This document shows positions 1-64,000 of a stretch of 64,000 nucleotides of DNA, piece after piece; within the stretch, counting starts at the first letter, position 1; every line of letters begins with the position of its first letter. The position numbers and the translations under genes were made by a program. The stretch spans positions 186,001 to 250,000 of the IMG/VR virus record IMGVR_UViG_3300031957_002643; one strand, 5' to 3'. The notes below the pieces were generated by a model. It did not search any database. It saw nothing but the letters and a program-made list of their open reading frames with translations, and was not told the DNA's origin.

Positions 1-2
1 CT

Positions 3-1019
3 ACAGATAATACTGTGGAATGGTTCACCAAGTTCTGTGACCAAAATGGAATTAATGGTGTTTGTCATTCTATTACGATTGATCCATGGCGTTTTGATCA
101 TGCTAGAAACGCCGGTCAAGCTTTGATCCCTAATGATGTAGATTGGGTGATTGATCTTGATTTGGATGAGGTGTTGGTTGATGGATGGCGGCAAGAATTA
201 GAAAAATCGATTGAAGAACAGCCACATGCTACACGCTTCAGATATCAGTTTGTGTGGTCATGGAATGATGATGGCACACCAGCAGTTCAATTCAATTCTG
301 ATAAAATCAGAACTCGAAAGAATTATTTTTGGAAGCATCCAGTACATGAATGTCTATACTTCTGGTCTAATGATGAGCGGCAAATAGAGTCATTTGGAAA
401 TACAGGGGTCAAGATTTACCATTTCCCTGATGAAACAAAACCGCGAAGTCAGTATATTGATTTGTTGAAGCATGCGGTAACGGAACAACCCAATGATGAT
501 CGAATGGCTCATTATTATGCTCGCGAATTGTATTTTTATAATCGATTTGTTGAGGCCATGCCTGAGTTCGAACGTCATCTGACGTTGGGTAAATGGGAAC
601 CTGAGCGTGCCATGAGTATGTGTTATATGGCGCGAATCTATCACGCATGGAAGCAACCCGACAAGGCAATCAAGACTGCACGTTTAGCGGTGGCTGAAAA
701 TCCGAATGCCCGTGAAACATGGATGACCATGGCTGATGTTTCTCATTTTAATGGCCAGCATATGGATTGCTTCCATGCAGTTGTGCAGGCTTTACGAATA
801 ACGGAACATCCAATGCTGTATATGAGTGATCCCAAAGCGTGGGGGTCTCATTTATATGATATCGGGTCTGTCAGTGCGTATAGTGTTGGAAATTTAACGG
901 TTGCCATTGATTGGTGTTCCAAGGCATTATCTTTGGACCCGAATAATGATAGAATCAAGATGAATTTGGAAAAGCTGGAAGGGGAAAAGAATGATCGAAA
1001 TAACCCTGAAGAGAGTTGA
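3..1019 (+). CDS. Glycosyltransferase family 2 with C-terminal TPR-like repeats (5' truncated by window edge)
   Basis: Frame is open from base 3 (TDNTVE, the end of the GT2 DxGSTDxT motif). Contains FDHARN, a DLDE (DxD) motif and W..PVHE, then helical TPR-like segments. Confidence 0.8.
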   Translation, partial: TDNTVEWFTKFCDQNGINGVCHSITIDPWRFDHARNAGQALIPNDVDWVIDLDLDEVLVDGWRQELEKSIEEQPHATRFRYQFVWSWNDDGTPAVQFNSDKIRTRKNYFWKHPVHECLYFWSNDERQIESFGNTGVKIYHFPDETKPRSQYIDLLKHAVTEQPNDDRMAHYYARELYFYNRFVEAMPEFERHLTLGKWEPERAMSMCYMARIYHAWKQPDKAIKTARLAVAENPNARETWMTMADVSHFNGQHMDCFHAVVQALRITEHPMLYMSDPKAWGSHLYDIGSVSAYSVGNLTVAIDWCSKALSLDPNNDRIKMNLEKLEGEKNDRNNPEES

Positions 1020-1182
1020 GCGCGAAATCAACCACCAGATGGATGACAAAGGAATGACTCGTGATGAGGCAAAAGTGTTTGTCACGAAAATGATCGCCAC
1101 AGTTCCACCCGGTCTTATTGAATTTGTCGATGATAGAGACCTCATTATAGAATATTTGGATAATTCTCGCGTCATTCATTGA
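991..1182 (+). CDS. Hypothetical protein
   Basis: 63-aa ORF overlapping the end of the previous gene, with GGAAGGGG upstream. Confidence 0.55.
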   Translation: MIEITLKRVEREINHQMDDKGMTRDEAKVFVTKMIATVPPGLIEFVDDRDLIIEYLDNSRVIH

Positions 1183-1280
1183 TTGTATCTATGTATCTCA
1201 ACGGATGGGACTATTGACAAGTTGGGTGTCTGGTCCCAAATTTAGAACTTCTGATGAAGCCAAAGGCATGGAGGAGACAT

Positions 1281-1520
1281 ATGAGTCTCAAATTGCAATC
1301 CGCAGACACCAACCAAATTGAAGTCATGATCGATGAATTTCGTTCTCTTTCAGAAGAGGCCGGATTGATTGGAATGGTGTCATCGGATGATGGTGGTGTT
1401 AGAAACTATTTGGATGACACCGAAGATGGTCGTCGTCTATCTGCGCAGCTAACTACTGTTCAAACCATGTGCAATGAGGTTGCTACTGCACTGGAAGAGC
1501 AGGTTCAAAAGGCTGAGTAA
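1281..1520 (+). CDS. Hypothetical protein
   Basis: Strong SD GGAGGAG before ATG 1281. Confidence 0.7.
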   Translation: MSLKLQSADTNQIEVMIDEFRSLSEEAGLIGMVSSDDGGVRNYLDDTEDGRRLSAQLTTVQTMCNEVATALEEQVQKAE

Positions 1521-1571
1521 CAAAATAGTTACTTCTGACCCGTTCGACAACTACACTGATCGGTTGCTCAT

Positions 1572-1579
1572 GATAAATA
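1572..1579 (+). promoter_or_regulatory. T4-late-like promoter GATAAATA
   Basis: TAAATA core 6 nt before ATG 1586; the same core recurs before many structural genes. Confidence 0.5.
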
Positions 1580-1585
1580 TACATC

Positions 1586-1987
1586 ATGAGCAACCGATTT
1601 ATTTCATTAGAGCAGAAGTTCAAAGCTGCCGCACAGTATGTGAAATCATTACATGCTGATCGTCAGGTCGATATTGATTCAAATGGCGAACCTGTTGTTA
1701 TTGGCATTGAAGAGATAGCTGATCAGCCAAATCTAATTCGCGTATTCATTAAGCGAAACAACAAAAAAGAAAATTTTGTCATCAGTAAGCGTGCTCGTAA
1801 GGCAGAGCCGATCAAGAAATCATTTGATTCTGATGATGGGTTTCGTAGAAGCGATTCCCGCCCTGTTGAAAAGAAAAAAGAGCCAGCGACTAATGAAGAA
1901 AAGTCTAATGGTGAAAGAAGTTACCGCGTGAGTAATAGTGAAGACTATGAAGAGTTGATCCGCACATTAATGAGGAATAACGACTAA
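1586..1987 (+). CDS. Hypothetical protein, basic and charged
   Basis: 133-aa ORF, coupled to the next gene by TAATG. Confidence 0.7.
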   Translation: MSNRFISLEQKFKAAAQYVKSLHADRQVDIDSNGEPVVIGIEEIADQPNLIRVFIKRNNKKENFVISKRARKAEPIKKSFDSDDGFRRSDSRPVEKKKEPATNEEKSNGERSYRVSNSEDYEELIRTLMRNND

Positions 1988-2757
1988 TGGTTACGAAGCA
2001 AGAGTGGACCAACAACGCAGCACTCGCTTTGATGACCAAAGCTCCAAACTATGATTATGATAGTGCGGTTGTTGAAATTGAAACATATTTGGCGAATACG
2101 GCTGGTGGATGGAATCCTGATGATGGTGGTGACCCTCTTGGTGATGGTGAACCAACTAACGCAGATAGTCCCGATGATGCAGCTACCGCAATTTATAATA
2201 CACAAGTGTCAGACACTAAAACAATCACATCTACAGTGGATTGTTCTATTAAATTGACTCACACTGGTTCTTTTCCTACCGGAACATCAACTGCAACTAT
2301 TCTTGCTGCATTGAAAGATGCTATGGAAGCTAGAATTGCAGCAGAGTTCAGTTTGTATGGCGGTGTGGACTTTATTGATGCAGATTGGGATAATGCCTCT
2401 TCATCGACAAGATTTACCGGCGCTTTGTCTCAAGCGGTTCGTCAGGAAGTAGAAAATTCGATTACTACCGACACGGTTTTGATCGATCCGGCAGCGATTG
2501 CCACCAATTATGTCCGAAACACTTATTCACTCGATAATACGTGGGTTGCGAAAATTGTTTATAATAGAAGCACGGATTATCCTATCATTGTAACAGTAGG
2601 GAAATATACGACATCCGCGTATGGAACCGAAGATGTAAGTTATATTGATGGTGATGATACTGTGACCTATCCCGGTTATGTTGTCCAAGTCGATAAAGAT
2701 ACACATCGTGTCCAGACCTGTAGTGTGTTCCCTGCTGAGACGAGAACACCAACATAA
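1987..2757 (+). CDS. Hypothetical protein, possibly virion-associated
   Basis: 256 aa, Thr/Asp/Ala-rich like the neighbouring structural proteins. Confidence 0.6.
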   Translation: MVTKQEWTNNAALALMTKAPNYDYDSAVVEIETYLANTAGGWNPDDGGDPLGDGEPTNADSPDDAATAIYNTQVSDTKTITSTVDCSIKLTHTGSFPTGTSTATILAALKDAMEARIAAEFSLYGGVDFIDADWDNASSSTRFTGALSQAVRQEVENSITTDTVLIDPAAIATNYVRNTYSLDNTWVAKIVYNRSTDYPIIVTVGKYTTSAYGTEDVSYIDGDDTVTYPGYVVQVDKDTHRVQTCSVFPAETRTPT

Positions 2758-2773
2758 ATTGTGTTAGGATAAA

Positions 2774-3307
2774 ATGACACCTAAACTACATTTCTTGACG
2801 TACAATCGGCGCAAGTCGGTTGATCGTTTCGTCCTTCAGGTTCAACCTTGGAACAAAGATAGCCAAGTTCATGCTGGCTTCGATGTTACTGAAATCATGC
2901 AAGAAGCTCTTCAAGAAGATAAGAAGCGCGGATTTGATTTCATGACTGGTCCTGCGTTTGGACATGAAGTATATCGTGCACTTGAATGTGGAAATGCCCA
3001 TGTTGGTATTTCTAATGCTTGGATTACGTCTGTGAAGACGCAAGACGAGAGCTTTATGGGATTTGTCGAGTCCTATATGCAGAATGCATATTCTGCACCT
3101 GCGTTTTTTGAATCGATTGACAAATTCAGAGAAAGACAAAATCTTCCTCGAAAGAGCATGATTCAAATGTCTGATGTTGATGTCTTGGATTTCAGACCAA
3201 TGATCAGATATCGTGGTAACTGGAAGAACTTCCGTAGCGAAAACGTAAATATCAAAAAGACGTATGACTATGGAACCTTCTTTAAAGATCAGCGAGACAG
3301 AAAGTAA
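2774..3307 (+). CDS. Hypothetical protein
   Basis: 177-aa ORF with AGGA SD. Confidence 0.7.
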   Translation: MTPKLHFLTYNRRKSVDRFVLQVQPWNKDSQVHAGFDVTEIMQEALQEDKKRGFDFMTGPAFGHEVYRALECGNAHVGISNAWITSVKTQDESFMGFVESYMQNAYSAPAFFESIDKFRERQNLPRKSMIQMSDVDVLDFRPMIRYRGNWKNFRSENVNIKKTYDYGTFFKDQRDRK

Positions 3308-3533
3308 ACCACTTTCTCAGTGTTCTCGATCAGAAACGGAAAAGCTGCTTAACACCTTGTTAGAAAAGCAAGGTCAAGCAGCTTTTCTGCCTCATGATAC
3401 CATTTACATGCAATTACAAGGCATGATCGACCAAGTTGAGTTCAGACTTGGACTGTTCGATAGTGGTTATTTGAAAGATACAAGTGCTTCAAAGAAAATT
3501 AGAAGACGCATCTCATTAATTGATGACGATTAG
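3264..3533 (+). CDS. Hypothetical protein
   Basis: 89-aa ORF filling the gap before the large gene; start uncertain. Confidence 0.5.
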   Translation: MTMEPSLKISETESKPLSQCSRSETEKLLNTLLEKQGQAAFLPHDTIYMQLQGMIDQVEFRLGLFDSGYLKDTSASKKIRRRISLIDDD

Positions 3534-3568
3534 CCTAATAAATAACATAAAAGGCTTATTCGGAATCG

Positions 3569-6500
3569 ATGACTGAACGTAGAGTATTTTCCCTATTACC
3601 AAAGTATTTTCAAACAGATGTCAATAAGCGCCTGCTTGGTGCTACTGATGATCTAGTATTTGAACCTGAAGATTTTGAGCGCATCGAAGGACAAATCGGT
3701 GACGATACAGATGTGTCCGAGTCTGATAAGGCTCGCTCTCCGTTCCTTCCAAATCTAAATCCAGAAGATGACAGATATCAACTTGCTCCATGTGTTGTGA
3801 CGTACAACAAAGATGGATCAGTTGCGAATGGATCATTCTATTCTGATTTGGTCGGTCATATTCTTGCTAATGGTGGTATCACGACCGATGAGTCTCGGTT
3901 ATTTGAATGTGAATATTTTTCATTCAATCCTCCTATCGTTGTTGATCATTGGGTTAATTTTTCCAAGTACTTCTGGACCGGTGACGGGACTGCCGCCGAC
4001 AACGGTGTCTATTTTGTAAAAGAACCAACGGCATCACAAACTGTTCTCTACTACGTCGAGACAGATGGATCAACGACGAAGAAATCTGTGATTTTGGATT
4101 CAAGCGGCCTTTTGGGTGCAGGCGCGACATATAATCCTTCTGGAAACACGACTGGCGCATTACGAGAAGATTGTACTGATGCAGAAAGAGCGATTTATCG
4201 TTGGGATGGTTCAGCATGGCAAATTGTTAATCTCTATCCGATTGATGATTTGGATAATCTACCAGCAGGAATTAATGCTGGTACCTACGTATATGTCGCT
4301 CGGGTCGGCAAAGAGTTTCAAAGACCAGTCATTTTTCACTACAGTTCGAAAGCCGGAAGATGGATTTCGAAGACACCAGTGATCGCCAACGTTGAACCGA
4401 CTAATCCAGTTGAGGGAATGATCTGGGAAGATTCGAGAACAGGCTCAACACGTAAGTTCTTGATTTACGATAACGAAAGTTGGGTTCCACTGACTTATAG
4501 TCATGTGACCACGATGACCGGAATTGGTACACCGGGAGAAGGTGATAATGTATATCGCTATTCTGCAAATGATTTCAGTGCGAGTGATGACCCGTGGCAG
4601 AAAGAAAGCTGGTGGGTGCATTACGAGGACTTCTCACCAACAGACAAATCCAAATATGCTGGAAACCAATCATCAAGACCTATTATCAAATTTTGGTCTA
4701 GTATTGAACAATACAATTTGTCGGATGCAATTGCCCAATATAATATCTATGGACTGAATACTAAAAACAATCCACTAAGAAAGCCGTTGTTTGAAGTATA
4801 CATGTTGGATGATGGTGCTATTGCAAAAGTCAGTACTTTGACTAATACTGATAGTACGCCTATTACTTTCAATGGTAATTCTATTTTTGAATACAAGGTC
4901 ACATCTTCCAATGTTGAAGATGAGATACTAAATCTGAAGCCAACTTATGACTCCACCGGGGAATTAGTATTTGATCTTACACTTGATAGTGCTCAATACT
5001 ACAAAGATAATGCACTGATCAAAGGATATCGTTTCTTTAAAGACACGTGGACGAATAAAATTCATTCTGTGTGGACGAAATCAGTTGATACTCTCTCATA
5101 TGATCAGAGTTCCAAGACTGTTCCTTTGAACTTGAGCAACAACCCAAACCACGACAATATTACCTCAATTAGTAGAAGTAATATTATCAACCATTACAGA
5201 AACATCATTTCATCTAACTCTACGGGTATTCCACTCGGTGATAACAGTTATAGATGGACCGATCATGATCCGGTCAACGGTGCCACTATTATTGATACTG
5301 AAGGGTCACTACTAATTCCAATGGCATTGGTTCAGGACGATCAATATGATCTTGCAGAATCGATCAGAATGATGGCTTTCGAGTACAATAGATTCATGCG
5401 CAGGTTCCACAATAGATTGAAAACATTGTGGAATTCTGGAAGCTATTCTACACCTGATGGAGTTTTGAGTGGAGTAACCGCAACCCAAATGGTTGATAAG
5501 GTCATTTCTGCGGTCACTCTTTTTTCCGATAGCAGTACGCCATTTTGGAATTCTGATATGGGAACCTATGTTGACGAAACGACATCAACGACGAAACCAA
5601 TTCTAATTCCACCATCAGTGTCACGGGTGGGGGCTGGTCCTGCGTATGCTCCTAGAAAATACACAACCGGGTCGATTACCTATATTCTATGCCATGATGG
5701 TACTGTATTGACGGCATATGGCGATGATCGTGATGATGTGATCCTGAATTTGGAAAACAGATTCTATGCCAAGGTTACAGCTAAGCGCAAGTTGGAAACA
5801 GTTAGCGAAAGTGCATTCCTTGATGGACACCAATTCTCATTGAGAAATTTCGTCGGTAATAGAACACCAGACACTAATATTGATGCTGTGGATGATATCG
5901 TAAACGATTATACGGCAGTCGTTTCACCGGCAGCAGACGATAGATATTATTCTAAAACTCATGGCTCATATGTTACGTACAATGGAAGTTCATGGGTCGT
6001 TAGAAAGGCTATCGCTGGTGATGTGTTCTTAGATAATGACGAAAACAAGACATACATCTTCAATGGTTTCGATATTTTTGAACTGAAAACGTATAACCGA
6101 AATGGATCGTTTGATTATTCCACAACCGATTACTATGCTGTCATTAGACGAGAATTTGAGAGATGGTACGTCGATCAAGGATTGGACCCAATAAGCAATT
6201 CTTCATACGATAGTTCGGACGAATGGACGTGGAATTATCACTCATTCGGATTTGAAGGGAATTGGGCCGGACTTTACAAGCGGGTCTATGGGACAGATCG
6301 TCCGCATGTTGCTCCATGGGAGATTCTAGGCTTTACTATAGAGCCTGAGTGGTGGACTGATGCTTATACGGCAGACAGCACGGACAGTGATGGTAATAAG
6401 CGGTACAATGCTTCAAACGGAATGTGGGCTGATTTAAAAACTGGAACATTGATTGCCGCTGAAGGCGTCGAAATCCCCACGAAGTTTCTTTTGAATAGTG

Positions 6501-9500
6501 ATGCTCCTGTTCCGGTGGATGCATCGGGGAATTTGGTTGATCCAATCACATCAGGATTAGTTTCACTTGACCAAGTATTAAACCCAGAACGGGATTGGAA
6601 CTATGGTGATTATAGTCCAATCGAACAACAGTTTAATAATTCATATCTGGGACCATATGCATATGCTCTGGCGGGTTATTTGATGAAGCCTGCCCGGTTT
6701 GTTGAATTCCTATGGTCAGATTATTCATTCACTATCGGTATGGACCAAAGTCTATTTGGTGGCCCTATCACAGTTGACGATGAAACACTAAAAAGACCGA
6801 AACTATCTGATCTAAAAATTCATTCTGAGGAAGAGAACCTTTCTAATCCCGGCATTAATGCATGGATTGCAGAGACATTGAACCTTTCACGCATTTCTCC
6901 CGTTGCATTTGGGGATATGTTGAGAAATACAAATGTTTCTCTTGGGTGGAAGACGAATGGGTTTATTGATAAGAAGTCAACAATAATCAAGACACCTTCT
7001 GGTGTCGAAATTCCATTCGAAGATGTACAATTGGCAGTCCATAAGGGTCTACCGGTTGAAAGTAAATTCCATTCTGGTGTCCAAATCCTAAAGCGCGGGT
7101 CAAAGTACCAAGTGTATGGCTATGATTACACCAATCCATTCTTCAAAATCAATTATTCAGCGAGACCATCTATAGGCGGCAGAACGACTATTGAAGAAAC
7201 CTATACGTCACAAGATGGTATTACATCATTTACCCTGACCAAGTTCAAAGTCGGAAGTGAAAATGATATCGCTAAGTTCACAGTTTTGATTGATGGTTTC
7301 AAGGTAGATTCTAAGTACATCAACATCACGAGCGCGACAACGTTTGAAATCTTTGATCCAAAATTATCATCAGGCCAACAAGTTTCTGCACAGTTAACAA
7401 CGACTTATACCAATCCAAGTACGAGAAGTCGCAAATTTAGTATAGGTGATACTGATTACTTCTATTACACATATAGAACCAACACTATCATTGAATACCC
7501 ATATGGTCATCAGTTCAACAGTCCACAGGAAGTAGTTGAGTTTTTAGCTGATCACGGAAACTATATGGAAGATCAAGGCTGGGAGTATGTTGCCGGTGAT
7601 GATTGGGTTGATGTGGCTAAGCGCTTTGCTTCATGGTCACAAACTGCAACCAATAATCAGATTTTCGTAGATGTACCCTCTGGTTTGGAATTAACACTGA
7701 AATCAAGCTTTGGTCATTTGGCCAATATTGAAAAACTGGTATATGGCGGATATAGCTTATTAGATATTGCTGCTCTTCCGATCAAAGAATTTGATACGTA
7801 CAGATTCGATGACAAGGTTACGGTCAAAACATCTGAATTGATTTTTGGACTACGTGCCAACATTGTTGATTACCAGCATGCAGTGTTTATTTCGAACAAA
7901 ACTCGCTTCAATGATTTGGTTTATGATCCATTCACGGGACTTAGACAGAAGAGATTAGAGATCAAATCATTACGAACCAAAGAATGGGCAGGCCGTATTG
8001 AGACGCCCGGATATGTCATTCTGGACGATGCACTAATTCCGAATTTTGAGAAATATACCAAAGACTTCATTCGTTATTATGACATGCATAACCCTGTATC
8101 TGATCCAAAATTCAGAGATCAGGCGTTCAATCTTTATGGATGGTACTATAAAGACTATATGCGTGAGATGAATATTAATGACATTCAAGCGTTGAAGTTT
8201 CACAAGAGTGCTATCCGTGAAAAGGGGACCAGACGTGCGGTTTCCGGTTTCTCTGTGGCCAAAGATAATGAAGCACCATTAGAAATTTATGAATGCTGGG
8301 CATGGAAAGAGGGCGAATTTGGCAAGACTCCTTATGATAATCCGATCCGGTTCAGCTTATTCGAAAGTGATTTCAGAAATAGAATTCAAGGCGTCAAGTT
8401 TGGAACAACTGACGAAAGCAATGTCATTGAGGTGACTAATTATGACCGCAGTGCATCTCATGACCGCTGGGTGGTAGCTCCACGTGGAACCAATTTCGAA
8501 TTCCCAATGACCGGAGATATCCCAAGCTCAGACTATGATATTAGACTGGTTGTATTGGAAGACGAAACAGTCAGCAAGAAAATGTTCCATTTTGATCCAT
8601 CTAACGGATTACACGAGCCGAATGCATATTCTCAGATTGATATTGAAACAGCATTTGATCCTGCATACTACAACAAGGGTACTGCTCGTACAGGAGAAGG
8701 GTTCGAATGGGCTGAAACTCGTGTTGGAACCATTTGGTGGGATACGACATACCGAGAATACGCGGACTATCACAACACCTCTCTCACGATTAAAGAAGCA
8801 GCAGAGCTATGGGGATCGTTGAAGAAGTTTTCTATCTCTAATACAACATTTGCTAATAGTTCTACCAAGCTTACATCTACGGTAGAGGCCGGACACAATT
8901 TTGTTGTTGATCAGGCAATTATTGTTGAAAACAAAGAGGGAAGAAGACTTAATGGTGTTATTGATGGTGTCAGTGGTAACTCAATAACTTACACCCTGTT
9001 TGATGGTCCAGAAACGATTGCTATTCTAAACAATCCTATTCTATTGTCGAACCTAGTCTCGATGACGAACCGTAGTATTGATGTTTATGAGTGGATAGAA
9101 TCCAAAGTTCCACCATCACAATTCACGTCAGAAGATGGTGACGTGAGTGTTTACAATCCATTGGACCCTTCATACACCGAAGTCACAAGATCGGATAATT
9201 CAAAGAGGTACTATTTTTGGGTCACGAACAGAAAAACAGTAGCTAATGGGAAATTCTTATCGATTTACCAGATTTCTAATCAGTTGAGAGACCCAACATC
9301 AAATCTTCTTCCATGGTTTGGTGTATTGAATAAGAATTCTATGATTTTCAATGCTTCATCGCTTGAGACTAGAAATGATCTATCCATTCAGGTGTTCACT
9401 TATCCAAAACAACACGAAGAACACGATCAGTGGGCCATTTTGGTCGAAGACGACAACCGTTCATACGTCAATGAATCGACCGTCGAAAAGATCATCGATA

Positions 9501-12442
9501 GTTTACAAGGATCAGACTATTATGGAAATACTGTACCGGCAGATTTCAGAACTGATCTGGACAAATATGGTTCTGAAGTAGGTCAGATCATTTTCAGTGA
9601 TGTGGATACGGCAAAAACAGTTTTCTTGAGTTCATTGAATCGAAATCTGAAGAAATACGATAAGGCACAGACATTAGGTTTCACAACTGCATTCCCGGCA
9701 GCGAGCAAATACCCAACATCATCCACCGGATATTGGGAAGAGACTCTTTATGACCTTGTTAACATCCCGCCTTCTCAGATTGTTAATTCTATATCCGAAC
9801 GTGATGCACTGATTGATTTGTTCATTGGTGATATAGTCAAAGTAAACACAAACCCATATGAAGTGTATCAGTACACATCTACAGGATGGGAGAAAGTACA
9901 AGCCGAAAATTCGTCTGCAAAAGTGAATTCCAACATTTTCACTTCACTTAGAAGTATAATGGAGCTGATCAAGGAATTCTTGTCTATCCAAGATTATAAT
10001 CGTGTTATGTTCGATATGATTTATGAGATGATGCGCCAACGCAATAATTGTAATTGGTGTTTCAAGACGAGTTATATTGATGTGATCAATACCGTCAATA
10101 CTGGCCAACCAAGCAGTACACCATTCGACGAAATGGACGTTGTTATCAAATCTGTAAATGATATGAAGCCATATCATTCAAAAATCAGACGAGCCATTGC
10201 ATCGCACGTGATCAATAATGGTGATGATGCTTTTGATTTAGCTGATATGACTGTCACGGACCAGAATTACACCAAAACCACGATTTTCACTGATAGATTA
10301 AGCTTCAATACATTTGATGACAATGCGTTTGATACGGAGCCATTCGATGTTAAAGAATTTGATTATCAGACATGGGATCGATCCGTTTTAGGTACTGATA
10401 ACTATGAAATCATTTCTACTTTCCAGAAAAATGGAAATCAGAAACGCTTCTACATTGGTAAGACCTTCCCGTACCTAGAACATTACATTACAGGAACAAA
10501 CCAAACAACTGGAAGATCAGAATTAGTCCCAATTTACAATCTTCTGTTTGACAATGAGGAATTGACGGTAGTATTCGAGACTGCACCGCCTAGTGGTGTC
10601 ACTTATCGGGTATATCGTGCGTTTGGTTATGCTTCACCGGGACTAATCACAAAAACAACTATTGATGATGATTTTGAAACTATCGATGCCACCTATCGTC
10701 ATGCCGTAGCTGTTGCGGGAGTTGGCTGGCAGGATATTGCCGGTGATGGGGTAGATGTTGATGATTTGGATGGTGGTGATGCGGACGAACGCATCAGAAG
10801 TGAAGTTTCTGATAAATCCATAATCGAAACAACGACTTACTACACCGGATTGTATGCTGGTTTTGATGCTGTGCCGCTTGATACCGCGCCATATGATACC
10901 GCACTGATGCCTACGGCAGAAACTATGTTCAGTGAAAACATCAACAATGATTATCAGTCATTGAGTTTGACCGAAACAATTAATCCTGTTCAAACAATCA
11001 CACTTGCCTCAGACACAAATAGCGGCGCAGTGTTTATGTTTACAGATGGCAGATTTACAGTTGGGCGAGTTCAAATCGATACAGGTTCAGGATATTCAGA
11101 TGTCGATTCTGCTGATTATGATGTTTTTGAAAACAATGCAATACGATTGTACCAAGCATTGTCATCTGGTGACAAGGTTAGGCTAAGAGCATCAAGAATT
11201 AATTTGAAATCAAACTTCTTCAGAATCGCCAACAATGATTTTGATGATTATGAAATTGATAATTCCGTTTTCATTATCAATGACTTACAGTACGCTAATG
11301 GTGCATCATTCGATATAGAATATTATCAGGATTCGTTGTACTCGTTGCGTGGTTCGAATGAATTATTTGGAACCAGACCAAATACAGTCGATGACATTCA
11401 GGATGATTACACACAACTCACGTCAACTACCAATTTGGTTGTCGGATACACAGTCATTAATAGAGCCGATAATAGAATTTATACTTGGGGTGGATCATCA
11501 TGGACCAGTGTTGCTGCCGGGGCTGGTTCATCATTCTGTGTAAGAAGTGAATTGCAGAGATATTACTTTGATGGTTCTGCTTGGGACGTGACGTACACGA
11601 TTGGGGATGGGACTGAAAATCTTATCTACAAATATAATGGTATTACGACAGCAAGTATCCTTGGTGGATCGGATTATGCCGTTGATTACAACTTGGCCTC
11701 ATGGAAAATCCAGCATATTTCTCCTCCAACCAACACCGACGACATAATGGGGTATTGGAATTTCAATTCCATCAAGGGGGAAGGTTATAATGGTGATATC
11801 TTCTATTGGGCTGATGCTTCCGGTAATGGAAACAATTTGATCCAATTGGATGATACCAAAACTCCAACCTATACTGAAAATAATGATCCAACGACCAATA
11901 CAGTTGATTTCACATCTGGAAAAACGTTCGTGGTCAACGATGCATCTTTAACAGGTGCATTTTCGTCCGATGGTGAACTAATTATTTCATTTTCTGTCAC
12001 TAGTGTTTCCTCGTTTACTCTTTTGAATAAAGCGAGCGAATGGGCCATCAGTATTGATACGGGTTCAGCAGGTGATTACAAAGTGATATTCACACACTTG
12101 TTTGATGGTACTAATGGTACTTGGGAAATTGAAGATACCGAACTCGCCACCGGCGACATCATAACAATAAAAATTACATATGATTCGAGTTCTGTGAATA
12201 ATAATCCAATCATCAATTTGAATGGTGTGAACAAGACATCAACTCAGACCTCAACCCCCGCTGGGACAGCAGGATCGGCAACATCTGATCTAACATTCAA
12301 TAATACTGGATCATTCAAATTAGTAAGTGTTCTAATTCTTGGTGTACCGGCAGAATATGAGAATATTATTTCAAATACTCAGATCACAACTGAGGATGGA
12401 AATACATTAAATACTGAAGACGATAACACGATTATTACATAA
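3569..12442 (+). CDS. Very large virion structural protein (baseplate wedge/hub-like) with C-terminal LamG/concanavalin-like domain
   Basis: 2957 aa. N-terminal LLPKYFQTDVNKRLL, repeated Y.WDG..W motifs, FD..PFD acidic repeats and a C-terminal W.DASGNGN beta-sandwich. Preceded by AATAAATA (3537-3544) and followed by baseplate/fibre genes. Confidence 0.7.
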   Translation: MTERRVFSLLPKYFQTDVNKRLLGATDDLVFEPEDFERIEGQIGDDTDVSESDKARSPFLPNLNPEDDRYQLAPCVVTYNKDGSVANGSFYSDLVGHILANGGITTDESRLFECEYFSFNPPIVVDHWVNFSKYFWTGDGTAADNGVYFVKEPTASQTVLYYVETDGSTTKKSVILDSSGLLGAGATYNPSGNTTGALREDCTDAERAIYRWDGSAWQIVNLYPIDDLDNLPAGINAGTYVYVARVGKEFQRPVIFHYSSKAGRWISKTPVIANVEPTNPVEGMIWEDSRTGSTRKFLIYDNESWVPLTYSHVTTMTGIGTPGEGDNVYRYSANDFSASDDPWQKESWWVHYEDFSPTDKSKYAGNQSSRPIIKFWSSIEQYNLSDAIAQYNIYGLNTKNNPLRKPLFEVYMLDDGAIAKVSTLTNTDSTPITFNGNSIFEYKVTSSNVEDEILNLKPTYDSTGELVFDLTLDSAQYYKDNALIKGYRFFKDTWTNKIHSVWTKSVDTLSYDQSSKTVPLNLSNNPNHDNITSISRSNIINHYRNIISSNSTGIPLGDNSYRWTDHDPVNGATIIDTEGSLLIPMALVQDDQYDLAESIRMMAFEYNRFMRRFHNRLKTLWNSGSYSTPDGVLSGVTATQMVDKVISAVTLFSDSSTPFWNSDMGTYVDETTSTTKPILIPPSVSRVGAGPAYAPRKYTTGSITYILCHDGTVLTAYGDDRDDVILNLENRFYAKVTAKRKLETVSESAFLDGHQFSLRNFVGNRTPDTNIDAVDDIVNDYTAVVSPAADDRYYSKTHGSYVTYNGSSWVVRKAIAGDVFLDNDENKTYIFNGFDIFELKTYNRNGSFDYSTTDYYAVIRREFERWYVDQGLDPISNSSYDSSDEWTWNYHSFGFEGNWAGLYKRVYGTDRPHVAPWEILGFTIEPEWWTDAYTADSTDSDGNKRYNASNGMWADLKTGTLIAAEGVEIPTKFLLNSDAPVPVDASGNLVDPITSGLVSLDQVLNPERDWNYGDYSPIEQQFNNSYLGPYAYALAGYLMKPARFVEFLWSDYSFTIGMDQSLFGGPITVDDETLKRPKLSDLKIHSEEENLSNPGINAWIAETLNLSRISPVAFGDMLRNTNVSLGWKTNGFIDKKSTIIKTPSGVEIPFEDVQLAVHKGLPVESKFHSGVQILKRGSKYQVYGYDYTNPFFKINYSARPSIGGRTTIEETYTSQDGITSFTLTKFKVGSENDIAKFTVLIDGFKVDSKYINITSATTFEIFDPKLSSGQQVSAQLTTTYTNPSTRSRKFSIGDTDYFYYTYRTNTIIEYPYGHQFNSPQEVVEFLADHGNYMEDQGWEYVAGDDWVDVAKRFASWSQTATNNQIFVDVPSGLELTLKSSFGHLANIEKLVYGGYSLLDIAALPIKEFDTYRFDDKVTVKTSELIFGLRANIVDYQHAVFISNKTRFNDLVYDPFTGLRQKRLEIKSLRTKEWAGRIETPGYVILDDALIPNFEKYTKDFIRYYDMHNPVSDPKFRDQAFNLYGWYYKDYMREMNINDIQALKFHKSAIREKGTRRAVSGFSVAKDNEAPLEIYECWAWKEGEFGKTPYDNPIRFSLFESDFRNRIQGVKFGTTDESNVIEVTNYDRSASHDRWVVAPRGTNFEFPMTGDIPSSDYDIRLVVLEDETVSKKMFHFDPSNGLHEPNAYSQIDIETAFDPAYYNKGTARTGEGFEWAETRVGTIWWDTTYREYADYHNTSLTIKEAAELWGSLKKFSISNTTFANSSTKLTSTVEAGHNFVVDQAIIVENKEGRRLNGVIDGVSGNSITYTLFDGPETIAILNNPILLSNLVSMTNRSIDVYEWIESKVPPSQFTSEDGDVSVYNPLDPSYTEVTRSDNSKRYYFWVTNRKTVANGKFLSIYQISNQLRDPTSNLLPWFGVLNKNSMIFNASSLETRNDLSIQVFTYPKQHEEHDQWAILVEDDNRSYVNESTVEKIIDSLQGSDYYGNTVPADFRTDLDKYGSEVGQIIFSDVDTAKTVFLSSLNRNLKKYDKAQTLGFTTAFPAASKYPTSSTGYWEETLYDLVNIPPSQIVNSISERDALIDLFIGDIVKVNTNPYEVYQYTSTGWEKVQAENSSAKVNSNIFTSLRSIMELIKEFLSIQDYNRVMFDMIYEMMRQRNNCNWCFKTSYIDVINTVNTGQPSSTPFDEMDVVIKSVNDMKPYHSKIRRAIASHVINNGDDAFDLADMTVTDQNYTKTTIFTDRLSFNTFDDNAFDTEPFDVKEFDYQTWDRSVLGTDNYEIISTFQKNGNQKRFYIGKTFPYLEHYITGTNQTTGRSELVPIYNLLFDNEELTVVFETAPPSGVTYRVYRAFGYASPGLITKTTIDDDFETIDATYRHAVAVAGVGWQDIAGDGVDVDDLDGGDADERIRSEVSDKSIIETTTYYTGLYAGFDAVPLDTAPYDTALMPTAETMFSENINNDYQSLSLTETINPVQTITLASDTNSGAVFMFTDGRFTVGRVQIDTGSGYSDVDSADYDVFENNAIRLYQALSSGDKVRLRASRINLKSNFFRIANNDFDDYEIDNSVFIINDLQYANGASFDIEYYQDSLYSLRGSNELFGTRPNTVDDIQDDYTQLTSTTNLVVGYTVINRADNRIYTWGGSSWTSVAAGAGSSFCVRSELQRYYFDGSAWDVTYTIGDGTENLIYKYNGITTASILGGSDYAVDYNLASWKIQHISPPTNTDDIMGYWNFNSIKGEGYNGDIFYWADASGNGNNLIQLDDTKTPTYTENNDPTTNTVDFTSGKTFVVNDASLTGAFSSDGELIISFSVTSVSSFTLLNKASEWAISIDTGSAGDYKVIFTHLFDGTNGTWEIEDTELATGDIITIKITYDSSSVNNNPIINLNGVNKTSTQTSTPAGTAGSATSDLTFNNTGSFKLVSVLILGVPAEYENIISNTQITTEDGNTLNTEDDNTIIT

Positions 12443-12454
12443 AGGCGAATTCAT

Positions 12455-13033
12455 ATGGCTGACATAAAAATTTCTGCATTACCATTGGCAACTTCTACAA
12501 ATGGAAGTGACGTAGTTCCTATTGTTCAAGGCGGTGCAACAAAGAAAGTACAGATTGATGATCTGATCAATCCGGTTACAGGTTGGGCTAATTATGCAGA
12601 TACACAATACACATCAGGAAGTCCTTTTCTTTTAGCGGCGGATACCGATACTGTCCTACCTAACAATGCTGGATCGGTTCTGGATACCCAAAAACCAGAT
12701 GATGTAACCACCTTTTATGATGGGTCTGTGATTACGGGAAGAAATGGTGATGGTATCTGTATTACCGTCGATATGGAGGTTATCCCGACTTCTGCCGGTA
12801 CCACTCTTTTGGAAGTTTGGTTTGATATCGGTGGCGCGGTTGGTGAGCTATATCGTCGTCCAATTTCATTCCCAAAAGGACAAGGCGTAGTCAGGCATGT
12901 TAATTTCACAGTGACCGGATACACCCTTGATACATGGGAAGCAAACGGTGCAAGTGTCTATGTTAGGGCAAATGGTACTGCAAGTATATATGGTGTTCGA
13001 TATGTCGTTACAAGAACACACAAAGCTAGGTAA
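12455..13033 (+). CDS. Tail fibre/appendage-type structural protein
   Basis: N-terminal MADIKISALP..T.....DVVPIVQGGATKK motif typical of phage fibre/appendage proteins. Confidence 0.6.
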   Translation: MADIKISALPLATSTNGSDVVPIVQGGATKKVQIDDLINPVTGWANYADTQYTSGSPFLLAADTDTVLPNNAGSVLDTQKPDDVTTFYDGSVITGRNGDGICITVDMEVIPTSAGTTLLEVWFDIGGAVGELYRRPISFPKGQGVVRHVNFTVTGYTLDTWEANGASVYVRANGTASIYGVRYVVTRTHKAR

Positions 13034-13041
13034 ATACTGAT

Positions 13042-13626
13042 ATGAAGTTTTCTGAAGATTTGAATCTAACAATTGAAGGCCATGTGCTGATCACATCTTA
13101 TTCGGATGAGAATGGTTCTGACCCTGTAATTTTGCTCAATAAGCGTAATGCTGTGCATAAAGAAAACATGAGCTTAGCAATTGCTAGATCATTATCTGGA
13201 AGTGATTCGGGACACGTTTATTCTATGCACTTCGGTACCGGTGGTGCGACTGTAGATGAGGTGGGTGCTATTTCCTACTCAGACCCTAACGTTAGTGGTT
13301 CTGCTGACCTGAACGTCCCTTCTTACTCTGAAATTGTTGATGCTACTCGTGGTGCCCCATCTGGAAACCAAACCGGCGTTAGGCACGTCAACGGAACTGT
13401 GTTTTCTGATGTTGAAATTCGGTGTGTTCTCGATAAAGGAGAACCAATTGGTCAAGCAGCATTCGATAATTTATCCGCAAACATTAACGGAACATATGTG
13501 TTCGATGAAATTGCGTTAAAAACTGATGACAACCTTCTACTAACGCATATTGTCTTCAATCCTATTGAAAAAACGGCCAATCGCGTCATCGAAGTTGTGT
13601 ATACATTACGAATTAGATTGGTCTAA
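13042..13626 (+). CDS. Baseplate/fibre-attachment structural protein
   Basis: KRNAVH.ENMS, FDEIAL and THIVFNPIEKTANR...YTLRI motifs typical of baseplate proteins; GGTAAATA 5 nt upstream. Confidence 0.65.
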   Translation: MKFSEDLNLTIEGHVLITSYSDENGSDPVILLNKRNAVHKENMSLAIARSLSGSDSGHVYSMHFGTGGATVDEVGAISYSDPNVSGSADLNVPSYSEIVDATRGAPSGNQTGVRHVNGTVFSDVEIRCVLDKGEPIGQAAFDNLSANINGTYVFDEIALKTDDNLLLTHIVFNPIEKTANRVIEVVYTLRIRLV

Positions 13627-13647
13627 ATATATTAAAGGTAACATGAA

Positions 13648-14307
13648 ATGGCAGTACAAACAGATACAGTAGTCACAAACACTAGAGCATCCACTGTTGC
13701 AACAGTCACAGCAGGTACGGTCAATACGACAGCATCGCCTATCACATTGATTGGTAAGGGATATTCTGGATATTCAAAGGCGATTGCTGAGAATTATTAT
13801 CACATTTTGGAAAATTTTGCGGACAATTCACCACCATCAAATCCAGTGGAAGGTCAGCATTGGTATGATACGTCAACCGGAATGAAATATTACAATGGTT
13901 CCTCGTGGGTTCCATTAGCTACTGGTTCTACGACTGATATTGTATTGACCAGACTCCCGACTGCAACTGGTGTTGATTTTACATCAACAGGTCAGGTCAA
14001 TATTCACACGGGTGCTGCTGGTGTCGATACCGTTGTAAGCAGCATGATCATTATCCCCTCATCCATCACGATTGGTGCTGATAATGAGGCGATTTGTTCA
14101 CTCGAAGTAGCGAACAATACCGGTGATATCATCGATAGGTTCCAGTTAGTTGGATTGGATGCATCAACCAAATTCTTCCGTGTTGATGTTTCTGGTGCAA
14201 ATAGAATTACTGCGGCCTCTGAAACCATAAAACTCAATATTATTCAAGCAGTTGCGGGTGGTGATACCCTGACCGCTGACATTTATCTACTAGGGACAAC
14301 ATTCTAA
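13648..14307 (+). CDS. Baseplate wedge-like structural protein
   Basis: LIGKGYSGY...ENYYHILENFA...P.NPVEGQHWYDT motif seen in large myovirus baseplate proteins. Confidence 0.65.
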   Translation: MAVQTDTVVTNTRASTVATVTAGTVNTTASPITLIGKGYSGYSKAIAENYYHILENFADNSPPSNPVEGQHWYDTSTGMKYYNGSSWVPLATGSTTDIVLTRLPTATGVDFTSTGQVNIHTGAAGVDTVVSSMIIIPSSITIGADNEAICSLEVANNTGDIIDRFQLVGLDASTKFFRVDVSGANRITAASETIKLNIIQAVAGGDTLTADIYLLGTTF

Positions 14308-15431
14308 TGGCTAGATTTATTCCATCAGGTCAGCTTACAGATGGTTCGCGCGGTCTTCCAATCGACAAGACTTCAAACTTGCCAACTGCTGCTGCTATTG
14401 AAATTCTGGATACACTTCCATCTGTCGCATCAACTGACAATTATCCGGGTAGAACTGTATTCCTAACGACTGCTGCTAACCTCTACATGTTTAACGATGA
14501 TCCATCTGATGAATGGATCGCGGTTAAAGAAGGCGTTGTTGAAGTTGCAGCACCAGCCCCATCTGCTTCTGATCCAGAGGGAACTCTCTATTATTCGACA
14601 GATACAGACATTCTTTACATTCGTGTGGGATCACTGTGGGTGCCGATTGCCGGTGAAAGGGGTGCCGGTGTCATTTGGAGACATTATACAGGCGATGGAG
14701 CTACAGATACGTTTGCTACCGGATCAAATCAGCAACCACCTGTAGAATTCGTTCAAGTCTATATTGATGGTGCTGTACAGCAACCCGGCTCGAATGGTGT
14801 TCGTGATTATTACATGATTGGTAATGACGTTAAGATGAACTCTGTGCCGTCCAATGGTACTGCCATTTCTGTCAGAACCCTTACCTATACCAATGTTTCT
14901 AGAAATTCTCAATTCTTTGCATTGCGCCATGTTGCCGATGGTATTGAGACCGAGTTTGATGCTGGTGGACAGCAGATGAACGCAGGTCAAGTCATGGTCA
15001 CTCTTGATGGTGTTGTTCAGGTTTGTGATACTGGTGGTGGCAACGGGACGTATGATTATAAAATTGAATCCGCAGATAATACTATTTCAAATCTAACATC
15101 ATCTGGTACCACTGCAACAGCTACTACTACTGCTGCGCACGGAAAATCAGTCAGTGATCCAATCACGATTGCTGGCGTTGCTCAATCGGAATACAATGGA
15201 ACGTTCACGATTGCTTCTGTGCCTACATCAACTTCATTCACTTATACCATGGCTTCTGATCCGGGCGTTTCACCAGCAACTACGGCTTCTGGTGATGTGA
15301 TGCGTTTTGGTCCTGTAGAGGTCAACGATAAAGTCAAATTCTATAACTCATCTGGTGTTGCTACTGCGCCGTCAAATGGACTTATCGTATACATCCAAGC
15401 AGTAGAGAATTTGATTGCATCGTTTAACTAA
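14307..15431 (+). CDS. Structural protein (baseplate/tail fibre associated)
   Basis: GDG.T..F and V.IDG.VQ.P..DY repeats plus a HG...D.ITIAG...EYNGTFTI domain. Confidence 0.6.
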   Translation: MARFIPSGQLTDGSRGLPIDKTSNLPTAAAIEILDTLPSVASTDNYPGRTVFLTTAANLYMFNDDPSDEWIAVKEGVVEVAAPAPSASDPEGTLYYSTDTDILYIRVGSLWVPIAGERGAGVIWRHYTGDGATDTFATGSNQQPPVEFVQVYIDGAVQQPGSNGVRDYYMIGNDVKMNSVPSNGTAISVRTLTYTNVSRNSQFFALRHVADGIETEFDAGGQQMNAGQVMVTLDGVVQVCDTGGGNGTYDYKIESADNTISNLTSSGTTATATTTAAHGKSVSDPITIAGVAQSEYNGTFTIASVPTSTSFTYTMASDPGVSPATTASGDVMRFGPVEVNDKVKFYNSSGVATAPSNGLIVYIQAVENLIASFN

Positions 15432-16690
15432 TGACAACTAAAGTTACCAAAGGCCTACTAGCAGACGACAGTGTTGGAACAGATCAAATCGAAGCAGGAG
15501 CGGTCGATACTTCGGAACTTGCAGATGATGCTGTTACTACTGCTAAAATCGCAGATGATCAAGTCACTCAGCCAAAAATTGGACCGGGCGCGGTTGGATC
15601 AACTGAACTTGCAGATGATGCCGTTACGGCAAACAAGTATGCTGATGCTTCAATTCCACTCGCTGCGATTCCTGATGCAACTATCACTGGTGCAAAACTA
15701 GTAAACCTTACAGTAACTTCAACTAAGATTGCAACACAAGCTATCACCACATCAAAGCTTGGACTTCAGTCTGTTGATACAACGAATTATAAAGCTGGTA
15801 GTATCAATTCAACTGCGTTGGGCGATGCTTCGGTTGTTACTGATAAATTAGATGACAATGCCGTTACCTTGGCCAAACTTCAACAGGGAACAGAAGGTTC
15901 TTTCATTACATTTGATAATTCATCAGATGCAACGCTTTTAGCGCCCGGCGCTGAAGGTGAGGTACTATCCATCCAAAATGGTGTTCCTGCATGGGGCGGA
16001 TCAACCATTCCAGTAGGAACCATTATTGATTATTTTGGACAATCTGCTCCAATTGGATGGCTTATTGCTGATGGTAGAACGATTGGTTCTGCTGCCTCTG
16101 GTGCCGACTTTTCTAGTGCAACTGCCGAAAATCTATATTATCATTTGTGGAACAATTTTACGAACTCTATTATTGCTGTTGCTGGTGGTAGGGGGGCATC
16201 TGCAAACGCGGATTGGTCCGCTGATAAGGTAATGACGCTGCCAGATTTCACAGGTCGTGTTTGTGTTATGGCGGATTTAGATACAGCAAATCCGGGTACA
16301 ACGATTACTTCGTCCACGTTCTCTAGTGGAATTTCAACTGTCGGCGCTACTGGTGGTACTGAGAAGGTAACATTGACGGAAGCGAATATCCCAGACCATA
16401 GACACCATATGTTTAGGGCGGCTACTGCAACAAACCCACTATGGGATAGTCAACCAGCAACTATTCCGACCTCAACGGTCAACCAACAAGTCACCAAATG
16501 GAATGGTAGCTTGACGGACGAAGAAAGACATCAACATTCATACCGAATGTATTACAACAACAGCTTTATTAATCCGACCGCTGGTATGACTTCTTCTCCG
16601 GTTGATACGTCAGGTGCAGCCATCTCTACTGGTACTGCTGTGAACAAAATGCAGCCGTCGATTCTTGTTGTTAAATTACTGAAATTGTAA
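15431..16690 (+). CDS. Tail fibre with tail-collar domain (short-fibre type)
   Basis: 10-aa ADDAVT.AK[IL] repeats, collar motif PVGTII..G..APIGWLIADG and LPDFTGR, tip motif GGTEKVTLTEANIPDHRH, ending MQPSILVVKLLK. Confidence 0.8.
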   Translation: MTTKVTKGLLADDSVGTDQIEAGAVDTSELADDAVTTAKIADDQVTQPKIGPGAVGSTELADDAVTANKYADASIPLAAIPDATITGAKLVNLTVTSTKIATQAITTSKLGLQSVDTTNYKAGSINSTALGDASVVTDKLDDNAVTLAKLQQGTEGSFITFDNSSDATLLAPGAEGEVLSIQNGVPAWGGSTIPVGTIIDYFGQSAPIGWLIADGRTIGSAASGADFSSATAENLYYHLWNNFTNSIIAVAGGRGASANADWSADKVMTLPDFTGRVCVMADLDTANPGTTITSSTFSSGISTVGATGGTEKVTLTEANIPDHRHHMFRAATATNPLWDSQPATIPTSTVNQQVTKWNGSLTDEERHQHSYRMYYNNSFINPTAGMTSSPVDTSGAAISTGTAVNKMQPSILVVKLLKL

Positions 16691-16719
16691 TTGACTATGT
16701 AGCTCGTTGGCCTTATATG
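16691..16719 (+). promoter_or_regulatory. Sigma70-like promoter, probably giving a leaderless transcript
   Basis: TTGACT, 16-17 nt spacer, TTATAT/TATATG; ATG 16726 lies 6-7 nt downstream. Confidence 0.5.
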
Positions 16720-16725
16720 GAAGGC

Positions 16726-17097
16726 ATGAGCTACATTCTATTTCTTGATGATGTCAGAGCCGTACCAGATTGGATCAAAAATGATCCTCTGGGCTATAAG
16801 GTATGCCGATCTGCCTATGATTTCGTGCATTGTTTGAAGGACCACGGGTGTCCGCAGCATATCGCATTCGATCATGATCTTGGTCTCGAAAGTCTTGGGA
16901 CTGGTTATGATATGGCAAAGGAATTTGGAAATGAAATCCTGAGTGGAGAATTTCTTCTCCCGGCGAAGTTTTCATATTCCGTGCATAGTGCAAATCCTGT
17001 AGGTGCAGAAAATATCCGCACCTACATGCAAAACCTAATTGCTGAATGTACTAAACGTGGTCTTATTCAGGGAACCGAGGACCAGCGTCCTTCTTAG
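16726..17097 (+). CDS. Cyclic-phosphate processing receiver-domain (cREC-type) protein
   Basis: LFLDDVR, FDHDLG, TGYD and HSANPVG motifs. Confidence 0.8.
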   Translation: MSYILFLDDVRAVPDWIKNDPLGYKVCRSAYDFVHCLKDHGCPQHIAFDHDLGLESLGTGYDMAKEFGNEILSGEFLLPAKFSYSVHSANPVGAENIRTYMQNLIAECTKRGLIQGTEDQRPS

Positions 17098-18520
17098 GTG
17101 CTGGACGAGAGCGGACAGCCTTATCTCTCTTGTCTGCACCGTTACGGTCTACTGATTTTTCTGCATTGGAACCCGGTGCAGCTTTTGGGCTGTACACGGT
17201 CGCACCCTGATCACGCTTTTTGGATGGAGCCTTCATCTTATCAACTTTTGGCTTCTTTGGCTCGTGACGCTTGGTATCCTTGTATCCAAAGCCCGCATCC
17301 TTAAAGCCTTCTGGCATGTCATCAAACGACAATGCCTTGGAAAGAAGACTATCAGCGTTTTCAGCTACGATCTTTTTCGAACCAATGTATGCGTGGTTCA
17401 AACGGGCACGTGGTCCTAGTTCTGATGCAATCTCGTCCATTGCATTATGCATTGCAACGTCTTCGTTAATTGCACGAGTAACGACATCAATGATTTCGAC
17501 ACCATGTGGTGTTTTAACATTCATGGTGATTTCGAATGGTTCCATGTGTGCTTCGTAGATTTTCTTGAAATCTGAGTAAGCCTGCTTATACGCAGGTGCA
17601 ACACACTCTTTAATCCATTCCTTCTTTGAGCGATTGTGGAATGGGATATACTGACCTTCGAGTAGTTCCATGAGACGCTTGTAGGATTCTGCGATCTTGT
17701 CTTTGTGGATTTCGTCAACATCGAGGATTTTCGAGTGGATTGCTTCTAGAAGGGATGTGACGAATTTCTTGTCGCTGTATGATTCTCGTAGACCGACCTT
17801 AACATCAATCTGAATGTCTTGTCCAACATTGGCATAGTTTTCAGCCATTCTGGAAAGCATTGAAACGGATGCTGCCTCAAATACATGAGTTCTGGAACCG
17901 ACACGAACTGTCGTAGTTCCATTGATGACGCCTTCTTTGACGGGCTTCATTGAAGCCTTTACGGCCTTCATCTGGTGTGACTGACTACACTTAATGGTAT
18001 CACCTGTTGGAACAATACCATATTCAACATTTGGTTTCGATACATTGAATGTGATTTTCTTAACGGAATCTTGTGTCAGACCTTTAAGAACAGAGCCAAT
18101 CAGTTTGTTTGTGTTGGAGTCAGATGAAGCAGACCACTTAACTGGTTCCGCTTTTGAACGCTGTACCTTGTTTGCATCAAGAAATGCGCTCTTTGAATTC
18201 TTTACAGAAACCTTTAGATCAGGAGCCTTAACCTGACCGCCTTTTTTCTGCGAATTGGATGCAGGAATGCGCTTGCTAGAAGGCGCTGCTTCTGGACCAG
18301 AATTAGCAGATGGATTTCTATTCTTCATTTTGCCGGGAAGTGATGGCTTAGTTCTTTGGCGCTTCGACATTTTGTCATATGATGGGGTTGATAGTGAACC
18401 CGATGCTGATCCCTTGATTTTCACCGGAGCAGCTTGCTCAGATTCACGTGGGTATTTCGCTTGTGGCATATCTTCCATCAAAGCTTTTGAAATTTGATTA
18501 AGGCTTAACTTCTTAGTCAT
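17063..18520 (-). CDS. Hypothetical Lys/Ser/Pro-rich protein, probably late or head-associated
   Basis: Long ORF with disordered basic termini; SD GAGG and TATAAATA (18550-18557, minus strand) upstream. Confidence 0.65.
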   Translation of the reverse strand: MTKKLSLNQISKALMEDMPQAKYPRESEQAAPVKIKGSASGSLSTPSYDKMSKRQRTKPSLPGKMKNRNPSANSGPEAAPSSKRIPASNSQKKGGQVKAPDLKVSVKNSKSAFLDANKVQRSKAEPVKWSASSDSNTNKLIGSVLKGLTQDSVKKITFNVSKPNVEYGIVPTGDTIKCSQSHQMKAVKASMKPVKEGVINGTTTVRVGSRTHVFEAASVSMLSRMAENYANVGQDIQIDVKVGLRESYSDKKFVTSLLEAIHSKILDVDEIHKDKIAESYKRLMELLEGQYIPFHNRSKKEWIKECVAPAYKQAYSDFKKIYEAHMEPFEITMNVKTPHGVEIIDVVTRAINEDVAMHNAMDEIASELGPRARLNHAYIGSKKIVAENADSLLSKALSFDDMPEGFKDAGFGYKDTKRHEPKKPKVDKMKAPSKKRDQGATVYSPKAAPGSNAEKSVDRNGADKRDKAVRSRPAPKKDAGPRFPE

Positions 18521-18570
18521 GAAAATTCCTCGACATAACAATCCTATAGTATTTATATGAAAGGGACAAA

Positions 18571-19110
18571 GTGATGAGTAAAAAGATAATTCATTTGTCA
18601 GATCGTCATATAACTACGAATGGTGAAGTTGTTTTCACCTATGACGGGCTATTAAAACTCGCCAGAGATGGTAGAAACTTCCATGATTATTTAGTCGAAA
18701 AAGACAAGTATACTGATCTTTACAACAAGTACGGCTCAACACCTCTTTCATATTACGAAGAAGGAGAAAATGAAACATTTCCAAGTGTTGACTTATATCA
18801 ATGGAACACCCCCGAACCGTATTCTTCCATTGATCTAGAAGAATACTGTGCCGAACAGTTGGTTAATCACGATCTGACTAATGATCAATATCTGGAACGC
18901 CTGAGTATCGAATTGCAAGAATTCGAGGCACGCGGCATGGTCGAACTAACCCGACACCTGATTTACTTGAAGGACCATTTTGTTTCAAATGGTGTTGTTT
19001 GGGGGGTCGGCAGAGGATCAAGCTGTGCCAGCTTGGTATTGTATCTATTAGGAATCAATAAAATTGATCCTATTCTGTATGATATTCCGATGAATGAGTT
19101 TTTGAGATGA
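18571..19110 (+). CDS. DNA polymerase III alpha (DnaE)-like fragment
   Basis: Y.ERL..EL and GVGRGSSCASLVLYLLGI.KIDPI.Y.....EFL match the DnaE GRGS region; the ORF ends before the PDID catalytic motif. Confidence 0.8.
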   Translation: MMSKKIIHLSDRHITTNGEVVFTYDGLLKLARDGRNFHDYLVEKDKYTDLYNKYGSTPLSYYEEGENETFPSVDLYQWNTPEPYSSIDLEEYCAEQLVNHDLTNDQYLERLSIELQEFEARGMVELTRHLIYLKDHFVSNGVVWGVGRGSSCASLVLYLLGINKIDPILYDIPMNEFLR

Positions 19111-19769
19111 ATAGCTACGAAGTTGATGACAATGAAGTATTCCATGAAGTATTGAAATACTTGGAAGAAGAAATTTATGATGATAGAACAGGATTGTTTT
19201 ATAAAAGATCAGTAGAATTCTTCGAAACCTTGCTAAAACAATATCTTCAGATTAAATCTGGCAGTTGTAATGATGATCCTTTGTACGAACATATCAGAAA
19301 TCTATTAGAGAATGATCCGCCTTACACTATAAAAAATAGCATCGTCAAAAATGAGATAGCCACAGATTTGTATTGTGGAATGGAAGCGCTAAAGTCTGAT
19401 TTGAAGGAAGAGGCCGCAGAAGTGCCTATCTCATTCGTTGATGAAATAGAAATGGATATGTTTGATGCTGGGAGATTGAGAAGTCCTTCCAATTTCGTCC
19501 TCGAACCACAACAGACCGTGTTTTTAGATATGAAAATGAAGTTCGTGATCCCATCTGGATACGGATTATCGGTATTTTCGATTGACGATGATGTGATTAT
19601 TCACAATCCCCTATTCATGCCAGATCATGATGGTAAAATTCATCTCAAGTTCCTGATGTTTAATACTAAGCCCTCTACAATGATAAGTATATCTAAAGGT
19701 AGTCAAGTGGCTACCGCACGTCTTATCAAGCTTACAGAAATGACGAAGGTTGATATGGACTTAACTTAA
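19107..19769 (+). CDS. Protein with degenerate dUTPase-like C-terminal domain
   Basis: DAG.LRSP..FVLEP.QT......IPSGY and ISKGSQVA follow the trimeric dUTPase pattern, but RSG, G.ID.DY and motif V are absent. Confidence 0.55.
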   Translation: MNSYEVDDNEVFHEVLKYLEEEIYDDRTGLFYKRSVEFFETLLKQYLQIKSGSCNDDPLYEHIRNLLENDPPYTIKNSIVKNEIATDLYCGMEALKSDLKEEAAEVPISFVDEIEMDMFDAGRLRSPSNFVLEPQQTVFLDMKMKFVIPSGYGLSVFSIDDDVIIHNPLFMPDHDGKIHLKFLMFNTKPSTMISISKGSQVATARLIKLTEMTKVDMDLT

Positions 19770-19787
19770 TCATAAGAGGACATAATA

Positions 19788-20021
19788 ATGGCAAGGAGAG
19801 ATTGGTCATCAATCAAATCAGCCCATGCTTACATTTTACAATATTTGAGCGAGCATGAAACTGCGACCGAAAATTTATTAAATACACGTCACGATCCAGC
19901 GATTGTGAGTCAGTGTTTACAGCTTCTTGTGGAACGCGGAGTACTATTGTTGAAATTTGATGATAGGAAAACCGGAGTGGCGAGAAGAGTTTATACATTA
20001 GCTGAAGGAGTAAAAGTATAA
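19788..20021 (+). CDS. Hypothetical protein, possible winged-helix
   Basis: SD GAGGA; helix-LVERGVL-strand-RRVYTL pattern. Confidence 0.6.
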   Translation: MARRDWSSIKSAHAYILQYLSEHETATENLLNTRHDPAIVSQCLQLLVERGVLLLKFDDRKTGVARRVYTLAEGVKV

Positions 20022-20275
20022 TGGCTATTAGAAGTGCAAAAGGCAAAATGGTAGATTTCGATGATCTAAAAGCACGCGCAAACGCTCGTGCTCAACAAGA
20101 TGAGCAGGCAAATGAAAGTGCAGGACTATCGCGCCCAAGTGACACCTTCATTCCACCACAAGGAAATGCTACAGCGAGACCGGCAGTCAAAAAGCCCGTT
20201 CAAAAAGCCAAAGCAAAGAAATCCGAGAGCGATGTTGCTTCAGAAATCTTGGACGAACTGAAAACAAAAGATTGA
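20021..20275 (+). CDS. Hypothetical protein
   Basis: MAIRSAKGKMVDFDDL N-terminus; TAATG coupling. Confidence 0.7.
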   Translation: MAIRSAKGKMVDFDDLKARANARAQQDEQANESAGLSRPSDTFIPPQGNATARPAVKKPVQKAKAKKSESDVASEILDELKTKD

Positions 20276-20299
20276 CAGACTAACTATCTGTGATATCAT
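20272..20299 (+). promoter_or_regulatory. Sigma70-like promoter, leaderless
   Basis: TTGACA-16-TATCAT; ATG 20306 is 6 nt downstream with no SD. Confidence 0.6.
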
Positions 20300-20305
20300 A
20301 ACAAT

Positions 20306-21133
20306 ATGATTTATTATGCCATCGGTGACATACATGGAATGTATGATCATCTTCAATCAATGTTGTCTAGAATCAAACTTCATCACGGGCGTGAGTATCC
20401 GAATGAAGAATATCAAATTGTGCTTCTCGGAGACTATGTTGACCGGGGGGCACAATCAAAACAAGTCATTGATTATCTGATTGAACATCAGGAGAAAGAC
20501 AATCTCATCGTTCTGCCCGGAAATCATGAGCAAATGATGCTTGGTATGATTGAAGAATATGATGATGGTAGTTTTGAAAAATATATGATCTGGTGGGCTA
20601 GAAATGGTGGCTTTCGGACCCTTCAGTCATATTTCCCAGAAGATCACCCATCAAGAACGCCCGCCAACTGGATGAGCAGACAAAATTGTCGTGATTGGTC
20701 CGATGAGTGGAAGAACAAGTTCCCAGAACATCACAAATTCTTGGAAACCGTCTTGTTTGGTGGGTATTCGCCAAACAAGACGGTGTATTTTCTAGATTAT
20801 GAAGATCGCATCATGTTTGTACATGCTGGTGTTATTCCGGCCAAAGAACTCAGCCAGCACAATGGGCAAGAATTGCTTTGGTCTCGGGACGCCAGCTTCT
20901 TGACAGATTCAGTAAAATGGATCGAAGAAACCGTAGACATGGTTGTCCATGGTCATACGCCGATGGTGGAGACCGCACGATTTGGCGCTCATCGTTCTGG
21001 TCTCGATGCTGGTGTGTTCTCGACTGGTGAATTGTGCTGTGGTGTGTTTGTAGACGGGGAGCGGGTGGACACTCTGTATGTAGAAGGCCCACCCGCGAAT
21101 TATCATCCGCCGTCAGAGTTTACGAGATACTAA
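20306..21133 (+). CDS. Calcineurin-like metallophosphoesterase (lambda-PP/PrpA Ser/Thr phosphatase type)
   Basis: GDIHG, GDYVDRG, GNHE, FVHAG and HGHTP motifs. Confidence 0.9.
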   Translation: MIYYAIGDIHGMYDHLQSMLSRIKLHHGREYPNEEYQIVLLGDYVDRGAQSKQVIDYLIEHQEKDNLIVLPGNHEQMMLGMIEEYDDGSFEKYMIWWARNGGFRTLQSYFPEDHPSRTPANWMSRQNCRDWSDEWKNKFPEHHKFLETVLFGGYSPNKTVYFLDYEDRIMFVHAGVIPAKELSQHNGQELLWSRDASFLTDSVKWIEETVDMVVHGHTPMVETARFGAHRSGLDAGVFSTGELCCGVFVDGERVDTLYVEGPPANYHPPSEFTRY

Positions 21134-21527
21134 TCTTCTTGGCTGAAGATTTAGGCTCTACTCGCTCAAGACTAATGGTAAGAATACCATTTTCGAAAGT
21201 CGCGGCCGCGACAACGATATCATTCATGAGTCGGAATACACTCTTGAACGATCTGTTTGCAATGCCTTGATGAATATATTCATCGGAAGACACGCCATCA
21301 TCTGTTGACGCCTTTTCGATGACCAACAGTCCCTTATCTTCGGTAATGTTGATATCATCCTGATCATATCCAGCTAGAGCCATTTCAATGGAATAATTGG
21401 TATCGTTGTGTCTGATCAGGTTGTAAGGTGGGAAATTTGGGCTTTTACCGTAAGGGAAACCCGTGATGTTGTTGTCGAAACCAATAAAATGCTTCAACAG
21501 TTCATCAGTAGTAAGTGATCTTGTCAT
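21120..21527 (-). CDS. Small heat shock protein (Hsp20/IbpA family)
   Basis: FIGFD, NFPPYNL, IEMALAG, YIHQGIANRSF and A.FENGILTI; start at 21527 behind SD AAGGAG. Confidence 0.9.
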   Translation of the reverse strand: MTRSLTTDELLKHFIGFDNNITGFPYGKSPNFPPYNLIRHNDTNYSIEMALAGYDQDDINITEDKGLLVIEKASTDDGVSSDEYIHQGIANRSFKSVFRLMNDIVVAAATFENGILTISLERVEPKSSAKKISIS

Positions 21528-21589
21528 GTTTATAATTCTCCTTTGAGCAATTATCACCAGAACGCCTTCAGTAAGCGCGTCCCATGTCA
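21528..21589 (-). promoter_or_regulatory. ROSE-like RNA thermometer in hsp20 5' UTR
   Basis: Minus strand UUGCUC-AAAG-GAGAA hairpin (21536-21550) pairs the SD with a bulged G; TATAAATA at 21590-21597. Confidence 0.65.
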
Positions 21590-21627
21590 TATTTATAGGG
21601 TGAGACGCACGAATACTAGAGGAACCT

Positions 21628-21978
21628 ATGAATAATTTTCCAGTAGAACCAGTAAGCAATTGGATCGCTGTCGATCTAATAGATACAGGCGCTAAAGTAC
21701 TACAAAGTGGGATCATCATCCAAGATGATGACATGAAAAAGCATGGCATCAGACCACGCTGGGCGAAAGTTATTGCCGTTGGGCCAGATGTCCACAAAGA
21801 GGGAGACATCAATCCGGGCAATTTTCTTTTGTTGGAGCATTTGGGATGGACCCGTGCTATTGATGTTGATATGGACGGTGAAGACACCAAGGTATATTGG
21901 ACCATTCCCGAAAAAGTGGTTCTGATCTCGGATGAGACGGATGAAAAGAAACTTCCTCTAGTAACGGCAGAGCAATGA
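21628..21978 (+). CDS. GroES-like co-chaperonin
   Basis: VEPVSNWIAV, SGIII, AKVIAVGP and INPGNFLL match the Cpn10 pattern. Confidence 0.75.
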   Translation: MNNFPVEPVSNWIAVDLIDTGAKVLQSGIIIQDDDMKKHGIRPRWAKVIAVGPDVHKEGDINPGNFLLLEHLGWTRAIDVDMDGEDTKVYWTIPEKVVLISDETDEKKLPLVTAEQ

Positions 21979-22892
21979 TTCCTGATCTTTGGGTAGACAA
22001 ATACAAACCTATGACGATTGACGATTATGTCTTTCAGAATGAAGAAGATCGTCAACGTATCAAGGAATGGATCAAACAGGGTTGGACCGATAACCTGATC
22101 CTTGCTGGTCCTCCCGGCACAGGAAAAACCTCTCTCATTCGTGTAGTGCTGAATGAGATTGGTGTTGATCATGATGACTTCTTAAAAATCAACGCCGCTC
22201 GTGCCGGTACTGTTGATACCATCAAAGGCACAATCACAGACTTCATTCAAACAGGCGGATGGTCTTCCCTGTATCGTTATATCGTATTGAATGAGGCTGA
22301 CGGTATGACGGCAGTTGCACAGCCGATGTTGAATGACGACATGGAAGAGTATTCGGATACTATTCGATGGATGCTCACGACAAACAAGCTGCACAAAATC
22401 ATTAATCCCGTTCAAGATAGATGCACAGTAATCAAAATCGATGCTCCTGATCAGGAACAATTGATCAATCGTATGCTCTTCATTTTGGAGCAAGAGAAGA
22501 TACCAGTGGATGATGATTCACTGGCTATTGTGGCGGACATCATCGATAACAATTATCCGTCTGTCCGAAAATGCGTTCGTGCCCTACAAAATTCTGTGGT
22601 CAATGGTCGTTTGCAATTGATCAAGCAGGAGGTTGTTGACGAAACATGGAAGCATGAGATTGTTGATGCGTTCAAATCCAATGATCTTCAATACGCCCGA
22701 AACATGATCCGTCAAAACATGACTCGTGATGATATCGAAGGCTATATCGTGTGGCTCGCAAATCATCTAGAGTTGTTTGATAATCAACTGATGGCTCTCG
22801 GTAAACTGAGAGAAGCACTAATTGCTAATCCTACAGTAGCAGACCCGGAAATCAATCTTTCTGCAACTTTGGGATTAATTACACAAGGATAA
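21975..22892 (+). CDS. Clamp loader AAA+ subunit (T4 gp44/RFC small-like)
   Basis: LWVDKYKP, GPPGTGKT, NEAD and DRC (SRC-like) motifs. Confidence 0.9.
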   Translation: MIPDLWVDKYKPMTIDDYVFQNEEDRQRIKEWIKQGWTDNLILAGPPGTGKTSLIRVVLNEIGVDHDDFLKINAARAGTVDTIKGTITDFIQTGGWSSLYRYIVLNEADGMTAVAQPMLNDDMEEYSDTIRWMLTTNKLHKIINPVQDRCTVIKIDAPDQEQLINRMLFILEQEKIPVDDDSLAIVADIIDNNYPSVRKCVRALQNSVVNGRLQLIKQEVVDETWKHEIVDAFKSNDLQYARNMIRQNMTRDDIEGYIVWLANHLELFDNQLMALGKLREALIANPTVADPEINLSATLGLITQG

Positions 22893-22897
22893 CAACC

Positions 22898-23320
22898 ATG
22901 CATAAAAATACCACAACATATGTGTCTTACCTTTATCCCGGTTCATTCTTTCCAGAAACCCAAACCGAACAGGTCGAACGAAGAGAACCAGAAGAGCTAA
23001 TCAAGAACATGAAAAATGGATGCTACGCATTCTTTTATCATGATCGTACTACGGTTGTTGATGACGAGGGGAACGAGTTCGTAGGAGAAACAGAGAACCG
23101 CTCAAAGAGATACGTGTTTGTGGATAGCATCTATAACACTGATGACATTAAGAAAATGAATACATCTGGTCGGCACGACATTCTATTAGGAAATATGAAG
23201 TCTAATGGTTGGGATAAGGTAGTCAAAACCAATCAAGGAAATTTCCAACCGTTTGATAGTACTGAAGAATACATAATGATGGAGAAGGTATCGTTTATTA
23301 GACCGGGATTGTATGGGTAA
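22898..23320 (+). CDS. Hypothetical protein
   Basis: 140-aa ORF with SD AAGGA. Confidence 0.7.
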   Translation: MHKNTTTYVSYLYPGSFFPETQTEQVERREPEELIKNMKNGCYAFFYHDRTTVVDDEGNEFVGETENRSKRYVFVDSIYNTDDIKKMNTSGRHDILLGNMKSNGWDKVVKTNQGNFQPFDSTEEYIMMEKVSFIRPGLYG

Positions 23321-23367
23321 AGAGAATACTAATACCTACTAAGTATATGGATACGGAGAATATTGAT

Positions 23368-23634
23368 ATGTCAAAATCAACAATTAACAATAGTTTGTAT
23401 GATGGTTTAACACCCTCGGAAGCTTTGAGAAAGTTGAATAGAAGATATATTAGAAAAGAAGAGTGTAAAGATATGCTTGATAAAGTGGCTGAGTATATCG
23501 AAGAATTGGAATCTCGTTCTATCGGAAATGATACTGATCACAAGATTGATCGTCTTACTAAAACGATTACTTCTGTATCTTCCCAACTGGAAGATATCGA
23601 ACTTACCTTAGAAAATCTTCAAGAAGCAAGCTAA
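23368..23634 (+). CDS. Hypothetical coiled-coil protein
   Basis: SD GGAG before ATG 23368 (alternative start 23347). Confidence 0.6.
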   Translation: MSKSTINNSLYDGLTPSEALRKLNRRYIRKEECKDMLDKVAEYIEELESRSIGNDTDHKIDRLTKTITSVSSQLEDIELTLENLQEAS

Positions 23635-23668
23635 TATTCCTATTACTGATTTGACATATTGTTAAATA

Positions 23669-23750
23669 AATTTGTGAGCAGAAAAGTCGTAAACCTCTAT
23701 CGCGGCAAAAAACAATCCTTCACCTCTCCCCTGAAGGACGCTCACAAAAT
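23669..23750 (+). ncRNA. Candidate structured RNA (three-way junction) upstream of phoH
   Basis: TTTGTGAGC/GCTCACAAA closing stem with two inner hairpins whose loops both contain CCTCT. Confidence 0.5.
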
Positions 23751-23778
23751 TGACTCTCAGAAAATAAGGAAATCCGAT

Positions 23779-24453
23779 ATGTCAAAGAAAAAAGCCGCTC
23801 GTGCTTTGCGCGAGGACACGTCGCTATGCGTCATTACCCCAAGAACCCGCAGTCAGAAGAAATTCATGGACTCAATTAATGAGAACAAGATCACATTCGG
23901 TACAGGCTCAGCAGGTTCAGGTAAAACATATATTGCGGCGATGATGGCGGCGGATGCATTACAACGCGGGTTGTGTCGCAAGATTATTGTCTGCCGACCA
24001 ATTATTGAAGCTGGTGGTGAAAAGCTTGGTTTCCTTCCGGGCGATCTGGAAGAAAAGTGTGAGCCATACTTGAAGCCGCTCTTTGATGTGTTTGAATTAT
24101 ATTGGTATAAATCAAACGGTCACTTTAGGAATTTGATGAACAGTGGTCGAATTGAAATCTGCCCACTTGCTTACATGCGTGGGCGTAACTTTGAAGACGT
24201 GTGGATTCTATGTGACGAAGCACAGAACATGAACGCCAATATGATGAAAATGCTTCTAACTCGTATCTCTACGGGTTCAAAGCTCATCATTACAGGTGAC
24301 CCAAGGCAACGTGACCGCGCAGATGCCGATGGCTTTGAGATGGCAACGAACAGGTTGGACGATTGTCCAGAAATCGGGTTCGTGAAATTCCATCACGAAG
24401 ACGTACAGCGAGAAGAAGTCGTTAAAAACATTCTTGATCGCTGGGAAGATTAA
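23779..24453 (+). CDS. phoH: PhoH family ATPase
   Basis: GSAGSGKT, RP.IEAG.EKLGFLPGDL.EK, LAYMRGR, DEAQN and GDPRQ; SD AAGGA before 23779. Confidence 0.93.
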   Translation: MSKKKAARALREDTSLCVITPRTRSQKKFMDSINENKITFGTGSAGSGKTYIAAMMAADALQRGLCRKIIVCRPIIEAGGEKLGFLPGDLEEKCEPYLKPLFDVFELYWYKSNGHFRNLMNSGRIEICPLAYMRGRNFEDVWILCDEAQNMNANMMKMLLTRISTGSKLIITGDPRQRDRADADGFEMATNRLDDCPEIGFVKFHHEDVQREEVVKNILDRWED

Positions 24454-24459
24454 GAGATT

Positions 24460-24491
24460 ATGGGCCGGGTGTTTCTCATCCGGCCCATTTT
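24460..24491 (+). terminator. Rho-independent terminator
   Basis: ATGGGCCGGGTG-TTTCT-CATCCGGCCCAT followed by TTT, directly after phoH. Confidence 0.8.
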
Positions 24492-24493
24492 AC

Positions 24494-24501
24494 TATAAAT
24501 A
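24494..24501 (+). promoter_or_regulatory. T4-late-type promoter TATAAATA
   Basis: Exact T4 late consensus right after a terminator, 5 nt before ATG 24507. Confidence 0.7.
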
Positions 24502-24506
24502 TCTTC

Positions 24507-25022
24507 ATGGAAGATTTTGATATACTAATCGAAGCACTTACTAATGGTGCTCCTGAAGATGAAGTAACCGATATTCTCAATGAGAATAAATTCGATGAAG
24601 AGCATCGGGAGACCCAAAGTTATTACCTGCTTCTATTTGAACAATACATAGATGAGTGTTCTGCATACTCCTTTAAAGGATGGGATGACCTCAAAGTCTA
24701 TGGTGAACCAAAAATTGAAAAATTCTGGTTTGAAGTTAAGCTGTTAGCGCCTGACAATATTGATTACGAGAGCGGTATTAAGCGCATCCTTGGTCAGTAT
24801 AAACAAAACAAAGCAGTAATGAAGACCATTAACAATGGTTCTAAAATAATAAAAATAAGAATTCTTCGGTCCATTCTTGATGAACTCGAAGACAGAAATA
24901 GAAAACTCGCTAGAAAAGAAGCCGAAGATCAAGGTTATGCACCGCAGGAGGAGCCACCACAGGACAATCAACAGGGTGGTGATGAATTTGGTGGTGATGA
25001 ATTTGGTCAGGAAAGTTTCTAA
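24507..25022 (+). CDS. Hypothetical acidic protein
   Basis: 171-aa ORF. Confidence 0.7.
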   Translation: MEDFDILIEALTNGAPEDEVTDILNENKFDEEHRETQSYYLLLFEQYIDECSAYSFKGWDDLKVYGEPKIEKFWFEVKLLAPDNIDYESGIKRILGQYKQNKAVMKTINNGSKIIKIRILRSILDELEDRNRKLARKEAEDQGYAPQEEPPQDNQQGGDEFGGDEFGQESF

Positions 25023-25034
25023 TGGAGGATTTGG

Positions 25035-25610
25035 ATGATCGAAATCAAAGAGAACAAATTTTACATCAAGTCTGTAAACACGGGCGAAGCAACCTTCAAT
25101 AAATCATTCGATACATTTGGTGCTGCGACATCCTTCATTAAAAAACAAGTTCTTAGTGAATTCTTTGAAGTTGATTTCAATCATCCAAGCCAACGAATTA
25201 GAAGAATGCTGACCGAAGGACTAGGACAAGGCGATCTAATCGATCTTCTAATGCCTAGAATTTCGTTTGATGAGTATGTTTCAAACAATGATAATAACAA
25301 TATTGTTTTGGCCTTCTTCGTCCTTAATGAACCACTGGCTGTGGAACCATTAGAGAAGTTTTGTTCGAAGATACCGGGAGTAGTTGATGTGGACTCGTCC
25401 GATTCCGACACCATCTCAAATGCTAGTATCGTTTATGTCGAATTCAAGAGAGAAGATGATTCTAAAGAACAAATCAAGGGACTGATTGAAGATATTTCAA
25501 AGGTTTCAAATATACCATTAGAAGATTTTGGTGTTTCGTTTCCTAGTAGGGAAGAAAGGTTTCCATATAGTGAAGAGTTGATCGATCTGTATTTTATGAA
25601 AATGGTGTAG
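25035..25610 (+). CDS. Hypothetical protein
   Basis: 191-aa ORF with SD GGAGG. Confidence 0.7.
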   Translation: MIEIKENKFYIKSVNTGEATFNKSFDTFGAATSFIKKQVLSEFFEVDFNHPSQRIRRMLTEGLGQGDLIDLLMPRISFDEYVSNNDNNNIVLAFFVLNEPLAVEPLEKFCSKIPGVVDVDSSDSDTISNASIVYVEFKREDDSKEQIKGLIEDISKVSNIPLEDFGVSFPSREERFPYSEELIDLYFMKMV

Positions 25611-25612
25611 TT

Positions 25613-26074
25613 ATGGGTATTGGAATGTTATTAGGTTTGTTTGGGAGAATACCCTATGCTGGTAGGTTCTTGGGCAGTAAATGGTTTTGGATCATATTGT
25701 TAGTTGGCGGAACCATTTGGTTCGTGGATAATACCATTGATGAGTACGGAGATCGTATTCGTGAACAGATTACAACTCAGATTCGCGCCAACGAATATAA
25801 GAATGAGGTTGACAGATTGAATTTGGAGCGAGAAAGTCTCATTGAATTGCAACAAGCACAAGATGAACGAATTGAAGAGTTGACAAGACAACGAGAAAGT
25901 GATCGAATTGCATTTCAGCGTCGTCTAAACGATCTTAGAAATTCTGGTCTTGACGGTGGAACGATTGGACCATACCTTTCCGAAGCAGCCCGTCAGGCAA
26001 CTAGGCCTGATGGACTTGCATACGAAGATGTAATTATGGGACTTGAACATAATGGTTCGCAACCTGAAAATTAG
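25613..26074 (+). CDS. Putative inner-membrane spanin (Rz-like)
   Basis: N-terminal TM segment then a coiled coil; overlaps a downstream lipoprotein gene. Confidence 0.65.
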   Translation: MGIGMLLGLFGRIPYAGRFLGSKWFWIILLVGGTIWFVDNTIDEYGDRIREQITTQIRANEYKNEVDRLNLERESLIELQQAQDERIEELTRQRESDRIAFQRRLNDLRNSGLDGGTIGPYLSEAARQATRPDGLAYEDVIMGLEHNGSQPEN

Positions 26075-26435
26075 TATTATCGCCCTATCATGTATCGCCC
26101 TAACTGGATGCGGAACACTGTCAGGACTATTTGAAAGACCAGAAGAACCCGCAATCATTTATAGAACACAATACCGACCGGTGATTGTGCCTGATTCATT
26201 TTTCCAAGGATGTCCTCGTTATGTGAACCCGCCCCGCAGTGTTGCTGATGCAAGTACTGATAGTGAGCAAGAAGAAATCGAATTGGGCAATTGGATGACC
26301 ATAAACGAACAACGTTATGGTCAATGTGAAAGAACTATTGATGATATCAGAAACGAGCAGGATAGAATTGCCCAAACTATCGATGATTTGAATGCCACAT
26401 TGCAGGCTGTTCAAACCCAAGACAAAAACAGATAA
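26052..26435 (+). CDS. Putative outer-membrane spanin lipoprotein (Rz1-like)
   Basis: Signal peptide with lipobox ALTG-C; Pro-rich, with two further Cys. Confidence 0.65.
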   Translation: MVRNLKISIIALSCIALTGCGTLSGLFERPEEPAIIYRTQYRPVIVPDSFFQGCPRYVNPPRSVADASTDSEQEEIELGNWMTINEQRYGQCERTIDDIRNEQDRIAQTIDDLNATLQAVQTQDKNR

Positions 26436-26477
26436 CTTCACCCCGTTTGTCCTATAATCATACTACCACAGATCGCC

Positions 26478-27119
26478 ATGGAGAATATAATGGACGATAA
26501 GACCCGGATGATCCCAAGCAACTATCGTACTCCTGTTATCTTCGAAGCAGGAAAATACGGTGAACAAGCATGGGATGTCTTTTCTTGGCTTGCTCAAAAA
26601 CACAACAAAATTTACATTGATTCGGTAATCAATGATGAAATGGCCAATATGGTCTCTGGACAATTGTTTGCCTTCTCGTACAAAGGTACGAGCGAAGTTG
26701 AACTGGTAATCAATTCACCGGGTGGTAGTGTTGTGAGCCTTTTCACAATTCTTGATTGTATTGATCTTATCCGTAAAGGTAAGGCCAATATGACAATCAA
26801 AACCTCGTGCGTCGGTATGGCGGCATCTGCTGCTGCTGTTCTGCTGGCATATGGTGACAAGGGACATCGTTTGGCATCTAAACGTTCAACTATTATGTTG
26901 CATGATATGTCATATGGTATTGGTGGTACTCACAAAGATGTTGAATGTCAGCGAAAGCTTTCACTGCGTTTGCGTGAAGAAATCAAAGACGTTCTCTTAA
27001 ACAAGACCAACATCACAAAAGAACGTTTAGAACCTGAATTCATGGATCGTGATAATTATCTTGATCCTTTTGAAGCCAAGCAGTATGGTATCATCGACGG
27101 CATCAAGGAGAGCTTCTAA
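26478..27119 (+). CDS. clpP: ClpP-type protease subunit
   Basis: INSPGGSV, GMAASAAA, IMLH and RDNYL...EAKQYGIID. Confidence 0.9.
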   Translation: MENIMDDKTRMIPSNYRTPVIFEAGKYGEQAWDVFSWLAQKHNKIYIDSVINDEMANMVSGQLFAFSYKGTSEVELVINSPGGSVVSLFTILDCIDLIRKGKANMTIKTSCVGMAASAAAVLLAYGDKGHRLASKRSTIMLHDMSYGIGGTHKDVECQRKLSLRLREEIKDVLLNKTNITKERLEPEFMDRDNYLDPFEAKQYGIIDGIKESF

Positions 27120-27496
27120 TGGCCGATAATGATTTCGAAGTAGATGACGATTTTTGGGATAAAGTTGGAGAAGACAACGATCCCAAGAAAGTCTTTGGTA
27201 AAGCACTGAAAAATTGTGGTGCAATTTTCACGGAAACCGAAGATGGATATATCCGTGTAGAAAATTCTTGTCCGAACCTTGTTATGCACAAGGACGAGAA
27301 TTTCATGGAAATTTTCTGTACTAAATGCAGTGTGTCTGTTTCCGTTAGTGATATTAGAAATCTATCCGGTGAAGACCTTGGTCTTGATGATACTGATGTG
27401 TCCGAGAATGTAACGTCTGAAGCCAAAGATGGTGAATCCGACGACTTGGATGAATTTCTCGGTCTCGTCGAAAAAGGTGATGATAATATCTTCTGA
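27119..27496 (+). CDS. Hypothetical acidic protein with CxxC
   Basis: Coupled on both sides (TAATG, TGATG). Confidence 0.65.
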   Translation: MADNDFEVDDDFWDKVGEDNDPKKVFGKALKNCGAIFTETEDGYIRVENSCPNLVMHKDENFMEIFCTKCSVSVSVSDIRNLSGEDLGLDDTDVSENVTSEAKDGESDDLDEFLGLVEKGDDNIF

Positions 27497-29103
27497 TGCA
27501 AAATCTGGAAAAATACTTTCCGTATGACCAGATTCGACCACAACAGAAAGAAATTCTTAATTTCATCGAGCAAAATGCCGACAAGAAAGTCTTTCTGATC
27601 AATGCACCGACAGGTGTAGGTAAATCTGGTATTGCTATGGCCATTGCTCGTGCTTGCACGGGCAAGGCTTGGCTTTTGACGGAAACGAAAGCGCTACAAG
27701 ATCAATATTCTGACGAATTTACAGACGAAGTTGTTTCCCTAAAAGGCAAAAACTCGTACACTTGTAATTTGCAACCGTCTGTGCGTGCAGATGAAGCACC
27801 GTGTATTGGTCATAAAGAAACAAAGGCATTGTGCGTTTTGCGCAAGGCCTGCGATTATTATATGACGTTTCAGAAAGGCATGGACTCGAAAATCCTAGCC
27901 ACCAATTACAACTATGCTCTAGGTTTCTCTGAAACTCGTAATCCTCTCGCAATGCGCGAAGTTACTATTTGTGATGAAGGTCACGTGATTGAAGATAAGT
28001 TGGTTGAACAGGCAGCATTTGATATTAATCCAAAGATGTTGCATGAGAGATACCGAGTAGAAATTGATCCGGCTCTTCCCTTTGAAGATTTCGAAACAGT
28101 AGAAAATATTTGCGAATATGTTTCTGATCAAATCACAAAACGCTGTGAGGCTGTTCGAGAAGAAATCGATCAACTTCCTCATAAATTCAATTCTGAAGGA
28201 CAGAAGACCAATGTCGATCCCCGTGAAAAGGCATTAAATCGGGTTTTGGATTCATTAACCCGTCATCTCAAGAGAATTGAAAACTATTTGTTTGATCCTG
28301 AAGATAATTGGGTAACTGATATTTCTGATGATCTGGCGGTGATTACTATTCAGCCGTTGAAATCAAATGGGTTATTCAAGAAATACTTCATGGATAACCT
28401 GACGGAACAATTCGGTCAGATATTCATTATGTCTGCATCGCTTGGTGATTTTGACACAGTGATTAGTGAATTCGGTTTGTCAGAAGATGAAGTTGCTTGT
28501 ATCGATGTCGATACTCCGTTTGATCCTAACAAATCACCAGTCGTAATCATGCCTTCGGTGAAATTGGGATACAAAGACTTCAATGCATCCAAAGCAGAAC
28601 TTATTAGCGTTATCGATTCACTCTTGGATGAACACCCGGATCAAAAAGGGATCATCCATAGCGGGAATTACAAGACTGCCGAACACATTGCTTTGAAATC
28701 GAAACACCAAAAACGATTAGTGTTCAAAAGCGCTGATGAAAAGAAAACATCTAACACTGATCTATTCGCCGTACATTCGATTCGGGATGATGGATCAGTG
28801 CTGCTGTCTCCATCAATGCATACTGGTGTAGACCTTAAGGGGAGTTTGGCTGAGTTTCAAATTATTGCCAAACTACCTTTTGCAAATCTGCGCGATGCCC
28901 GTGTAAAGGCTAAAATGGAAGATGATCCTTTGTGGTATTCTAATGCTACATGGCAAAAGATCATTCAGGCATGTGGCCGGGCGACCAGAAATATGGATGA
29001 TAGTTCAATAACTTACATTATTGATGCTGCTGCTAAGAGACAATATTCACAATTCAAAAAGCATCTTCCTACATGGTTCTTGAATCGAGTGATATTCGTA
29101 TGA
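27496..29103 (+). CDS. DinG/XPD-family SF2 helicase
   Basis: RPQQ Q-motif, APTGVGKS, four Cys (Fe-S region), DEGH, MSAS, GVDL and QACGRATR. Confidence 0.85.
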   Translation: MQNLEKYFPYDQIRPQQKEILNFIEQNADKKVFLINAPTGVGKSGIAMAIARACTGKAWLLTETKALQDQYSDEFTDEVVSLKGKNSYTCNLQPSVRADEAPCIGHKETKALCVLRKACDYYMTFQKGMDSKILATNYNYALGFSETRNPLAMREVTICDEGHVIEDKLVEQAAFDINPKMLHERYRVEIDPALPFEDFETVENICEYVSDQITKRCEAVREEIDQLPHKFNSEGQKTNVDPREKALNRVLDSLTRHLKRIENYLFDPEDNWVTDISDDLAVITIQPLKSNGLFKKYFMDNLTEQFGQIFIMSASLGDFDTVISEFGLSEDEVACIDVDTPFDPNKSPVVIMPSVKLGYKDFNASKAELISVIDSLLDEHPDQKGIIHSGNYKTAEHIALKSKHQKRLVFKSADEKKTSNTDLFAVHSIRDDGSVLLSPSMHTGVDLKGSLAEFQIIAKLPFANLRDARVKAKMEDDPLWYSNATWQKIIQACGRATRNMDDSSITYIIDAAAKRQYSQFKKHLPTWFLNRVIFV

Positions 29104-29639
29104 CGCCAGAACTAGAAAAAATTTTACGATATCCTGCATCTGACACTGATTCGTTTGTGAAGGTGTGGGGATGGGACATAGCGTTTCTTAGAATGGCCAG
29201 AGAGATTGCTTCATGGTCGAAAGACCCTAAAAGAAAAGTTGGCTGTGTCATCGTGGACAATGAGCGCAAGCCAGTAAGTTACGGATACAACGGTCTACCC
29301 TCATCAATTGAAGATCATGAATTGATTCTACAAAATGATGATTTGCGTCGAAAGCTGATGATACACGCAGAACAGAATGCGATTTATAATGCTAATCGCT
29401 CTTTAGAAGGAACCAGCATCTATATTTGGCCATTCCTGCCGTGTCCATCATGCGCATCTAGTATTCTCGCTAACAAATTCAAGCGAGTTATCACTACAAA
29501 GTATACGCCCGATCATTGGGCAGAAGACTTTGAATTGTCTAAACTTATTCTGAAAAGCAGATTAGAATTAAACAGATACGAAATGTCAAAAATCAGAAAA
29601 GAAACTACTGAATACGATCCGGCTGATCCTAAAAACTAG
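29100..29639 (+). CDS. dCMP deaminase
   Basis: SKDP..KVGCVIV, GYNG, HAEQNA and PCPSC; ATGA overlap with the helicase stop. Confidence 0.9.
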   Translation: MTPELEKILRYPASDTDSFVKVWGWDIAFLRMAREIASWSKDPKRKVGCVIVDNERKPVSYGYNGLPSSIEDHELILQNDDLRRKLMIHAEQNAIYNANRSLEGTSIYIWPFLPCPSCASSILANKFKRVITTKYTPDHWAEDFELSKLILKSRLELNRYEMSKIRKETTEYDPADPKN

Positions 29640-29668
29640 TTGACAAGAACTTGCTTTTCGTGTAAGAT
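29640..29668 (+). promoter_or_regulatory. Sigma70-like promoter, leaderless
   Basis: TTGACA-17-TAAGAT; ATG 29675 is 6 nt downstream with no SD. Confidence 0.65.
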
Positions 29669-29674
29669 ATAATC

Positions 29675-30670
29675 ATGAAAAGTATTTTTGGAACCGTCGC
29701 AGGGTCATTCCTGTTTGGAACATCTGTAGAGCGTAGCGATATCGATATTCGCGGCGTTTATATTCCGTCACTGAATGACATTGTGATGCAGCGTGTGAAA
29801 GTCGATAACGCGCCCCTTCGAGAACTCGATACTGCTGCTATCTATAAGCAAGCACGCGGTATCGCCATGCGTTATGGCTTCGGAACACCTGAAGATGGTG
29901 ATGATGTCAACTCTATGCCGTTGCATCATTTCCTTTCGTTGGTTGCGTCTGGTGAAGTCACTACAACTGAACTCATGTTTGCTCCGAACCATTTCTGGAT
30001 TACGGACATGACTGATTATTTCGTGTGGCTGGAAGTCCAGAAGATTCGTTCCAAGATCGTCACGAAACAAATCAAACGTGCAGTCGGTTTCTGTAATGGC
30101 ATCTACATGCAGTTCGGAGTACGTGCTGAACGCCTATCAGCGGCCATTGAAGCACGTGATCTGATTAAGGGACTGGTAGATAGTCATTCTCATAATGCTC
30201 TTCTGGGAGCCTATGAGCGCGATTTCTTGCCACTCACCGAATTGGATCATATCGAACTGGATTCAGATGACCACAACATCAAGATGCTCCGTGTTTGTGG
30301 TCGAGGCCTTCAATACACGGCGACAGTCGGCAATGCATTGAACGTCCTTGAAGGAGCGGTTGCTTCTTATGGCAAGCGTGCGAATGCATCCTTGAACCCG
30401 GAACGCAAGGATTGGAAGTCAGTAATGCATGCGCTCCGAGTGTCAGAACAAACGATTGAACTCCTGAAGGACGGAGAAATTCGTTTCATCCGTCCTAATT
30501 CGGGATATCTTCGTGAAGTTCGTTCGGGTGAACGACCGATGGATGAAGTTACGGCAAAGATCGATGAAAACATGGCAGTCATGAACGAATTGGTCGAAAC
30601 TTCTGATTTGCCGGAAACCGCAGACATGAATGCAATCGAAGAACTGGTCAAGGAACTGTATTTGAGATAG
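29675..30670 (+). CDS. Pol-beta superfamily nucleotidyltransferase (RlaP / T4 NrdC.11-like)
   Basis: GSFLFGT....SDIDIRGVY, DWKSVMHALR, ELL..GEI and S.LPE..D. Confidence 0.85.
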   Translation: MKSIFGTVAGSFLFGTSVERSDIDIRGVYIPSLNDIVMQRVKVDNAPLRELDTAAIYKQARGIAMRYGFGTPEDGDDVNSMPLHHFLSLVASGEVTTTELMFAPNHFWITDMTDYFVWLEVQKIRSKIVTKQIKRAVGFCNGIYMQFGVRAERLSAAIEARDLIKGLVDSHSHNALLGAYERDFLPLTELDHIELDSDDHNIKMLRVCGRGLQYTATVGNALNVLEGAVASYGKRANASLNPERKDWKSVMHALRVSEQTIELLKDGEIRFIRPNSGYLREVRSGERPMDEVTAKIDENMAVMNELVETSDLPETADMNAIEELVKELYLR

Positions 30671-30687
30671 GGAGAAATCCCTATCTC
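30664..30687. terminator. Hairpin between convergent genes
   Basis: GAGATAGGGA-GAAA-TCCCTATCTC, a perfect 10-bp stem with GNRA loop. Confidence 0.7.
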
Positions 30688-30864
30688 TCATTTTTGACCA
30701 GTATACGAAAGTGCATCGTATTCACCTGTCAAAACCTTCCAAGCCACCTTAGCTCTCCATAAGAATGGCCATCTCATGGGTTTTGCAGCAACCCATCTTC
30801 CGTCTGGAAGTTCTCTGGTTGTAGTAATGCCATCTTTAACAAGGTTATCAATATTATAGATCAT
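30688..30864 (-). CDS. Small hypothetical protein
   Basis: ATGA overlap with the ligase stop; DGRWVAAKP...AWKVLTG. Confidence 0.65.
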   Translation of the reverse strand: MIYNIDNLVKDGITTTRELPDGRWVAAKPMRWPFLWRAKVAWKVLTGEYDALSYTGQK

Positions 30865-32159
30865 TTGTCTTCTCTCACACATTTGAATCTTGGGAAACGG
30901 AGAGAGAAATGTTCTCCATTTTCCGCTTTGGTAATACTATCTGCTTCAATTTCTACGATATGATCCATGATCAAGTTCGGATCATCCCACCATTCGCGTC
31001 TTATATCATCGGTCAAGCCACTACCAACATTGCATCGGATGAATTTGTCATCTACAAATCCCTCAACCACCAGCGCACCGAGTAATCCTTCGTATTTGGA
31101 ACCCGGCTTGCCTTCTTCTAATCCAACAACACGAAGATCAAAAGTGTCAGTTGGTTTGATCTTGAGCCACGATTTATCTCGCTTGAAATTGTACGTAGAG
31201 TTTGCATCCTTGATCATGATTCCTTCAAAGCCCGCCTGAAGCTGTTCTTCGAACATTTCCATGATCTGATCTTGACACGTTTTGGCGTTGACACCCTTTT
31301 CTGCATATGAAAGCTCGACAGGAGCTTCGGGGTCAACCGATTTATGATATGCAACAATATCCTCAAGAATGGCTCTTCGGTCCTTCAGAGGAAGTGATAC
31401 ATTACGACTCCAAAATTCATTGGCATCCATCACATCGAACACCAATGCAGTGCCATGGAAGCTCACGTCTGTTTTACGTCTGGCCTGCTTCATGAGTGCT
31501 TGGAAGTTTTCTGAAATCACTTCACTGTCAATCACAATACCGTCTTCTGGAAAATTCGGAAATGACTTAATGTGATCTAGTGAGGATGCAATGTTCTGGA
31601 AATTGTGAAACTCCTTGCCGTTTCTGGAAAAGCATCTGGTATCATCACCCGGCTTGATGAACCAAAGTGCTCTGGTTCCATCGTACTTCGCCTCAATGAA
31701 TGCATCTTCCGGCATAGCATCTGTCTTAACCTTCTTGGCATCAGTAGCAAGCTGACAATCGAAGGTTTTGATCTGGTGATCACTAGGTGCGGCGTTATTC
31801 AGTGTGGATACAGCGGTACCGGCACTGAAGTCTTTTGATAGAATGCGTTTGTACCAGTAAAGCCACTGTTCCTCAGTACAAGAGCCTGCAAGGGCAAGAA
31901 CTGTTTCCTTGGCTACATTACCGGTGATCTCGCGATTGGAAAGCGCTAGTAGAAGTTTCTCGAAAGTAACCCATTTGACACCCGTTGAATAATATTCCGG
32001 GTTAGGTAGTTTCTTAATGAAGAAATTTATGAACGGATCGTATGCATATTGCGCGCCCAACCAGAATTCATCTCCTTCTGGAATGGACTTAAGAATATCT
32101 AACTTATCGTTTCTGGCGGATGTCTGTTCAAGTTGAGCTATAATTTCCCAAGGTCTCAT
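30861..32159 (-). CDS. ATP-dependent DNA ligase
   Basis: EAKYDGTR, SRNGK, IDSE, FEGIMIKD, WLKIKP, VGSG and SLRFPRF..REDK. Confidence 0.95.
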   Translation of the reverse strand: MRPWEIIAQLEQTSARNDKLDILKSIPEGDEFWLGAQYAYDPFINFFIKKLPNPEYYSTGVKWVTFEKLLLALSNREITGNVAKETVLALAGSCTEEQWLYWYKRILSKDFSAGTAVSTLNNAAPSDHQIKTFDCQLATDAKKVKTDAMPEDAFIEAKYDGTRALWFIKPGDDTRCFSRNGKEFHNFQNIASSLDHIKSFPNFPEDGIVIDSEVISENFQALMKQARRKTDVSFHGTALVFDVMDANEFWSRNVSLPLKDRRAILEDIVAYHKSVDPEAPVELSYAEKGVNAKTCQDQIMEMFEEQLQAGFEGIMIKDANSTYNFKRDKSWLKIKPTDTFDLRVVGLEEGKPGSKYEGLLGALVVEGFVDDKFIRCNVGSGLTDDIRREWWDDPNLIMDHIVEIEADSITKAENGEHFSLRFPRFKCVREDK

Positions 32160-32523
32160 TAATTAATCTCTCTGAATATTTCTTGATAATTTTCTTAAAA
32201 TCGCTAGACACGATTTGTTTTGCAATACGACGATCATAACCCTCATCACAGAGGCGAGATACCTCATTCTCATCAACATAATCATTCCAAGCTTGGTACA
32301 TGATCCAATCGAGGGATGAAAACGAAGTGAGATCGCTTAGCCGAAATGCCGACTGTGCAGTGATGCGACGATTGCCTTTGAGGATATCATATAGAACTGC
32401 TCTATTGATTCCCGACTTAGTAATGATATACTCAATATTGACGCCTTCTTCACGGATTTTTTCGTAAAGAAGGTCGCCAATGCTCATTCCTGCATATGTT
32501 TTGTCAAAGCTAAAGGATTTCAT
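32128..32523 (-). CDS. HigA/VapI-like XRE HTH protein
   Basis: GINRAVLYDILKGNRRITAQSAFRLS......DW..YQ matches the HigA antitoxin pattern. Confidence 0.7.
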   Translation of the reverse strand: MKSFSFDKTYAGMSIGDLLYEKIREEGVNIEYIITKSGINRAVLYDILKGNRRITAQSAFRLSDLTSFSSLDWIMYQAWNDYVDENEVSRLCDEGYDRRIAKQIVSSDFKKIIKKYSERLINETLGNYSST

Positions 32524-35234
32524 TACCAATCAAATACTTCGTTAGCGGTGGTGTCTGGTGGTTCAAGTTCCCAATTAAACACCCCAAAGATGTTATTGAG
32601 TTTCTTGGTTACCAGACTATCATATGCGCGATTTACGTTTAGTGGAAGATTTTTAATCCACTCACTCTTAACGTTCAGTCCCACAGGAATTGCAATATTT
32701 TTGAAGCCCTTGGGATTGTTTGTCAAGTCCTTCTCATTCAAGTAGATGATTTCAATCTTGTCCCCATCGCGAATTGGTGGAACATCCTTATCATCAAAGA
32801 ATTCCAAATATTCGTTGAAATTCATTGATGCCTGCACAGTATAGTAAACACGTGGCTTTTCTGCCGCGAGGTTATTATTGTACATCGTCAAGTCTTTCAT
32901 GGTTCTTTGCATGTCCTTCAAACGCTTGGGACTTCCAAGGGTCCAAGGATCGCGATCATAAAAGAGTGTTCTGAAACCGATAATCTTTTCAACAAGATCG
33001 GGTTCTGGCTTACCTTCTTGCACAACCATGGTCAAACATTCATGAAGAAACTCTTGAATCCATTTGGGCGTATCGGAACGCTGTGTTTCCATACCCATAA
33101 TTTTCAGTTTTTCAACATTCTTGCCTTCATCATCTACAACAAATAGAGCGTACTTCTTCTTGGTTTCGTGCTTGAAGATGCCGCGCTGGGCAACAACTTC
33201 TCTACCGGACTGAATGATTTCACCATTCTTGCGTGGAACAAAGAACGATTCCATCATTTTATCTGGATAGGACTCGTTGATCAAATTACCGATCTCATCA
33301 GCGATAAGAACGATATCAGTAAGGGACATCTCCTCATTGATGATCTTTTTCATAGTCATATACACGGAGTCGGTATCCGAATAGATGGCGGACTCACCGA
33401 ATTCATACTTCCCATCAATCAATTCAGATGCTTTTCGAATCATGTGCTTGGTGACAACGCGACCAGAAAGAGTAACAGATTGACCAAAACGAGTATCATA
33501 GAAGCGGAACCATTCATTAAGAAGGGCACCATATGTGGAGTTCAAGAACAGCTTACGTGCTTGTTGGATTGTATCCCAATATTCAGCTAGTTCTTTATTT
33601 CCTTCTTTGTCGAATTCCTTAGACTTCTTTTTGAATTCAACACGTTCGTTATACCATTTTTCAAGACAGTATGGAATAATGCCCTGATTGTCTTGGTGGA
33701 ATACTGTCCCGTTTGCTGTTATAGAACAATTGGTTTCTCTAAACCATTCTTTCCATTCTTCACCGTCCATGGTGATATTCTCACCATCTTCCAACATCAA
33801 GGTCAGGTCTTCAAATGAATTTCCTTCTTGAACATCATGATACTCAAGAACGCCAGTGAAATGGTGCCATGCCTCCGTAACAGTCTTGACCTGTTTGGTT
33901 TCAAGTAGGTTGTCAATCTTTGTCATAGTTCGGTCTAGATTAAATTGACCGACAACCGTTTCAGGAGAAATGTTGAGCATTCGGATGACCGATGGATATA
34001 GAGAGTTAATATCGAATGATGTAATCCATTCATACATACCCCCAACTGGCAGCTTGACGAAAGCACCAGCCACTTTGCCTTCTTTTTCAGATTGACCCTT
34101 GTCTGGTGCAACCTTCTTCTGCTTATGAAGTTCGCATAAAATAGCGTGTTCAATGATGGTAACCGATCCAAGCGTGTCTTTCAGAAGAACACACGCAGTG
34201 TGTGCCATCTGATTTGCTAGATTGATGAATTTACGACGATCATCTACTTTACTGAGACCAACGGTATCTTGTCGGTTATATTCGGTGAATAGTCGGAAAT
34301 CATATCTCCACAAATCATCTAGAGAGCCATCATATGCAACTTTCTTTTCTCCGATCTCAACTTCCAGAACATAATCAAGAGCATAACTATGAAGCTCGTT
34401 GAAGCTGAATTTCATATAGAGTTCTAGATAATCGAGATGAACTTTACCTTTGAGTGCAAAACACCACTCCTCGCCGCCCCATCGTTCGACCTTGCGAGGC
34501 GTTGGGATTTCGTCGAAAAGGCAGAGGCGTGATAGATGCTCTCGGGATTGCTCTGGTGGATTGTAGTCGTCCAGATTTGCAACATCATCCAAGTCTTCAC
34601 CACCCAACACGATACGAATGCGTTGGATGATCATTGGTATATCGTAGAATTCGCTGTTCCATCCTGTGATGACATCGGCGTCATCAAGAAGGTCCAGTGT
34701 CATTTTGAGAAGTTCGGCTTCAGTTTCAACGATGAAAGTATTCTCAATGCCATTCGTTTCTTCTATAGCTTCCTCAAGCGTCATGGTTGGCGGTCTAACG
34801 CAAATGGTTACCGCTTCATTTAACCACTTACAATCAACAGTGATTGCATTAATGATGGCATATGGGAAGTCCACACGAGAGAACCCTATATCCCGATCTC
34901 TGTCAGATTCAATATCGAGAACTGCAATGTTGAGCTTCGGTGGCACAGAGCCAACAAAATTGTCTTCTAGAAAGCGGTATTCGGGTTTGATATCAGATTC
35001 AAATGTTGTAAATCCGCTATCTTGGTAATCTGAAATAGTCAGACTGTGTTTATGGTATGTTGGACTTGAAACTCTTTTAAGCTTCTGTCCAAACATTGAT
35101 TTGAATTTGCCTTGTTCGTCTTCAACGTAAAAATAGAAGGGTGCAGGGGCTTTTCTAGCCACCCGCACCCCATCTTCGCGCCGCTCCGACACGTAGATAT
35201 CATTTCCACGTCTAAATGCGTCAATGTATGTCAT
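32523..35234 (-). CDS. Family B DNA polymerase with 3'-5' exonuclease
   Basis: DIE, GWNSEFYD, YNRQD, FDINSLYPS, K..LNSTYG, YSDTDS and KKKY. Confidence 0.96.
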   Translation of the reverse strand: MTYIDAFRRGNDIYVSERREDGVRVARKAPAPFYFYVEDEQGKFKSMFGQKLKRVSSPTYHKHSLTISDYQDSGFTTFESDIKPEYRFLEDNFVGSVPPKLNIAVLDIESDRDRDIGFSRVDFPYAIINAITVDCKWLNEAVTICVRPPTMTLEEAIEETNGIENTFIVETEAELLKMTLDLLDDADVITGWNSEFYDIPMIIQRIRIVLGGEDLDDVANLDDYNPPEQSREHLSRLCLFDEIPTPRKVERWGGEEWCFALKGKVHLDYLELYMKFSFNELHSYALDYVLEVEIGEKKVAYDGSLDDLWRYDFRLFTEYNRQDTVGLSKVDDRRKFINLANQMAHTACVLLKDTLGSVTIIEHAILCELHKQKKVAPDKGQSEKEGKVAGAFVKLPVGGMYEWITSFDINSLYPSVIRMLNISPETVVGQFNLDRTMTKIDNLLETKQVKTVTEAWHHFTGVLEYHDVQEGNSFEDLTLMLEDGENITMDGEEWKEWFRETNCSITANGTVFHQDNQGIIPYCLEKWYNERVEFKKKSKEFDKEGNKELAEYWDTIQQARKLFLNSTYGALLNEWFRFYDTRFGQSVTLSGRVVTKHMIRKASELIDGKYEFGESAIYSDTDSVYMTMKKIINEEMSLTDIVLIADEIGNLINESYPDKMMESFFVPRKNGEIIQSGREVVAQRGIFKHETKKKYALFVVDDEGKNVEKLKIMGMETQRSDTPKWIQEFLHECLTMVVQEGKPEPDLVEKIIGFRTLFYDRDPWTLGSPKRLKDMQRTMKDLTMYNNNLAAEKPRVYYTVQASMNFNEYLEFFDDKDVPPIRDGDKIEIIYLNEKDLTNNPKGFKNIAIPVGLNVKSEWIKNLPLNVNRAYDSLVTKKLNNIFGVFNWELEPPDTTANEVFDW

Positions 35235-35278
35235 GAATAATCCTTTGTGAGTCTAGGAATATGACATATGATTATCGA

Positions 35279-35449
35279 TTACAGGTCGATATAGATATTT
35301 TCCGCCAAAGACATCAATTCGACCTCATCATTATCTAGTGAAATCAGTGGAACAATCTCACCTCCAATGTCAATGTTTTGCTGTTCGCGAACGAAATCAC
35401 AAATAGCATTGATAACATCATCTTTATCAAGAGTAATTCTTACTTTCAT
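35279..35449 (-). CDS. Small hypothetical protein
   Basis: ATGA overlap with the upstream gene stop. Confidence 0.55.
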   Translation of the reverse strand: MKVRITLDKDDVINAICDFVREQQNIDIGGEIVPLISLDNDEVELMSLAENIYIDL

Positions 35450-37104
35450 GGTTTTGCTCTCCATTTTGTATCACGCATGGTGATGATTGCACGCTTGCCG
35501 TTCTCGTATGTCACGATCAGCGAGCGAGACCAACTGGATGGACCAGTATTGTAGTCCATGTCCAGATTTGCCATAACACCAGACTGGTAGGCACCATGCA
35601 TGATGCCTGCTGAGTGACTATGACCTATGTTTACCTTGTTTCCGCTCTTCGCGAGGTTTGAAATGGAGCCTCTTGATCCATTCGGACCATTGTCACCATG
35701 CAAGCCGCACTCAATACCATGAACGAGGTAATTTTCATCAGTTCTTAGGAAACGCATCCCTTCTGGAATGCCCATAAGCTCCATCGCATATTCAAATAGA
35801 TGGAAATTTGCTTCCTTCTTGAACTTCGCTTCATAGATTCGTTTCTGAAGCGTCAAGAAAATCAATGCATTAGGCGGATCGTATGCATATGCATCTGGTT
35901 TGTCTTTAAGCCATCTTCGGAGATGGTCATCGTGATTAGAATGAATGACAACCATTTGCATCCAATCACGATGCATTTCTTGGAAGAACTCTGCGACATC
36001 ACGAAGTTCATCTTCTACATTATCGCAGCCGTTGATGAATTTTTCGAAATTCTTATGATGATCCTTGGCGTCGTGGTGGGATCGGGAGTTGAAATCCAAA
36101 CAATCATGCAAATGCAATTCGTTTGGTCTCAAGGTATCGACCATTTCCGCCAAAGAAAGACGGTATTTGTCTTCTAATTGATCAACGTGAATGTCACCCG
36201 GTGTAAGAACATCGATCTCACCGGCTGTTTCCACCTTGTTATTTCGGACTTTATAATTCAGGTCTTGGAAAGACCCATCTTCATCACGTGCCGAAATTTG
36301 ACGGACGAACCAATCACCATCGCTATCAACTTCAACAATGACGGCACCATAGACATGGTTCCAACTACCGTTGTAACCGGTTTTAGTTTTGGTGTAATTT
36401 CTTTGTGTGATGCATCCCGTGGTATACAAGAACTTAGTTGGATCAAATTTACCTGTTGGGATAGACGTTAGTGCGATTTTGGTCGATGGTAGAATGAGCG
36501 AATTACATCCTCTATAATCTTGAAACCCGGATGCTGGATTTCTGACAGTAGGAAGAATTTGTTGCTCACCGCACCAGATCAGACCCGGCGCAAGTTCGAT
36601 TGGATCATCTGAAATGTAATCTCTGATGTTGGGATCGAACCATGTGACATCATCGGTAGCATTATTGTCAATTGCGTCCGGCTTTTCTGATCCCTGCCAT
36701 TTTCTATAGGCCTGAATATTGTATTGGAAGCGAGCAACATGAATTTCAGCTTCTAGAAATTTTGCATAGGCTTCTAGATTGCGAATAAATTCGTGATGGA
36801 CCGTTGTATTGTTCTGGGCTGATGTCAGAATATACCGATACACTTGTCCTTTCGGCGGAAGTGATCGTTTTTCTGGTTCATCAAATGCAATTGAACCTTG
36901 AACCAATGGTTTTCCATCGATCTTTTCAATTTTTTGACCTTCTTCAGTAGGATCGATGCCTGCTTTCTTAAGGTGTTCAGCGATTGTTGATTTCGCCATA
37001 CCCAAAGCTCGTGCCGCAGCGCGACACGAGCCATAGGTGTAGAATGCTTCAATTGCTCTCTGACGCGGAGTCAGATGATCAAATCTATCGTTTTTAAAAC
37101 TCAT
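35446..37104 (-). CDS. HTH plus calcineurin-like phosphoesterase, resembling T5 A1 family
   Basis: N-terminal HTH (AAARALGMAKSTI), ILTSAQNNT, GDIH, HD..DF, SNHD, HGD and GHSH; 552 aa. Confidence 0.65.
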   Translation of the reverse strand: MSFKNDRFDHLTPRQRAIEAFYTYGSCRAAARALGMAKSTIAEHLKKAGIDPTEEGQKIEKIDGKPLVQGSIAFDEPEKRSLPPKGQVYRYILTSAQNNTTVHHEFIRNLEAYAKFLEAEIHVARFQYNIQAYRKWQGSEKPDAIDNNATDDVTWFDPNIRDYISDDPIELAPGLIWCGEQQILPTVRNPASGFQDYRGCNSLILPSTKIALTSIPTGKFDPTKFLYTTGCITQRNYTKTKTGYNGSWNHVYGAVIVEVDSDGDWFVRQISARDEDGSFQDLNYKVRNNKVETAGEIDVLTPGDIHVDQLEDKYRLSLAEMVDTLRPNELHLHDCLDFNSRSHHDAKDHHKNFEKFINGCDNVEDELRDVAEFFQEMHRDWMQMVVIHSNHDDHLRRWLKDKPDAYAYDPPNALIFLTLQKRIYEAKFKKEANFHLFEYAMELMGIPEGMRFLRTDENYLVHGIECGLHGDNGPNGSRGSISNLAKSGNKVNIGHSHSAGIMHGAYQSGVMANLDMDYNTGPSSWSRSLIVTYENGKRAIITMRDTKWRAKP

Positions 37105-37127
37105 CTAAAATACACTCTTTGGTTAAA

Positions 37128-37445
37128 TTATTCGTCGTCACTCTCAATAGCATGTTTGTTTACTTTTGAGAGAAGGATATCAACCATCTCATTTTCGTAA
37201 CGAATGTCATCAACCTTGTTGTTGGCCCAAATCGTTGCGGCTTTACGAACAGTCTTTTTGATTTGTGCGGCAGAACCTTTGTCGGCCTTCAATTCATCAC
37301 AGAGACTATCAAGAGTCTCCTTGATGGCTTCACCGACTTCTTTTTTCTCGATATTGTAGTTTGCCAGAATGGCAACAGCATTGACGACTTTCTTGAAGTC
37401 ATCTGCATCCATGGTTTCGAAATCGATAGGTTGGACATCTGACAT
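37128..37445 (-). CDS. Small helical protein, possibly T4 DsbA-like dsDNA-binding protein
   Basis: 105-aa helical protein (E.IKE..D....EL...KK.VRK.A) near clamp and RNase H genes; SD AAGGAG. Confidence 0.45.
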   Translation of the reverse strand: MSDVQPIDFETMDADDFKKVVNAVAILANYNIEKKEVGEAIKETLDSLCDELKADKGSAAQIKKTVRKAATIWANNKVDDIRYENEMVDILLSKVNKHAIESDDE

Positions 37446-37517
37446 GGTTTAAGCTCCTTAGTAATTATCCAAAGTGATGGACGCGCACTGTAAGGATGCG
37501 CGATATGTCCTATTAAT

Positions 37518-38324
37518 ATGACACCAGCAGAATTATTGGAGCAGCCCGTGAAAAATGTACTCAAGTCGGTCCTACATGACATGACACAGTATAAAACTTT
37601 GGAATTCATCATCATTAAGAACAATGATGATGGTAGAACAATCGCCACCGGCATTGATACCAACCGTGGAATGATGATTACCGCTGATATGGGCACATTT
37701 TCCGAGTTCGATAAGATGATATGTCTGAGCAACTTGAACTTCCTGAAGAAAATTCTCGATCAGGAACAAATTATGGGTGCAAAGGGCAAGATGGAGTTGG
37801 TTGAAGGTGAGAGTTTTACCGGAGAAGACATTTTCACTGGTATTGATTTCTCTGGACCTCGCCTCTCTATCAAATACAGTGCGGTTGATCCGCGTGTGGT
37901 TCAAGACAAGGCGCGCAATAAAAAATTCCCACCAACTATTAATGAAATAAATAGTGATATCGAATTTTCTGTTGAAGATACACTGGCAGAAGACTTTAGA
38001 CAGGCCGTTCAACTACAGAAAATGATGGCGATCAAGGAAGACGCCCTTGTTTATGTTAAGACCGTAGACGGTAACCTTGTGTTTGGATTCCCTTATGGAA
38101 AAAACGGCATTGATCTGGTTATGCGTGAAAATATTGATGAAAACTCAATTGCAATGGACCTTAAATTCGATTCCGAAAAGTTGGAACGGGCATTCGTTTC
38201 GCTGATGAATCGTGCAGAAGGAAAAATCTTATTAGGTGCCTCCTTCATGGATATCAAATACAAAGATGAAGACGTTGCATACCATATCCGTCTTCCCAAG
38301 AAGAGTGTGGCTAAGAAATTATGA
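37518..38324 (+). CDS. Putative sliding clamp
   Basis: 268-aa acidic two-fold beta/alpha pattern ending YHIRLP; replication context with clamp loader and PolB in the window. Confidence 0.55.
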   Translation: MTPAELLEQPVKNVLKSVLHDMTQYKTLEFIIIKNNDDGRTIATGIDTNRGMMITADMGTFSEFDKMICLSNLNFLKKILDQEQIMGAKGKMELVEGESFTGEDIFTGIDFSGPRLSIKYSAVDPRVVQDKARNKKFPPTINEINSDIEFSVEDTLAEDFRQAVQLQKMMAIKEDALVYVKTVDGNLVFGFPYGKNGIDLVMRENIDENSIAMDLKFDSEKLERAFVSLMNRAEGKILLGASFMDIKYKDEDVAYHIRLPKKSVAKKL

Positions 38325-38659
38325 GCAAAGAAGATAGTGTAGACCTACCTTTCAAGAAGAGAATTCAAAAATTCTTCTGTAATATATTTGGCAGACCATT
38401 TATCTATGTTGAGTTCGACTACGAACACAATACAGAAATGTTGGCCGTTCTGTTTGATTACAACAACCCGATGCTAAACCGAATTCGCCAAGCAGGGTAT
38501 GACGATGATGATCCAGATGATGCCATGCGGCATTACATTCAGCATGTCATGATCGTTAATAGTGATATGCTTTATGAGGACGGTGACGCGGATGATGGAA
38601 CCGATCCCGATTATGACGAAGAGTATGACGGCGAATATATTCATTCCAGAGGCAACTGA
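38321..38659 (+). CDS. Hypothetical acidic protein
   Basis: ATGA-coupled ORF. Confidence 0.65.
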   Translation: MSKEDSVDLPFKKRIQKFFCNIFGRPFIYVEFDYEHNTEMLAVLFDYNNPMLNRIRQAGYDDDDPDDAMRHYIQHVMIVNSDMLYEDGDADDGTDPDYDEEYDGEYIHSRGN

Positions 38660-39708
38660 TGAAGTACTGTATTATTGATGCAACTAATTTGATTCATAGA
38701 GCGAGACGTGTACAAGGAACGAATGATGTAGACATTGTTGTTCCGCTGTCTATTCAGACAGTGTTCCAATCTATGAACAAGGTTTTCAATAAATTCAATG
38801 CAGAACATGCGGTCGTATGTTTTGACGGATCATCATGGCGTAAAATCTTCTATGAGAAATACAAAGCACATCGCGAAGAGAATGTAACGCGGTTGGAACA
38901 AAAAATTAGAGACAGTATCACTACGGTCGTCAATGATTTAGAAGCGTTTTTACGAAAGAGTACAAATACGACAGTTCTTCGTAATCAGTTGATCGAGGCT
39001 GATGATTTCATCGCTAGATGGATTTTGCTTCATCCAAATGATGAACATGTGATCGTGTCTGCTGATGGTGATTTCAAGCAGTTGGTTTCTGAAAACGTAG
39101 TTCTCTATAACGGGGTGGCAAACGAGTTGACTACTCTTGATGGTATTTTCTTCCAAGACGGTCAGCCTGATCCGAAAAAGAAATATCCACGTGTTCAAAT
39201 GTACGGCGAAACATGGAAACAAAAACTCGTCAAAGAAAAAAACATCATCACTGACGAACCGGTTAAGGTAGAACCCAAGTGGGAACTATTCCTCAAAACT
39301 ATGAAGGGAGATGTTTCGGATAATATTCCTGCTGCGCATATTCCTAGATATCGAACTAAAAAGATTCGTGAAGCATTTGAAAATCCGGGCGGTGCTGCTT
39401 GGACGGACATGATGAATGCGATCAAGGAACGAGAAGTCTATGAAGAAGATGGCGTCAAGATGATTCGAGATGTCACTGTTCATGATTTGTATGAGAGAAA
39501 TACACTTCTGGTCGATTTGACCAAACAGCCAGAAGAAATAATAGAACTGATAGATCAGACTATTGAAGAAGCTGTCAGTGAAGAACCCAAGAAAATGATT
39601 GGGGTAGAATTTAGACGCTACTGTGGTCGTAATAAACTAATTCGACTAGGTGAGTTTGCGCATTTGTATGCTGATTTGTTGTCACGGAGATATAATCATG
39701 CGGTATAG
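38659..39708 (+). CDS. 5'-3' exonuclease / T4 RNase H-like (FEN family)
   Basis: IDATN, FDG.SWRK..Y..YK..R, EADD, SADGDF.QL and GD.SDNIP. Confidence 0.9.
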   Translation: MKYCIIDATNLIHRARRVQGTNDVDIVVPLSIQTVFQSMNKVFNKFNAEHAVVCFDGSSWRKIFYEKYKAHREENVTRLEQKIRDSITTVVNDLEAFLRKSTNTTVLRNQLIEADDFIARWILLHPNDEHVIVSADGDFKQLVSENVVLYNGVANELTTLDGIFFQDGQPDPKKKYPRVQMYGETWKQKLVKEKNIITDEPVKVEPKWELFLKTMKGDVSDNIPAAHIPRYRTKKIREAFENPGGAAWTDMMNAIKEREVYEEDGVKMIRDVTVHDLYERNTLLVDLTKQPEEIIELIDQTIEEAVSEEPKKMIGVEFRRYCGRNKLIRLGEFAHLYADLLSRRYNHAV

Positions 39709-40279
39709 TATTGGATTTAATACAAATTATTCCCTCATAAAGCAAAAATTTGAAAGCAGATACTTCCTGTCACAACACGGGATGATAGATGATTGTGAAA
39801 TTTTAGATCGGCGTGTCGAGTTCAAAGATATAGAAAAAGCAAAATTCTTTGATGATTGGTTTTCTAAACTTGAGCAGACTGAAACTATTCTTCCGTCTGC
39901 AATAGAATTAAATAAAATCAACTCATTCTCTATCAAAGCGTCTGTTGCCGTTCCAAAAGACAAACACATTAATGTGTATTGCTCGTCCGATGGAGGAGAC
40001 GCAGCATATGAAATTTGGAAGCTGTTCAAATTACTGAATGGCCGATTTTGGCTCGTCGAAACTACGGACACTCGATTTGGAAGTATTGCTTTTCAAACTG
40101 TCTTATTAGAAGATGAATCTGATACCTGTACTGTCATGTGTATCTTTGATGGTTTAAAGTCTGATCATGAATTGAGTGGACGTTTTTCAATCGCTGTTAA
40201 TTCCGCATCACTTCGCGCCAATACAATTAGTTCAGGTTCGTTAACGGTTGCAAATAATGGGAATCTGTGTTTTTCATAA
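39698..40279 (+). CDS. Hypothetical protein
   Basis: SD GGAG before ATG 39698. Confidence 0.6.
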   Translation: MRYSIGFNTNYSLIKQKFESRYFLSQHGMIDDCEILDRRVEFKDIEKAKFFDDWFSKLEQTETILPSAIELNKINSFSIKASVAVPKDKHINVYCSSDGGDAAYEIWKLFKLLNGRFWLVETTDTRFGSIAFQTVLLEDESDTCTVMCIFDGLKSDHELSGRFSIAVNSASLRANTISSGSLTVANNGNLCFS

Positions 40280-40320
40280 TTTCTCTTTACAAATGATTTC
40301 GATCCGTATATAAAAACATT

Positions 40321-40836
40321 ATGACCCGTCGTCCTCACTTCATTATGCTTGGTGGTGTCCCCGCTACTGGCAAATCAACCCATCGCGCAACGTTGATGGA
40401 GAAGTATCCTGATGCCTTCGTGTATTCCACGGATGATCGTCTGAAGGAAATTGCTGCAAGCCGTGGCGTTTCTTATGGCGATCTCCCGATGAAGGAACAC
40501 AAGCAGGCAAAGGCCCATATGAACGCCAAATTGAAAGAGGCGATCAATAAGGGTATGGATATTATTTGGGATCAGACTAACTTTTTGGCTCATGTTCGCC
40601 GCAATCGACATGATATGATTCCGAATACCTATACGAAGGAATTGTTTTTCTTCCATTGTCGTGACGATGAAGAAATTAAGCGTCGTATTTCCGAACGCAC
40701 GGAACAGCAGGTGCCATGGCATGTCGTTGCAAACATGATCGAACGTCTGGAACTTCCGGGCGGCGATGATGAGGTGTTCGAAAAATTCGAACTTATCGAT
40801 ACTACGCCTTCATCGACGGATGGTAATAGCGAATAA
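40321..40836 (+). CDS. P-loop kinase (AAA_33 / polynucleotide kinase-like)
   Basis: GVPATGKST, STDD and WDQTN...R.R; preceded by TTTACA-17-TATAAA and 6 nt (leaderless). Confidence 0.85.
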   Translation: MTRRPHFIMLGGVPATGKSTHRATLMEKYPDAFVYSTDDRLKEIAASRGVSYGDLPMKEHKQAKAHMNAKLKEAINKGMDIIWDQTNFLAHVRRNRHDMIPNTYTKELFFFHCRDDEEIKRRISERTEQQVPWHVVANMIERLELPGGDDEVFEKFELIDTTPSSTDGNSE

Positions 40837-41389
40837 CTGGATCGGTGGCATCATGTCGCCAGTGAAACCATGCATAATTGTGGCGTGGCGAACTGTCACC
40901 ATCTCGTTTTTCGAACCACCTTGGTCGTTTGGTTAGAACGATTTTCCCGGCATAAAAATCACAATCCCCAAACAGGGCACGCCTAGTGTGTGCGCAGTCC
41001 CATTCGTTTCGCATGAGAACAGATACGGATTTAATATCGCCTGTAGCCACCATGTCAACAGCACGTCTAACGAATGGTTCTGAAATTTCTCGCTCATAGG
41101 GCGGATTAGTTACGATGTGATCCCCGCGTGGTTCAGCATCCATGAAATCTTCTACCGAACCGTATCCCCAATCATAAATGTCTGAACTGGTGACATTTGG
41201 ATTGTATTGTTTGATCCCTTCAGCCATCAAACCGGAACCACAAGCCGGTTCCCAAATTTGACCGCTGAAATGATCAGGAGTATCCTTGAAGGTTTCAAAC
41301 AAGGCTTCAGTGCACCACTCTTCAATTGTGAAGTATGCATCGTTTGCGATCCGGTCATAACCAGATGTTGACATGGCTTTATCTTTCAT
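40802..41389 (-). CDS. Amino-DNA methyltransferase (N6-A/N4-C)
   Basis: D.YFT, WEPACGSG (motif I) and TNPPY (motif IV); start uncertain (41374/41389/41416). Confidence 0.85.
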   Translation of the reverse strand: MKDKAMSTSGYDRIANDAYFTIEEWCTEALFETFKDTPDHFSGQIWEPACGSGLMAEGIKQYNPNVTSSDIYDWGYGSVEDFMDAEPRGDHIVTNPPYEREISEPFVRRAVDMVATGDIKSVSVLMRNEWDCAHTRRALFGDCDFYAGKIVLTKRPRWFEKRDGDSSPRHNYAWFHWRHDATDPVIRYYHPSMKA

Positions 41390-41422
41390 GTTAATAGTTA
41401 TTGGCCGGATCGGCATTTACCA

Positions 41423-41653
41423 ATGGGATGGACTATGGATATTTTTTCTTTCATTGCTGCATTGATCATCACGATCCTTGCTTTTGTGGGACGTTTTGTC
41501 TTTTATAAAAAAGGCGAGTATCATCATATTTCAATTGCTTGTGCTGTAGTTGGTTCCATTTCTATTATGGTATTTGGAATTTCGACAATTGTACTGATGG
41601 TTAACTTTCTGTTGACCCATGACTTTATTACTGTGACTGAAATTAACAGTTGA
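41423..41653 (+). CDS. Small membrane protein (2 TM)
   Basis: Two hydrophobic segments. Confidence 0.55.
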   Translation: MGWTMDIFSFIAALIITILAFVGRFVFYKKGEYHHISIACAVVGSISIMVFGISTIVLMVNFLLTHDFITVTEINS

Positions 41654-41696
41654 CAAATGCTTCTCTCCCGTGTATAAAGGACATAACACGGGAGAG
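41650..41696 (+). promoter_or_regulatory. Sigma70-like promoter with embedded RBS-occluding inverted repeat
   Basis: TTGACA-17-TATAAA; CTCTCCCGTGT (41663-41673) pairs with ACACGGGAGAG (41686-41696). Confidence 0.65.
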
Positions 41697-41702
41697 GACA
41701 TT

Positions 41703-42287
41703 ATGGTGCCGCATATTTCTACGCTGCAAAATCGTGATACTGCTCAACTCGCAGCAGAAGAACTTGCCCGTCAGGAAGTTACGGTCGATTGGCTCTATGA
41801 CTCCAAGGATGCATGGAGCGCTATCCAACGGGTTTTCTGCTGGACGAGCGATGATGCAGAATCCATGGGTTTAGACCCGTGGCGTTTCAATCCTGATCTG
41901 GACGCGGCTCAAGAGCGTGGTTGGCGATTCTTCGTACAAGTTTCCGATCTGCCCGAACGCGATCAGATTATTTTCCGCATCTGTAAAATGATTCGTCCTT
42001 ACATGTGGCGTTCTGGTTACGTTGAATCTGGTCTCGATTCCAAGGATCATATTTCGATTTGGGTTCCGAAACGCTTTATGGAGCACGCTCCCGACGATGA
42101 GGGCAGCAGCGATGAACTTGATGGGTTCGTTATCAAAATGATAGAAGGCATTACGTTCAATGGTCCAATCGTGGAAACGTGGGTGGGCATGTCAACACTC
42201 GGTTGGGGCGATCTTCCTCTGGAAGACCTGAAGCTGGTCGAACAATGGGTCACCGAAGAAATCGACAAACTCAAGAAGGGAAATTGA
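41703..42287 (+). CDS. Hypothetical protein
   Basis: SD GGAGAGGA before ATG 41703. Confidence 0.7.
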   Translation: MVPHISTLQNRDTAQLAAEELARQEVTVDWLYDSKDAWSAIQRVFCWTSDDAESMGLDPWRFNPDLDAAQERGWRFFVQVSDLPERDQIIFRICKMIRPYMWRSGYVESGLDSKDHISIWVPKRFMEHAPDDEGSSDELDGFVIKMIEGITFNGPIVETWVGMSTLGWGDLPLEDLKLVEQWVTEEIDKLKKGN

Positions 42288-42288
42288 A

Positions 42289-42615
42289 ATGACCAAGAAA
42301 GAAGCAATGGAACGTTGGGCGGGCCTCAAACCCAATCAAAAGGTTTTGCCGCATATGACGCCGCTGCCTGCGGCTTCTGAAGGCTCGACGTATGGCGCCT
42401 GTGGTATCCGCATCACCGGTAACCCGGAATTCGTGGACGCGGTTCTGTCCCGACTGAAGGACCTTCTGGAAGCCGAAGGCGAAACCACTCGTCTGCATCT
42501 GGCTCGTGCTCCGATCAAGGACACCAGTGAGAAGCAATTCCACAATCGGGATGGTGGTGCGGAAAGCTGCTACATTCAGGTCCGCGAACGAGCACGACCG
42601 AAACCGCCCCGTTAA
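42289..42615 (+). CDS. Hypothetical protein
   Basis: 108-aa ORF directly after the previous stop. Confidence 0.7.
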   Translation: MTKKEAMERWAGLKPNQKVLPHMTPLPAASEGSTYGACGIRITGNPEFVDAVLSRLKDLLEAEGETTRLHLARAPIKDTSEKQFHNRDGGAESCYIQVRERARPKPPR

Positions 42616-43082
42616 CGATTAGAGTTTATATTCACTAGAATTTCACGGGGTCGAGGTAGATGGTCTACCTCGATTTCCGTTTCTGAAGATGCCGAAGACG
42701 AAACTTCGATCTTACCGACATTCAGAATTCTTTGCCAAAATGTTTGCTGACACCGAAACTTGGTAATGTCCTGCAAAAAGATTTGAGTGACTTCCTTATC
42801 AAAGATACCGTTCGTCACTCGGATATATGTATTAGTTATCAGAACATCAGTACTTTTGATGTTGTATAACCATCCGGCAAAGCTTAACAGAACCATCACA
42901 AACACACCAATTGCAATAGCTAGACTTTGGATGACAAACCAAGGTAGTATCAGCGCTGCAACCAAAAGCGCGACGAGCAATGCGAAATGGAACGGCTTTG
43001 ATCTGATCATAGCCGGATTCGCGTGATACAGAATCTTTTTGTCTGCCCGCTTCTCTATATTTTCGTTTCCATTTTCGAACAT
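42612..43082 (-). CDS. Membrane protein with bacterial PH (bPH_2) domain
   Basis: 2 TM, then ITN..I....GIF....I.L.DI.....QTFWQRILNVG.I. Confidence 0.8.
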   Translation of the reverse strand: MFENGNENIEKRADKKILYHANPAMIRSKPFHFALLVALLVAALILPWFVIQSLAIAIGVFVMVLLSFAGWLYNIKSTDVLITNTYIRVTNGIFDKEVTQIFLQDITKFRCQQTFWQRILNVGKIEVSSSASSETEIEVDHLPRPREILVNINSNR

Positions 43083-43142
43083 GAAATTGCTCCTTATGAT
43101 AAGTATATTATGTATTAACCTACATTACAAGAGAAAATTGTC

Positions 43143-43376
43143 ATGGACGCTACCAAGCAGAAAATCGAAAACATCCTTTTAGAAGCAGAAGAATTGACGG
43201 AATACAATAAATCCGACAAAGTTGCAAACTGGAAGGCGAAATTCATGCGTGATAACAAACACATCGGCAGTAAGACATATCACATGACCAAACGAAGTGT
43301 AGCCGTATCCAAAGCAGAGAAACTTGCGAACCGTGTCGGTGCCACTGTTTATGATTTTGCTCAAACGTTTATCTGA
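43143..43376 (+). CDS. Hypothetical protein
   Basis: 77-aa ORF, divergent from the PH-domain gene. Confidence 0.6.
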   Translation: MDATKQKIENILLEAEELTEYNKSDKVANWKAKFMRDNKHIGSKTYHMTKRSVAVSKAEKLANRVGATVYDFAQTFI

Positions 43377-43431
43377 CTTGACATAAGCTCACATATCTGT
43401 TTATGTGTGGTCTCGTATAATAGAGAGCCGC

Positions 43432-43770
43432 ATGTCAGATGATCCCCAGACATATGATTTCGTCCAACCACCACGTACTGGTGGTGAGGCTAGAGCACGA
43501 TTATGTCCCTTTAAGGTTTCAACCTATTGTATGGTGAATGGCTGTATGGCGTGGATGACTCTTTCTGATACTGAAGAAATTGCAGACAAACCAATATCCC
43601 ATATCGAGGTTACGGACAATGATGGAAACGGTCAGCAAATTCAAAAGAAAATGAATATTACTAACACTTGGAAAGAAATCGAAATTGACGGTACGATCAA
43701 ATACGAAAGAAGATTGAGATGGCAAGAGCTTGTTGGTATTTGTATGCGTTTGGAGAAAAATAATGGATAG
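43432..43770 (+). CDS. 4-Cys protein, paralogue 1
   Basis: EARARLCPF..C....CMAW...G.C. Confidence 0.7.
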   Translation: MSDDPQTYDFVQPPRTGGEARARLCPFKVSTYCMVNGCMAWMTLSDTEEIADKPISHIEVTDNDGNGQQIQKKMNITNTWKEIEIDGTIKYERRLRWQELVGICMRLEKNNG

Positions 43771-44053
43771 TGATTCTGTTATCGGTTCCCCGTTACGCTC
43801 CAGAAAGGAAATGGCCAATAAGTTATGTCCATTCAAGCTTGCGTCGGGTACGGGGTTCACTGCTTGCGAAACCCTACAATGTGCTGCATGGCAAACGGTG
43901 GTGAGCGAATTAGAAGTCAAAGCTGAAGACCTCCCATTATATCAAGATAGTGCAGCACAGGTGAAGCCACTGTCAGGTGGAATGTTTCATGTTACGTTGA
44001 AGCGTAATGAGTGTTTGGGTGTTTGTCATATGCTTCATGGGGTCAAGGTATGA
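43763..44053 (+). CDS. 4-Cys protein, paralogue 2
   Basis: EMANKLCPF...C....CAAW...GVC; SD GGAG. Confidence 0.7.
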   Translation: MDSDSVIGSPLRSRKEMANKLCPFKLASGTGFTACETLQCAAWQTVVSELEVKAEDLPLYQDSAAQVKPLSGGMFHVTLKRNECLGVCHMLHGVKV

Positions 44054-44463
44054 AGCTTACACCAGACAATATAAAGCAACCGATCCTTAACGAAAACGAA
44101 GCCAAGAAGAAAAATTGTTTTAAAGCAAACGGACACAATTGTTGTGCTAACAATTGTATGGCTTGGATTCGTTTGAATGATAAAATCATTATTGATGAAA
44201 TGCCCGAAGAGCCAACTGAAGGCATAACACATCGAACCATTCGGCAACGGCGTTATAACGGGTATTATGGCGATAATAGTATCATAGACACCTATCGTCA
44301 AAATATTGAATGGGAAGAACACGTTGATGGTGATGGGAACACTTATTTCTCTCGCCCACCATCAGCCGACATTAAGGATTTCAATAAAATATATGGTTTT
44401 TGTCTTGCATTAGAAGAAATAATGTGTAATATCCAAGCTTCCATGTCAGAACCCAAGGAGTAA
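44050..44463 (+). CDS. 4-Cys protein, paralogue 3
   Basis: EAKKKNCF...C....CMAW...GFC; ATGA overlap. Confidence 0.7.
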   Translation: MKLTPDNIKQPILNENEAKKKNCFKANGHNCCANNCMAWIRLNDKIIIDEMPEEPTEGITHRTIRQRRYNGYYGDNSIIDTYRQNIEWEEHVDGDGNTYFSRPPSADIKDFNKIYGFCLALEEIMCNIQASMSEPKE

Positions 44464-44466
44464 TTC

Positions 44467-45102
44467 ATGAAACTCTGGCAAGTCAAAAGAGGCACCGCCC
44501 TTCATGGGTTACTACAAGGTGCTGTCAATCTGAATGCAACCGCATTCGAACCAACATACTTCGATGATGGGAAATACAGCCCCCTTCTTCGTCGTTTCCG
44601 TGGCAATATGATGAACTTCTGCGAGGTATCACGACATGTGATCCTCTGGACGCCTCTGTATCTTCTGGTACATGTGCTTATGATTGCCATGCCGCTGACC
44701 GCAATCTTCGTTTATCCGGTCATGCGTTTCGGTGTAACACCCATCATGTGGTATTTCATTGTTGCTGCTGGTGTTGCTGCTGTCATTATTGCGTTGATGT
44801 TCTTAGTCAGAACAACTGAGAAAATCACGGATGCACGGCGAGCAGCAAAAGAAGAAAAACGAGCAGCGGAGCAACATGCTGAGCCGGTCGTCAAGAAAGA
44901 GAACAAGTTCTTCAAATGGCTTGTCAATTTCATGGTCAACGGTGTCTTTAAGTTCATCGGCAGAACCCTTCTGTTGTTCGGACTGATCCCCGCGATCTTC
45001 AAATTCATCGCCATGCTCTATACCATGTTCAAGGACAATTTCTGTCCGATGGTTGAGATCGTTGACGATGAAACCGAAACCACAGAAGAAGGAGCAGAGT
45101 AA
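44467..45102 (+). CDS. Membrane protein
   Basis: Several hydrophobic segments, N-terminal NFC and C-terminal FCP; SD AAGGAG. Confidence 0.7.
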   Translation: MKLWQVKRGTALHGLLQGAVNLNATAFEPTYFDDGKYSPLLRRFRGNMMNFCEVSRHVILWTPLYLLVHVLMIAMPLTAIFVYPVMRFGVTPIMWYFIVAAGVAAVIIALMFLVRTTEKITDARRAAKEEKRAAEQHAEPVVKKENKFFKWLVNFMVNGVFKFIGRTLLLFGLIPAIFKFIAMLYTMFKDNFCPMVEIVDDETETTEEGAE

Positions 45103-45443
45103 TGAAGCTTTCTGATTTTCTCCTCAAGCGCAAGAACATCATTCCTGCCCTTGGCGTGTCCCTTCTCTTTAGCCTTGTATGGGTTTGGGTTGTTGTTTTC
45201 TTGATCCCGAATCTGTCTGGCGAATGGGAAACCGTTTCGACCGAAGAATGTCCAGTGACGGTTCAGGTTCGAGATAATGGCTCTCCGTATCTAACTGCGA
45301 CATGTGATGATGAGACGATCAATATCATTAGCTCTTCGCAAGTAGCGAGAGCGCTATATGACAATACTGATACTGCGCAATGCACGATCAGTCGTCATTC
45401 TCACAGTGGTGATACAAATTACTCTTGCAGAATTTCTTCTTGA
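45102..45443 (+). CDS. Membrane-anchored protein with 4 Cys in a probable periplasmic domain
   Basis: One TM followed by a Cys-containing domain. Confidence 0.65.
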   Translation: MKLSDFLLKRKNIIPALGVSLLFSLVWVWVVVFLIPNLSGEWETVSTEECPVTVQVRDNGSPYLTATCDDETINIISSSQVARALYDNTDTAQCTISRHSHSGDTNYSCRISS

Positions 45444-45475
45444 CAACTCAATAAAAACCGTATAACTATACGGTT
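45440..45475 (+). promoter_or_regulatory. Sigma70-like promoter with perfect palindrome over -10 region
   Basis: TTGACA at 45440; AACCGTATA-AC-TATACGGTT (45456-45475) abuts ATG 45476. Confidence 0.55.
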
Positions 45476-46267
45476 ATGAAAAGAGAACTGTCAAAAGAAC
45501 TTCCGCTCCGAGTGATCGGTGACGTGCACGGTGGCTTCGAGGAATTCGAAGCCATCGTTCGTCATGGTCTGGAACAAGGCCGCTTCATTGTGTGCCTTGG
45601 CGATCCTGAAGACCGTGGCCCGAACCCGGCCAAAGTGATCGAACTCATCATGGACCTTTATGATGAGGGCAAGGCCGACGAAGTTATGTCCAATCACAAA
45701 TGGAAGCACTATCGGTATTACGATGGTCGTCCGGTGATGCTCAATGACGAGCACAAGAAGACTCGTCGTGATATCAACTCCATGGGCCGTGAATTCGTTG
45801 AACGTTATCTTGAGTTCTGTAAACGAGTTCCGTGGTTTATCCGTCATGGTGATAACTTCTTCGCCCATGCATCATATCATCCGATTGCCTGTGAAGAAGC
45901 ACCGAGCCGGAAGTATCGCAAGATTCTTCAGGAACGCCTGATCTATGGCCAAACGAGTGGACGTATGGAAGGTGGATTACCAGTGCGACTGTTGGATTGG
46001 ATTGACCGTGTTCCTGAAAGCATGAATGTGTTTGTCGGTCACCACATCCTGTCAACCGAAGAAATCCTTCAGTTCCAAACGACTGGTGGGAAGGTCCACT
46101 TTGTTGACCTTGGTTGTCAGTCGCGTGAAGGTGGTCAACTGGCCTATGTTGACATCGATGAAGGAAAGATCACAGGTTCGTCCCATGATATCTCCTTCAA
46201 AGATGATCCTTCGGAATTTGGCGATTATCGTTTGAACGTTTCTGAGAGCAATGCGAATGGCGAGTAA
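45476..46267 (+). CDS. Metallophosphoesterase (PrpE / bacterial Pnkp phosphatase-domain-like)
   Basis: GDVHG, GD..DRGP, SNH..K..RY..GR.V, HA, IYGQT.G....G.PVR..W, VGH and DLGC...GG.L. Confidence 0.85.
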   Translation: MKRELSKELPLRVIGDVHGGFEEFEAIVRHGLEQGRFIVCLGDPEDRGPNPAKVIELIMDLYDEGKADEVMSNHKWKHYRYYDGRPVMLNDEHKKTRRDINSMGREFVERYLEFCKRVPWFIRHGDNFFAHASYHPIACEEAPSRKYRKILQERLIYGQTSGRMEGGLPVRLLDWIDRVPESMNVFVGHHILSTEEILQFQTTGGKVHFVDLGCQSREGGQLAYVDIDEGKITGSSHDISFKDDPSEFGDYRLNVSESNANGE

Positions 46268-46605
46268 AGACGGAACATCATCCGTTCTCTGAATTCGCTT
46301 GCTCCAAAAATTTCAATCATTAATCCCAACCGCGATCCTTCTGGACGCCCGGTTAGTACCAAATACACATCTCGAAAGAACGAACGGAGCCGTTCCTTTC
46401 CGTAGTGTTCCTTGCCAACCGCATAACAGATGGTCATATATTCTTCGGAAGTGTGACCATCTTCTAATTGCGGAAGAAGATCGTTCATTGCACCAATAAA
46501 AATGCGAGCACGCTCATGCAACTCGGCCACTGGTGCGTCGAGTTCAAAGGTATCGTCACTATAGTCAATTAGTGCGAAATAAGCTGCAAGTTCTCTGTAA
46601 TCCAT
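46225..46605 (-). CDS. Stand-alone class I lysyl-tRNA synthetase anticodon-binding-domain-like protein
   Basis: EEYMTICYAVGKEH....LRSFFRDVYLVLTG...GSRLG..I..FG matches the LysRS-I C-terminal pattern; no HIGH/KMSK catalytic domain. Confidence 0.75.
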   Translation of the reverse strand: MDYRELAAYFALIDYSDDTFELDAPVAELHERARIFIGAMNDLLPQLEDGHTSEEYMTICYAVGKEHYGKERLRSFFRDVYLVLTGRPEGSRLGLMIEIFGASEFRERMMFRLYSPFALLSETFKR

Positions 46606-46612
46606 AAATCGG

Positions 46613-46640
46613 ATTATACGTCATTTAGTGGGAAAGTCAA
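46613..46640 (-). promoter_or_regulatory. Sigma70-like promoter, leaderless
   Basis: TTGACT-16-TATAAT, 7 nt before ATG 46605. Confidence 0.7.
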
Positions 46641-46759
46641 CTGATCCGGTAACCAATTAACCAGCAATCGATTCTAAAGAACCATTTGCCATCTTTCTTA
46701 CCGGCCCCAATACGGATCATTCGATTATTTTGATCCAATTCGATCACATCAATTTTCAT
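46637..46759 (-). CDS. 40-aa hypothetical protein (below ORF-track cutoff)
   Basis: MKIDVIELDQNNRMIRIGAGKKDGKWFFRIDCWLIGYRIS fills the gap downstream of the tRNA. Confidence 0.55.
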   Translation of the reverse strand: MKIDVIELDQNNRMIRIGAGKKDGKWFFRIDCWLIGYRIS

Positions 46760-46777
46760 TTTAATATCTCAGGAAAA

Positions 46778-46854
<77 letters not shown>

Positions 46855-46883
46855 ATGACTATATTTATAGTATAAACGTATAC

Positions 46884-47288
46884 TTAAGTCAAATGGTTTT
46901 TCTGTAAAATCTCATCAACCATGTGATCTCTGACGTTTTGATACATCATGAAACCTGCTGCCCCTTTGAAATTCAAAGGGGCAGCAGTACAATCCAGACC
47001 AATGGTATAAAGACTAGTCCCTTCCATGGCGTGCGAGAAACCAGACCAACTTTGGATACCAGATGATTCTGCATCAACAACGATGTGCTTTTCGCCAGCT
47101 AATGCTAATTTGAAGTTTTTCTTCAAGGTGGCATATTCGGCTTTCGTATCTCTCAGATATTCATAATCTGAGAAGTGCAAGAAGTGTGCAGTTATGTGAT
47201 TGGAATCAACATTAAGCAATTCCTTCAGTCGTGCAATAACAGGAAGACGAACCTCGTTGGGTCCGCGTGTCAAAATTACAGTTCGCAT
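46884..47288 (-). CDS. Hypothetical protein, degenerate P-loop-kinase-like
   Basis: VILTRGP and HIVVD follow AAA_33 topology but GKS/T is missing. Confidence 0.5.
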   Translation of the reverse strand: MRTVILTRGPNEVRLPVIARLKELLNVDSNHITAHFLHFSDYEYLRDTKAEYATLKKNFKLALAGEKHIVVDAESSGIQSWSGFSHAMEGTSLYTIGLDCTAAPLNFKGAAGFMMYQNVRDHMVDEILQKNHLT

Positions 47289-47289
47289 A

Positions 47290-47592
47290 TCATATGTCCT
47301 CGTAAGTCAATGATAGGTTAATTTTGTCCCCTGTTACAATAATATCCATAATAATTTCATCGGTTGCTAATGATGTGACATGTACATCGTGACCGGGGAA
47401 CAGTTTCATGACTTGTGTTTCTACGTCTTCATCAAACATGTTCCATAAATCTAGAGAGATTAGCAAACTCATCAAATCCCTAATTGGATTTTGGTTTGAA
47501 TATTGATCTTCTGTGAGCCGGATCATGTACCTATTGTCTGGAAACAATTCGTACATGGGGATCATGGTTACTTCTTCTTCACGGTATTCCAT
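47290..47592 (-). CDS. Hypothetical protein
   Basis: 100-aa ORF with SD GAGGA. Confidence 0.6.
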   Translation of the reverse strand: MEYREEEVTMIPMYELFPDNRYMIRLTEDQYSNQNPIRDLMSLLISLDLWNMFDEDVETQVMKLFPGHDVHVTSLATDEIIMDIIVTGDKINLSLTYEDI

Positions 47593-48269
47593 TTCAATAT
47601 GTCCTCGTATAAGATATCATCATTTGTGTTGCTTTTGAATGCTTCTAGTGTCTTCTGGGAGTTTTTATCGTCTACTGCATCCTTTCCTTTTTTCACGTTA
47701 TGATTTTGTCGAATATGTCTTGCAAAATCTGACGTAAAGAATGGGAATGATCTCAATGCTCTGTTGAGATGTTTACAAACAATGCCTCGCTGTTTCGGGT
47801 TTCTGACATTTGGCGGTCTATCTTCTGGAACGATTGCAGCATCAATCTGTGTCAAAAGATACTGGTACCCCCAAAATAAAAACGAAGGACATGTACAATG
47901 AAGCATCAAGTCTCCTTGAAGCATCATTAATCTGGCTCTGTCGATTGGACTGAACTCGGTTTCATCAATGAAGGCATCCCAATCATTGATCTTGAATTGG
48001 TTCAAATATGTAATGTTGTTATCTTTGTGTTGGGAGGATTTGATGTTAAAAATCAATGAGTTCTCGTCAAATCCCTTCAACCGGACACCCTCAAGCGCAT
48101 TAGCACGAACACGCTGTTTAAGAAAATCATTGTCGATAAACATTTGAATTTCTTTGTATGTCGCTTCCTTGATGATCTCATTATCTGGTTTATCCAAATG
48201 ATGATGTTCACAAAGGGAGTGATAGTTCGTGACTAAAAAGGGTTTTCCGTCTACTAGTTTAACGTTCAT
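47568..48269 (-). CDS. SWIM-like Zn-finger protein
   Basis: HCTCPSF....Y and P..RNP...G.VCKHL. Confidence 0.7.
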   Translation of the reverse strand: MNVKLVDGKPFLVTNYHSLCEHHHLDKPDNEIIKEATYKEIQMFIDNDFLKQRVRANALEGVRLKGFDENSLIFNIKSSQHKDNNITYLNQFKINDWDAFIDETEFSPIDRARLMMLQGDLMLHCTCPSFLFWGYQYLLTQIDAAIVPEDRPPNVRNPKQRGIVCKHLNRALRSFPFFTSDFARHIRQNHNVKKGKDAVDDKNSQKTLEAFKSNTNDDILYEDILKWNTVKKK

Positions 48270-48597
48270 CTACCGATGGTCCTGCTGGCGCTTCTGGCGT
48301 TCTTGGCAGGGCGGTAGGAGCATTCTCAGACTTATGGAAAATGTACCTACGCCATGCATAGTTCAACATTGTAGCTGCTGCGGATACGGACGCACCGATA
48401 ACGGCAACGATCTGGTCTGGGTGATAGACCATGACGTATGCTACAACGACGATATTTATCCATACTAGAAGCTTTGACAAACTTAGAACTGTTCTTCCCG
48501 GCTCTAAAAGATTAAGAAATCTCAATAGTTTGAAAACAAAATTATTCTTCCAGTAAAGACCTTCTTCTTCTGGTGTTGGTAATCCTGATGTAGACAT
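48259..48597 (-). CDS. Putative holin-like membrane protein
   Basis: 2 TM segments and a basic patch, directly downstream of the amidase. Confidence 0.5.
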   Translation of the reverse strand: MSTSGLPTPEEEGLYWKNNFVFKLLRFLNLLEPGRTVLSLSKLLVWINIVVVAYVMVYHPDQIVAVIGASVSAAATMLNYAWRRYIFHKSENAPTALPRTPEAPAGPSVDER

Positions 48598-48609
48598 GTG
48601 TGTGATCCT

Positions 48610-49455
48610 TTAACGTTGGAACAAACGGCTAAACCATCCTCGTTTGTTCGACGTAGTATTTACGGGATCAGACACAACGGCAGGTTCATCTTCAACTACC
48701 CGTGGGGGGAAGTTGATAGGTTCATCTGCCTCATCATTATCGCGGCCAGCGATCATTTCTCTCATACGATCAATACCACTTAGTGGACCCGGATCACGTT
48801 TTCTTGATGTGATTTCGTCGTGACCAACCAATTTAGAATCATAGTGATGGCAAATCGCTTGTGATAGATTGGTCATCACATTGATTTGTTCTTTGGAATA
48901 AGGAATCCATGCCGAAGCTGGTTCGTGTAGATACATATGATGCGTCCGTTCGACAATATCTGGTCTAGCCTTGGCTTGTGGCCAGCGAGCAGTGATGATT
49001 TGATCGTTTACTTTGAGTGGATTATAGTATACATCCCCATACCATGTCTTATAAACGCCATGTTCAATAATTTCCAATGGCCCCGGATTGATTACTTCAA
49101 CACCGCACGAATAGCTATTCAATCCGTTATATCCATCATACGATGACTGACCAGCATGCCAGCATTTTTCATTTAGGGGTGCCATTTGTACTAATCGGCC
49201 ATCAGTGTCCAACACCAGATGAACATCTGCTTTGGTATCTTGATTCTTCATATAATTGACAGTTCCATCAATACCATAACGACCAGCAGTGTAATGATAG
49301 ACGAAGAATTTCACATCGATCTGTGCTCTACCAGAACGCTTATCGTGTGAAATGAATGGTACTGGCTTACCATTACGGTGAACCATATGGTTCACAATTG
49401 TAAACACATCATCGTCTGCGATGTTTTTCATTTCGGGTAAATCTTTTATAGGCAT
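48610..49455 (-). CDS. N-acetylmuramoyl-L-alanine amidase (Amidase_2), putative endolysin
   Basis: YHYTAG, H...D.DG...Q, WHAG.S, N.YS.GVE.IN, GHDEI and RK.DPGP. Confidence 0.9.
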   Translation of the reverse strand: MPIKDLPEMKNIADDDVFTIVNHMVHRNGKPVPFISHDKRSGRAQIDVKFFVYHYTAGRYGIDGTVNYMKNQDTKADVHLVLDTDGRLVQMAPLNEKCWHAGQSSYDGYNGLNSYSCGVEVINPGPLEIIEHGVYKTWYGDVYYNPLKVNDQIITARWPQAKARPDIVERTHHMYLHEPASAWIPYSKEQINVMTNLSQAICHHYDSKLVGHDEITSRKRDPGPLSGIDRMREMIAGRDNDEADEPINFPPRVVEDEPAVVSDPVNTTSNKRGWFSRLFQR

Positions 49456-49486
49456 AGTAATATTCCTTTATGGAATATTACTTATA
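49456..49486 (-). promoter_or_regulatory. Late promoter TATAAGTA inside an 11-bp hairpin masking the endolysin RBS
   Basis: AGTAATATTCC-ATAAA-GGAATATTACT-ATG on the minus strand. Confidence 0.7.
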
Positions 49487-49487
49487 A

Positions 49488-49796
49488 TCAGCCAGCAAAA
49501 TATTTAACTAACAGTCCAACAACAAGGGCGGAAATTGCACCGGCGAGGCCACCGAATAGTGAATTCCACACTTTACCGCGAGTTTCTTGAATCACCAATC
49601 TCTTTTCTAGAGATGAGATTTTTCCTTCTGCGTTTTTGATCGAGACAGTGTAATCGGGTAGCGATTTCAGACGTTCATCAATACGAGCAACAGAGATAGC
49701 CATCATATTGACTTGCTCTTCCATCTTACTAATTTTGCTGTCCATCTTTTCCATGATAGAGGCCTGTTGTCTAAAAAGTTCTAGTTCGGTGGTCAT
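49488..49796 (-). CDS. Coiled-coil protein with C-terminal TM (XhlA-like lysis-cassette membrane protein)
   Basis: Heptad repeat (ARIDERL, LEKRL) then a Gly/Ala-rich TM. Confidence 0.6.
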   Translation of the reverse strand: MTTELELFRQQASIMEKMDSKISKMEEQVNMMAISVARIDERLKSLPDYTVSIKNAEGKISSLEKRLVIQETRGKVWNSLFGGLAGAISALVVGLLVKYFAG

Positions 49797-49798
49797 AT

Positions 49799-50242
49799 TT
49801 ATTCAGGCCCCTTGTCATCCTCGTCCCAATCTGGGGGTAATACAGCACCAATACCGGCAACATAGCTTTGGTCTTTAGACGTAAAATACCATTTCCATCC
49901 TTCGAAATATCCACATGCTTTTGTTCTCGGTGAATGGAATTTTTCTTTAACGAAAACCTGACCTATAGTCATAGCTTCGAGGTCATTTTTTCTAAATTGT
50001 TCGGCAATATGCTCTGGCCAAAATACCGAATCTGGCTGATTGATATAATCGCCTTCCCATGGACCAACAATATGTCGCATATACGCATTAGACAGCTCGA
50101 CCATAATAAAACGATCTGTGTTTTTATCGTAACGCTTGATCCAAGCCAAACCGGGGAATGTTTGAATAAATGTTCGAAGAGCCGAAATATGGTAATCGGT
50201 CTCTTCGATCATCTTTTTGAATTCTTCTAAATCTTGTTTCAT
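49799..50242 (-). CDS. Stand-alone PAS-domain protein
   Basis: LRTFIQTFPGLAWIK, N.AY, DYINQPD..FWPEHIAEQFRKND..AM..G and terminal VAGIG match the PAS_4 pattern. Confidence 0.75.
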   Translation of the reverse strand: MKQDLEEFKKMIEETDYHISALRTFIQTFPGLAWIKRYDKNTDRFIMVELSNAYMRHIVGPWEGDYINQPDSVFWPEHIAEQFRKNDLEAMTIGQVFVKEKFHSPRTKACGYFEGWKWYFTSKDQSYVAGIGAVLPPDWDEDDKGPE

Positions 50243-50332
50243 TTCTTCTCTGTTGGCTTATACCTGTCAATAGTATTTACCACAGGACTATATAACCAAT
50301 GAGAATAAATGGTTGTCGGGTATTAGAAATTA

Positions 50333-50569
50333 CTAATACGAAGTATTAAGATATTCTATAAGTTCCGTATACCCACCAACATACTTGTCATTATCAAAGA
50401 TTTGGGGGACCGTTCTTGGCATAGGTGCGCCCGAATTAATAACCTTCTCGACCAGTAGGTCTTTATTTCCAACAGCATCAACCACTTCGAATTGAATGCC
50501 GCGCTCGCTGAGTACGGATTTTGCTTTTACACAGAACCCGCAATTGTCTTTTGAATAAACTGTAAACAT
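50333..50569 (-). CDS. Glutaredoxin
   Basis: CGFC, RTVPQIF and YVGGY. Confidence 0.93.
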   Translation of the reverse strand: MFTVYSKDNCGFCVKAKSVLSERGIQFEVVDAVGNKDLLVEKVINSGAPMPRTVPQIFDNDKYVGGYTELIEYLNTSY

Positions 50570-50578
50570 TTTAACCTC

Positions 50579-51736
50579 TTATAATTCAAAATCACTAAAA
50601 CTATCTTCATCGATGTCTTTATTAACCTTACCGATGACATAGGACTCAATCTCTGATTCCTGTGGTGCAACCTGACGACTTTTAGAAGCGATCCAAGATT
50701 CCGTCCATGGAAGAGGATTGTTTGTCGGGCTTTCGTGTCTTGGTTTCAATCCAACAGCACGGATACGTTGGGTTCCAATCCAATCCACATAATCACAAAG
50801 AAGTTTCTCATTGAGACCAAGAATAGAACCATCCTTGAACAAATAGGATGCCCACTCTTTTTCTTGGCGCATCGCCACTTCATACATTTTAAGGCATTCT
50901 TTTTCAGTCTCCTTTTTAATTTTGGAGAATGTTGGATCATCTTGAATGAGTGCAGTTCTCAGAAGTTTCTGAGAAATAGACAGATGCAAATTTTCATCAC
51001 GTGCAATCAGCTTGATTAGCTTGGCGTTGCCTTCCATCTTCTTATTCTCGGCAAATGCCCAAGAGCATGCAAAGCTGACATAAAAGCGAATACCTTCAAG
51101 GATATTAATAGCCGTCACACATAACCAGAACTTCTTCTTTAGTTCGTATTCGCTGATGGTAAAGTTTTCATTGGTGTATTCGTTTGCTCTTTTGGAAGAT
51201 CGAACCTCATGATTTCCTTCACCGAACAATTCCCACAGTTTTGCATACTTGATGAAATCATCATAATATTTTGTGATATCATCAGAACATTCCACAATCT
51301 GTTTGACATCCATCATTCCGTCGAACACAGCAGATGGATTGGGATACACATTCCGAATGATATGTGTATATGAATCACTGTGGATAGTTTCAAAGAACCC
51401 CCATGTTTCGATGAGGGGTTCCAATTCAGGGACAGAAGCATAGGGGAGTAGTGCCTGATTGACACCACGCCCCTGAATGCTATCCAACAGAATTTGTCTC
51501 TTCAGATTTGAAGTGAAGATGTGCTGTTCGTGTGGCTGAAGATTTGAGAAATCTTTTCTGTCCGTATTCAAATCAACTTCATCTGCCGTCCAAAAGAACC
51601 CTCTCATCTTTCTGTAAAGATGATCGAATTCCTTGTATTTCAGGGTTTCATATCGAGCGATGTCAACTCCACCGTTCGGATCAAAAAACAAATTGGCATC
51701 TAAGTGACTGATTTCACGTTTCTTAAAAATAGACAT
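50579..51736 (-). CDS. nrdB: Ribonucleotide reductase class Ia beta subunit
   Basis: FFW..EV, LDSIQGR, ETIHS.SY, LEGIRFYVSF, RDENLH and VAPQE.E..SY. Confidence 0.96.
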   Translation of the reverse strand: MSIFKKREISHLDANLFFDPNGGVDIARYETLKYKEFDHLYRKMRGFFWTADEVDLNTDRKDFSNLQPHEQHIFTSNLKRQILLDSIQGRGVNQALLPYASVPELEPLIETWGFFETIHSDSYTHIIRNVYPNPSAVFDGMMDVKQIVECSDDITKYYDDFIKYAKLWELFGEGNHEVRSSKRANEYTNENFTISEYELKKKFWLCVTAINILEGIRFYVSFACSWAFAENKKMEGNAKLIKLIARDENLHLSISQKLLRTALIQDDPTFSKIKKETEKECLKMYEVAMRQEKEWASYLFKDGSILGLNEKLLCDYVDWIGTQRIRAVGLKPRHESPTNNPLPWTESWIASKSRQVAPQESEIESYVIGKVNKDIDEDSFSDFEL

Positions 51737-54042
51737 TATAGGACGCAACTCTCACAGACTTCATCTTCTTGTTGTGGTTCGTCTGCAACCGTATCGGTAG
51801 CAGTTTCGATGGTTTCATCTTTCTGACCATCGTAGGTGTTATGATAGTACAACTGCTTGCCGCCGTATTTGTAGAATTCCAGCAAATCATTGATAAGCAT
51901 CTTCATAGACAATGCGCCTTCTTCGAAGTGTTCCGGGTTGTAGGAAACATTCGTTGAAATGCCCTGATCGATATATTTTTGGAGAACAGCCATCACTTGA
52001 AGATATCCCTTTGGTGACTTTTGATCCCAAAGCATGTCGTACTTGTTCTTGAGTTTGTGGATTTCAGGAACAACTTGTTTCAATACACCGTGCTTGGATA
52101 CTTTTTCAGAAACAAGACCACGAGGCGGCTCAACGCCATTTGTAGCATTGGCGATTTGTGCAGATGTTTCCGAAGGCATCAACGCCATCAATGTAGAATT
52201 ACGAATCCCATATGTCTTTAGATCACGTCTTAGTTCCTCCCATGGGAATCGCTCTTGGTGCTCGACTAAGGAATCAACATTCTTGTTGCGGGTATCAATA
52301 GGAAGCACACCATCTGCATATTTGGTCATATGCAGGCCTTCACATGCTCCCTTTTCTTTTGCCAGATCAATAGAGGCACGAATCAGATAGTAAGACCACG
52401 CTTCTGTATATTCATCCACCAAGTCGAGTGCATCAGAATCGTATTTCTTGTCGTTCTTGGCGAGGAAATACGCAAAGTTGATAATGCCTACGCCAAGAGG
52501 TCTAAACAGCCGTGTGTGGACCTCTGCGGCCTTTACAGGGTATGATTGGTAGTCGAGCATATTGTCCAATGCTCTGACTGCCAGTGCAGCCGGTCTTTCG
52601 AAATCTTCGGGCTTCTTGATCTTACCCCAATTGATTGCCGAAAGAGTACACAGTGCAATCCATCCTTCGGGATCGTCAATATGCTGTAACGGCTTCGTAG
52701 GTAGATCAATCTCCACACAAAGATTGGTTTGTTTGATTGGCGCTAGTTCTGGTTTGAACGAACCGTGATTGTTGGCATGATCGATATTCTGGATGTAGAT
52801 ACGTCCAGTTTCTTTTCTCTCGGTTGCAATGGAAGAGAAAACATCAATAGCAGACATTGACTGTTTTCTGATAGTTGGATCGTTTTCATATTTCTCATAC
52901 AACGTCTCAAAGAGATCATTATCACCGGAGTAAAAAGCTTCTGCAAGATCAGGCACATCTTCTGGCGAGAAAAAATGAATTTCTCCCTTTGAAATCAATC
53001 GCTTATAAGCAAGTCTGTTCAATTGAACGCAATAGTCCAATTGGCGAATACGGTTCATTTCGGTACCTTTATTGTTCTTGAGAACGATCAAAGACTCGAA
53101 TTCATAATGCCAGAACGGGTATGAAATTGTTGCAGCACCGCCACGAATGCCACCTTGGGAACAGCTCTTTACTGCGCTTTGAAACGAGCGGATGAAAGGT
53201 AGTAACCCTGTGGACTCAGCGTCACCGCCTCGAATTTCGGCACCAAGTGCACGGATACTTCCGACTTCAATACCAAGACCAGCGCTATTTGAGATGTAGC
53301 GATAGATTGATGACGTTGTTGCCTCAATCGATTTCATTGTGTCATCACATGAGACGAGCACGCATGATGAAAACTGGCGTGTTGGTTTTCTAGCCTTGGC
53401 CATAATCGGCGTTGGTAGAGATACCTTTTGTGTGGAAATGATGTCGTAATATTCTTTGATCAAATCCATACGAATGGATTTGTCTTCATTGATAAACATC
53501 GTAGCAGCAATGAGGAGATATGCCATTTGTGGAGTTTCAAAGAACTCATTAGTGACACGATTGCGAACAAGGTACTTGCCACGGAATTGTTCCATGGCAA
53601 CAAAGCTCAAATCAAAATCGCGCTTGTGTTTGATGATGCTTTCAAATGCTTCGAAGTCATCATCGTCATAGGATGTCAAAATATCAGAATCATATACGCC
53701 ATGCTGAACATTGCGAACTACAAGGTCTTTGACTGAAAACGGAACAGGACCGCCATATACTTCTTTGCGAAGATGGTAATTGATCAGACGCGCAGCAACA
53801 TATTGATAGTTTGGTGTATCTTCCGAAATCAAATCAGAAGCAGCACGAATGATGGTTTCGTGGATTTGTGATGTGGTGATGCCGTCAGAAAATTGTAACT
53901 GTGCACGCAGTTCGATTTCAGAAACAGAAACGCCTGTTAAATCTTCACAGGCCCAAAACAATACTTTGTGGATTTTGTCTAGATCGAGCGGTTCTTTGTT
54001 TCCGTTTCTCTTAATAACTTGAATATCAGATGCCGGTGGCAT
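51736..54042 (-). CDS. nrdA: Ribonucleotide reductase class Ia alpha subunit
   Basis: ATP cone VIKRNG, QFSSC, TNLCVEI, LMPSETS, NGVEP and terminal CESC; SD GGAG before 54042. Confidence 0.96.
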   Translation of the reverse strand: MPPASDIQVIKRNGNKEPLDLDKIHKVLFWACEDLTGVSVSEIELRAQLQFSDGITTSQIHETIIRAASDLISEDTPNYQYVAARLINYHLRKEVYGGPVPFSVKDLVVRNVQHGVYDSDILTSYDDDDFEAFESIIKHKRDFDLSFVAMEQFRGKYLVRNRVTNEFFETPQMAYLLIAATMFINEDKSIRMDLIKEYYDIISTQKVSLPTPIMAKARKPTRQFSSCVLVSCDDTMKSIEATTSSIYRYISNSAGLGIEVGSIRALGAEIRGGDAESTGLLPFIRSFQSAVKSCSQGGIRGGAATISYPFWHYEFESLIVLKNNKGTEMNRIRQLDYCVQLNRLAYKRLISKGEIHFFSPEDVPDLAEAFYSGDNDLFETLYEKYENDPTIRKQSMSAIDVFSSIATERKETGRIYIQNIDHANNHGSFKPELAPIKQTNLCVEIDLPTKPLQHIDDPEGWIALCTLSAINWGKIKKPEDFERPAALAVRALDNMLDYQSYPVKAAEVHTRLFRPLGVGIINFAYFLAKNDKKYDSDALDLVDEYTEAWSYYLIRASIDLAKEKGACEGLHMTKYADGVLPIDTRNKNVDSLVEHQERFPWEELRRDLKTYGIRNSTLMALMPSETSAQIANATNGVEPPRGLVSEKVSKHGVLKQVVPEIHKLKNKYDMLWDQKSPKGYLQVMAVLQKYIDQGISTNVSYNPEHFEEGALSMKMLINDLLEFYKYGGKQLYYHNTYDGQKDETIETATDTVADEPQQEDEVCESCVL

Positions 54043-54167
54043 TCTATGTCTCTCCGTCGATATGGGTAATAGGGTTTCATTACAAGAATAGGACATTCTC
54101 GCTTCCATTTTTTGCTCTCTTTCCATAAGTTACTTTTATAAGGTGAAAATACTTAGACCTGATCGAT

Positions 54168-54635
54168 ATGCGTAATATGAATGAAACTGCACAAGATATG
54201 GTGCGTATCAGCGCGGAAGAACACAAGATATTATTTGGATATCTTGATGGTCTTCCGAAAACTATTATGAATCAATTGTGTAGGAACAAACCACTCGAAC
54301 ATTCATCGACTGGTATCACTATTGTGAAAAATTTTTCTGTTTTGAATGTTCGACCTCCACTATTAGAACGCGAAATGACACGCTCTGATTTCTTTGAAAC
54401 AGGCGCAGTTGATTACGGTTTTCACTATAAAGCAGAGGCGATTTATATGTTTGTTCGTGACAACGAATATGGTGGGGTGGTACAAACGCCAAAGCAATCG
54501 ATCCCGCTGTATGACGTGCTGGAATCGATTGCTTTGATGACCAATGGGCGCTGGTCGGTATTTGATGATCGGATTTGGTTTGAAGATAACGAAGACGCTG
54601 ACCGTCTAAGTATCTATCTCACTTATTCATATTGA
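54168..54635 (+). CDS. Hypothetical protein
   Basis: 155-aa ORF divergent from nrdA. Confidence 0.6.
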   Translation: MRNMNETAQDMVRISAEEHKILFGYLDGLPKTIMNQLCRNKPLEHSSTGITIVKNFSVLNVRPPLLEREMTRSDFFETGAVDYGFHYKAEAIYMFVRDNEYGGVVQTPKQSIPLYDVLESIALMTNGRWSVFDDRIWFEDNEDADRLSIYLTYSY

Positions 54636-56068
54636 TCGTAGAAGATAGGTGTACCCCATGATGGCGTTGGAGGTGTACCCCAATTCTCAACGATAACCCA
54701 AATCATTTTCTTGATCCACGATTGGTGATCTTCACACCAACCTTCTCCGTAACCATCAGTGAAGAAAATGATCGCATCGTATGGATCACCATTTTCTTCT
54801 TGTTGTGCCTTCATCCATTCGAATGCAGGATGGAACAAAGTACCGCCACCACCTTGGAACGGATACTGAGTAATTTCATCTCCGTTTTCAATGTCATAAT
54901 GCTCATGGCCATATACCCGAGTATCACATGAGATGACATCGATTTCGTAGCTATCGAACTGGTTGACGATACCATAGAGTTCACCAAGAACTTTTTTGAG
55001 ATCATCAGGTCCAATAGAACCAGAGGTATCTGCAATAACTCCAATTTTACATGTTGTCTCGTGTTCAACTCCTTCGAGGGTTACACCTTGGCTGAACATC
55101 CGAGAGTCAACGCGAATGGGCGAGTAGTCACTGATACGAAGAGAGTCGAGTTCTGAAACGATCAAATCGGACCATGGTACTTTGGGCTTACGCCACTCCC
55201 CGATCAAACGCTGAACACCAGCAGGAATAGTTCCACGTGCGTTTGTAGGATCAGACTGTCTAGCCTGATTAGCCGCTTGAAGTGTTGAGTTACGGGCCGA
55301 ACGAGCAACTTCCTTTTGTTCATCTTCATCGAGTTCATCAATGATATGAACATCAAGGGTTTTGGCATCCTTGTGAAGATTACCGCCCGCGCCCTCACCA
55401 CTATTACCTTGTCCGCCACCACCCATTTGCTGGCACTCTTTTTGTTTTTTGTCGTCCTCTTCTTTGAGGATTTCATAAACCTGCTCAGCAGTCATGTTTG
55501 CGAAGCGCTCATCGTACAGGCCAACATAAGGAGCTTTTGAAACACCAAAGGCCGCTTCAAGCATTTCAATATCATCCTTGTATTCGGATGATATTTGCTT
55601 CTTCACTTGTGCGATAGCTTCATTGACTTTGGAAGTTTCCGGCATCTTGAGACCAGCATCCATCAATGTTTGATTGATGATGTAGTCAGTGGCAACATTC
55701 CACAATTGTGGATCACGCGAACCTCGACGCCCCAATGAGTCGAACACAACGTGCATGATTTCGTGACAATACACGAATACTTGTGCATCATTGTCCTTTG
55801 CCAAACCAGTTGGATTCAGCAGATGCATAAACAATGCATTGAAGAAGAAGTGTTTGCCATCAGCAGCAGCGGTATCAATCAGCGGATGGTCCGGTGCCAT
55901 AACAATTGACGGATAGGAAACCACGAAGTGACCAAAGAACGGCATCTTCGTTGAAATGGCAATCTTAACTCTCGTCAATTCGGCATAGGGATCAAACCCA
56001 AGCTTTTTGGGATCAAGCTTGGGTTGGTCCGGCGAAAGAAAGTGACGAATGATAAGTTTCGGGTCCAT
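54623..56068 (-). CDS. Metallopeptidase-like plus VWA domain protein (DUF2201-like)
   Basis: TAAADG, HEIMH (HExxH), WNVATDY.IN, MIDAS DTSGS, GGGGT.F and FTDG. Confidence 0.85.
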   Translation of the reverse strand: MDPKLIIRHFLSPDQPKLDPKKLGFDPYAELTRVKIAISTKMPFFGHFVVSYPSIVMAPDHPLIDTAAADGKHFFFNALFMHLLNPTGLAKDNDAQVFVYCHEIMHVVFDSLGRRGSRDPQLWNVATDYIINQTLMDAGLKMPETSKVNEAIAQVKKQISSEYKDDIEMLEAAFGVSKAPYVGLYDERFANMTAEQVYEILKEEDDKKQKECQQMGGGGQGNSGEGAGGNLHKDAKTLDVHIIDELDEDEQKEVARSARNSTLQAANQARQSDPTNARGTIPAGVQRLIGEWRKPKVPWSDLIVSELDSLRISDYSPIRVDSRMFSQGVTLEGVEHETTCKIGVIADTSGSIGPDDLKKVLGELYGIVNQFDSYEIDVISCDTRVYGHEHYDIENGDEITQYPFQGGGGTLFHPAFEWMKAQQEENGDPYDAIIFFTDGYGEGWCEDHQSWIKKMIWVIVENWGTPPTPSWGTPIFYDQYE

Positions 56069-57444
56069 TATCCTGCCTTCGTGACTGCAAGGTCTTGGCT
56101 GTTCACAATAGCACTCAATTTCTTGTTCATCAAGAACCATTGGCTGGTGTTATCTTTGATGAGGCGGCTAAGTGCCGCCGCCGCTTCATCGCCAGCCTTC
56201 TTGTGAACAATTACGTGCATCGTAACTTTGTTCAGCAACATCATTGCCCATTCAGCATCATCAATACGATCCGTGAGCATGAAGGTTGCTGCATATTCAC
56301 CACGTTCTTCGGTGAAATTGTTTTGAAGTTTGCTGATCAGCGACATCAAGAATGCAAACTTCAGAGAAAGAGCACGAGACTTCATCGAACGGTCTTCACC
56401 ATCCGCAGACACGTCTCGGACTACTTTTTCATAATCGATGCTCTTGATCTTGCCGTTCAATACATCTTCCGGGTCAGGAAGATGTACATAGATATCAACC
56501 CAAGCCATGAAATCAGCAGCAGTTGCTTCACCGATAGTGCCAGCAAGCAGAGCATCCATGACCAAGCGACTGGAAGCATCAGATTTATCGAACGTTGCAA
56601 TCGCGTCCGTGTAGATTTGTGATGCGAAGGCCCAAGTACGAGGTGTCGGGAAACTGGATGAACCAGTGCGGGCCGAAATGGACTTGGCATCAAAATCGAA
56701 CAAAGCTTCGGATTTGAAGTTCAGGAAACCAAGAACTTCGCTGCACACACCATTATTCATGGCCCAATCACGCCAACGATTATAAGTCGGCTCATCGATG
56801 TGAACGTGTGTCATTCGGGAAACCAGTGCTGGTGACATAGAAGTTGCACCAACCTTGTCTTCAACACGGTTGCCCGCCGCAACGATATCAACTGCATCGG
56901 GAAGAACATATTCACCCAACGAGCGGTCCAGCACAAGCTGAAGTGCTGCGCCCTGAACCAGCTTCGGTGCAAGCGACAACTCATCCATGAAGATCACAGA
57001 GAATTGGTCATGAAGACCGGTAACAATTCGAGGAAGAAGGCGATCAGTATGTTCGTCGCCATCCAATACACGCTTGATGAGTTCATCAAGTTTGGACTTG
57101 GACATAGGGAGATTGTTGGTGACCAACCATTCGGCTTCTTCCTTGTCACGATTGTATACAGGAAGACCCTTGAGATCGGTCGGGTTCATAAGAAGAAGTC
57201 GGTTGTCGTAAACCCGGCGACCGACAAATGTATTACCGCAGATGTCTTTGAATTCATTGGGGAATTTAGAAACTAGCTCCGGGTGATCGGGAATTGTGTA
57301 TTCCTGTTCGTCTGCCAGTCCCTTGATGACCTCGGATTTACCGACGCCCGGTGGACCCCAGATCATCGCAACTTTCTTTGATTTCCAGAGAACTTGGAGA
57401 ACGGCGGGAACCATGTCGATTGAAATGTGGGATAGCGATGACAT
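56068..57444 (-). CDS. MoxR-like AAA+ ATPase
   Basis: GPPGVGKS, DL.GLP, FMDEL, AAGNR, L.SR and TPRTW; TAATG-coupled to the VWA gene. Confidence 0.88.
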   Translation of the reverse strand: MSSLSHISIDMVPAVLQVLWKSKKVAMIWGPPGVGKSEVIKGLADEQEYTIPDHPELVSKFPNEFKDICGNTFVGRRVYDNRLLLMNPTDLKGLPVYNRDKEEAEWLVTNNLPMSKSKLDELIKRVLDGDEHTDRLLPRIVTGLHDQFSVIFMDELSLAPKLVQGAALQLVLDRSLGEYVLPDAVDIVAAGNRVEDKVGATSMSPALVSRMTHVHIDEPTYNRWRDWAMNNGVCSEVLGFLNFKSEALFDFDAKSISARTGSSSFPTPRTWAFASQIYTDAIATFDKSDASSRLVMDALLAGTIGEATAADFMAWVDIYVHLPDPEDVLNGKIKSIDYEKVVRDVSADGEDRSMKSRALSLKFAFLMSLISKLQNNFTEERGEYAATFMLTDRIDDAEWAMMLLNKVTMHVIVHKKAGDEAAAALSRLIKDNTSQWFLMNKKLSAIVNSQDLAVTKAG

Positions 57445-57496
57445 CTGTAACCTCATGTAAACTGTCTAACGAACATTATCACATGAGATTTGTCAG

Positions 57497-57820
57497 TCAA
57501 TCCTCTTTTTTGATTTTATTCACCATCTCGTCATGAGGCACAATATCGACCACCAAGACACAATCCATACCGATAGCAATTTGTTGAAGGGTAGTTAAAG
57601 ACAGACTTGTATTGTCATGATTTTCAATTCGACTAATTGCAGGTTGTTTGAGGCCAACCATTTCTGCAAGGTCTGATTGTTTCAAATTTGAATTCTTACG
57701 TTGTCTTTTCAATTTATCTTTGAAATTATAAAGAACCGCCTTGGTTAACAAATCCAATGCATCTTCTTTATTTTTAGTCAAACCTTCAATATTTTCAGGC
57801 AAATAGTCTTTAACACTCAT
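57497..57820 (-). CDS. XRE-family HTH regulator
   Basis: LKQSDLAEMVGLKQPAISRIEN; SD GAGGT and TATAAATA (57840-57847) upstream. Confidence 0.85.
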   Translation of the reverse strand: MSVKDYLPENIEGLTKNKEDALDLLTKAVLYNFKDKLKRQRKNSNLKQSDLAEMVGLKQPAISRIENHDNTSLSLTTLQQIAIGMDCVLVVDIVPHDEMVNKIKKED

Positions 57821-57854
57821 TTCATATACCTCACAGGTATATTTATACCGAACC

Positions 57855-58226
57855 TCAAATGAATGTAATCGGAAGTGTGGCACCCGGTCTGCGGATCATG
57901 ATATTATCTTCGCCCATAACAAAGCCAAAGTTTTCGAACTTGCGTTTCATAGATGATTTGACTTTATCAGCGACGAGTGCCAATGGAATGTTCTGTTCGT
58001 CTTGTCGTTTACATACGAACTTCAACAATTCAAACATTGCGTCTGAATAATGCTTAACGTCTTCATTAACATCAATCTGAGTAATGGTTGAATCTGTGAT
58101 GACTAATTGTGCTGCAATTTCAGGCTTTTCACCGCGAGCCGTTGCATAGAAAGAAACGGCTTCACCGTTTTTCTTTTCATCAATATCAAATTTCACATCA
58201 GATTCGAAAATGTCTTGAATACGCAT
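57855..58226 (-). CDS. Hypothetical protein with GNAT-like pattern
   Basis: MRIQDIFES start 5 nt after CATAAATA; I..I.V.E and FENFGF resemble GNAT but motif A is degenerate. Confidence 0.55.
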   Translation of the reverse strand: MRIQDIFESDVKFDIDEKKNGEAVSFYATARGEKPEIAAQLVITDSTITQIDVNEDVKHYSDAMFELLKFVCKRQDEQNIPLALVADKVKSSMKRKFENFGFVMGEDNIMIRRPGATLPITFI

Positions 58227-58267
58227 GATCTTATTTATGGGCTTGCCACAAATCATACGATTCCAAA

Positions 58268-59671
58268 TTACACTTTCAGACTTTTGAGAGCTTGAACCTC
58301 TGCGGTGAACACATCACGACGCTTGCTGTCCGAACACAGCAGTATTTTGTATTCCTTAATTTCATTTTCCAATTTTGAAATTTCATCAAGGATTTTTTTG
58401 TAAGCTTCCTTCGTCCATGAGTATGATGCACGGGCCGAAATTCGATCAGCAATGTCATCCGTAGCTTTCAAGCGATTTTTAGATGCACAATTGATGATGT
58501 CCTTTTTCATGTCAGAACGATCAGCCTTTTTCGAAATTCGATCAGGCATATTATGATCGAAACAGGCTTTGACGCAGAGAAGATACAAGATTTGATCTTC
58601 CGCCAGTTGGATCAAATTTTTGTAACGGTTCTCATATTGAGAGAAACGCCATTCGGTCCATTCGCGAAGATAACGTTCAATCGGATCAGGATATTTGTGT
58701 GACTTGTCGTAATTGTATTCGACGATCCCATCACCGGTAAAACTTGTGACAACAAAATTTTCAGAAGATTCTTTTTTGAGTTTCAAAAACTCGATTGCAT
58801 CTTCTTCCTTCCAACCGCGAGCTTGACCACGGCGAAGTTTGATTTCAACCTTGATCGTTTTAGAAGAGTGATCTTTGGCTTCCTTGATCTCGTTGGCTTC
58901 GACCATATCATTCAATTGCTCTTTGAACTTTTCAATAGTCAAATTCATTGCCGGAAGTTCAGTCACCAAAAGCGTACTGGTGTCCTTGATTTCAACCTTG
59001 CCAACGAATTCCCAAACCATGGAACCATTCTTATTGTACCCTTTGAATGTTCCACGCTGGCCATTCATATAATCGAAAGACGGCTCGATAACCGGAAGCG
59101 CGCTCTTTTGTTGTTTGGCACATTTAATGATAGCACTAATCAGGTCATTGATGTTTCTTGGAAAAATTCGTTCACTGTAACCAACACCGATGCCTTCAGC
59201 GCCATTAAGCAGGTGAGTTGGAACGAGCGGCAAGAATGTTTCCGGCATGAGCTTTGAACCATCATGGTTCTCGGTCATCGGAACGATGTCGGCATCTTTA
59301 TAAAGAAGTTCATCGGTGTACGATGGCTTCTTTACATAGGTGTATCGAGGTGAAGCATATGCAGAAGGTCGCAACAGTGAACCGAATGAACCCTGACCGA
59401 CGAGGAGAGGAATGTTATTTTTGAATGGTGCCGCCAGTTTTGAAATAGATTCGGCAGCAGCAGCATCACCGTGAACGTACAATTCTTCTGCAATCATCTG
59501 ACCAGCAAGGGCGATAGTTTTGATTTTGTCCGCCCGTCTCCGCATCAGATAAAGCGCGATGCGTTGTCCTTGTTTAAGTCCATCACGTGCGTCAGGAATG
59601 GCCCGGTTTTTATTAACATAGACCGAAAAATTCCGATACGCATCAGATAGAAAATCGACGTTGCTGGCCAT
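58268..59671 (-). CDS. Type IIA topoisomerase DNA-cleavage subunit (T4 gp52/GyrA-like)
   Basis: RAIPD.RDGLK.GQR, Y.HGD, GQGSFG, ASPRY (catalytic Tyr), LLNG..GIGVG and ITELP-like motifs. Confidence 0.93.
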   Translation of the reverse strand: MASNVDFLSDAYRNFSVYVNKNRAIPDARDGLKQGQRIALYLMRRRADKIKTIALAGQMIAEELYVHGDAAAAESISKLAAPFKNNIPLLVGQGSFGSLLRPSAYASPRYTYVKKPSYTDELLYKDADIVPMTENHDGSKLMPETFLPLVPTHLLNGAEGIGVGYSERIFPRNINDLISAIIKCAKQQKSALPVIEPSFDYMNGQRGTFKGYNKNGSMVWEFVGKVEIKDTSTLLVTELPAMNLTIEKFKEQLNDMVEANEIKEAKDHSSKTIKVEIKLRRGQARGWKEEDAIEFLKLKKESSENFVVTSFTGDGIVEYNYDKSHKYPDPIERYLREWTEWRFSQYENRYKNLIQLAEDQILYLLCVKACFDHNMPDRISKKADRSDMKKDIINCASKNRLKATDDIADRISARASYSWTKEAYKKILDEISKLENEIKEYKILLCSDSKRRDVFTAEVQALKSLKV

Positions 59672-59690
59672 AGTGTGCTGAAATCCTTGC

Positions 59691-59736
59691 TTGACAACAG
59701 ATCGATAACATTATATGATTTCGGTTCAATTGTCAA
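59691..59736. promoter_or_regulatory. Overlapping divergent sigma70-like promoters for the two topoisomerase subunits
   Basis: Plus strand TTGACA(59691)-17-TATGAT; minus strand TTGACA(59736)-17-TAATGT, with adjacent -10 boxes. Confidence 0.65.
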
Positions 59737-59749
59737 ACAGATAGTTCAT

Positions 59750-61615
59750 ATGCCCCGCACCACTACCAAATCAAACCAGCGTCAAAACCGCCAACTCACC
59801 GACTGGCAACACGTTCGACTGAGAACAGAGATGTATCTTGGTTCACGGGACGTTACGACCGAAACCATTGTCAATTATTCTGGCAAGAAACTTGAGCTTC
59901 AGGAAGTTCAATATGTTCCGGCACTGTTGACTTCATTTCGTGAACTTCTTGACAATGCGATGGATGAAGTTGTCGGTCATAAGAATGGCAATACTATTCG
60001 TGTGAACTTTGATCCCGAAACTCTTACAATGGCCGTTCAAGATAACGGTGCCGGTATTCCAATCAATCAGATCGAAATGGTTTTTTCAAAACTTCGAGCA
60101 GGTTCCAATTTCGATCAGCGACAGCAGGTTGTTGGTACTAATGGTGTTGGCGCATCAGCAGTCAACTACGTCTCTTCAAATTTCAAAGTTGACGTTTGGG
60201 CCAACGGTGTTCACTACACGCAAGAATTTGAAGAAGACAATATCAACAACGAAGAGCTTGTCACGAAGCGACCTAAAAAGGGTGTGTCTTCTCGGAAGCG
60301 CGGAACTCGTGTGCAATTCACGCCTTCCAAATCCGTGTTCCCGAACATGGTGTTGCCCGAGTCCTTGATCAAGGCTCGTATCTATGAATTGGCTTTTATC
60401 TATCCAAAAGTGAAATTCTATTACAACAATCAGATCATCAAAAAGCCTGACCTATTCAAAGGTCATGAGGTGATTTCGATTGATGTTGATGTCAAGGAGC
60501 ACAATTTTCACAATACGTTTTACATTGTTCCAAATTTCCATGAAGGGAATGAAGAACATATGCATGCGGTGGTGAACGGTATCTGTGCTTATACAGGTGG
60601 TGAGCACGTTAAAGCATTCCGCACCAAATTCTTCTCTTCTCTGCTTTCTAATATTTCCCGTGAAGCAAAGCGGAAAAAGGTTGAACCTAATCGCAGTGAT
60701 GTTGCAGCGGGCATGTTGGTTTTTGCCGTGACCCACATGGATGCACCGAATTTCAACTCACAGTCCAAACACTATTTGATCAATGCGGATGCTGCTAAAT
60801 GGATCAACAAAGGTCTGGATGAAAAAGTTTTTGCATCTATCAAGAGAAAACACCCTGAATGGGTTGAGTCTATTATCGAACGTGCAATGAGACGTTCGCA
60901 TGCCAAAGATATCAAAGATGCACAAAAGATTTCAAAGAAGGCTGTGAACACCAATGTCGCCAAATTGGTTGACGCAAACGGTCGAGATCGTTCAAAATGT
61001 GTGTTGATTATTGGTGAGGGGGATTCCGCAGTCAACCTGATTGTCGGAGAACGGGATTCTAATATTCATGGAATTTTGCCATTGCGTGGTAAAATCATGA
61101 ACGTAAATGATGTGACGCCAGCACAAGCACTGAAATCTCAAGCATTGGCTGACATCATGTCCGCGTTGGGATTGGAATATGGAAAGCCAGCGAAGCGACA
61201 TGCTCTGCGTTATGGCAAAATTTATATCGCAACTGACGAAGACCAAGATGGGTATCACATCCTTTGTCTGGTTGTGAACTTCCTGATGAAATATTGGCCA
61301 GAATTGTTTGCTGATTCTAAAAATCCCCTTGTAAACAAAATCATGACGCCATTTATTATCATGAAAAAGGGCAATCAAAGAAAATACGTCTATCAACCGG
61401 ACTATAAAACCTTCGAACCGAGTAAATACAAAGGTTGGGAGATCACCAGAGCAAAAGGTCTTGGTACTCTTGGAAGTGCCGAATGGAACGATATCCTTCA
61501 AGGTCCGCAATTGATTCCGTTCTGGGATGATGGAACTTTGAAAGCTGCCCTTGATCTGATGTTTAATCCTGATCGTGCGGATGATAGAAAGCAATGGTTG
61601 CAGGAACCGGTTTAG
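59750..61615 (+). CDS. Type IIA topoisomerase ATPase/TOPRIM subunit (T4 gp39+60/GyrB-like)
   Basis: HV.LR..MYLGS, E.LDNA.DE, DNG.GIP, G.NGVG, EGDSA, PLRGK, TDED.DG and KGLG. Confidence 0.95.
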   Translation: MPRTTTKSNQRQNRQLTDWQHVRLRTEMYLGSRDVTTETIVNYSGKKLELQEVQYVPALLTSFRELLDNAMDEVVGHKNGNTIRVNFDPETLTMAVQDNGAGIPINQIEMVFSKLRAGSNFDQRQQVVGTNGVGASAVNYVSSNFKVDVWANGVHYTQEFEEDNINNEELVTKRPKKGVSSRKRGTRVQFTPSKSVFPNMVLPESLIKARIYELAFIYPKVKFYYNNQIIKKPDLFKGHEVISIDVDVKEHNFHNTFYIVPNFHEGNEEHMHAVVNGICAYTGGEHVKAFRTKFFSSLLSNISREAKRKKVEPNRSDVAAGMLVFAVTHMDAPNFNSQSKHYLINADAAKWINKGLDEKVFASIKRKHPEWVESIIERAMRRSHAKDIKDAQKISKKAVNTNVAKLVDANGRDRSKCVLIIGEGDSAVNLIVGERDSNIHGILPLRGKIMNVNDVTPAQALKSQALADIMSALGLEYGKPAKRHALRYGKIYIATDEDQDGYHILCLVVNFLMKYWPELFADSKNPLVNKIMTPFIIMKKGNQRKYVYQPDYKTFEPSKYKGWEITRAKGLGTLGSAEWNDILQGPQLIPFWDDGTLKAALDLMFNPDRADDRKQWLQEPV

Positions 61616-61977
61616 TACGGATCAAAAAGTTTATACCTTATTTCATCAGCGAAATAAAAGATTTGGTGCTGTCTACAATACCAACAGTTGTATTTCTACC
61701 ATTAACTATCATTACGTTTAGAATGATCGTTGGTGATTATTCAACAATTCAAGATCGAAGCATGATTTTAGATTCAATCTTGTACAATGTATTGCTCGTA
61801 TCAATCTTTTTGCCGTCTGCATATCTTCTATTTCGATCTTCTCAATTTCATCCGAAGAAATTTCCAACCGGCGACAGAAGCTTCATCCGAAGTTTCTCAG
61901 CAATATGCTTCATAAGTTCATCTATTCTTTTATTTTTTGAATTACCACAACTGATTAATTATATATTTCCTTCTTGA
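61594..61977 (+). CDS. Hypothetical membrane protein
   Basis: Three hydrophobic segments; start uncertain. Confidence 0.5.
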   Translation: MVAGTGLVRIKKFIPYFISEIKDLVLSTIPTVVFLPLTIITFRMIVGDYSTIQDRSMILDSILYNVLLVSIFLPSAYLLFRSSQFHPKKFPTGDRSFIRSFSAICFISSSILLFFELPQLINYIFPS

Positions 61978-62002
61978 CAACATAATAACGTCCTGATATA
62001 GT
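61974..62002 (+). promoter_or_regulatory. Sigma70-like promoter
   Basis: TTGACA-17-TATAGT. Confidence 0.65.
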
Positions 62003-62027
62003 GTGTTTGAATTCGAGAGGATCACAC

Positions 62028-63173
62028 ATGTACGGACTTATTATTGCTGTCGGGCTTCTTATTCCGATTATTGCAAAAGTTGTTTTCCACCGTAATATTA
62101 CCATTCTTGAAATGGTGATCCAGATCACGGTCGTTATGGGTCTGGTCATTGGTGGTTACAATATCGCGAAGTGGGGTTCTCTTCAGGATACCGAAGTTTG
62201 GAATGGTGCGCTTGTCAGCCACAACCGTGTCAATGATTCTCATATGGAATCCTATTCGTGTAATTGTCGAACTGTGTGTTCTGGTTCCGGCAACACCAGA
62301 TCGTGTTCGACACATTGTGATACCTGTTGGCGTCGGCGGTATACGGTTGACTGGTATTACAATACCACGATTGGGAATTTCAGCGTTGGTCATCGTAACT
62401 CTTTGAGCAGTAGTGTTCATCGCGTTGCTGATCCTGCACACTTCGTAGATGCATGGGATGGAATGCCGGTCAGCCGTGAACATGGATACACAAATTATAT
62501 CCTTGGTGCTCGTCGTTCTTTGTTCAATGTTGATGGTACGATCATGGATCGTTGGGAAGATATGATTCCCGAATATCCCCGCGTGTATGATTACACAGAA
62601 ATCGACCGTGTTGTTCCGGGTGGATATGAGACATTCCCCAACATGTCATTCGTCCGCGAACTCGATGAAGAACTGGACAACTGTCTTCGGGAGCTTGGAC
62701 CAGAACAACAAGTCAATATCGTTGTGGTTCTTGCGAACTCACAATCGTCCAATTATGCCGACGCACTCGAAATGGAATGGAGTGGTGGTAAGAAAAATGA
62801 TGTCATCGTGGTTATCGGTGCTCCGAATTATCCCGAAATTGCATGGGTCGATACGCTCACCCTTGCTGGGAACTTCGGCAACACACTGCTCGTTGACGCC
62901 ATGGCTACCAGTCTGAATCAGATCGGTACACTTGAAGACGCACAGCTTATCTCTGAAACCATTCAGAATAACGTGCGTGAACATTTCGAACGTGTTCCGA
63001 TGGAGAATTTTGAATATCTCCGTTCGGAAGTTCGTCCAAATCCATGGGTGGTATGGACTCTGATGGTCGTATCCATTCTGGTTAGCGGTGGACTTACCAT
63101 CCTGTTCCAACGCTATGACATCAGCATCGAAGCATTCCGTAATCGCGGATACCGTCGCTATCGTCGCTGGTAA
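62028..63173 (+). CDS. Membrane protein with Cys-rich hairpin and TPM-like periplasmic domain
   Basis: 2 N-terminal TM, YSCNCR..C....R.C...CDTC, QVNIVVV...W.GGKKND.IVVIG, a C-terminal TM and an Arg tail. Confidence 0.65.
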   Translation: MYGLIIAVGLLIPIIAKVVFHRNITILEMVIQITVVMGLVIGGYNIAKWGSLQDTEVWNGALVSHNRVNDSHMESYSCNCRTVCSGSGNTRSCSTHCDTCWRRRYTVDWYYNTTIGNFSVGHRNSLSSSVHRVADPAHFVDAWDGMPVSREHGYTNYILGARRSLFNVDGTIMDRWEDMIPEYPRVYDYTEIDRVVPGGYETFPNMSFVRELDEELDNCLRELGPEQQVNIVVVLANSQSSNYADALEMEWSGGKKNDVIVVIGAPNYPEIAWVDTLTLAGNFGNTLLVDAMATSLNQIGTLEDAQLISETIQNNVREHFERVPMENFEYLRSEVRPNPWVVWTLMVVSILVSGGLTILFQRYDISIEAFRNRGYRRYRRW

Positions 63174-63201
63174 GATTCAACGTGCTAGGAGGTAATACAC
63201 T

Positions 63202-63762
63202 ATGAATCGCACTCTGCTTGTAATCGGCGCTGTTGTTGGCGTCACTGCTATCACCATGGTTGGTGGATACATCGGCACCTACACTTATGCTGTCGAGACC
63301 GAAGAAGAAATTCGGGCTGTATACGAGAACAATGAAAACGTTCTGGGACAGTTCTATCAAGAAGTGAACGAAAGCTCACAAGTCGTGCAGCAATTCACTT
63401 CCGACTACCGCGATGTCATGACGGACATCGTTCAAGGTCGATATGGTGATGATGGCATTCGAGGGCTGGCAACGTGGATCAATGAATCCGGCGTCGAACT
63501 CGATCCCCAACTGTATACCGATCTTCAACAGGTCATCACACGTGGTCGAAATGATTTTCGTGACAATCAGACGCGCCTGATCGATCTTCGTCGTCAGTAT
63601 GCTACGCATCAGCGTGGCTTCTGGAACCGAATGTTCTATTCCATGATGGCCGAACCGACATTCGACCTCGATACGGAATATCTTCCGATCCGTGTTCGCG
63701 AAGCTTCCGAAGTCTTCGACTCCGGTATCGAAGAAGAACGCCAGATTTTCAATCGAAATTAA
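63202..63762 (+). CDS. LemA-like membrane-anchored coiled-coil protein
   Basis: N-terminal TM, YI..Y..AV..EE.I, LY..LQ..I..GRN.F...Q..L.D..R.Y and FW. Confidence 0.6.
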   Translation: MNRTLLVIGAVVGVTAITMVGGYIGTYTYAVETEEEIRAVYENNENVLGQFYQEVNESSQVVQQFTSDYRDVMTDIVQGRYGDDGIRGLATWINESGVELDPQLYTDLQQVITRGRNDFRDNQTRLIDLRRQYATHQRGFWNRMFYSMMAEPTFDLDTEYLPIRVREASEVFDSGIEEERQIFNRN

Positions 63763-63788
63763 TTTTTCGATTTGAAAATTAAAAATTG

Positions 63789-63819
63789 AAATGCCCCGTG
63801 GTTCGCTGCGGGGCATTTT
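63789..63819 (+). terminator. Rho-independent terminator
   Basis: AAATGCCCCGTGG-TTCG-CTGCGGGGCATTTT. Confidence 0.85.
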
Positions 63820-63914
63820 GTTTAAATTAAGGCAACAATTCTTAAAGAAGTCTAAATGGTATCATCATGAGAACAAACTCTTAGGTTATAATTATAACCA
63901 TAGGAGATGTACCA

Positions 63915-64000
63915 ATGAAAACTCTTTTGATCGCCACGATGGTTGCCTTGTCTGGAACTTCTACTCCGACGACTGCCGATTCGAGTGACTTCATGCGGTT
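63915..64000 (+). CDS. Secreted protein, 3' truncated
   Basis: SD AGGAG; MKTLLIATMVALSG signal-like start, open to the window end. Confidence 0.6.
   Translation, partial: MKTLLIATMVALSGTSTPTTADSSDFMR

What the first reader, a model, noticed from the sequence alone, without database searches (positions are those of the whole stretch)
46225..46640. Stand-alone class I LysRS anticodon-binding domain next to the tRNA gene
Seen: a 126-aa ORF whose C-terminal two-thirds (YAVGKEH..LRSFFRDVYLVLTG...GSRLG..I..FG) follows the helical anticodon-binding domain of class I lysyl-tRNA synthetase. It has no catalytic domain and has its own near-consensus TTGACT-16-TATAAT promoter. It sits between a Pnkp-like phosphatase and tRNA-Pro. 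Known: class I LysRS occurs in many alphaproteobacteria, and tRNA-Lys is the target of the anticodon nuclease PrrC. Inference: the protein may shield the tRNA-Lys anticodon from host anticodon nucleases, act as a decoy, or sequester tRNA-Lys to reprogramme translation.
Basis: partly seen in the sequence, partly recalled or inferred. Interest (0 to 1): 0.8.

Follow-up and report, generated by a model that had tools for sequence, protein, structure and literature searches.

The report
Stand-alone phage LysRS anticodon-binding domain
A jumbo phage carries a small, conserved gene that is only the tRNA-anticodon-reading end of a class I lysyl-tRNA synthetase; it belongs to a large, unstudied family in uncultured phages, and its function is untested but may involve lysine tRNA.

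Summary
Window 46225-46605 (minus strand) encodes a 126-aa all-helical protein. It is homologous to the last ~100 residues of class I lysyl-tRNA synthetase (LysRS-I), the "alpha-helix cage" or domain V of the anticodon-binding region: NCBIfam NF001968 E=5.9e-11; family profile vs PDB 1IRX E=1.3e-7; AlphaFold pLDDT 93.9, with top fold hits all bacterial GluRS. No catalytic domain occurs anywhere in the 64-kb window.

It is not a decaying fragment. At least 72 clusters of 96-168-aa stand-alone relatives exist. They form one clade apart from full-length LysRS-I and keep the LysRS-I signature residues (Y61, G64, K65, R74, F77, Y81, G90, R92, G94, G101). All contexts examined look like phage contigs.

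The TTGACT-16-TATAAT promoter is real. An equivalent promoter ends 6-10 nt before the ATG in three syntenic relatives, behind three different upstream genes, and none has a Shine-Dalgarno. That implies a leaderless, probably early, transcript.

The tRNA-Pro and phosphatase neighbours are not conserved outside this phage lineage, so they give no functional clue.

The likeliest function is a trans-acting binder of the tRNA-Lys anticodon loop, possibly blocking tRNA-Lys-cleaving defence nucleases. This is inferred, not shown.

The parts
46225..46605 (-). 126-aa ORF (stop codon 46225-46227): stand-alone homologue of the C-terminal alpha-helical-cage subdomain (domain V) of the class I LysRS anticodon-binding region. 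Predicted helices: 3-15, 26-46, 53-68, 70-85, 93-100, 102-114, 118-124.
46613..46640 (-). Sigma-70-type promoter TTGACT-16 nt-TATAAT. The -10 hexamer ends 7 nt before the ATG and there is no Shine-Dalgarno, so the mRNA is inferred to be leaderless or nearly so. The -35 hexamer overlaps the stop codon of the upstream 40-aa ORF.
   Evidence: An equivalent promoter sits at the same place in L003, L007 and L008, behind different upstream genes.
46637..46759 (-). Context only: conserved 40-aa ORF (phrog_38838) between tRNA-Pro and the domain gene. No link shown.
   Evidence: 87% identical copy in L003.
46778..46854 (-). Context only: tRNA-Pro(UGG). Its adjacency is not conserved and it is not a lysine tRNA. 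No link shown.
45476..46267 (+). Context only: convergent 263-aa calcineurin-like metallophosphoesterase (resembles the Pnkp phosphatase domain, PrpE and NinI). It overlaps the 3' end of the domain gene by 43 nt. It is a neighbour only within this phage lineage.

Best explanation
The gene encodes a functional, selectively maintained stand-alone copy of domain V (the alpha-helix cage) of the class I lysyl-tRNA synthetase anticodon-binding region. It belongs to a large family found in phage-like metagenomic contigs.

Shown:
- the homology and the fold;
- the absence of any catalytic part in the window;
- family-wide retention of the residues that are also invariant in LysRS-I (K65, R74, F77, Y81, the G90-x-R92-x-G94 motif, G101);
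- one clade separate from full-length synthetases;
- autonomy, meaning no conserved partner gene;
- a conserved sigma-70-type promoter placed so that transcription starts at or within a few bases of the ATG.

Inferred:
- it is made early by host RNA polymerase from a leaderless mRNA;
- it binds the anticodon loop of tRNA-Lys in trans through the retained domain-V cleft, which in GluRS holds nucleotides 34 and 35;
- by occupying that loop it interferes with enzymes that must read it.

The most plausible targets are host tRNA-Lys-cleaving defence nucleases (PrrC-type anticodon nucleases, PARIS AriB). A second possibility is host LysRS, which would modulate lysine charging.

Confidence by step: identity as a stand-alone LysRS-I domain V, about 0.95. 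tRNA-Lys binding, about 0.5. Protection against anticodon nucleases, about 0.2-0.25.
For: Homology and fold: NF001968 E=5.9e-11; 40 of 41 members hit NF001968 and only 2 hit GluRS models; 1IRX E=1.3e-7. AlphaFold with the family alignment gives pLDDT 93.9 and pTM 0.87 with seven helices. The top ~20 Foldseek PDB hits are GluRS, presumably the C-terminal domain given the sequence alignments, with TM 0.5-0.56 and probability up to 1.0. The best viral fold hits are a 511-aa protein and the Halogranum virus LysRS.

Retained function-like residues: the positions conserved in the family coincide with those conserved in LysRS-I C-termini, including K65, R74, R92, Y61 and Y81. The C-terminal two-thirds of the protein has net charge +4 (counted from the sequence).

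Real family, not fragments: 72 of 150 representative hits score as family-like, with a tight length range of 96-168 aa. They form one side of a branch with SH-aLRT 99-100. Syntenic orthologues are 46-48% identical.

Autonomy: the domain is the only gene shared across five contexts.

Promoter: conserved in L003, L007 and L008 with the -10 ending 6-10 nt from the ATG and no Shine-Dalgarno. It is unique in the window.

Background: GluRS domain V forms the pocket for nucleotides 34 and 35 (PMC12088422). The LysRS-I and GluRS helical anticodon-binding domains are homologous (PMC2978374). tRNA-Lys is cleaved by PARIS AriB, which recognises the anticodon loop, and the same paper lists PrrC among defence systems that degrade tRNA (PMC10802454).
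Against: - No binding data exist, and no protein-RNA modelling was possible.
- The protein is acidic overall (pI 4.95, net -7; family median pI 4.83), which is unusual for a free RNA binder.
- It lacks domain IV, which in GluRS supplies the contact to nucleotide 36, so affinity and specificity on its own may be low.
- A tight cap on the anticodon would also block decoding and charging.
- No family member occurs in 50,697 deposited phage genomes, so there is no experimental handle or known host.
- Gene neighbourhoods give no tRNA-related signal; they hold NAD-salvage genes, MazG, HNH and small ORFs.
- The promoter and leaderless start are sequence inferences only.
Confidence: 0.4

Rival explanations
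1. The domain has been exapted for protein-protein interaction and no longer binds tRNA. For example, it could bind or inhibit a host protein that normally contacts LysRS-I, or act as an acidic inhibitor or trigger-mask of a defence system. The conserved residues would then serve the fold or a new interface.
For: The family is acidic (median pI 4.83, net -6), with a strongly acidic, family-specific N-terminal third (residues counted). The N-terminal third has diverged from LysRS-I and carries its own conserved positions A8, F36, Y68-G69-K70, F105 and P116. The gene sits among accessory genes in varied contexts. Many early phage accessory proteins are small acidic inhibitors (general knowledge).
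Against: The most invariant residues are exactly those invariant in LysRS-I, including basic and aromatic side chains. That pattern fits retention of the ancestral ligand better than a new partner. The parent domain in LysRS-I is itself mildly acidic (net 0 to -6).
Confidence: 0.25
2. It is a specificity subunit that recruits another enzyme to tRNA-Lys, such as the neighbouring metallophosphatase with the AAA_33 kinase for end-healing of cleaved tRNA, or a tRNA-modifying enzyme. This would be an RNA-repair arrangement like T4 Pnkp/Rnl1, but with a separate targeting protein.
For: A convergent Pnkp-phosphatase-like gene is the immediate neighbour in four lineages. An AAA_33/KTI12-type kinase lies ~5 kb away. 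A weak RlaP-like 'RNA repair' nucleotidyltransferase match lies at 29675-30670.
Against: Those four lineages are collinear relatives, so the adjacency is inherited synteny and not independent evidence. In the four other contexts no phosphatase or kinase is nearby and no partner gene is shared. No RNA ligase was found among the window ORFs scanned. The phosphatase matches PrpE and NinI about as well as Pnkp.
Confidence: 0.12
3. It is one half of a split synthetase. A catalytic LysRS-I core encoded elsewhere in the 335-kb genome would combine with it to charge tRNA-Lys.
For: Huge phages do encode full-length LysRS-I: 14 IMG/VR contigs, most of them 144-578 kb. A 375-aa viral 'lysine-tRNA ligase' exists in Halogranum tailed virus 1. 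Split synthetases are known in some prokaryotes (general knowledge).
Against: No catalytic-domain similarity occurs anywhere in the 64-kb window. The motif scan of IMG/VR found no LysRS-I core on this phage's contig or on its relatives' contigs (this scan is limited by its patterns). Domain IV and the stem-contact fold would also be missing. Small contigs of diverse phages carry the domain alone.
Confidence: 0.05
4. It is a non-functional relic, either a decaying fragment of a captured synthetase gene or a spurious ORF.
For: It is only a fragment-sized piece of a large enzyme. Many short 'LysRS fragment' proteins in databases are truncated gene calls: 78 LysRS-like hits span 69-535 aa.
Against: Intact ORFs of similar length occur in at least 72 clusters that are under 50% identical to each other. 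Their conservation is site-specific and they form a clade of their own. A promoter is conserved upstream. Composition matches the phage (GC 44.9% against 42.1%). The model is confident.
Confidence: 0.03

Closest known systems
C-terminal anticodon-binding region of class I lysyl-tRNA synthetase (PDB 1IRX; NCBIfam NF001968 / TIGR00467)
   Same: Homologous over ORF residues ~13-116. It shares the signature Y-x-x-G-K ... L-R-x-[FW]-F-x-x-x-Y ... G-P/S-R-x-G ... G and the all-helical fold.
   Different: It has no Rossmann catalytic domain, CP or stem-contact fold, and lacks the first helical subdomain. The N-terminal third has diverged and is acidic. Residues conserved in LysRS-I, such as E82 and G86, are relaxed. 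It is encoded as a separate 126-aa protein with its own promoter.
Domain V (alpha-helix cage) of bacterial glutamyl-tRNA synthetase
   Same: These are the best structural matches, with TM 0.5-0.56. The helical cleft that binds anticodon nucleotides 34 and 35 in T. thermophilus GluRS (PMC12088422) maps onto the conserved C-terminal helices of the ORF. That mapping is my inference from the alignment.
   Different: Sequence similarity is marginal (E=0.08-0.24). The family signature is LysRS-type: GPR in place of the GluRS GPE/L, and only 2 of 41 members hit gltX models.
Free-standing paralogues of synthetase parts (Glu-Q-RS/YadB; Trbp111, Arc1p, CsaA tRNA-binding domains; YqeY/GatB tail domain)
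   Same: The principle is the same: a piece of the aminoacylation machinery lives on as an independent protein with a tRNA-related role (general knowledge). Glu-Q-RS as a GluRS paralogue without an anticodon-binding domain is stated in PMC12088422.
   Different: Glu-Q-RS is the inverse case, a catalytic core without the anticodon domain. Trbp111-type proteins are OB-folds and bind tRNA non-specifically. None of them is this helical domain, and none is a phage family.
Phage counter-measures to tRNA-Lys cleavage (T5 non-cleavable tRNA-Lys against PARIS; T4 Pnkp + Rnl1 repair against PrrC)
   Same: If the shielding idea is right, the biological problem would be the same. tRNA-Lys cleavage by PARIS and its rescue by T5 tRNA-Lys are documented in PMC10802454. 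T4 repair is general knowledge.
   Different: Those mechanisms replace or repair the tRNA. A protein that covers the anticodon has not been described in the literature searched. No tRNA-Lys gene or RNA ligase accompanies this gene in the window.
Full-length class I LysRS genes of huge phages (IMG/VR contigs L033-L046)
   Same: They are virus-encoded and contain the same domain.
   Different: They are complete ~500-570-aa enzymes. Their C-termini group with cellular LysRS-I and not with the stand-alone clade.

Membership tests
Class I lysyl-tRNA synthetase (enzyme; NCBIfam NF001968 equivalog) | Rossmann-fold catalytic domain with the class I signature motifs | tested here: not met
   The ORF has only 126 aa. 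tblastn of 7 full-length LysRS-I finds nothing but the C-terminal ~100 residues anywhere in the 64 kb.
Class I lysyl-tRNA synthetase (enzyme; NCBIfam NF001968 equivalog) | Whole-protein score at or above the curated cutoff (648 bits) | tested here: not met
   41.5 bits, E=5.9e-11, covering profile positions 424-517 only.
Class I lysyl-tRNA synthetase (enzyme; NCBIfam NF001968 equivalog) | C-terminal alpha-helical anticodon-binding region homologous to that of GluRS | tested here: met
   Only the second subdomain (domain V) is present.
Pfam PF19269 Anticodon_2 | Score at or above the gathering threshold (23.6 bits) | tested here: not met
   13.8 bits, E=0.078, ORF 37-109 against profile 65-137 of 141. 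Homology is established by other models.
Stand-alone phage LysRS-I domain-V family (defined here; no Pfam or PHROG entry) | A protein of ~96-168 aa consisting of the domain alone and aligning end to end with other members | tested here: met
   No PHROG family matches the members.
Stand-alone phage LysRS-I domain-V family (defined here; no Pfam or PHROG entry) | Invariant K65, F77, G90, R92 and near-invariant Y61, G69, Y81, G94, G101 | tested here: met
Stand-alone phage LysRS-I domain-V family (defined here; no Pfam or PHROG entry) | Forms a group separate from the C-termini of full-length LysRS-I | tested here: met
   One side of a branch with SH-aLRT 99 and 100. The tree is unrooted, uses ~122 columns and samples only 32 LysRS-I sequences.
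Stand-alone phage LysRS-I domain-V family (defined here; no Pfam or PHROG entry) | Encoded in phage genomes | tested here: met
   Every context examined is phage-like or an IMG/VR viral contig. The motif scan of 185,579 prokaryote genomes gave only chance hits in a membrane protein. That scan is limited by its patterns.
tRNA-binding protein specific for tRNA-Lys | Direct, selective binding to the tRNA-Lys anticodon stem-loop | not testable with these tools
   Only indirect evidence is available: retention of the LysRS-I invariant polar residues.
Phage tRNA repair module (T4 Pnkp/Rnl1-like) | Kinase and phosphatase end-healing together with an RNA ligase, genetically linked | tested here: not met
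   The phosphatase-like neighbour and a separate AAA_33 kinase are present, but no RNA ligase was found among the ORFs scanned. The adjacency is not conserved outside the lineage.
Leaderless gene driven by a sigma-70-type promoter | -35 and -10 hexamers with 16-18 nt spacing, -10 ending ~6-10 nt before the start codon, no Shine-Dalgarno, conserved in orthologues | tested here: met
   The transcription start itself was not measured.

The most novel reading that the evidence does not exclude
This family is a widespread protein-based phage counter-defence. It would be an early-expressed 'anticodon cap', derived from a synthetase's own reading head, that binds the tRNA-Lys anticodon loop. That binding would protect the loop from, or blind, tRNA-Lys-directed immune nucleases such as PrrC-type anticodon nucleases and PARIS AriB. 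It would be a third strategy alongside tRNA replacement and tRNA repair.
Probability: 0.2. Interest if true: 0.85.

Novelty: new variant of a known kind. Interest (0 to 1): 0.6.

Why it matters
tRNA-Lys is a recurrent target of bacterial immunity. The known phage answers are spare tRNAs and RNA repair.

A family of free-standing synthetase anticodon-reading domains, conserved across many uncultured phages, would be a new kind of viral tool acting on a specific tRNA. In this lineage it has its own host-type leaderless promoter. Possible roles are shielding tRNA-Lys, sequestering it, or re-routing it.

It would also be an uncommon example of a synthetase recognition module surviving as an autonomous protein. 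That would offer a minimal natural scaffold for studying, or engineering, anticodon recognition by class I LysRS, for which I found no tRNA complex structure (the PDB searches returned only 1IRX for LysRS-I).

Even if the tRNA idea fails, the family is large, well defined and unannotated. It has no Pfam or PHROG entry and no copy in deposited phage genomes.

Tried and rejected
- **Direct homologue searches.** The word-index protein search found only the protein itself. A second one, using the C-terminus of a LysRS-I, also found only the query. tblastn of four family members against 50,697 GenBank phage records found nothing.
- **PDB 9ums_B 'Gp7'.** The single-sequence hit (E=0.09) disappeared with the family profile. 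No paper mentions that entry. I treated it as chance.
- **Top hit P0002.** This 3022-aa protein with 17 matched stretches is a repetitive translation artefact.
- **Single-sequence AlphaFold.** It was poor (pLDDT 55.7) and was replaced by the alignment-based model.
- **Prokaryote genome scan.** The nine hits are a chance FFRDIYLVL string in a membrane protein.
- **Rosetta-stone fusions.** Longer hits are LysRS-type C-termini joined to unrelated domains (T5orf172, SBP_bac_6, BPL_LplA_LipB) on tiny contigs. They are not members of the phage clade and are uninformative.
- **Donor lineage.** No full-length LysRS-I, cellular or viral, is clearly nearest to the clade.
- **Non-coding RNA.** Rfam finds only the tRNA around the gene.
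- **Literature.** Searches for a described phage stand-alone anticodon-binding protein found none.
- **dN/dS.** I did not attempt it because orthologues are only ~46% identical and synonymous sites are saturated.
Full report
**1. What is there**

On the minus strand, 46225..46605 is an ATG-initiated ORF of 126 aa. It lies in a run of minus-strand genes, in transcription order: a 134-aa ORF (46884..47288), tRNA-Pro(UGG) (46778..46854), a 40-aa ORF (46637..46759), then this gene. It converges on a plus-strand 263-aa metallophosphoesterase (45476..46267), and the two 3' ends overlap by 43 nt.

The surrounding 64 kb is the replication and nucleotide-metabolism region of a jumbo phage. It holds a family-B DNA polymerase, ATP-dependent DNA ligase, clamp-loader-like AAA+ protein, type II topoisomerase subunits, a helicase, PhoH, a 5'-3' exonuclease and an AAA_33 kinase, plus ribonucleotide reductase and glutaredoxin (gene table of L001).

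The same sequence sits on a 335,552-bp metagenomic contig that is also an IMG/VR viral genome. Its DNA polymerase is about 37% identical to those of Sinorhizobium phage Phosso and Agrobacterium phage Atu_ph07, and about 34% to Rak2/121Q-like jumbo phages. The tRNA-Pro is 100% identical to a copy in Atu_ph07. This hints at a Rhizobiales-type host but does not show it.

**2.

Sequence evidence:
- The ORF matches the NCBIfam class I LysRS model NF001968 at E=5.9e-11 (ORF 13-107 against profile 424-517 of 528) and TIGR00467 at 3e-5.
- Pfam Anticodon_2 is only a sub-threshold hint.
- A 41-sequence family profile hits the one solved LysRS-I, 1IRX, at E=1.3e-7 (residues 443-519 of 523). It hits a GluRS only marginally.
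- 40 of 41 family members hit NF001968 (best 5.2e-37) and only 2 hit GluRS models. The domain is therefore LysRS-derived, not GluRS-derived.

Structural evidence:
- With the family alignment, AlphaFold gives a confident seven-helix model (pLDDT 93.9, pTM 0.87). The single-sequence model had been poor.
- Its best PDB fold matches are almost all bacterial GluRS structures (TM 0.5-0.56 over the query, probability up to 1.0, E about 0.1-1).
- The best viral matches are a 511-aa protein and the Halogranum virus 'lysine-tRNA ligase'.
- The helical anticodon-binding domains of bacterial GluRS and LysRS-I are accepted homologues (PMC2978374).
- The ESM Atlas independently lists nearest clusters labelled Anticodon_2 or 'LysRS fragment'.

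More exactly, the ORF corresponds to the second helical subdomain, GluRS domain V or the 'alpha-helix cage'. It does not cover the whole anticodon-binding region. In T. thermophilus GluRS, domain V forms the cleft for nucleotides 34 and 35, whereas nucleotide 36 is read by Arg358 of domain IV (PMC12088422). Domain IV has no counterpart here.

**3. Not a fragment of a dying synthetase**

- Seven full-length LysRS-I sequences searched against all six frames of the window hit only 46267-46590, and only with their last ~100 residues. Nothing else scores better than E=0.17.
- The exhaustive representative search found 151 proteins at E<=1e-3, most of them 110-160 aa and aligned end to end.
- Scoring those hits with separate HMMs gives 72 family-like proteins (96-168 aa, median 129). 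It also gives 78 LysRS-like proteins whose lengths spread continuously from 69 to 535 aa, as expected for truncated gene calls.
- In trees, the stand-alone proteins form one side of a branch with SH-aLRT 99. After adding 14 virus-encoded full-length LysRS-I, support is 100. The trees are unrooted and short, so one origin is compatible but not proven, and no donor lineage stands out.
- Column by column, the family conserves the same positions as LysRS-I: Y61, G64, K65, L73, R74, F77, Y81, G90, (P91), R92, G94, G101. The N-terminal third has diverged and has its own conserved positions.
- Composition matches the phage: GC 44.9% and GC3 41.7% against 42.1% for the window.

**4. Promoter and leaderless start**

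TTGACT-16-TATAAT sits at 46640..46613. It is the only TTGAC-N17-19-TATAAT in 64 kb. That alone is weak, because 20 of 100 shuffles give one. The relatives supply the strong evidence:

| Locus | -35 | Spacer (nt) | -10 | Distance to ATG (nt) |
|---|---|---|---|---|
| Window | TTGACT | 16 | TATAAT | 7 |
| L003 | TTGACA | 17 | TATACA | 6 |
| L008 | TTGACT | 17 | TATAAT | 9 |
| L007 | TGGACA | 17 | TATAAA | 10 |

In the window, L003 and L008 the gene upstream differs (a 40-aa ORF, a DUF6794 gene and a 137-aa ORF), and L007 again has a DUF6794 gene upstream. None of the four loci has a Shine-Dalgarno. The promoter therefore travels with this gene, and transcription should begin at or within about 4 nt of the AUG. 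The mRNA would be leaderless or nearly so. Its expression would presumably be early and host-polymerase-dependent, which is inference. More distant members have ordinary GAGGA-type ribosome-binding sites instead.

**5. Neighbours carry no functional signal**

- The phosphatase neighbour recurs in L003-L010, but these are collinear relatives: neighbouring proteins are 34-76% identical and in the same order.
- tRNA-Pro is missing next to the homologue in L007 and L008.
- Other phage lineages show different surroundings. In L014 and L015 the homologue lies between an NMN-adenylyltransferase-Nudix gene and a nicotinamide phosphoribosyltransferase gene, both NAD-salvage functions. In L018 it follows MazG-like and AAA_28 genes. 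In L021 and L023 it sits among small phage ORFs.
- An all-against-all comparison of everything within +-4 kb in these five contexts finds only the domain itself in common.
- No RNA ligase was found among the window ORFs scanned.

The gene therefore behaves as an autonomous cassette acting on something the host provides.

**6. How it probably works**

The domain is inherited from a tRNA-Lys-reading module. It keeps that module's invariant basic and aromatic residues and the helices that build the nucleotide 34/35 cleft. It is autonomous, and in this lineage it has its own host-type promoter.

The simplest reading is a trans-acting tRNA-Lys anticodon-loop binder. tRNA-Lys is cleaved by PARIS AriB, which recognises the anticodon loop (PMC10802454), and by PrrC (general knowledge; the same paper lists PrrC among defence systems that degrade tRNA). 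Interference with such nucleases is therefore an attractive purpose. Modulating host LysRS is a second possibility.

There are real counter-arguments:
- the protein is acidic (net -7; N-terminal third about -11 and C-terminal two-thirds about +4, counted from the sequence);
- it lacks domain IV;
- isolated anticodon-binding domains usually bind weakly (general knowledge);
- a tight cap would also block translation.

My estimates are: identity about 0.95, tRNA-Lys binding about 0.5, nuclease shielding about 0.2-0.25. The rivals are an exapted protein-binding role (0.25), a targeting subunit for repair or modification (0.12), a split synthetase (0.05) and a relic (0.03).

**7. Novelty**

The domain is known. 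The free-standing phage family is not described in the literature I could search. It has no PHROG family, falls below Pfam's threshold, and is absent from 50,697 deposited phage genomes with four different queries. I rate it a new variant of a known kind, with interest 0.6. The anticodon-cap reading has probability about 0.2 and would merit about 0.85.

**8. Limits**

- All relatives are metagenomic, and the hosts are unknown.
- The tree uses ~120 columns and a LysRS-I sample biased toward the query.
- The residue mapping onto the GluRS anticodon cleft goes through a weak pairwise alignment and is inference.
- Only 64 kb of the 335-kb genome was available.
- No step of the proposed mechanism was measured.

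Noticed in passing
window 46637-46759 (-): A 40-aa ORF between tRNA-Pro and the domain gene matches phrog_38838 (E=8.7e-8). It is 87% identical in the relative L003, far more conserved than its neighbours, so it is probably a real small protein of unknown function.
   Followed up: partly
window 46778-46854 (-): tRNA-Pro(UGG), 77 nt ending in CCA, is 100% identical to a stretch of Agrobacterium phage Atu_ph07 that is annotated there as 'hypothetical protein'. It is 92-96% identical to tRNA-Pro of several Rhizobium phages. This hints at the host and points to a missed tRNA annotation in Atu_ph07.
   Followed up: partly
L014 6474-10438 and L015 1867-4791: In two IMG/VR contigs the domain homologue is sandwiched between an NMN-adenylyltransferase-Nudix fusion gene and a nicotinamide phosphoribosyltransferase gene, a phage NAD-salvage pair. 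In L018 the upstream genes are MazG-like and AAA_28 (NadR-kinase-like, weak). A possible recurring link to nucleotide/NAD accessory regions was not tested statistically.
   Followed up: partly
L033-L046 (IMG/VR): Fourteen viral contigs, most of them 144-578 kb, encode full-length class I LysRS of roughly 500-570 aa. Huge phages therefore carry the complete enzyme as well, and their C-termini do not group with the stand-alone clade.
   Followed up: partly
window 40321-40836 (+), 29675-30670 (+), 20306-21133 (+): Scattered genes with an RNA/nucleotide end-processing flavour: an AAA_33/KTI12/Zeta-toxin-like kinase, a weak RlaP ('RNA repair pathway' nucleotidyltransferase) match, and a second calcineurin-like phosphoesterase. 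No RNA ligase was found among the ORFs scanned.
   Followed up: partly
L047 20-595 (protein P0040): A 191-aa protein on an 864-bp contig fuses a T5orf172/MUG113 (GIY-YIG-like) domain to a LysRS-I-type C-terminal domain. Other odd fusions (SBP_bac_6, BPL_LplA_LipB) also appear among the hits. They may be chimeric gene calls or mobile-element insertions into lysS.
   Followed up: partly
L003 8153-8851, L004 8207-8797: Relatives of this phage carry a TnpB-like gene (HTH_OrfB_IS605 / Cas12f1-like_TNB) a few genes from the domain gene. No counterpart appears in the precomputed gene table of this phage's own locus (L001).
   Followed up: no
window 35446-37104 (-): A 552-aa ORF next to the DNA polymerase has only HTH_50/NUMOD1-type N-terminal matches. 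It may be a homing-endonuclease-like or regulatory DNA-binding protein.
   Followed up: no
window 3569-12442 (+): A very large ORF of 2957 aa was not examined.
   Followed up: no
protein P0002 (hit list): The top-scoring representative hit is a 3022-aa protein made of ~100-aa tandem repeats with 17 weak matches to ORF residues 83-118. It looks like a translated repeat array and is unrelated to the family.
   Followed up: yes
window 46225-46267: The domain gene and the convergent phosphatase overlap by 43 nt at their 3' ends. L007 overlaps by 71 nt, while L003 and L008 do not overlap. The overlap consists of the non-conserved tails of both proteins. A weak terminator-like hairpin for the minus strand lies at 46189-46169, inside the phosphatase gene.
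   Followed up: partly

Follow-up and report, generated by a model that had tools for sequence, protein, structure and literature searches.

A predicted PAS-fold protein in a phage lysis cassette and the recurrence of its family beside phage lysis genes

Why would a phage place a small protein with a sensory fold, but without a kinase or other output domain, directly in front of the genes that open its host cell? This question is raised by a 64,000-nucleotide stretch (the window) of the marine jumbo phage record IMGVR_UViG_3300031957_002643, positions 186,001 to 250,000. An earlier note, made from the sequence alone, described a lysis cassette in which a late-type promoter motif is followed by a soluble PAS protein, a coiled-coil membrane protein, an Amidase_2 endolysin and a holin-like gene. 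We find that this observation holds. All four open reading frames lie on the minus strand of the window, at 49,799-50,242 (147 aa), 49,488-49,796 (102 aa), 48,610-49,455 (281 aa) and 48,259-48,597 (112 aa), and the ATG of the 102-aa gene lies exactly 2 nt after the stop of the 147-aa gene. The four genes are conserved in the same order in three related phage contigs (L029, L031 and L033; contigs carrying the family are designated here by L numbers) at 50-76% identity, and so are real genes. Megablast of the cassette against cultured phages found no match. Among the sequencing runs listed, two seawater DNA runs and no RNA run hold this phage.

Is the 147-aa protein a PAS domain? Pfam (no family at E <= 1) and PHROG scans of this sequence gave nothing, and a word-indexed homologue search recovered only the protein itself. 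However, an exhaustive phmmer search of 1.84 billion representative sequences gave 190 hits, including multi-PAS sensor kinases, and 15 of 35 aligned homologues matched PAS_4 (PF08448; best E 4.2e-13). The ESM Atlas neighbours are also PAS_4 proteins. Although a single-sequence AlphaFold2 prediction was uninformative (pLDDT 43.8), the alignment-based model (pLDDT 93.5) has an N-terminal amphipathic helix (residues 2-27) followed by a beta-beta-alpha-alpha-alpha-beta-beta-beta core, with strands at 32-39, 44-50, 95-103, 110-122 and 125-135 and helices at 52-59, 71-74 and 77-93. This is the flanked five-stranded antiparallel sheet expected of the PAS fold, and Foldseek matched it to PAS, LOV, FixL and ArcB structures with probability 1.0 (TM 0.6-0.75 for the best matches, ArcB and short stand-alone proteins such as PpSB1-LOV). 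ArcB, the best reviewed fold match, has the same order of TM, leucine zipper helix and cytoplasmic PAS as the fused phage proteins described below, and short LOV proteins likewise lack an output domain.

The alignment of the family gives no indication of a known cofactor. The invariant columns are K36 and D71, and the near-invariant columns are M47, Y66, G68, W75, A80, F83, D87 and G130. No Cys or His is conserved; there is no LOV cysteine motif, and no haem-ligand His, such as the proximal His on the F-alpha helix of FixL, is conserved. A Cys in the last strand is frequent in the family but is Ala in the window protein. Thus, the PAS domain may be only an interaction module.

The other three genes can be assigned with varying certainty. 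The 102-aa protein has an N-terminal coiled coil (about residues 1-75, with perfect a/d heptad occupancy around 20-49) and a single hydrophobic segment at about 76-102, as in a tail-anchored protein. Its orthologues are 55-64% identical, including residues 1-14, which supports the upstream start codon. The 281-aa protein is a predicted Amidase_2 endolysin (PF01510; E 1.8e-20, 74 bits against a cut-off of 26) that also matches PHROG amidase/endolysin families; an HYTAG segment and GHDEITSRKRDPG resemble AmpD-type zinc-ligand motifs, and the protein has a cationic amphipathic C-terminal tail. Neither it nor the 147-aa protein has a hydrophobic segment, and the amidase lacks a signal or SAR segment, consistent with a cytoplasmic location. 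The 112-aa protein, which starts 13 nt after the amidase stop codon and whose end overlaps the start of the next gene by 11 nt, has two hydrophobic segments (about 34-56 and 60-81) and a charged, proline-rich tail with 5 K/R and 4 D/E, and is 61-72% identical in relatives. This is the architecture of a class II holin, but because no Pfam or PHROG holin family was matched and its Atlas neighbours are small, unnamed viral proteins, its assignment as holin-like rests on architecture only and hole formation is inferred.

Is the cassette expressed late? The motif GGTAAATA lies at 50,274-50,281 on the minus strand, 37 nt upstream of the PAS start codon. Neither this exact octamer (6 copies in 335 kb) nor the T4 late promoter octamer TATAAATA (18 copies) is enriched, and a sigma-70 promoter scan found no more sites than shuffled sequences (22 against 21). 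In contrast, the degenerate [AG]TAAATA, of which GGTAAATA is one instance, is a promoter-like motif of this phage: 45% of TAAATA copies lie in the 7% of the genome that is intergenic, and the degenerate motif occurs within 60 nt upstream of 48 genes, compared to 2 control windows placed inside genes. These genes include those for the portal, large terminase, tail sheath, tail fibre and baseplate hub. GTAAATA is retained upstream of the PAS gene in L029, L031 and L033.

The main result comes from gene neighbourhoods. In 12 of 14 informative phage lineages, a peptidoglycan hydrolase lies within three genes of the PAS-family gene, and these hydrolases belong to six families: Amidase_2 (the window, L029, L031 and L033), Phage_lysozyme (L003, L007, L008, L009, L024 and L017), Glyco_hydro_19 (L025 and Cellulophaga phage phi14:2), Peptidase_M15_3 (L002 and L014), Peptidase_M15_4 (L011) and, from the annotation of the record, GH108 (Chryseobacterium phage MA9V-2). 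Small 2-5-TM holin-like proteins, together with spanin-like N-terminal-TM coiled-coil proteins and lipoproteins, usually lie alongside. Two lineages, the L020 group and the Brevundimonas jumbo phages, show no hydrolase within the flank that was retrieved. Two outcomes that the earlier note had named in advance as contradicting its reading, a fold other than PAS and a linkage not conserved in relatives, were both examined and neither was found; the linkage extends well beyond close relatives. An alternative interpretation of this linkage is that the pair has another late, membrane-associated role, such as superinfection exclusion, envelope remodelling or assembly at the membrane, and neighbours lysis genes only because both are late genes at the end of the structural block. 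Consistent with this, the pair follows tail-fibre-like genes in many contigs, two lineages lack a nearby hydrolase, and one Atlas structure match for the 102-aa protein is a SieB-like cluster at low TM. However, the upstream neighbours change (nrd/glutaredoxin genes in the clade of the window, tail fibres elsewhere, and the endolysin itself in L002 and L011), whereas the lysis genes stay although the hydrolase family changes six times. In L002 and L011, the pair lies between the endolysin and the holin- and spanin-like genes. We therefore consider this alternative unlikely.

The PAS subfamily occurs in two forms. Every standalone PAS gene is followed by a gene for a coiled-coil protein with a C-terminal TM, whose start lies between a 20-nt overlap and a 5-nt gap. 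In other phages, an N-terminal TM and coiled coil are fused to the PAS domain. Of 149 representative hits, 36 are fused and 39 are standalone, and the family motif occurs in 41 short proteins but in none of 70 long cellular PAS proteins. At least 6 switches between the two forms are forced on the PAS tree. The standalone protein has no signal peptide, and K/R residues are richer after the TM than before it in 23 fused proteins, against 10, suggesting that the PAS domain is cytoplasmic. A scan of genome contigs with the fused-form alignment found no prophage copy. In L029 and L033, the PAS protein at the same position belongs to the other deep branch of the family while the anchor remains 55-57% identical, which either argues against a highly sequence-specific PAS-anchor interface or reflects very fast divergence. 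It is also conceivable that the PAS protein is a soluble regulator of gene expression or of a host enzyme, for instance by titrating a host PAS-containing kinase, with no relation to the adjacent membrane protein. The similarity to host multi-sensor kinases and the common heterodimerisation of PAS domains would fit this view. Co-folding of two PAS chains with two chains of the 102-aa protein returned no answer; it gave no support for binding, but is not evidence against it, and we do not use it either way. The repeated independent fusion to a TM and coiled coil and the invariant coupling to an anchor gene in split loci make this possibility very unlikely.

Our preferred explanation, which we regard as about as likely as not, is that the 147-aa and 102-aa proteins form a two-piece, membrane-tethered cytoplasmic module of the lysis system. 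In this view, they are made late from an RTAAATA-type promoter in one translationally coupled run with the endolysin and the holin-like protein, and the coiled coil holds the PAS domain at the inner face of the cytoplasmic membrane. There the module would modulate holin accumulation or triggering, as an antiholin-like brake or as a trigger, with the PAS domain as the input for a ligand, a redox or energy state, or a protein partner. Other phages would build the same device as one polypeptide. The analysis establishes the fold, the gene order, the tight coupling, the fusion variants and the recurrent linkage to lysis genes, whereas binding between PAS and anchor, action on the holin, sensing of any ligand, amidase activity and the sign of the effect are inferred from sequence and predicted structure alone. 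The interpretation offered in the earlier note, that the PAS protein may couple lysis timing to a cytoplasmic signal by binding the adjacent membrane protein as a ligand-gated switch, is therefore supported only in part: the pairing and the linkage to lysis are conserved, but binding, ligand and gating remain hypothetical.

Alternatively, the module could be an obligatory effector of the membrane step rather than a sensor or regulator, resembling a releasin or XhlA or, in the fused form, a one-TM holin with a large globular domain, with PAS serving only as an oligomerisation or scaffold domain. In phi14:2 (NC_021806), the fused gene g078, annotated "PAS fold protein", sits where a holin gene is usually found, overlapping the start of the GH19 endolysin gene with no small multi-TM gene between them. 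This protein and gene 249 of MA9V-2, annotated "regulatory protein", belong to the same subfamily (family HMM E 2e-17 and 9e-20; 209 and 202 aa), and their records give no lysis role. Both are of the fused form, unlike the split form of the window, and both lie next to the endolysin gene. Phage Mu gp25 releasin is a membrane-tethered cytoplasmic protein with N-out, C-in topology, like that inferred for the fused form, and is encoded within 5 genes of diverse endolysins (PMC9239132). However, it has no PAS domain, and Mu lacks a holin and uses a SAR endolysin, whereas the amidase of the window has no SAR or signal segment to be released. No DUF2730 (PF10805) match was found for the 102-aa protein, its orthologues or the fused proteins, a search of the genome gave only a sub-threshold hit elsewhere, and the TM of the 102-aa protein is C-terminal, not N-terminal as in DUF2730. 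Protein-language-model neighbours of the 102-aa protein include clusters of XhlA, which in Bacillus PBSX is a small protein with an N-terminal helical part and a C-terminal TM, encoded just upstream of a holin and an Amidase_2-type lysin in the xhlA-xhlB-xlyA operon. Yet the match to XhlA (PF10779) is far below the cut-off (E 0.25, 12 bits against 34.7), orthologues score E 0.015 and 0.6, and the genome-wide search gave no hit at this gene; XhlA belongs to a Gram-positive system and is not known to have a PAS partner. Given that most loci also carry a separate 2-5-TM holin-like gene, we consider the effector reading doubtful, although the absence of a conserved cofactor motif fits it.

Lysis timing is the main life-history trait that a lytic phage can tune, and its known regulators are few and specific to particular lineages: lambda S107, T4 RI and RIII, P1 LydB and Mu releasin. 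In T4, the antiholins RI and RIII, the latter cytoplasmic, are small accessory proteins that set lysis time by binding a domain of holin T (PMC11413866). There the signal is superinfection sensed in the periplasm, the r genes are not known to form a compact cassette, and no sequence or fold relation to the proteins described here was shown. The GAF-like domain that the earlier note ascribed to holin T was not confirmed in that paper, and T-type holins appear only as weak fold matches to the PAS protein (TM 0.38-0.40, E 0.16-0.19). We found no paper in the literature searched that links PAS domains to phage lysis. The module recurs in the lysis cassettes of marine jumbo phages, freshwater phages, a crAss-like Cellulophaga phage and a Chryseobacterium phage, at least two of these carriers being cultured, and would be the first lysis component built on a classical sensory domain. 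This raises the possibility that phages read intracellular state before committing to lysis. More speculatively, and only tentatively, the subfamily could be a widespread, undescribed class of lysis clock component, a membrane-tethered cytoplasmic sensor, split or fused, that reads a host metabolite or the redox/energy state and passes this reading through a coiled coil and a TM helix to the holin, so that lysis is timed to host physiology. The family would also give annotators a new marker for lysis cassettes in metagenomic phages and a natural template for ligand-controlled lysis switches.

A further feature of the cassette concerns the junction between the anchor and endolysin genes. An 11-bp RNA hairpin at 49,456-49,482 on the minus strand (ViennaRNA, -14.7 kcal/mol) lies between the stop of the 102-aa gene and the amidase ATG and contains the amidase Shine-Dalgarno sequence. 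It is conserved in 4 relatives with 2 compensatory pairs, which fits translational coupling along the cassette.

The window covers bases 186001-250000 of a 335,552-bp virus record with direct terminal repeats and a GC content of 42%. The sequence is present in two seawater metagenome runs and has no close relative among cultured phages at the DNA level. The lysis cassette lies on the minus strand, directly downstream of nrdA, nrdB and a glutaredoxin gene on the same strand. An earlier note had described a promoter-like motif followed by four genes, and this observation was confirmed, with the four ORFs at exactly the positions it gave. The gene for a 102-aa protein starts 2 nt after the stop of the gene for the 147-aa PAS protein (49799-50242, minus strand). 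The 102-aa protein has hydrophobic residues at 8 of 8 a/d positions around residues 20-49 and a single C-terminal hydrophobic segment (residues 76-102), and is therefore a tail-anchored coiled-coil protein, referred to here as the anchor. The 281-aa protein is a clear Amidase_2 (E 1.8e-20) that also matches PHROG amidase and endolysin families and has no hydrophobic segment, so by sequence it is a cytoplasmic endolysin. It ends in a cationic amphipathic tail (...NKRGWFSRLFQR; 48610-48690, minus strand; hydrophobic moment 1.0). No spanin-like genes were seen next to the cassette. This tail might help to breach the outer membrane. The 112-aa protein has two hydrophobic segments and a charged tail, consistent with a holin-like protein, but matches no named holin family in Pfam or PHROGs or among its ESM Atlas neighbours.

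Three related contigs (L029, L031 and L033) keep the order glutaredoxin, PAS-position gene, anchor, Amidase_2, 2-TM protein and 233-aa protein, with identities of 55-76% for the neighbours and 50% or lower for the PAS-position gene. An 11-bp hairpin between the stop of the 102-aa gene and the amidase ATG (49456-49482, minus strand; L029:6307-6347, L031:6283-6327, L033:6052-6095) contains the amidase Shine-Dalgarno sequence. The hairpin is conserved in four relatives, with two compensatory base-pair changes, and may couple endolysin translation to translation of the upstream gene.

The exact octamer GGTAAATA upstream of the cassette occurs only six times in the genome, and the T4 box TATAAATA occurs 18 times. 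The core TAAATA behaves very differently, as 45% of its copies lie in the 7% of the genome that is intergenic. [AG]TAAATA occurs within 60 nt upstream of 48 of 485 crudely called genes, compared to 2 control windows placed inside genes. Ten of those genes were scanned, and they include the portal, the large terminase, the tail sheath, tail fibres and a baseplate hub. In addition, giant ORFs of 2957 aa and 4535 aa (window 3569-12442, plus strand, and genome 305382-318989) are each preceded by the RTAAATA motif 30-36 nt upstream of the start codon. GTAAATA followed by C or T is kept between the glutaredoxin and PAS genes in all three relatives, although the rest of the spacer has diverged. The description of this site in the earlier note as a late-type promoter is thus a fair reading, with the motif redefined as RTAAATA. 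A generic sigma-70 scan found nothing above shuffled sequences.

Pfam and PHROGs gave no match for the 147-aa protein. However, an exhaustive phmmer search found 190 proteins at E <= 0.001, including many short proteins of 138-165 aa at about 40% identity and long sensor proteins matched in several stretches. Of 35 aligned homologues, 15 hit PAS_4. AlphaFold2 gave no usable model without an alignment (pLDDT 43.8), but with the alignment it produced a model with pLDDT 93.5, in which a long N-terminal helix is followed by a canonical PAS core. Foldseek matches this model to PAS, LOV and FixL structures in the PDB at probability 1.0 and TM 0.6-0.75, and among Swiss-Prot models the best match is the ArcB PAS domain together with its preceding zipper helix (TM 0.69). 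The ESM Atlas agrees with this assignment. The invariant residues are K36 and D71, and no LOV cysteine motif or haem histidine is conserved. T4-type class III holins, for example from Proteus phage Stubb, appear among the BFVD matches of the model only as weak fold matches (TM 0.38-0.40, E 0.16-0.19). These matches bear on the remark in the earlier note that T4 holin T uses a GAF-like sensory domain, but are too weak to claim a relationship.

Our main finding is that the genomic context of this PAS family is conserved. We fetched contigs encoding family members by exact look-up and by pattern scans and examined the neighboring genes. In the split form, a PAS gene of about 140-190 aa is followed by a gene for a protein of 95-185 aa with an N-terminal coiled coil and a C-terminal TM, the start of which lies between a 20-nt overlap and a 5-nt gap. 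The order in contig L002 is Peptidase_M15_3, PAS, anchor, a 64-aa 2-TM protein, an N-terminal-TM protein and a lipoprotein with a lipobox, and in L011 it is Peptidase_M15_4, PAS, anchor, a 2-TM protein and an N-terminal-TM coiled-coil protein. In L014 the order is PAS, anchor, a coiled-coil protein, Peptidase_M15_3 and a 2-TM protein, whereas in L003, L005, L007, L008 and L009 it is PAS, anchor, a multi-TM protein and Phage_lysozyme. In the fused form, represented by 36 of 149 representative hits, a single protein of 170-300 aa contains an N-terminal TM, a coiled coil and the PAS domain. The fused gene is followed in L024 by a 5-TM protein, a TM protein, Phage_lysozyme and an N-terminal-TM protein, in L025 by a 4-TM protein and Glyco_hydro_19, and in L017 by a 2-TM protein and Phage_lysozyme. 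Contig L047 is nearly identical to L024 but carries a different endolysin gene at the same slot: Phage_lysozyme in L024 (L024:6233-6781) corresponds in L047 (L047:1667-2236) to a 189-aa protein without a Pfam hit that resembles the GH19-type lysin of L025. The fused PAS gene and the membrane-protein genes stay the same, representing cassette mosaicism around a fixed PAS module.

Two cultured phages carry the fused form. In Cellulophaga phage phi14:2, a crAss-like phage, g078 ('PAS fold protein') overlaps the start of the GH19 endolysin g077, and in Chryseobacterium phage MA9V-2 the gene, recorded as a 'regulatory protein', lies two genes after a GH108 lysin. Neither record assigns a role to the protein. 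All of these proteins match the family HMM at E <= 1e-17. Two lineages show no hydrolase within the flank that was fetched, namely the L020 group of contigs, where a 2-TM protein precedes the fused gene and nrdA lies nearby, and the Brevundimonas jumbo phages, which keep the PAS-anchor pair. The linkage is therefore seen in 12 of 14 informative lineages and involves six hydrolase families, five of which were tested here by Pfam, while GH108 is taken from the annotation of the record. The upstream neighbors vary and include nrd genes, tail fibres and the endolysin itself; the lysis genes are the constant.

The family is a distinct PAS subfamily, as the motif W.K...M...Y.GK.D is present in 41 short proteins and in none of the 70 long cellular hits. 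On a maximum-likelihood tree of 95 PAS domains, the split and fused labels are clustered (11 changes, compared to 31 in shuffles) but not monophyletic, and well-supported branches force at least six changes, although a few 'split' labels on that tree are probably weakly hydrophobic or truncated fused proteins. In the fused proteins, K/R residues are richer after the TM than before it in 23 cases against 10. Together with the absence of a signal peptide on the standalone PAS, this places the PAS domain in the cytoplasm. In the jumbo-phage contigs L029 and L033, the PAS gene at the position corresponding to window 49799-50242 encodes 184-191 aa (L029:5424-5999 and L033:5189-5743) and falls in the other deep clade of the family, while the anchor stays 55-57% identical and the flanking genes 55-76% identical. 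One interpretation of this finding is gene replacement within the family. Alternatively, it may reflect very fast divergence. In either case, it calls for caution about the mechanism considered below.

The anchor does not reach significance against XhlA (12 bits, compared to a cut-off of 34.7) or against DUF2730, the Mu releasin family, and both are architectural or functional analogues only. Mu gp25 has been described as a membrane-tethered cytoplasmic protein with N-out, C-in topology that is always within five genes of the endolysin and is paired with diverse endolysin classes (PMC9239132). This is the closest published parallel to the pattern seen here.

Our sequence analyses establish that a cytoplasmic PAS domain is repeatedly placed at the membrane, in cis or through a coupled partner gene, inside lysis cassettes that, as read from the promoter motif, are expressed late. 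From this we infer that the module acts on the membrane step of lysis, which it might either delay or trigger, and that the PAS domain supplies an input, which could be a small molecule, redox or a protein. As a supporting parallel, the order TM, zipper, PAS in the fused form mirrors ArcB, in which a membrane-proximal PAS reads the respiratory state. The proposal in the earlier note of a ligand-gated lysis switch, in which the PAS protein binds the adjacent membrane protein, is partly supported, in that ligand sensing and PAS-anchor binding remain inferences; co-folding of the two proteins gave no answer, which is not evidence either way. Full-text literature searches found no paper linking PAS domains to holins, endolysins, antiholins or lysis cassettes. 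Accessory lysis regulators and helpers are already known, and we consider the module to be probably one of these, differing in its use of a PAS domain.

Other features were observed around the cassette. A 233-aa gene (47568-48269, minus strand) overlaps the end of the holin-like gene by 11 nt and is 75-76% identical in relatives. Its product carries a CxC...CxH (SWIM-like) motif and matches PHROG 1722, 'tail protein' (E 7.7e-12). A single tRNA-Pro (TGG) gene (46778-46854, minus strand) lies about 1.4 kb downstream of the cassette on the same strand. The NrdA genes of two relatives, L031 (L031:1229-3970) and the related contig L032 (L032:1175-3970), carry an intein (Intein_splicing, 913-931 aa), which is absent from NrdA of the window (796 aa; 51736-54126), and L031 also has a TnpB-like gene (Cas12f1-like_TNB) nearby.
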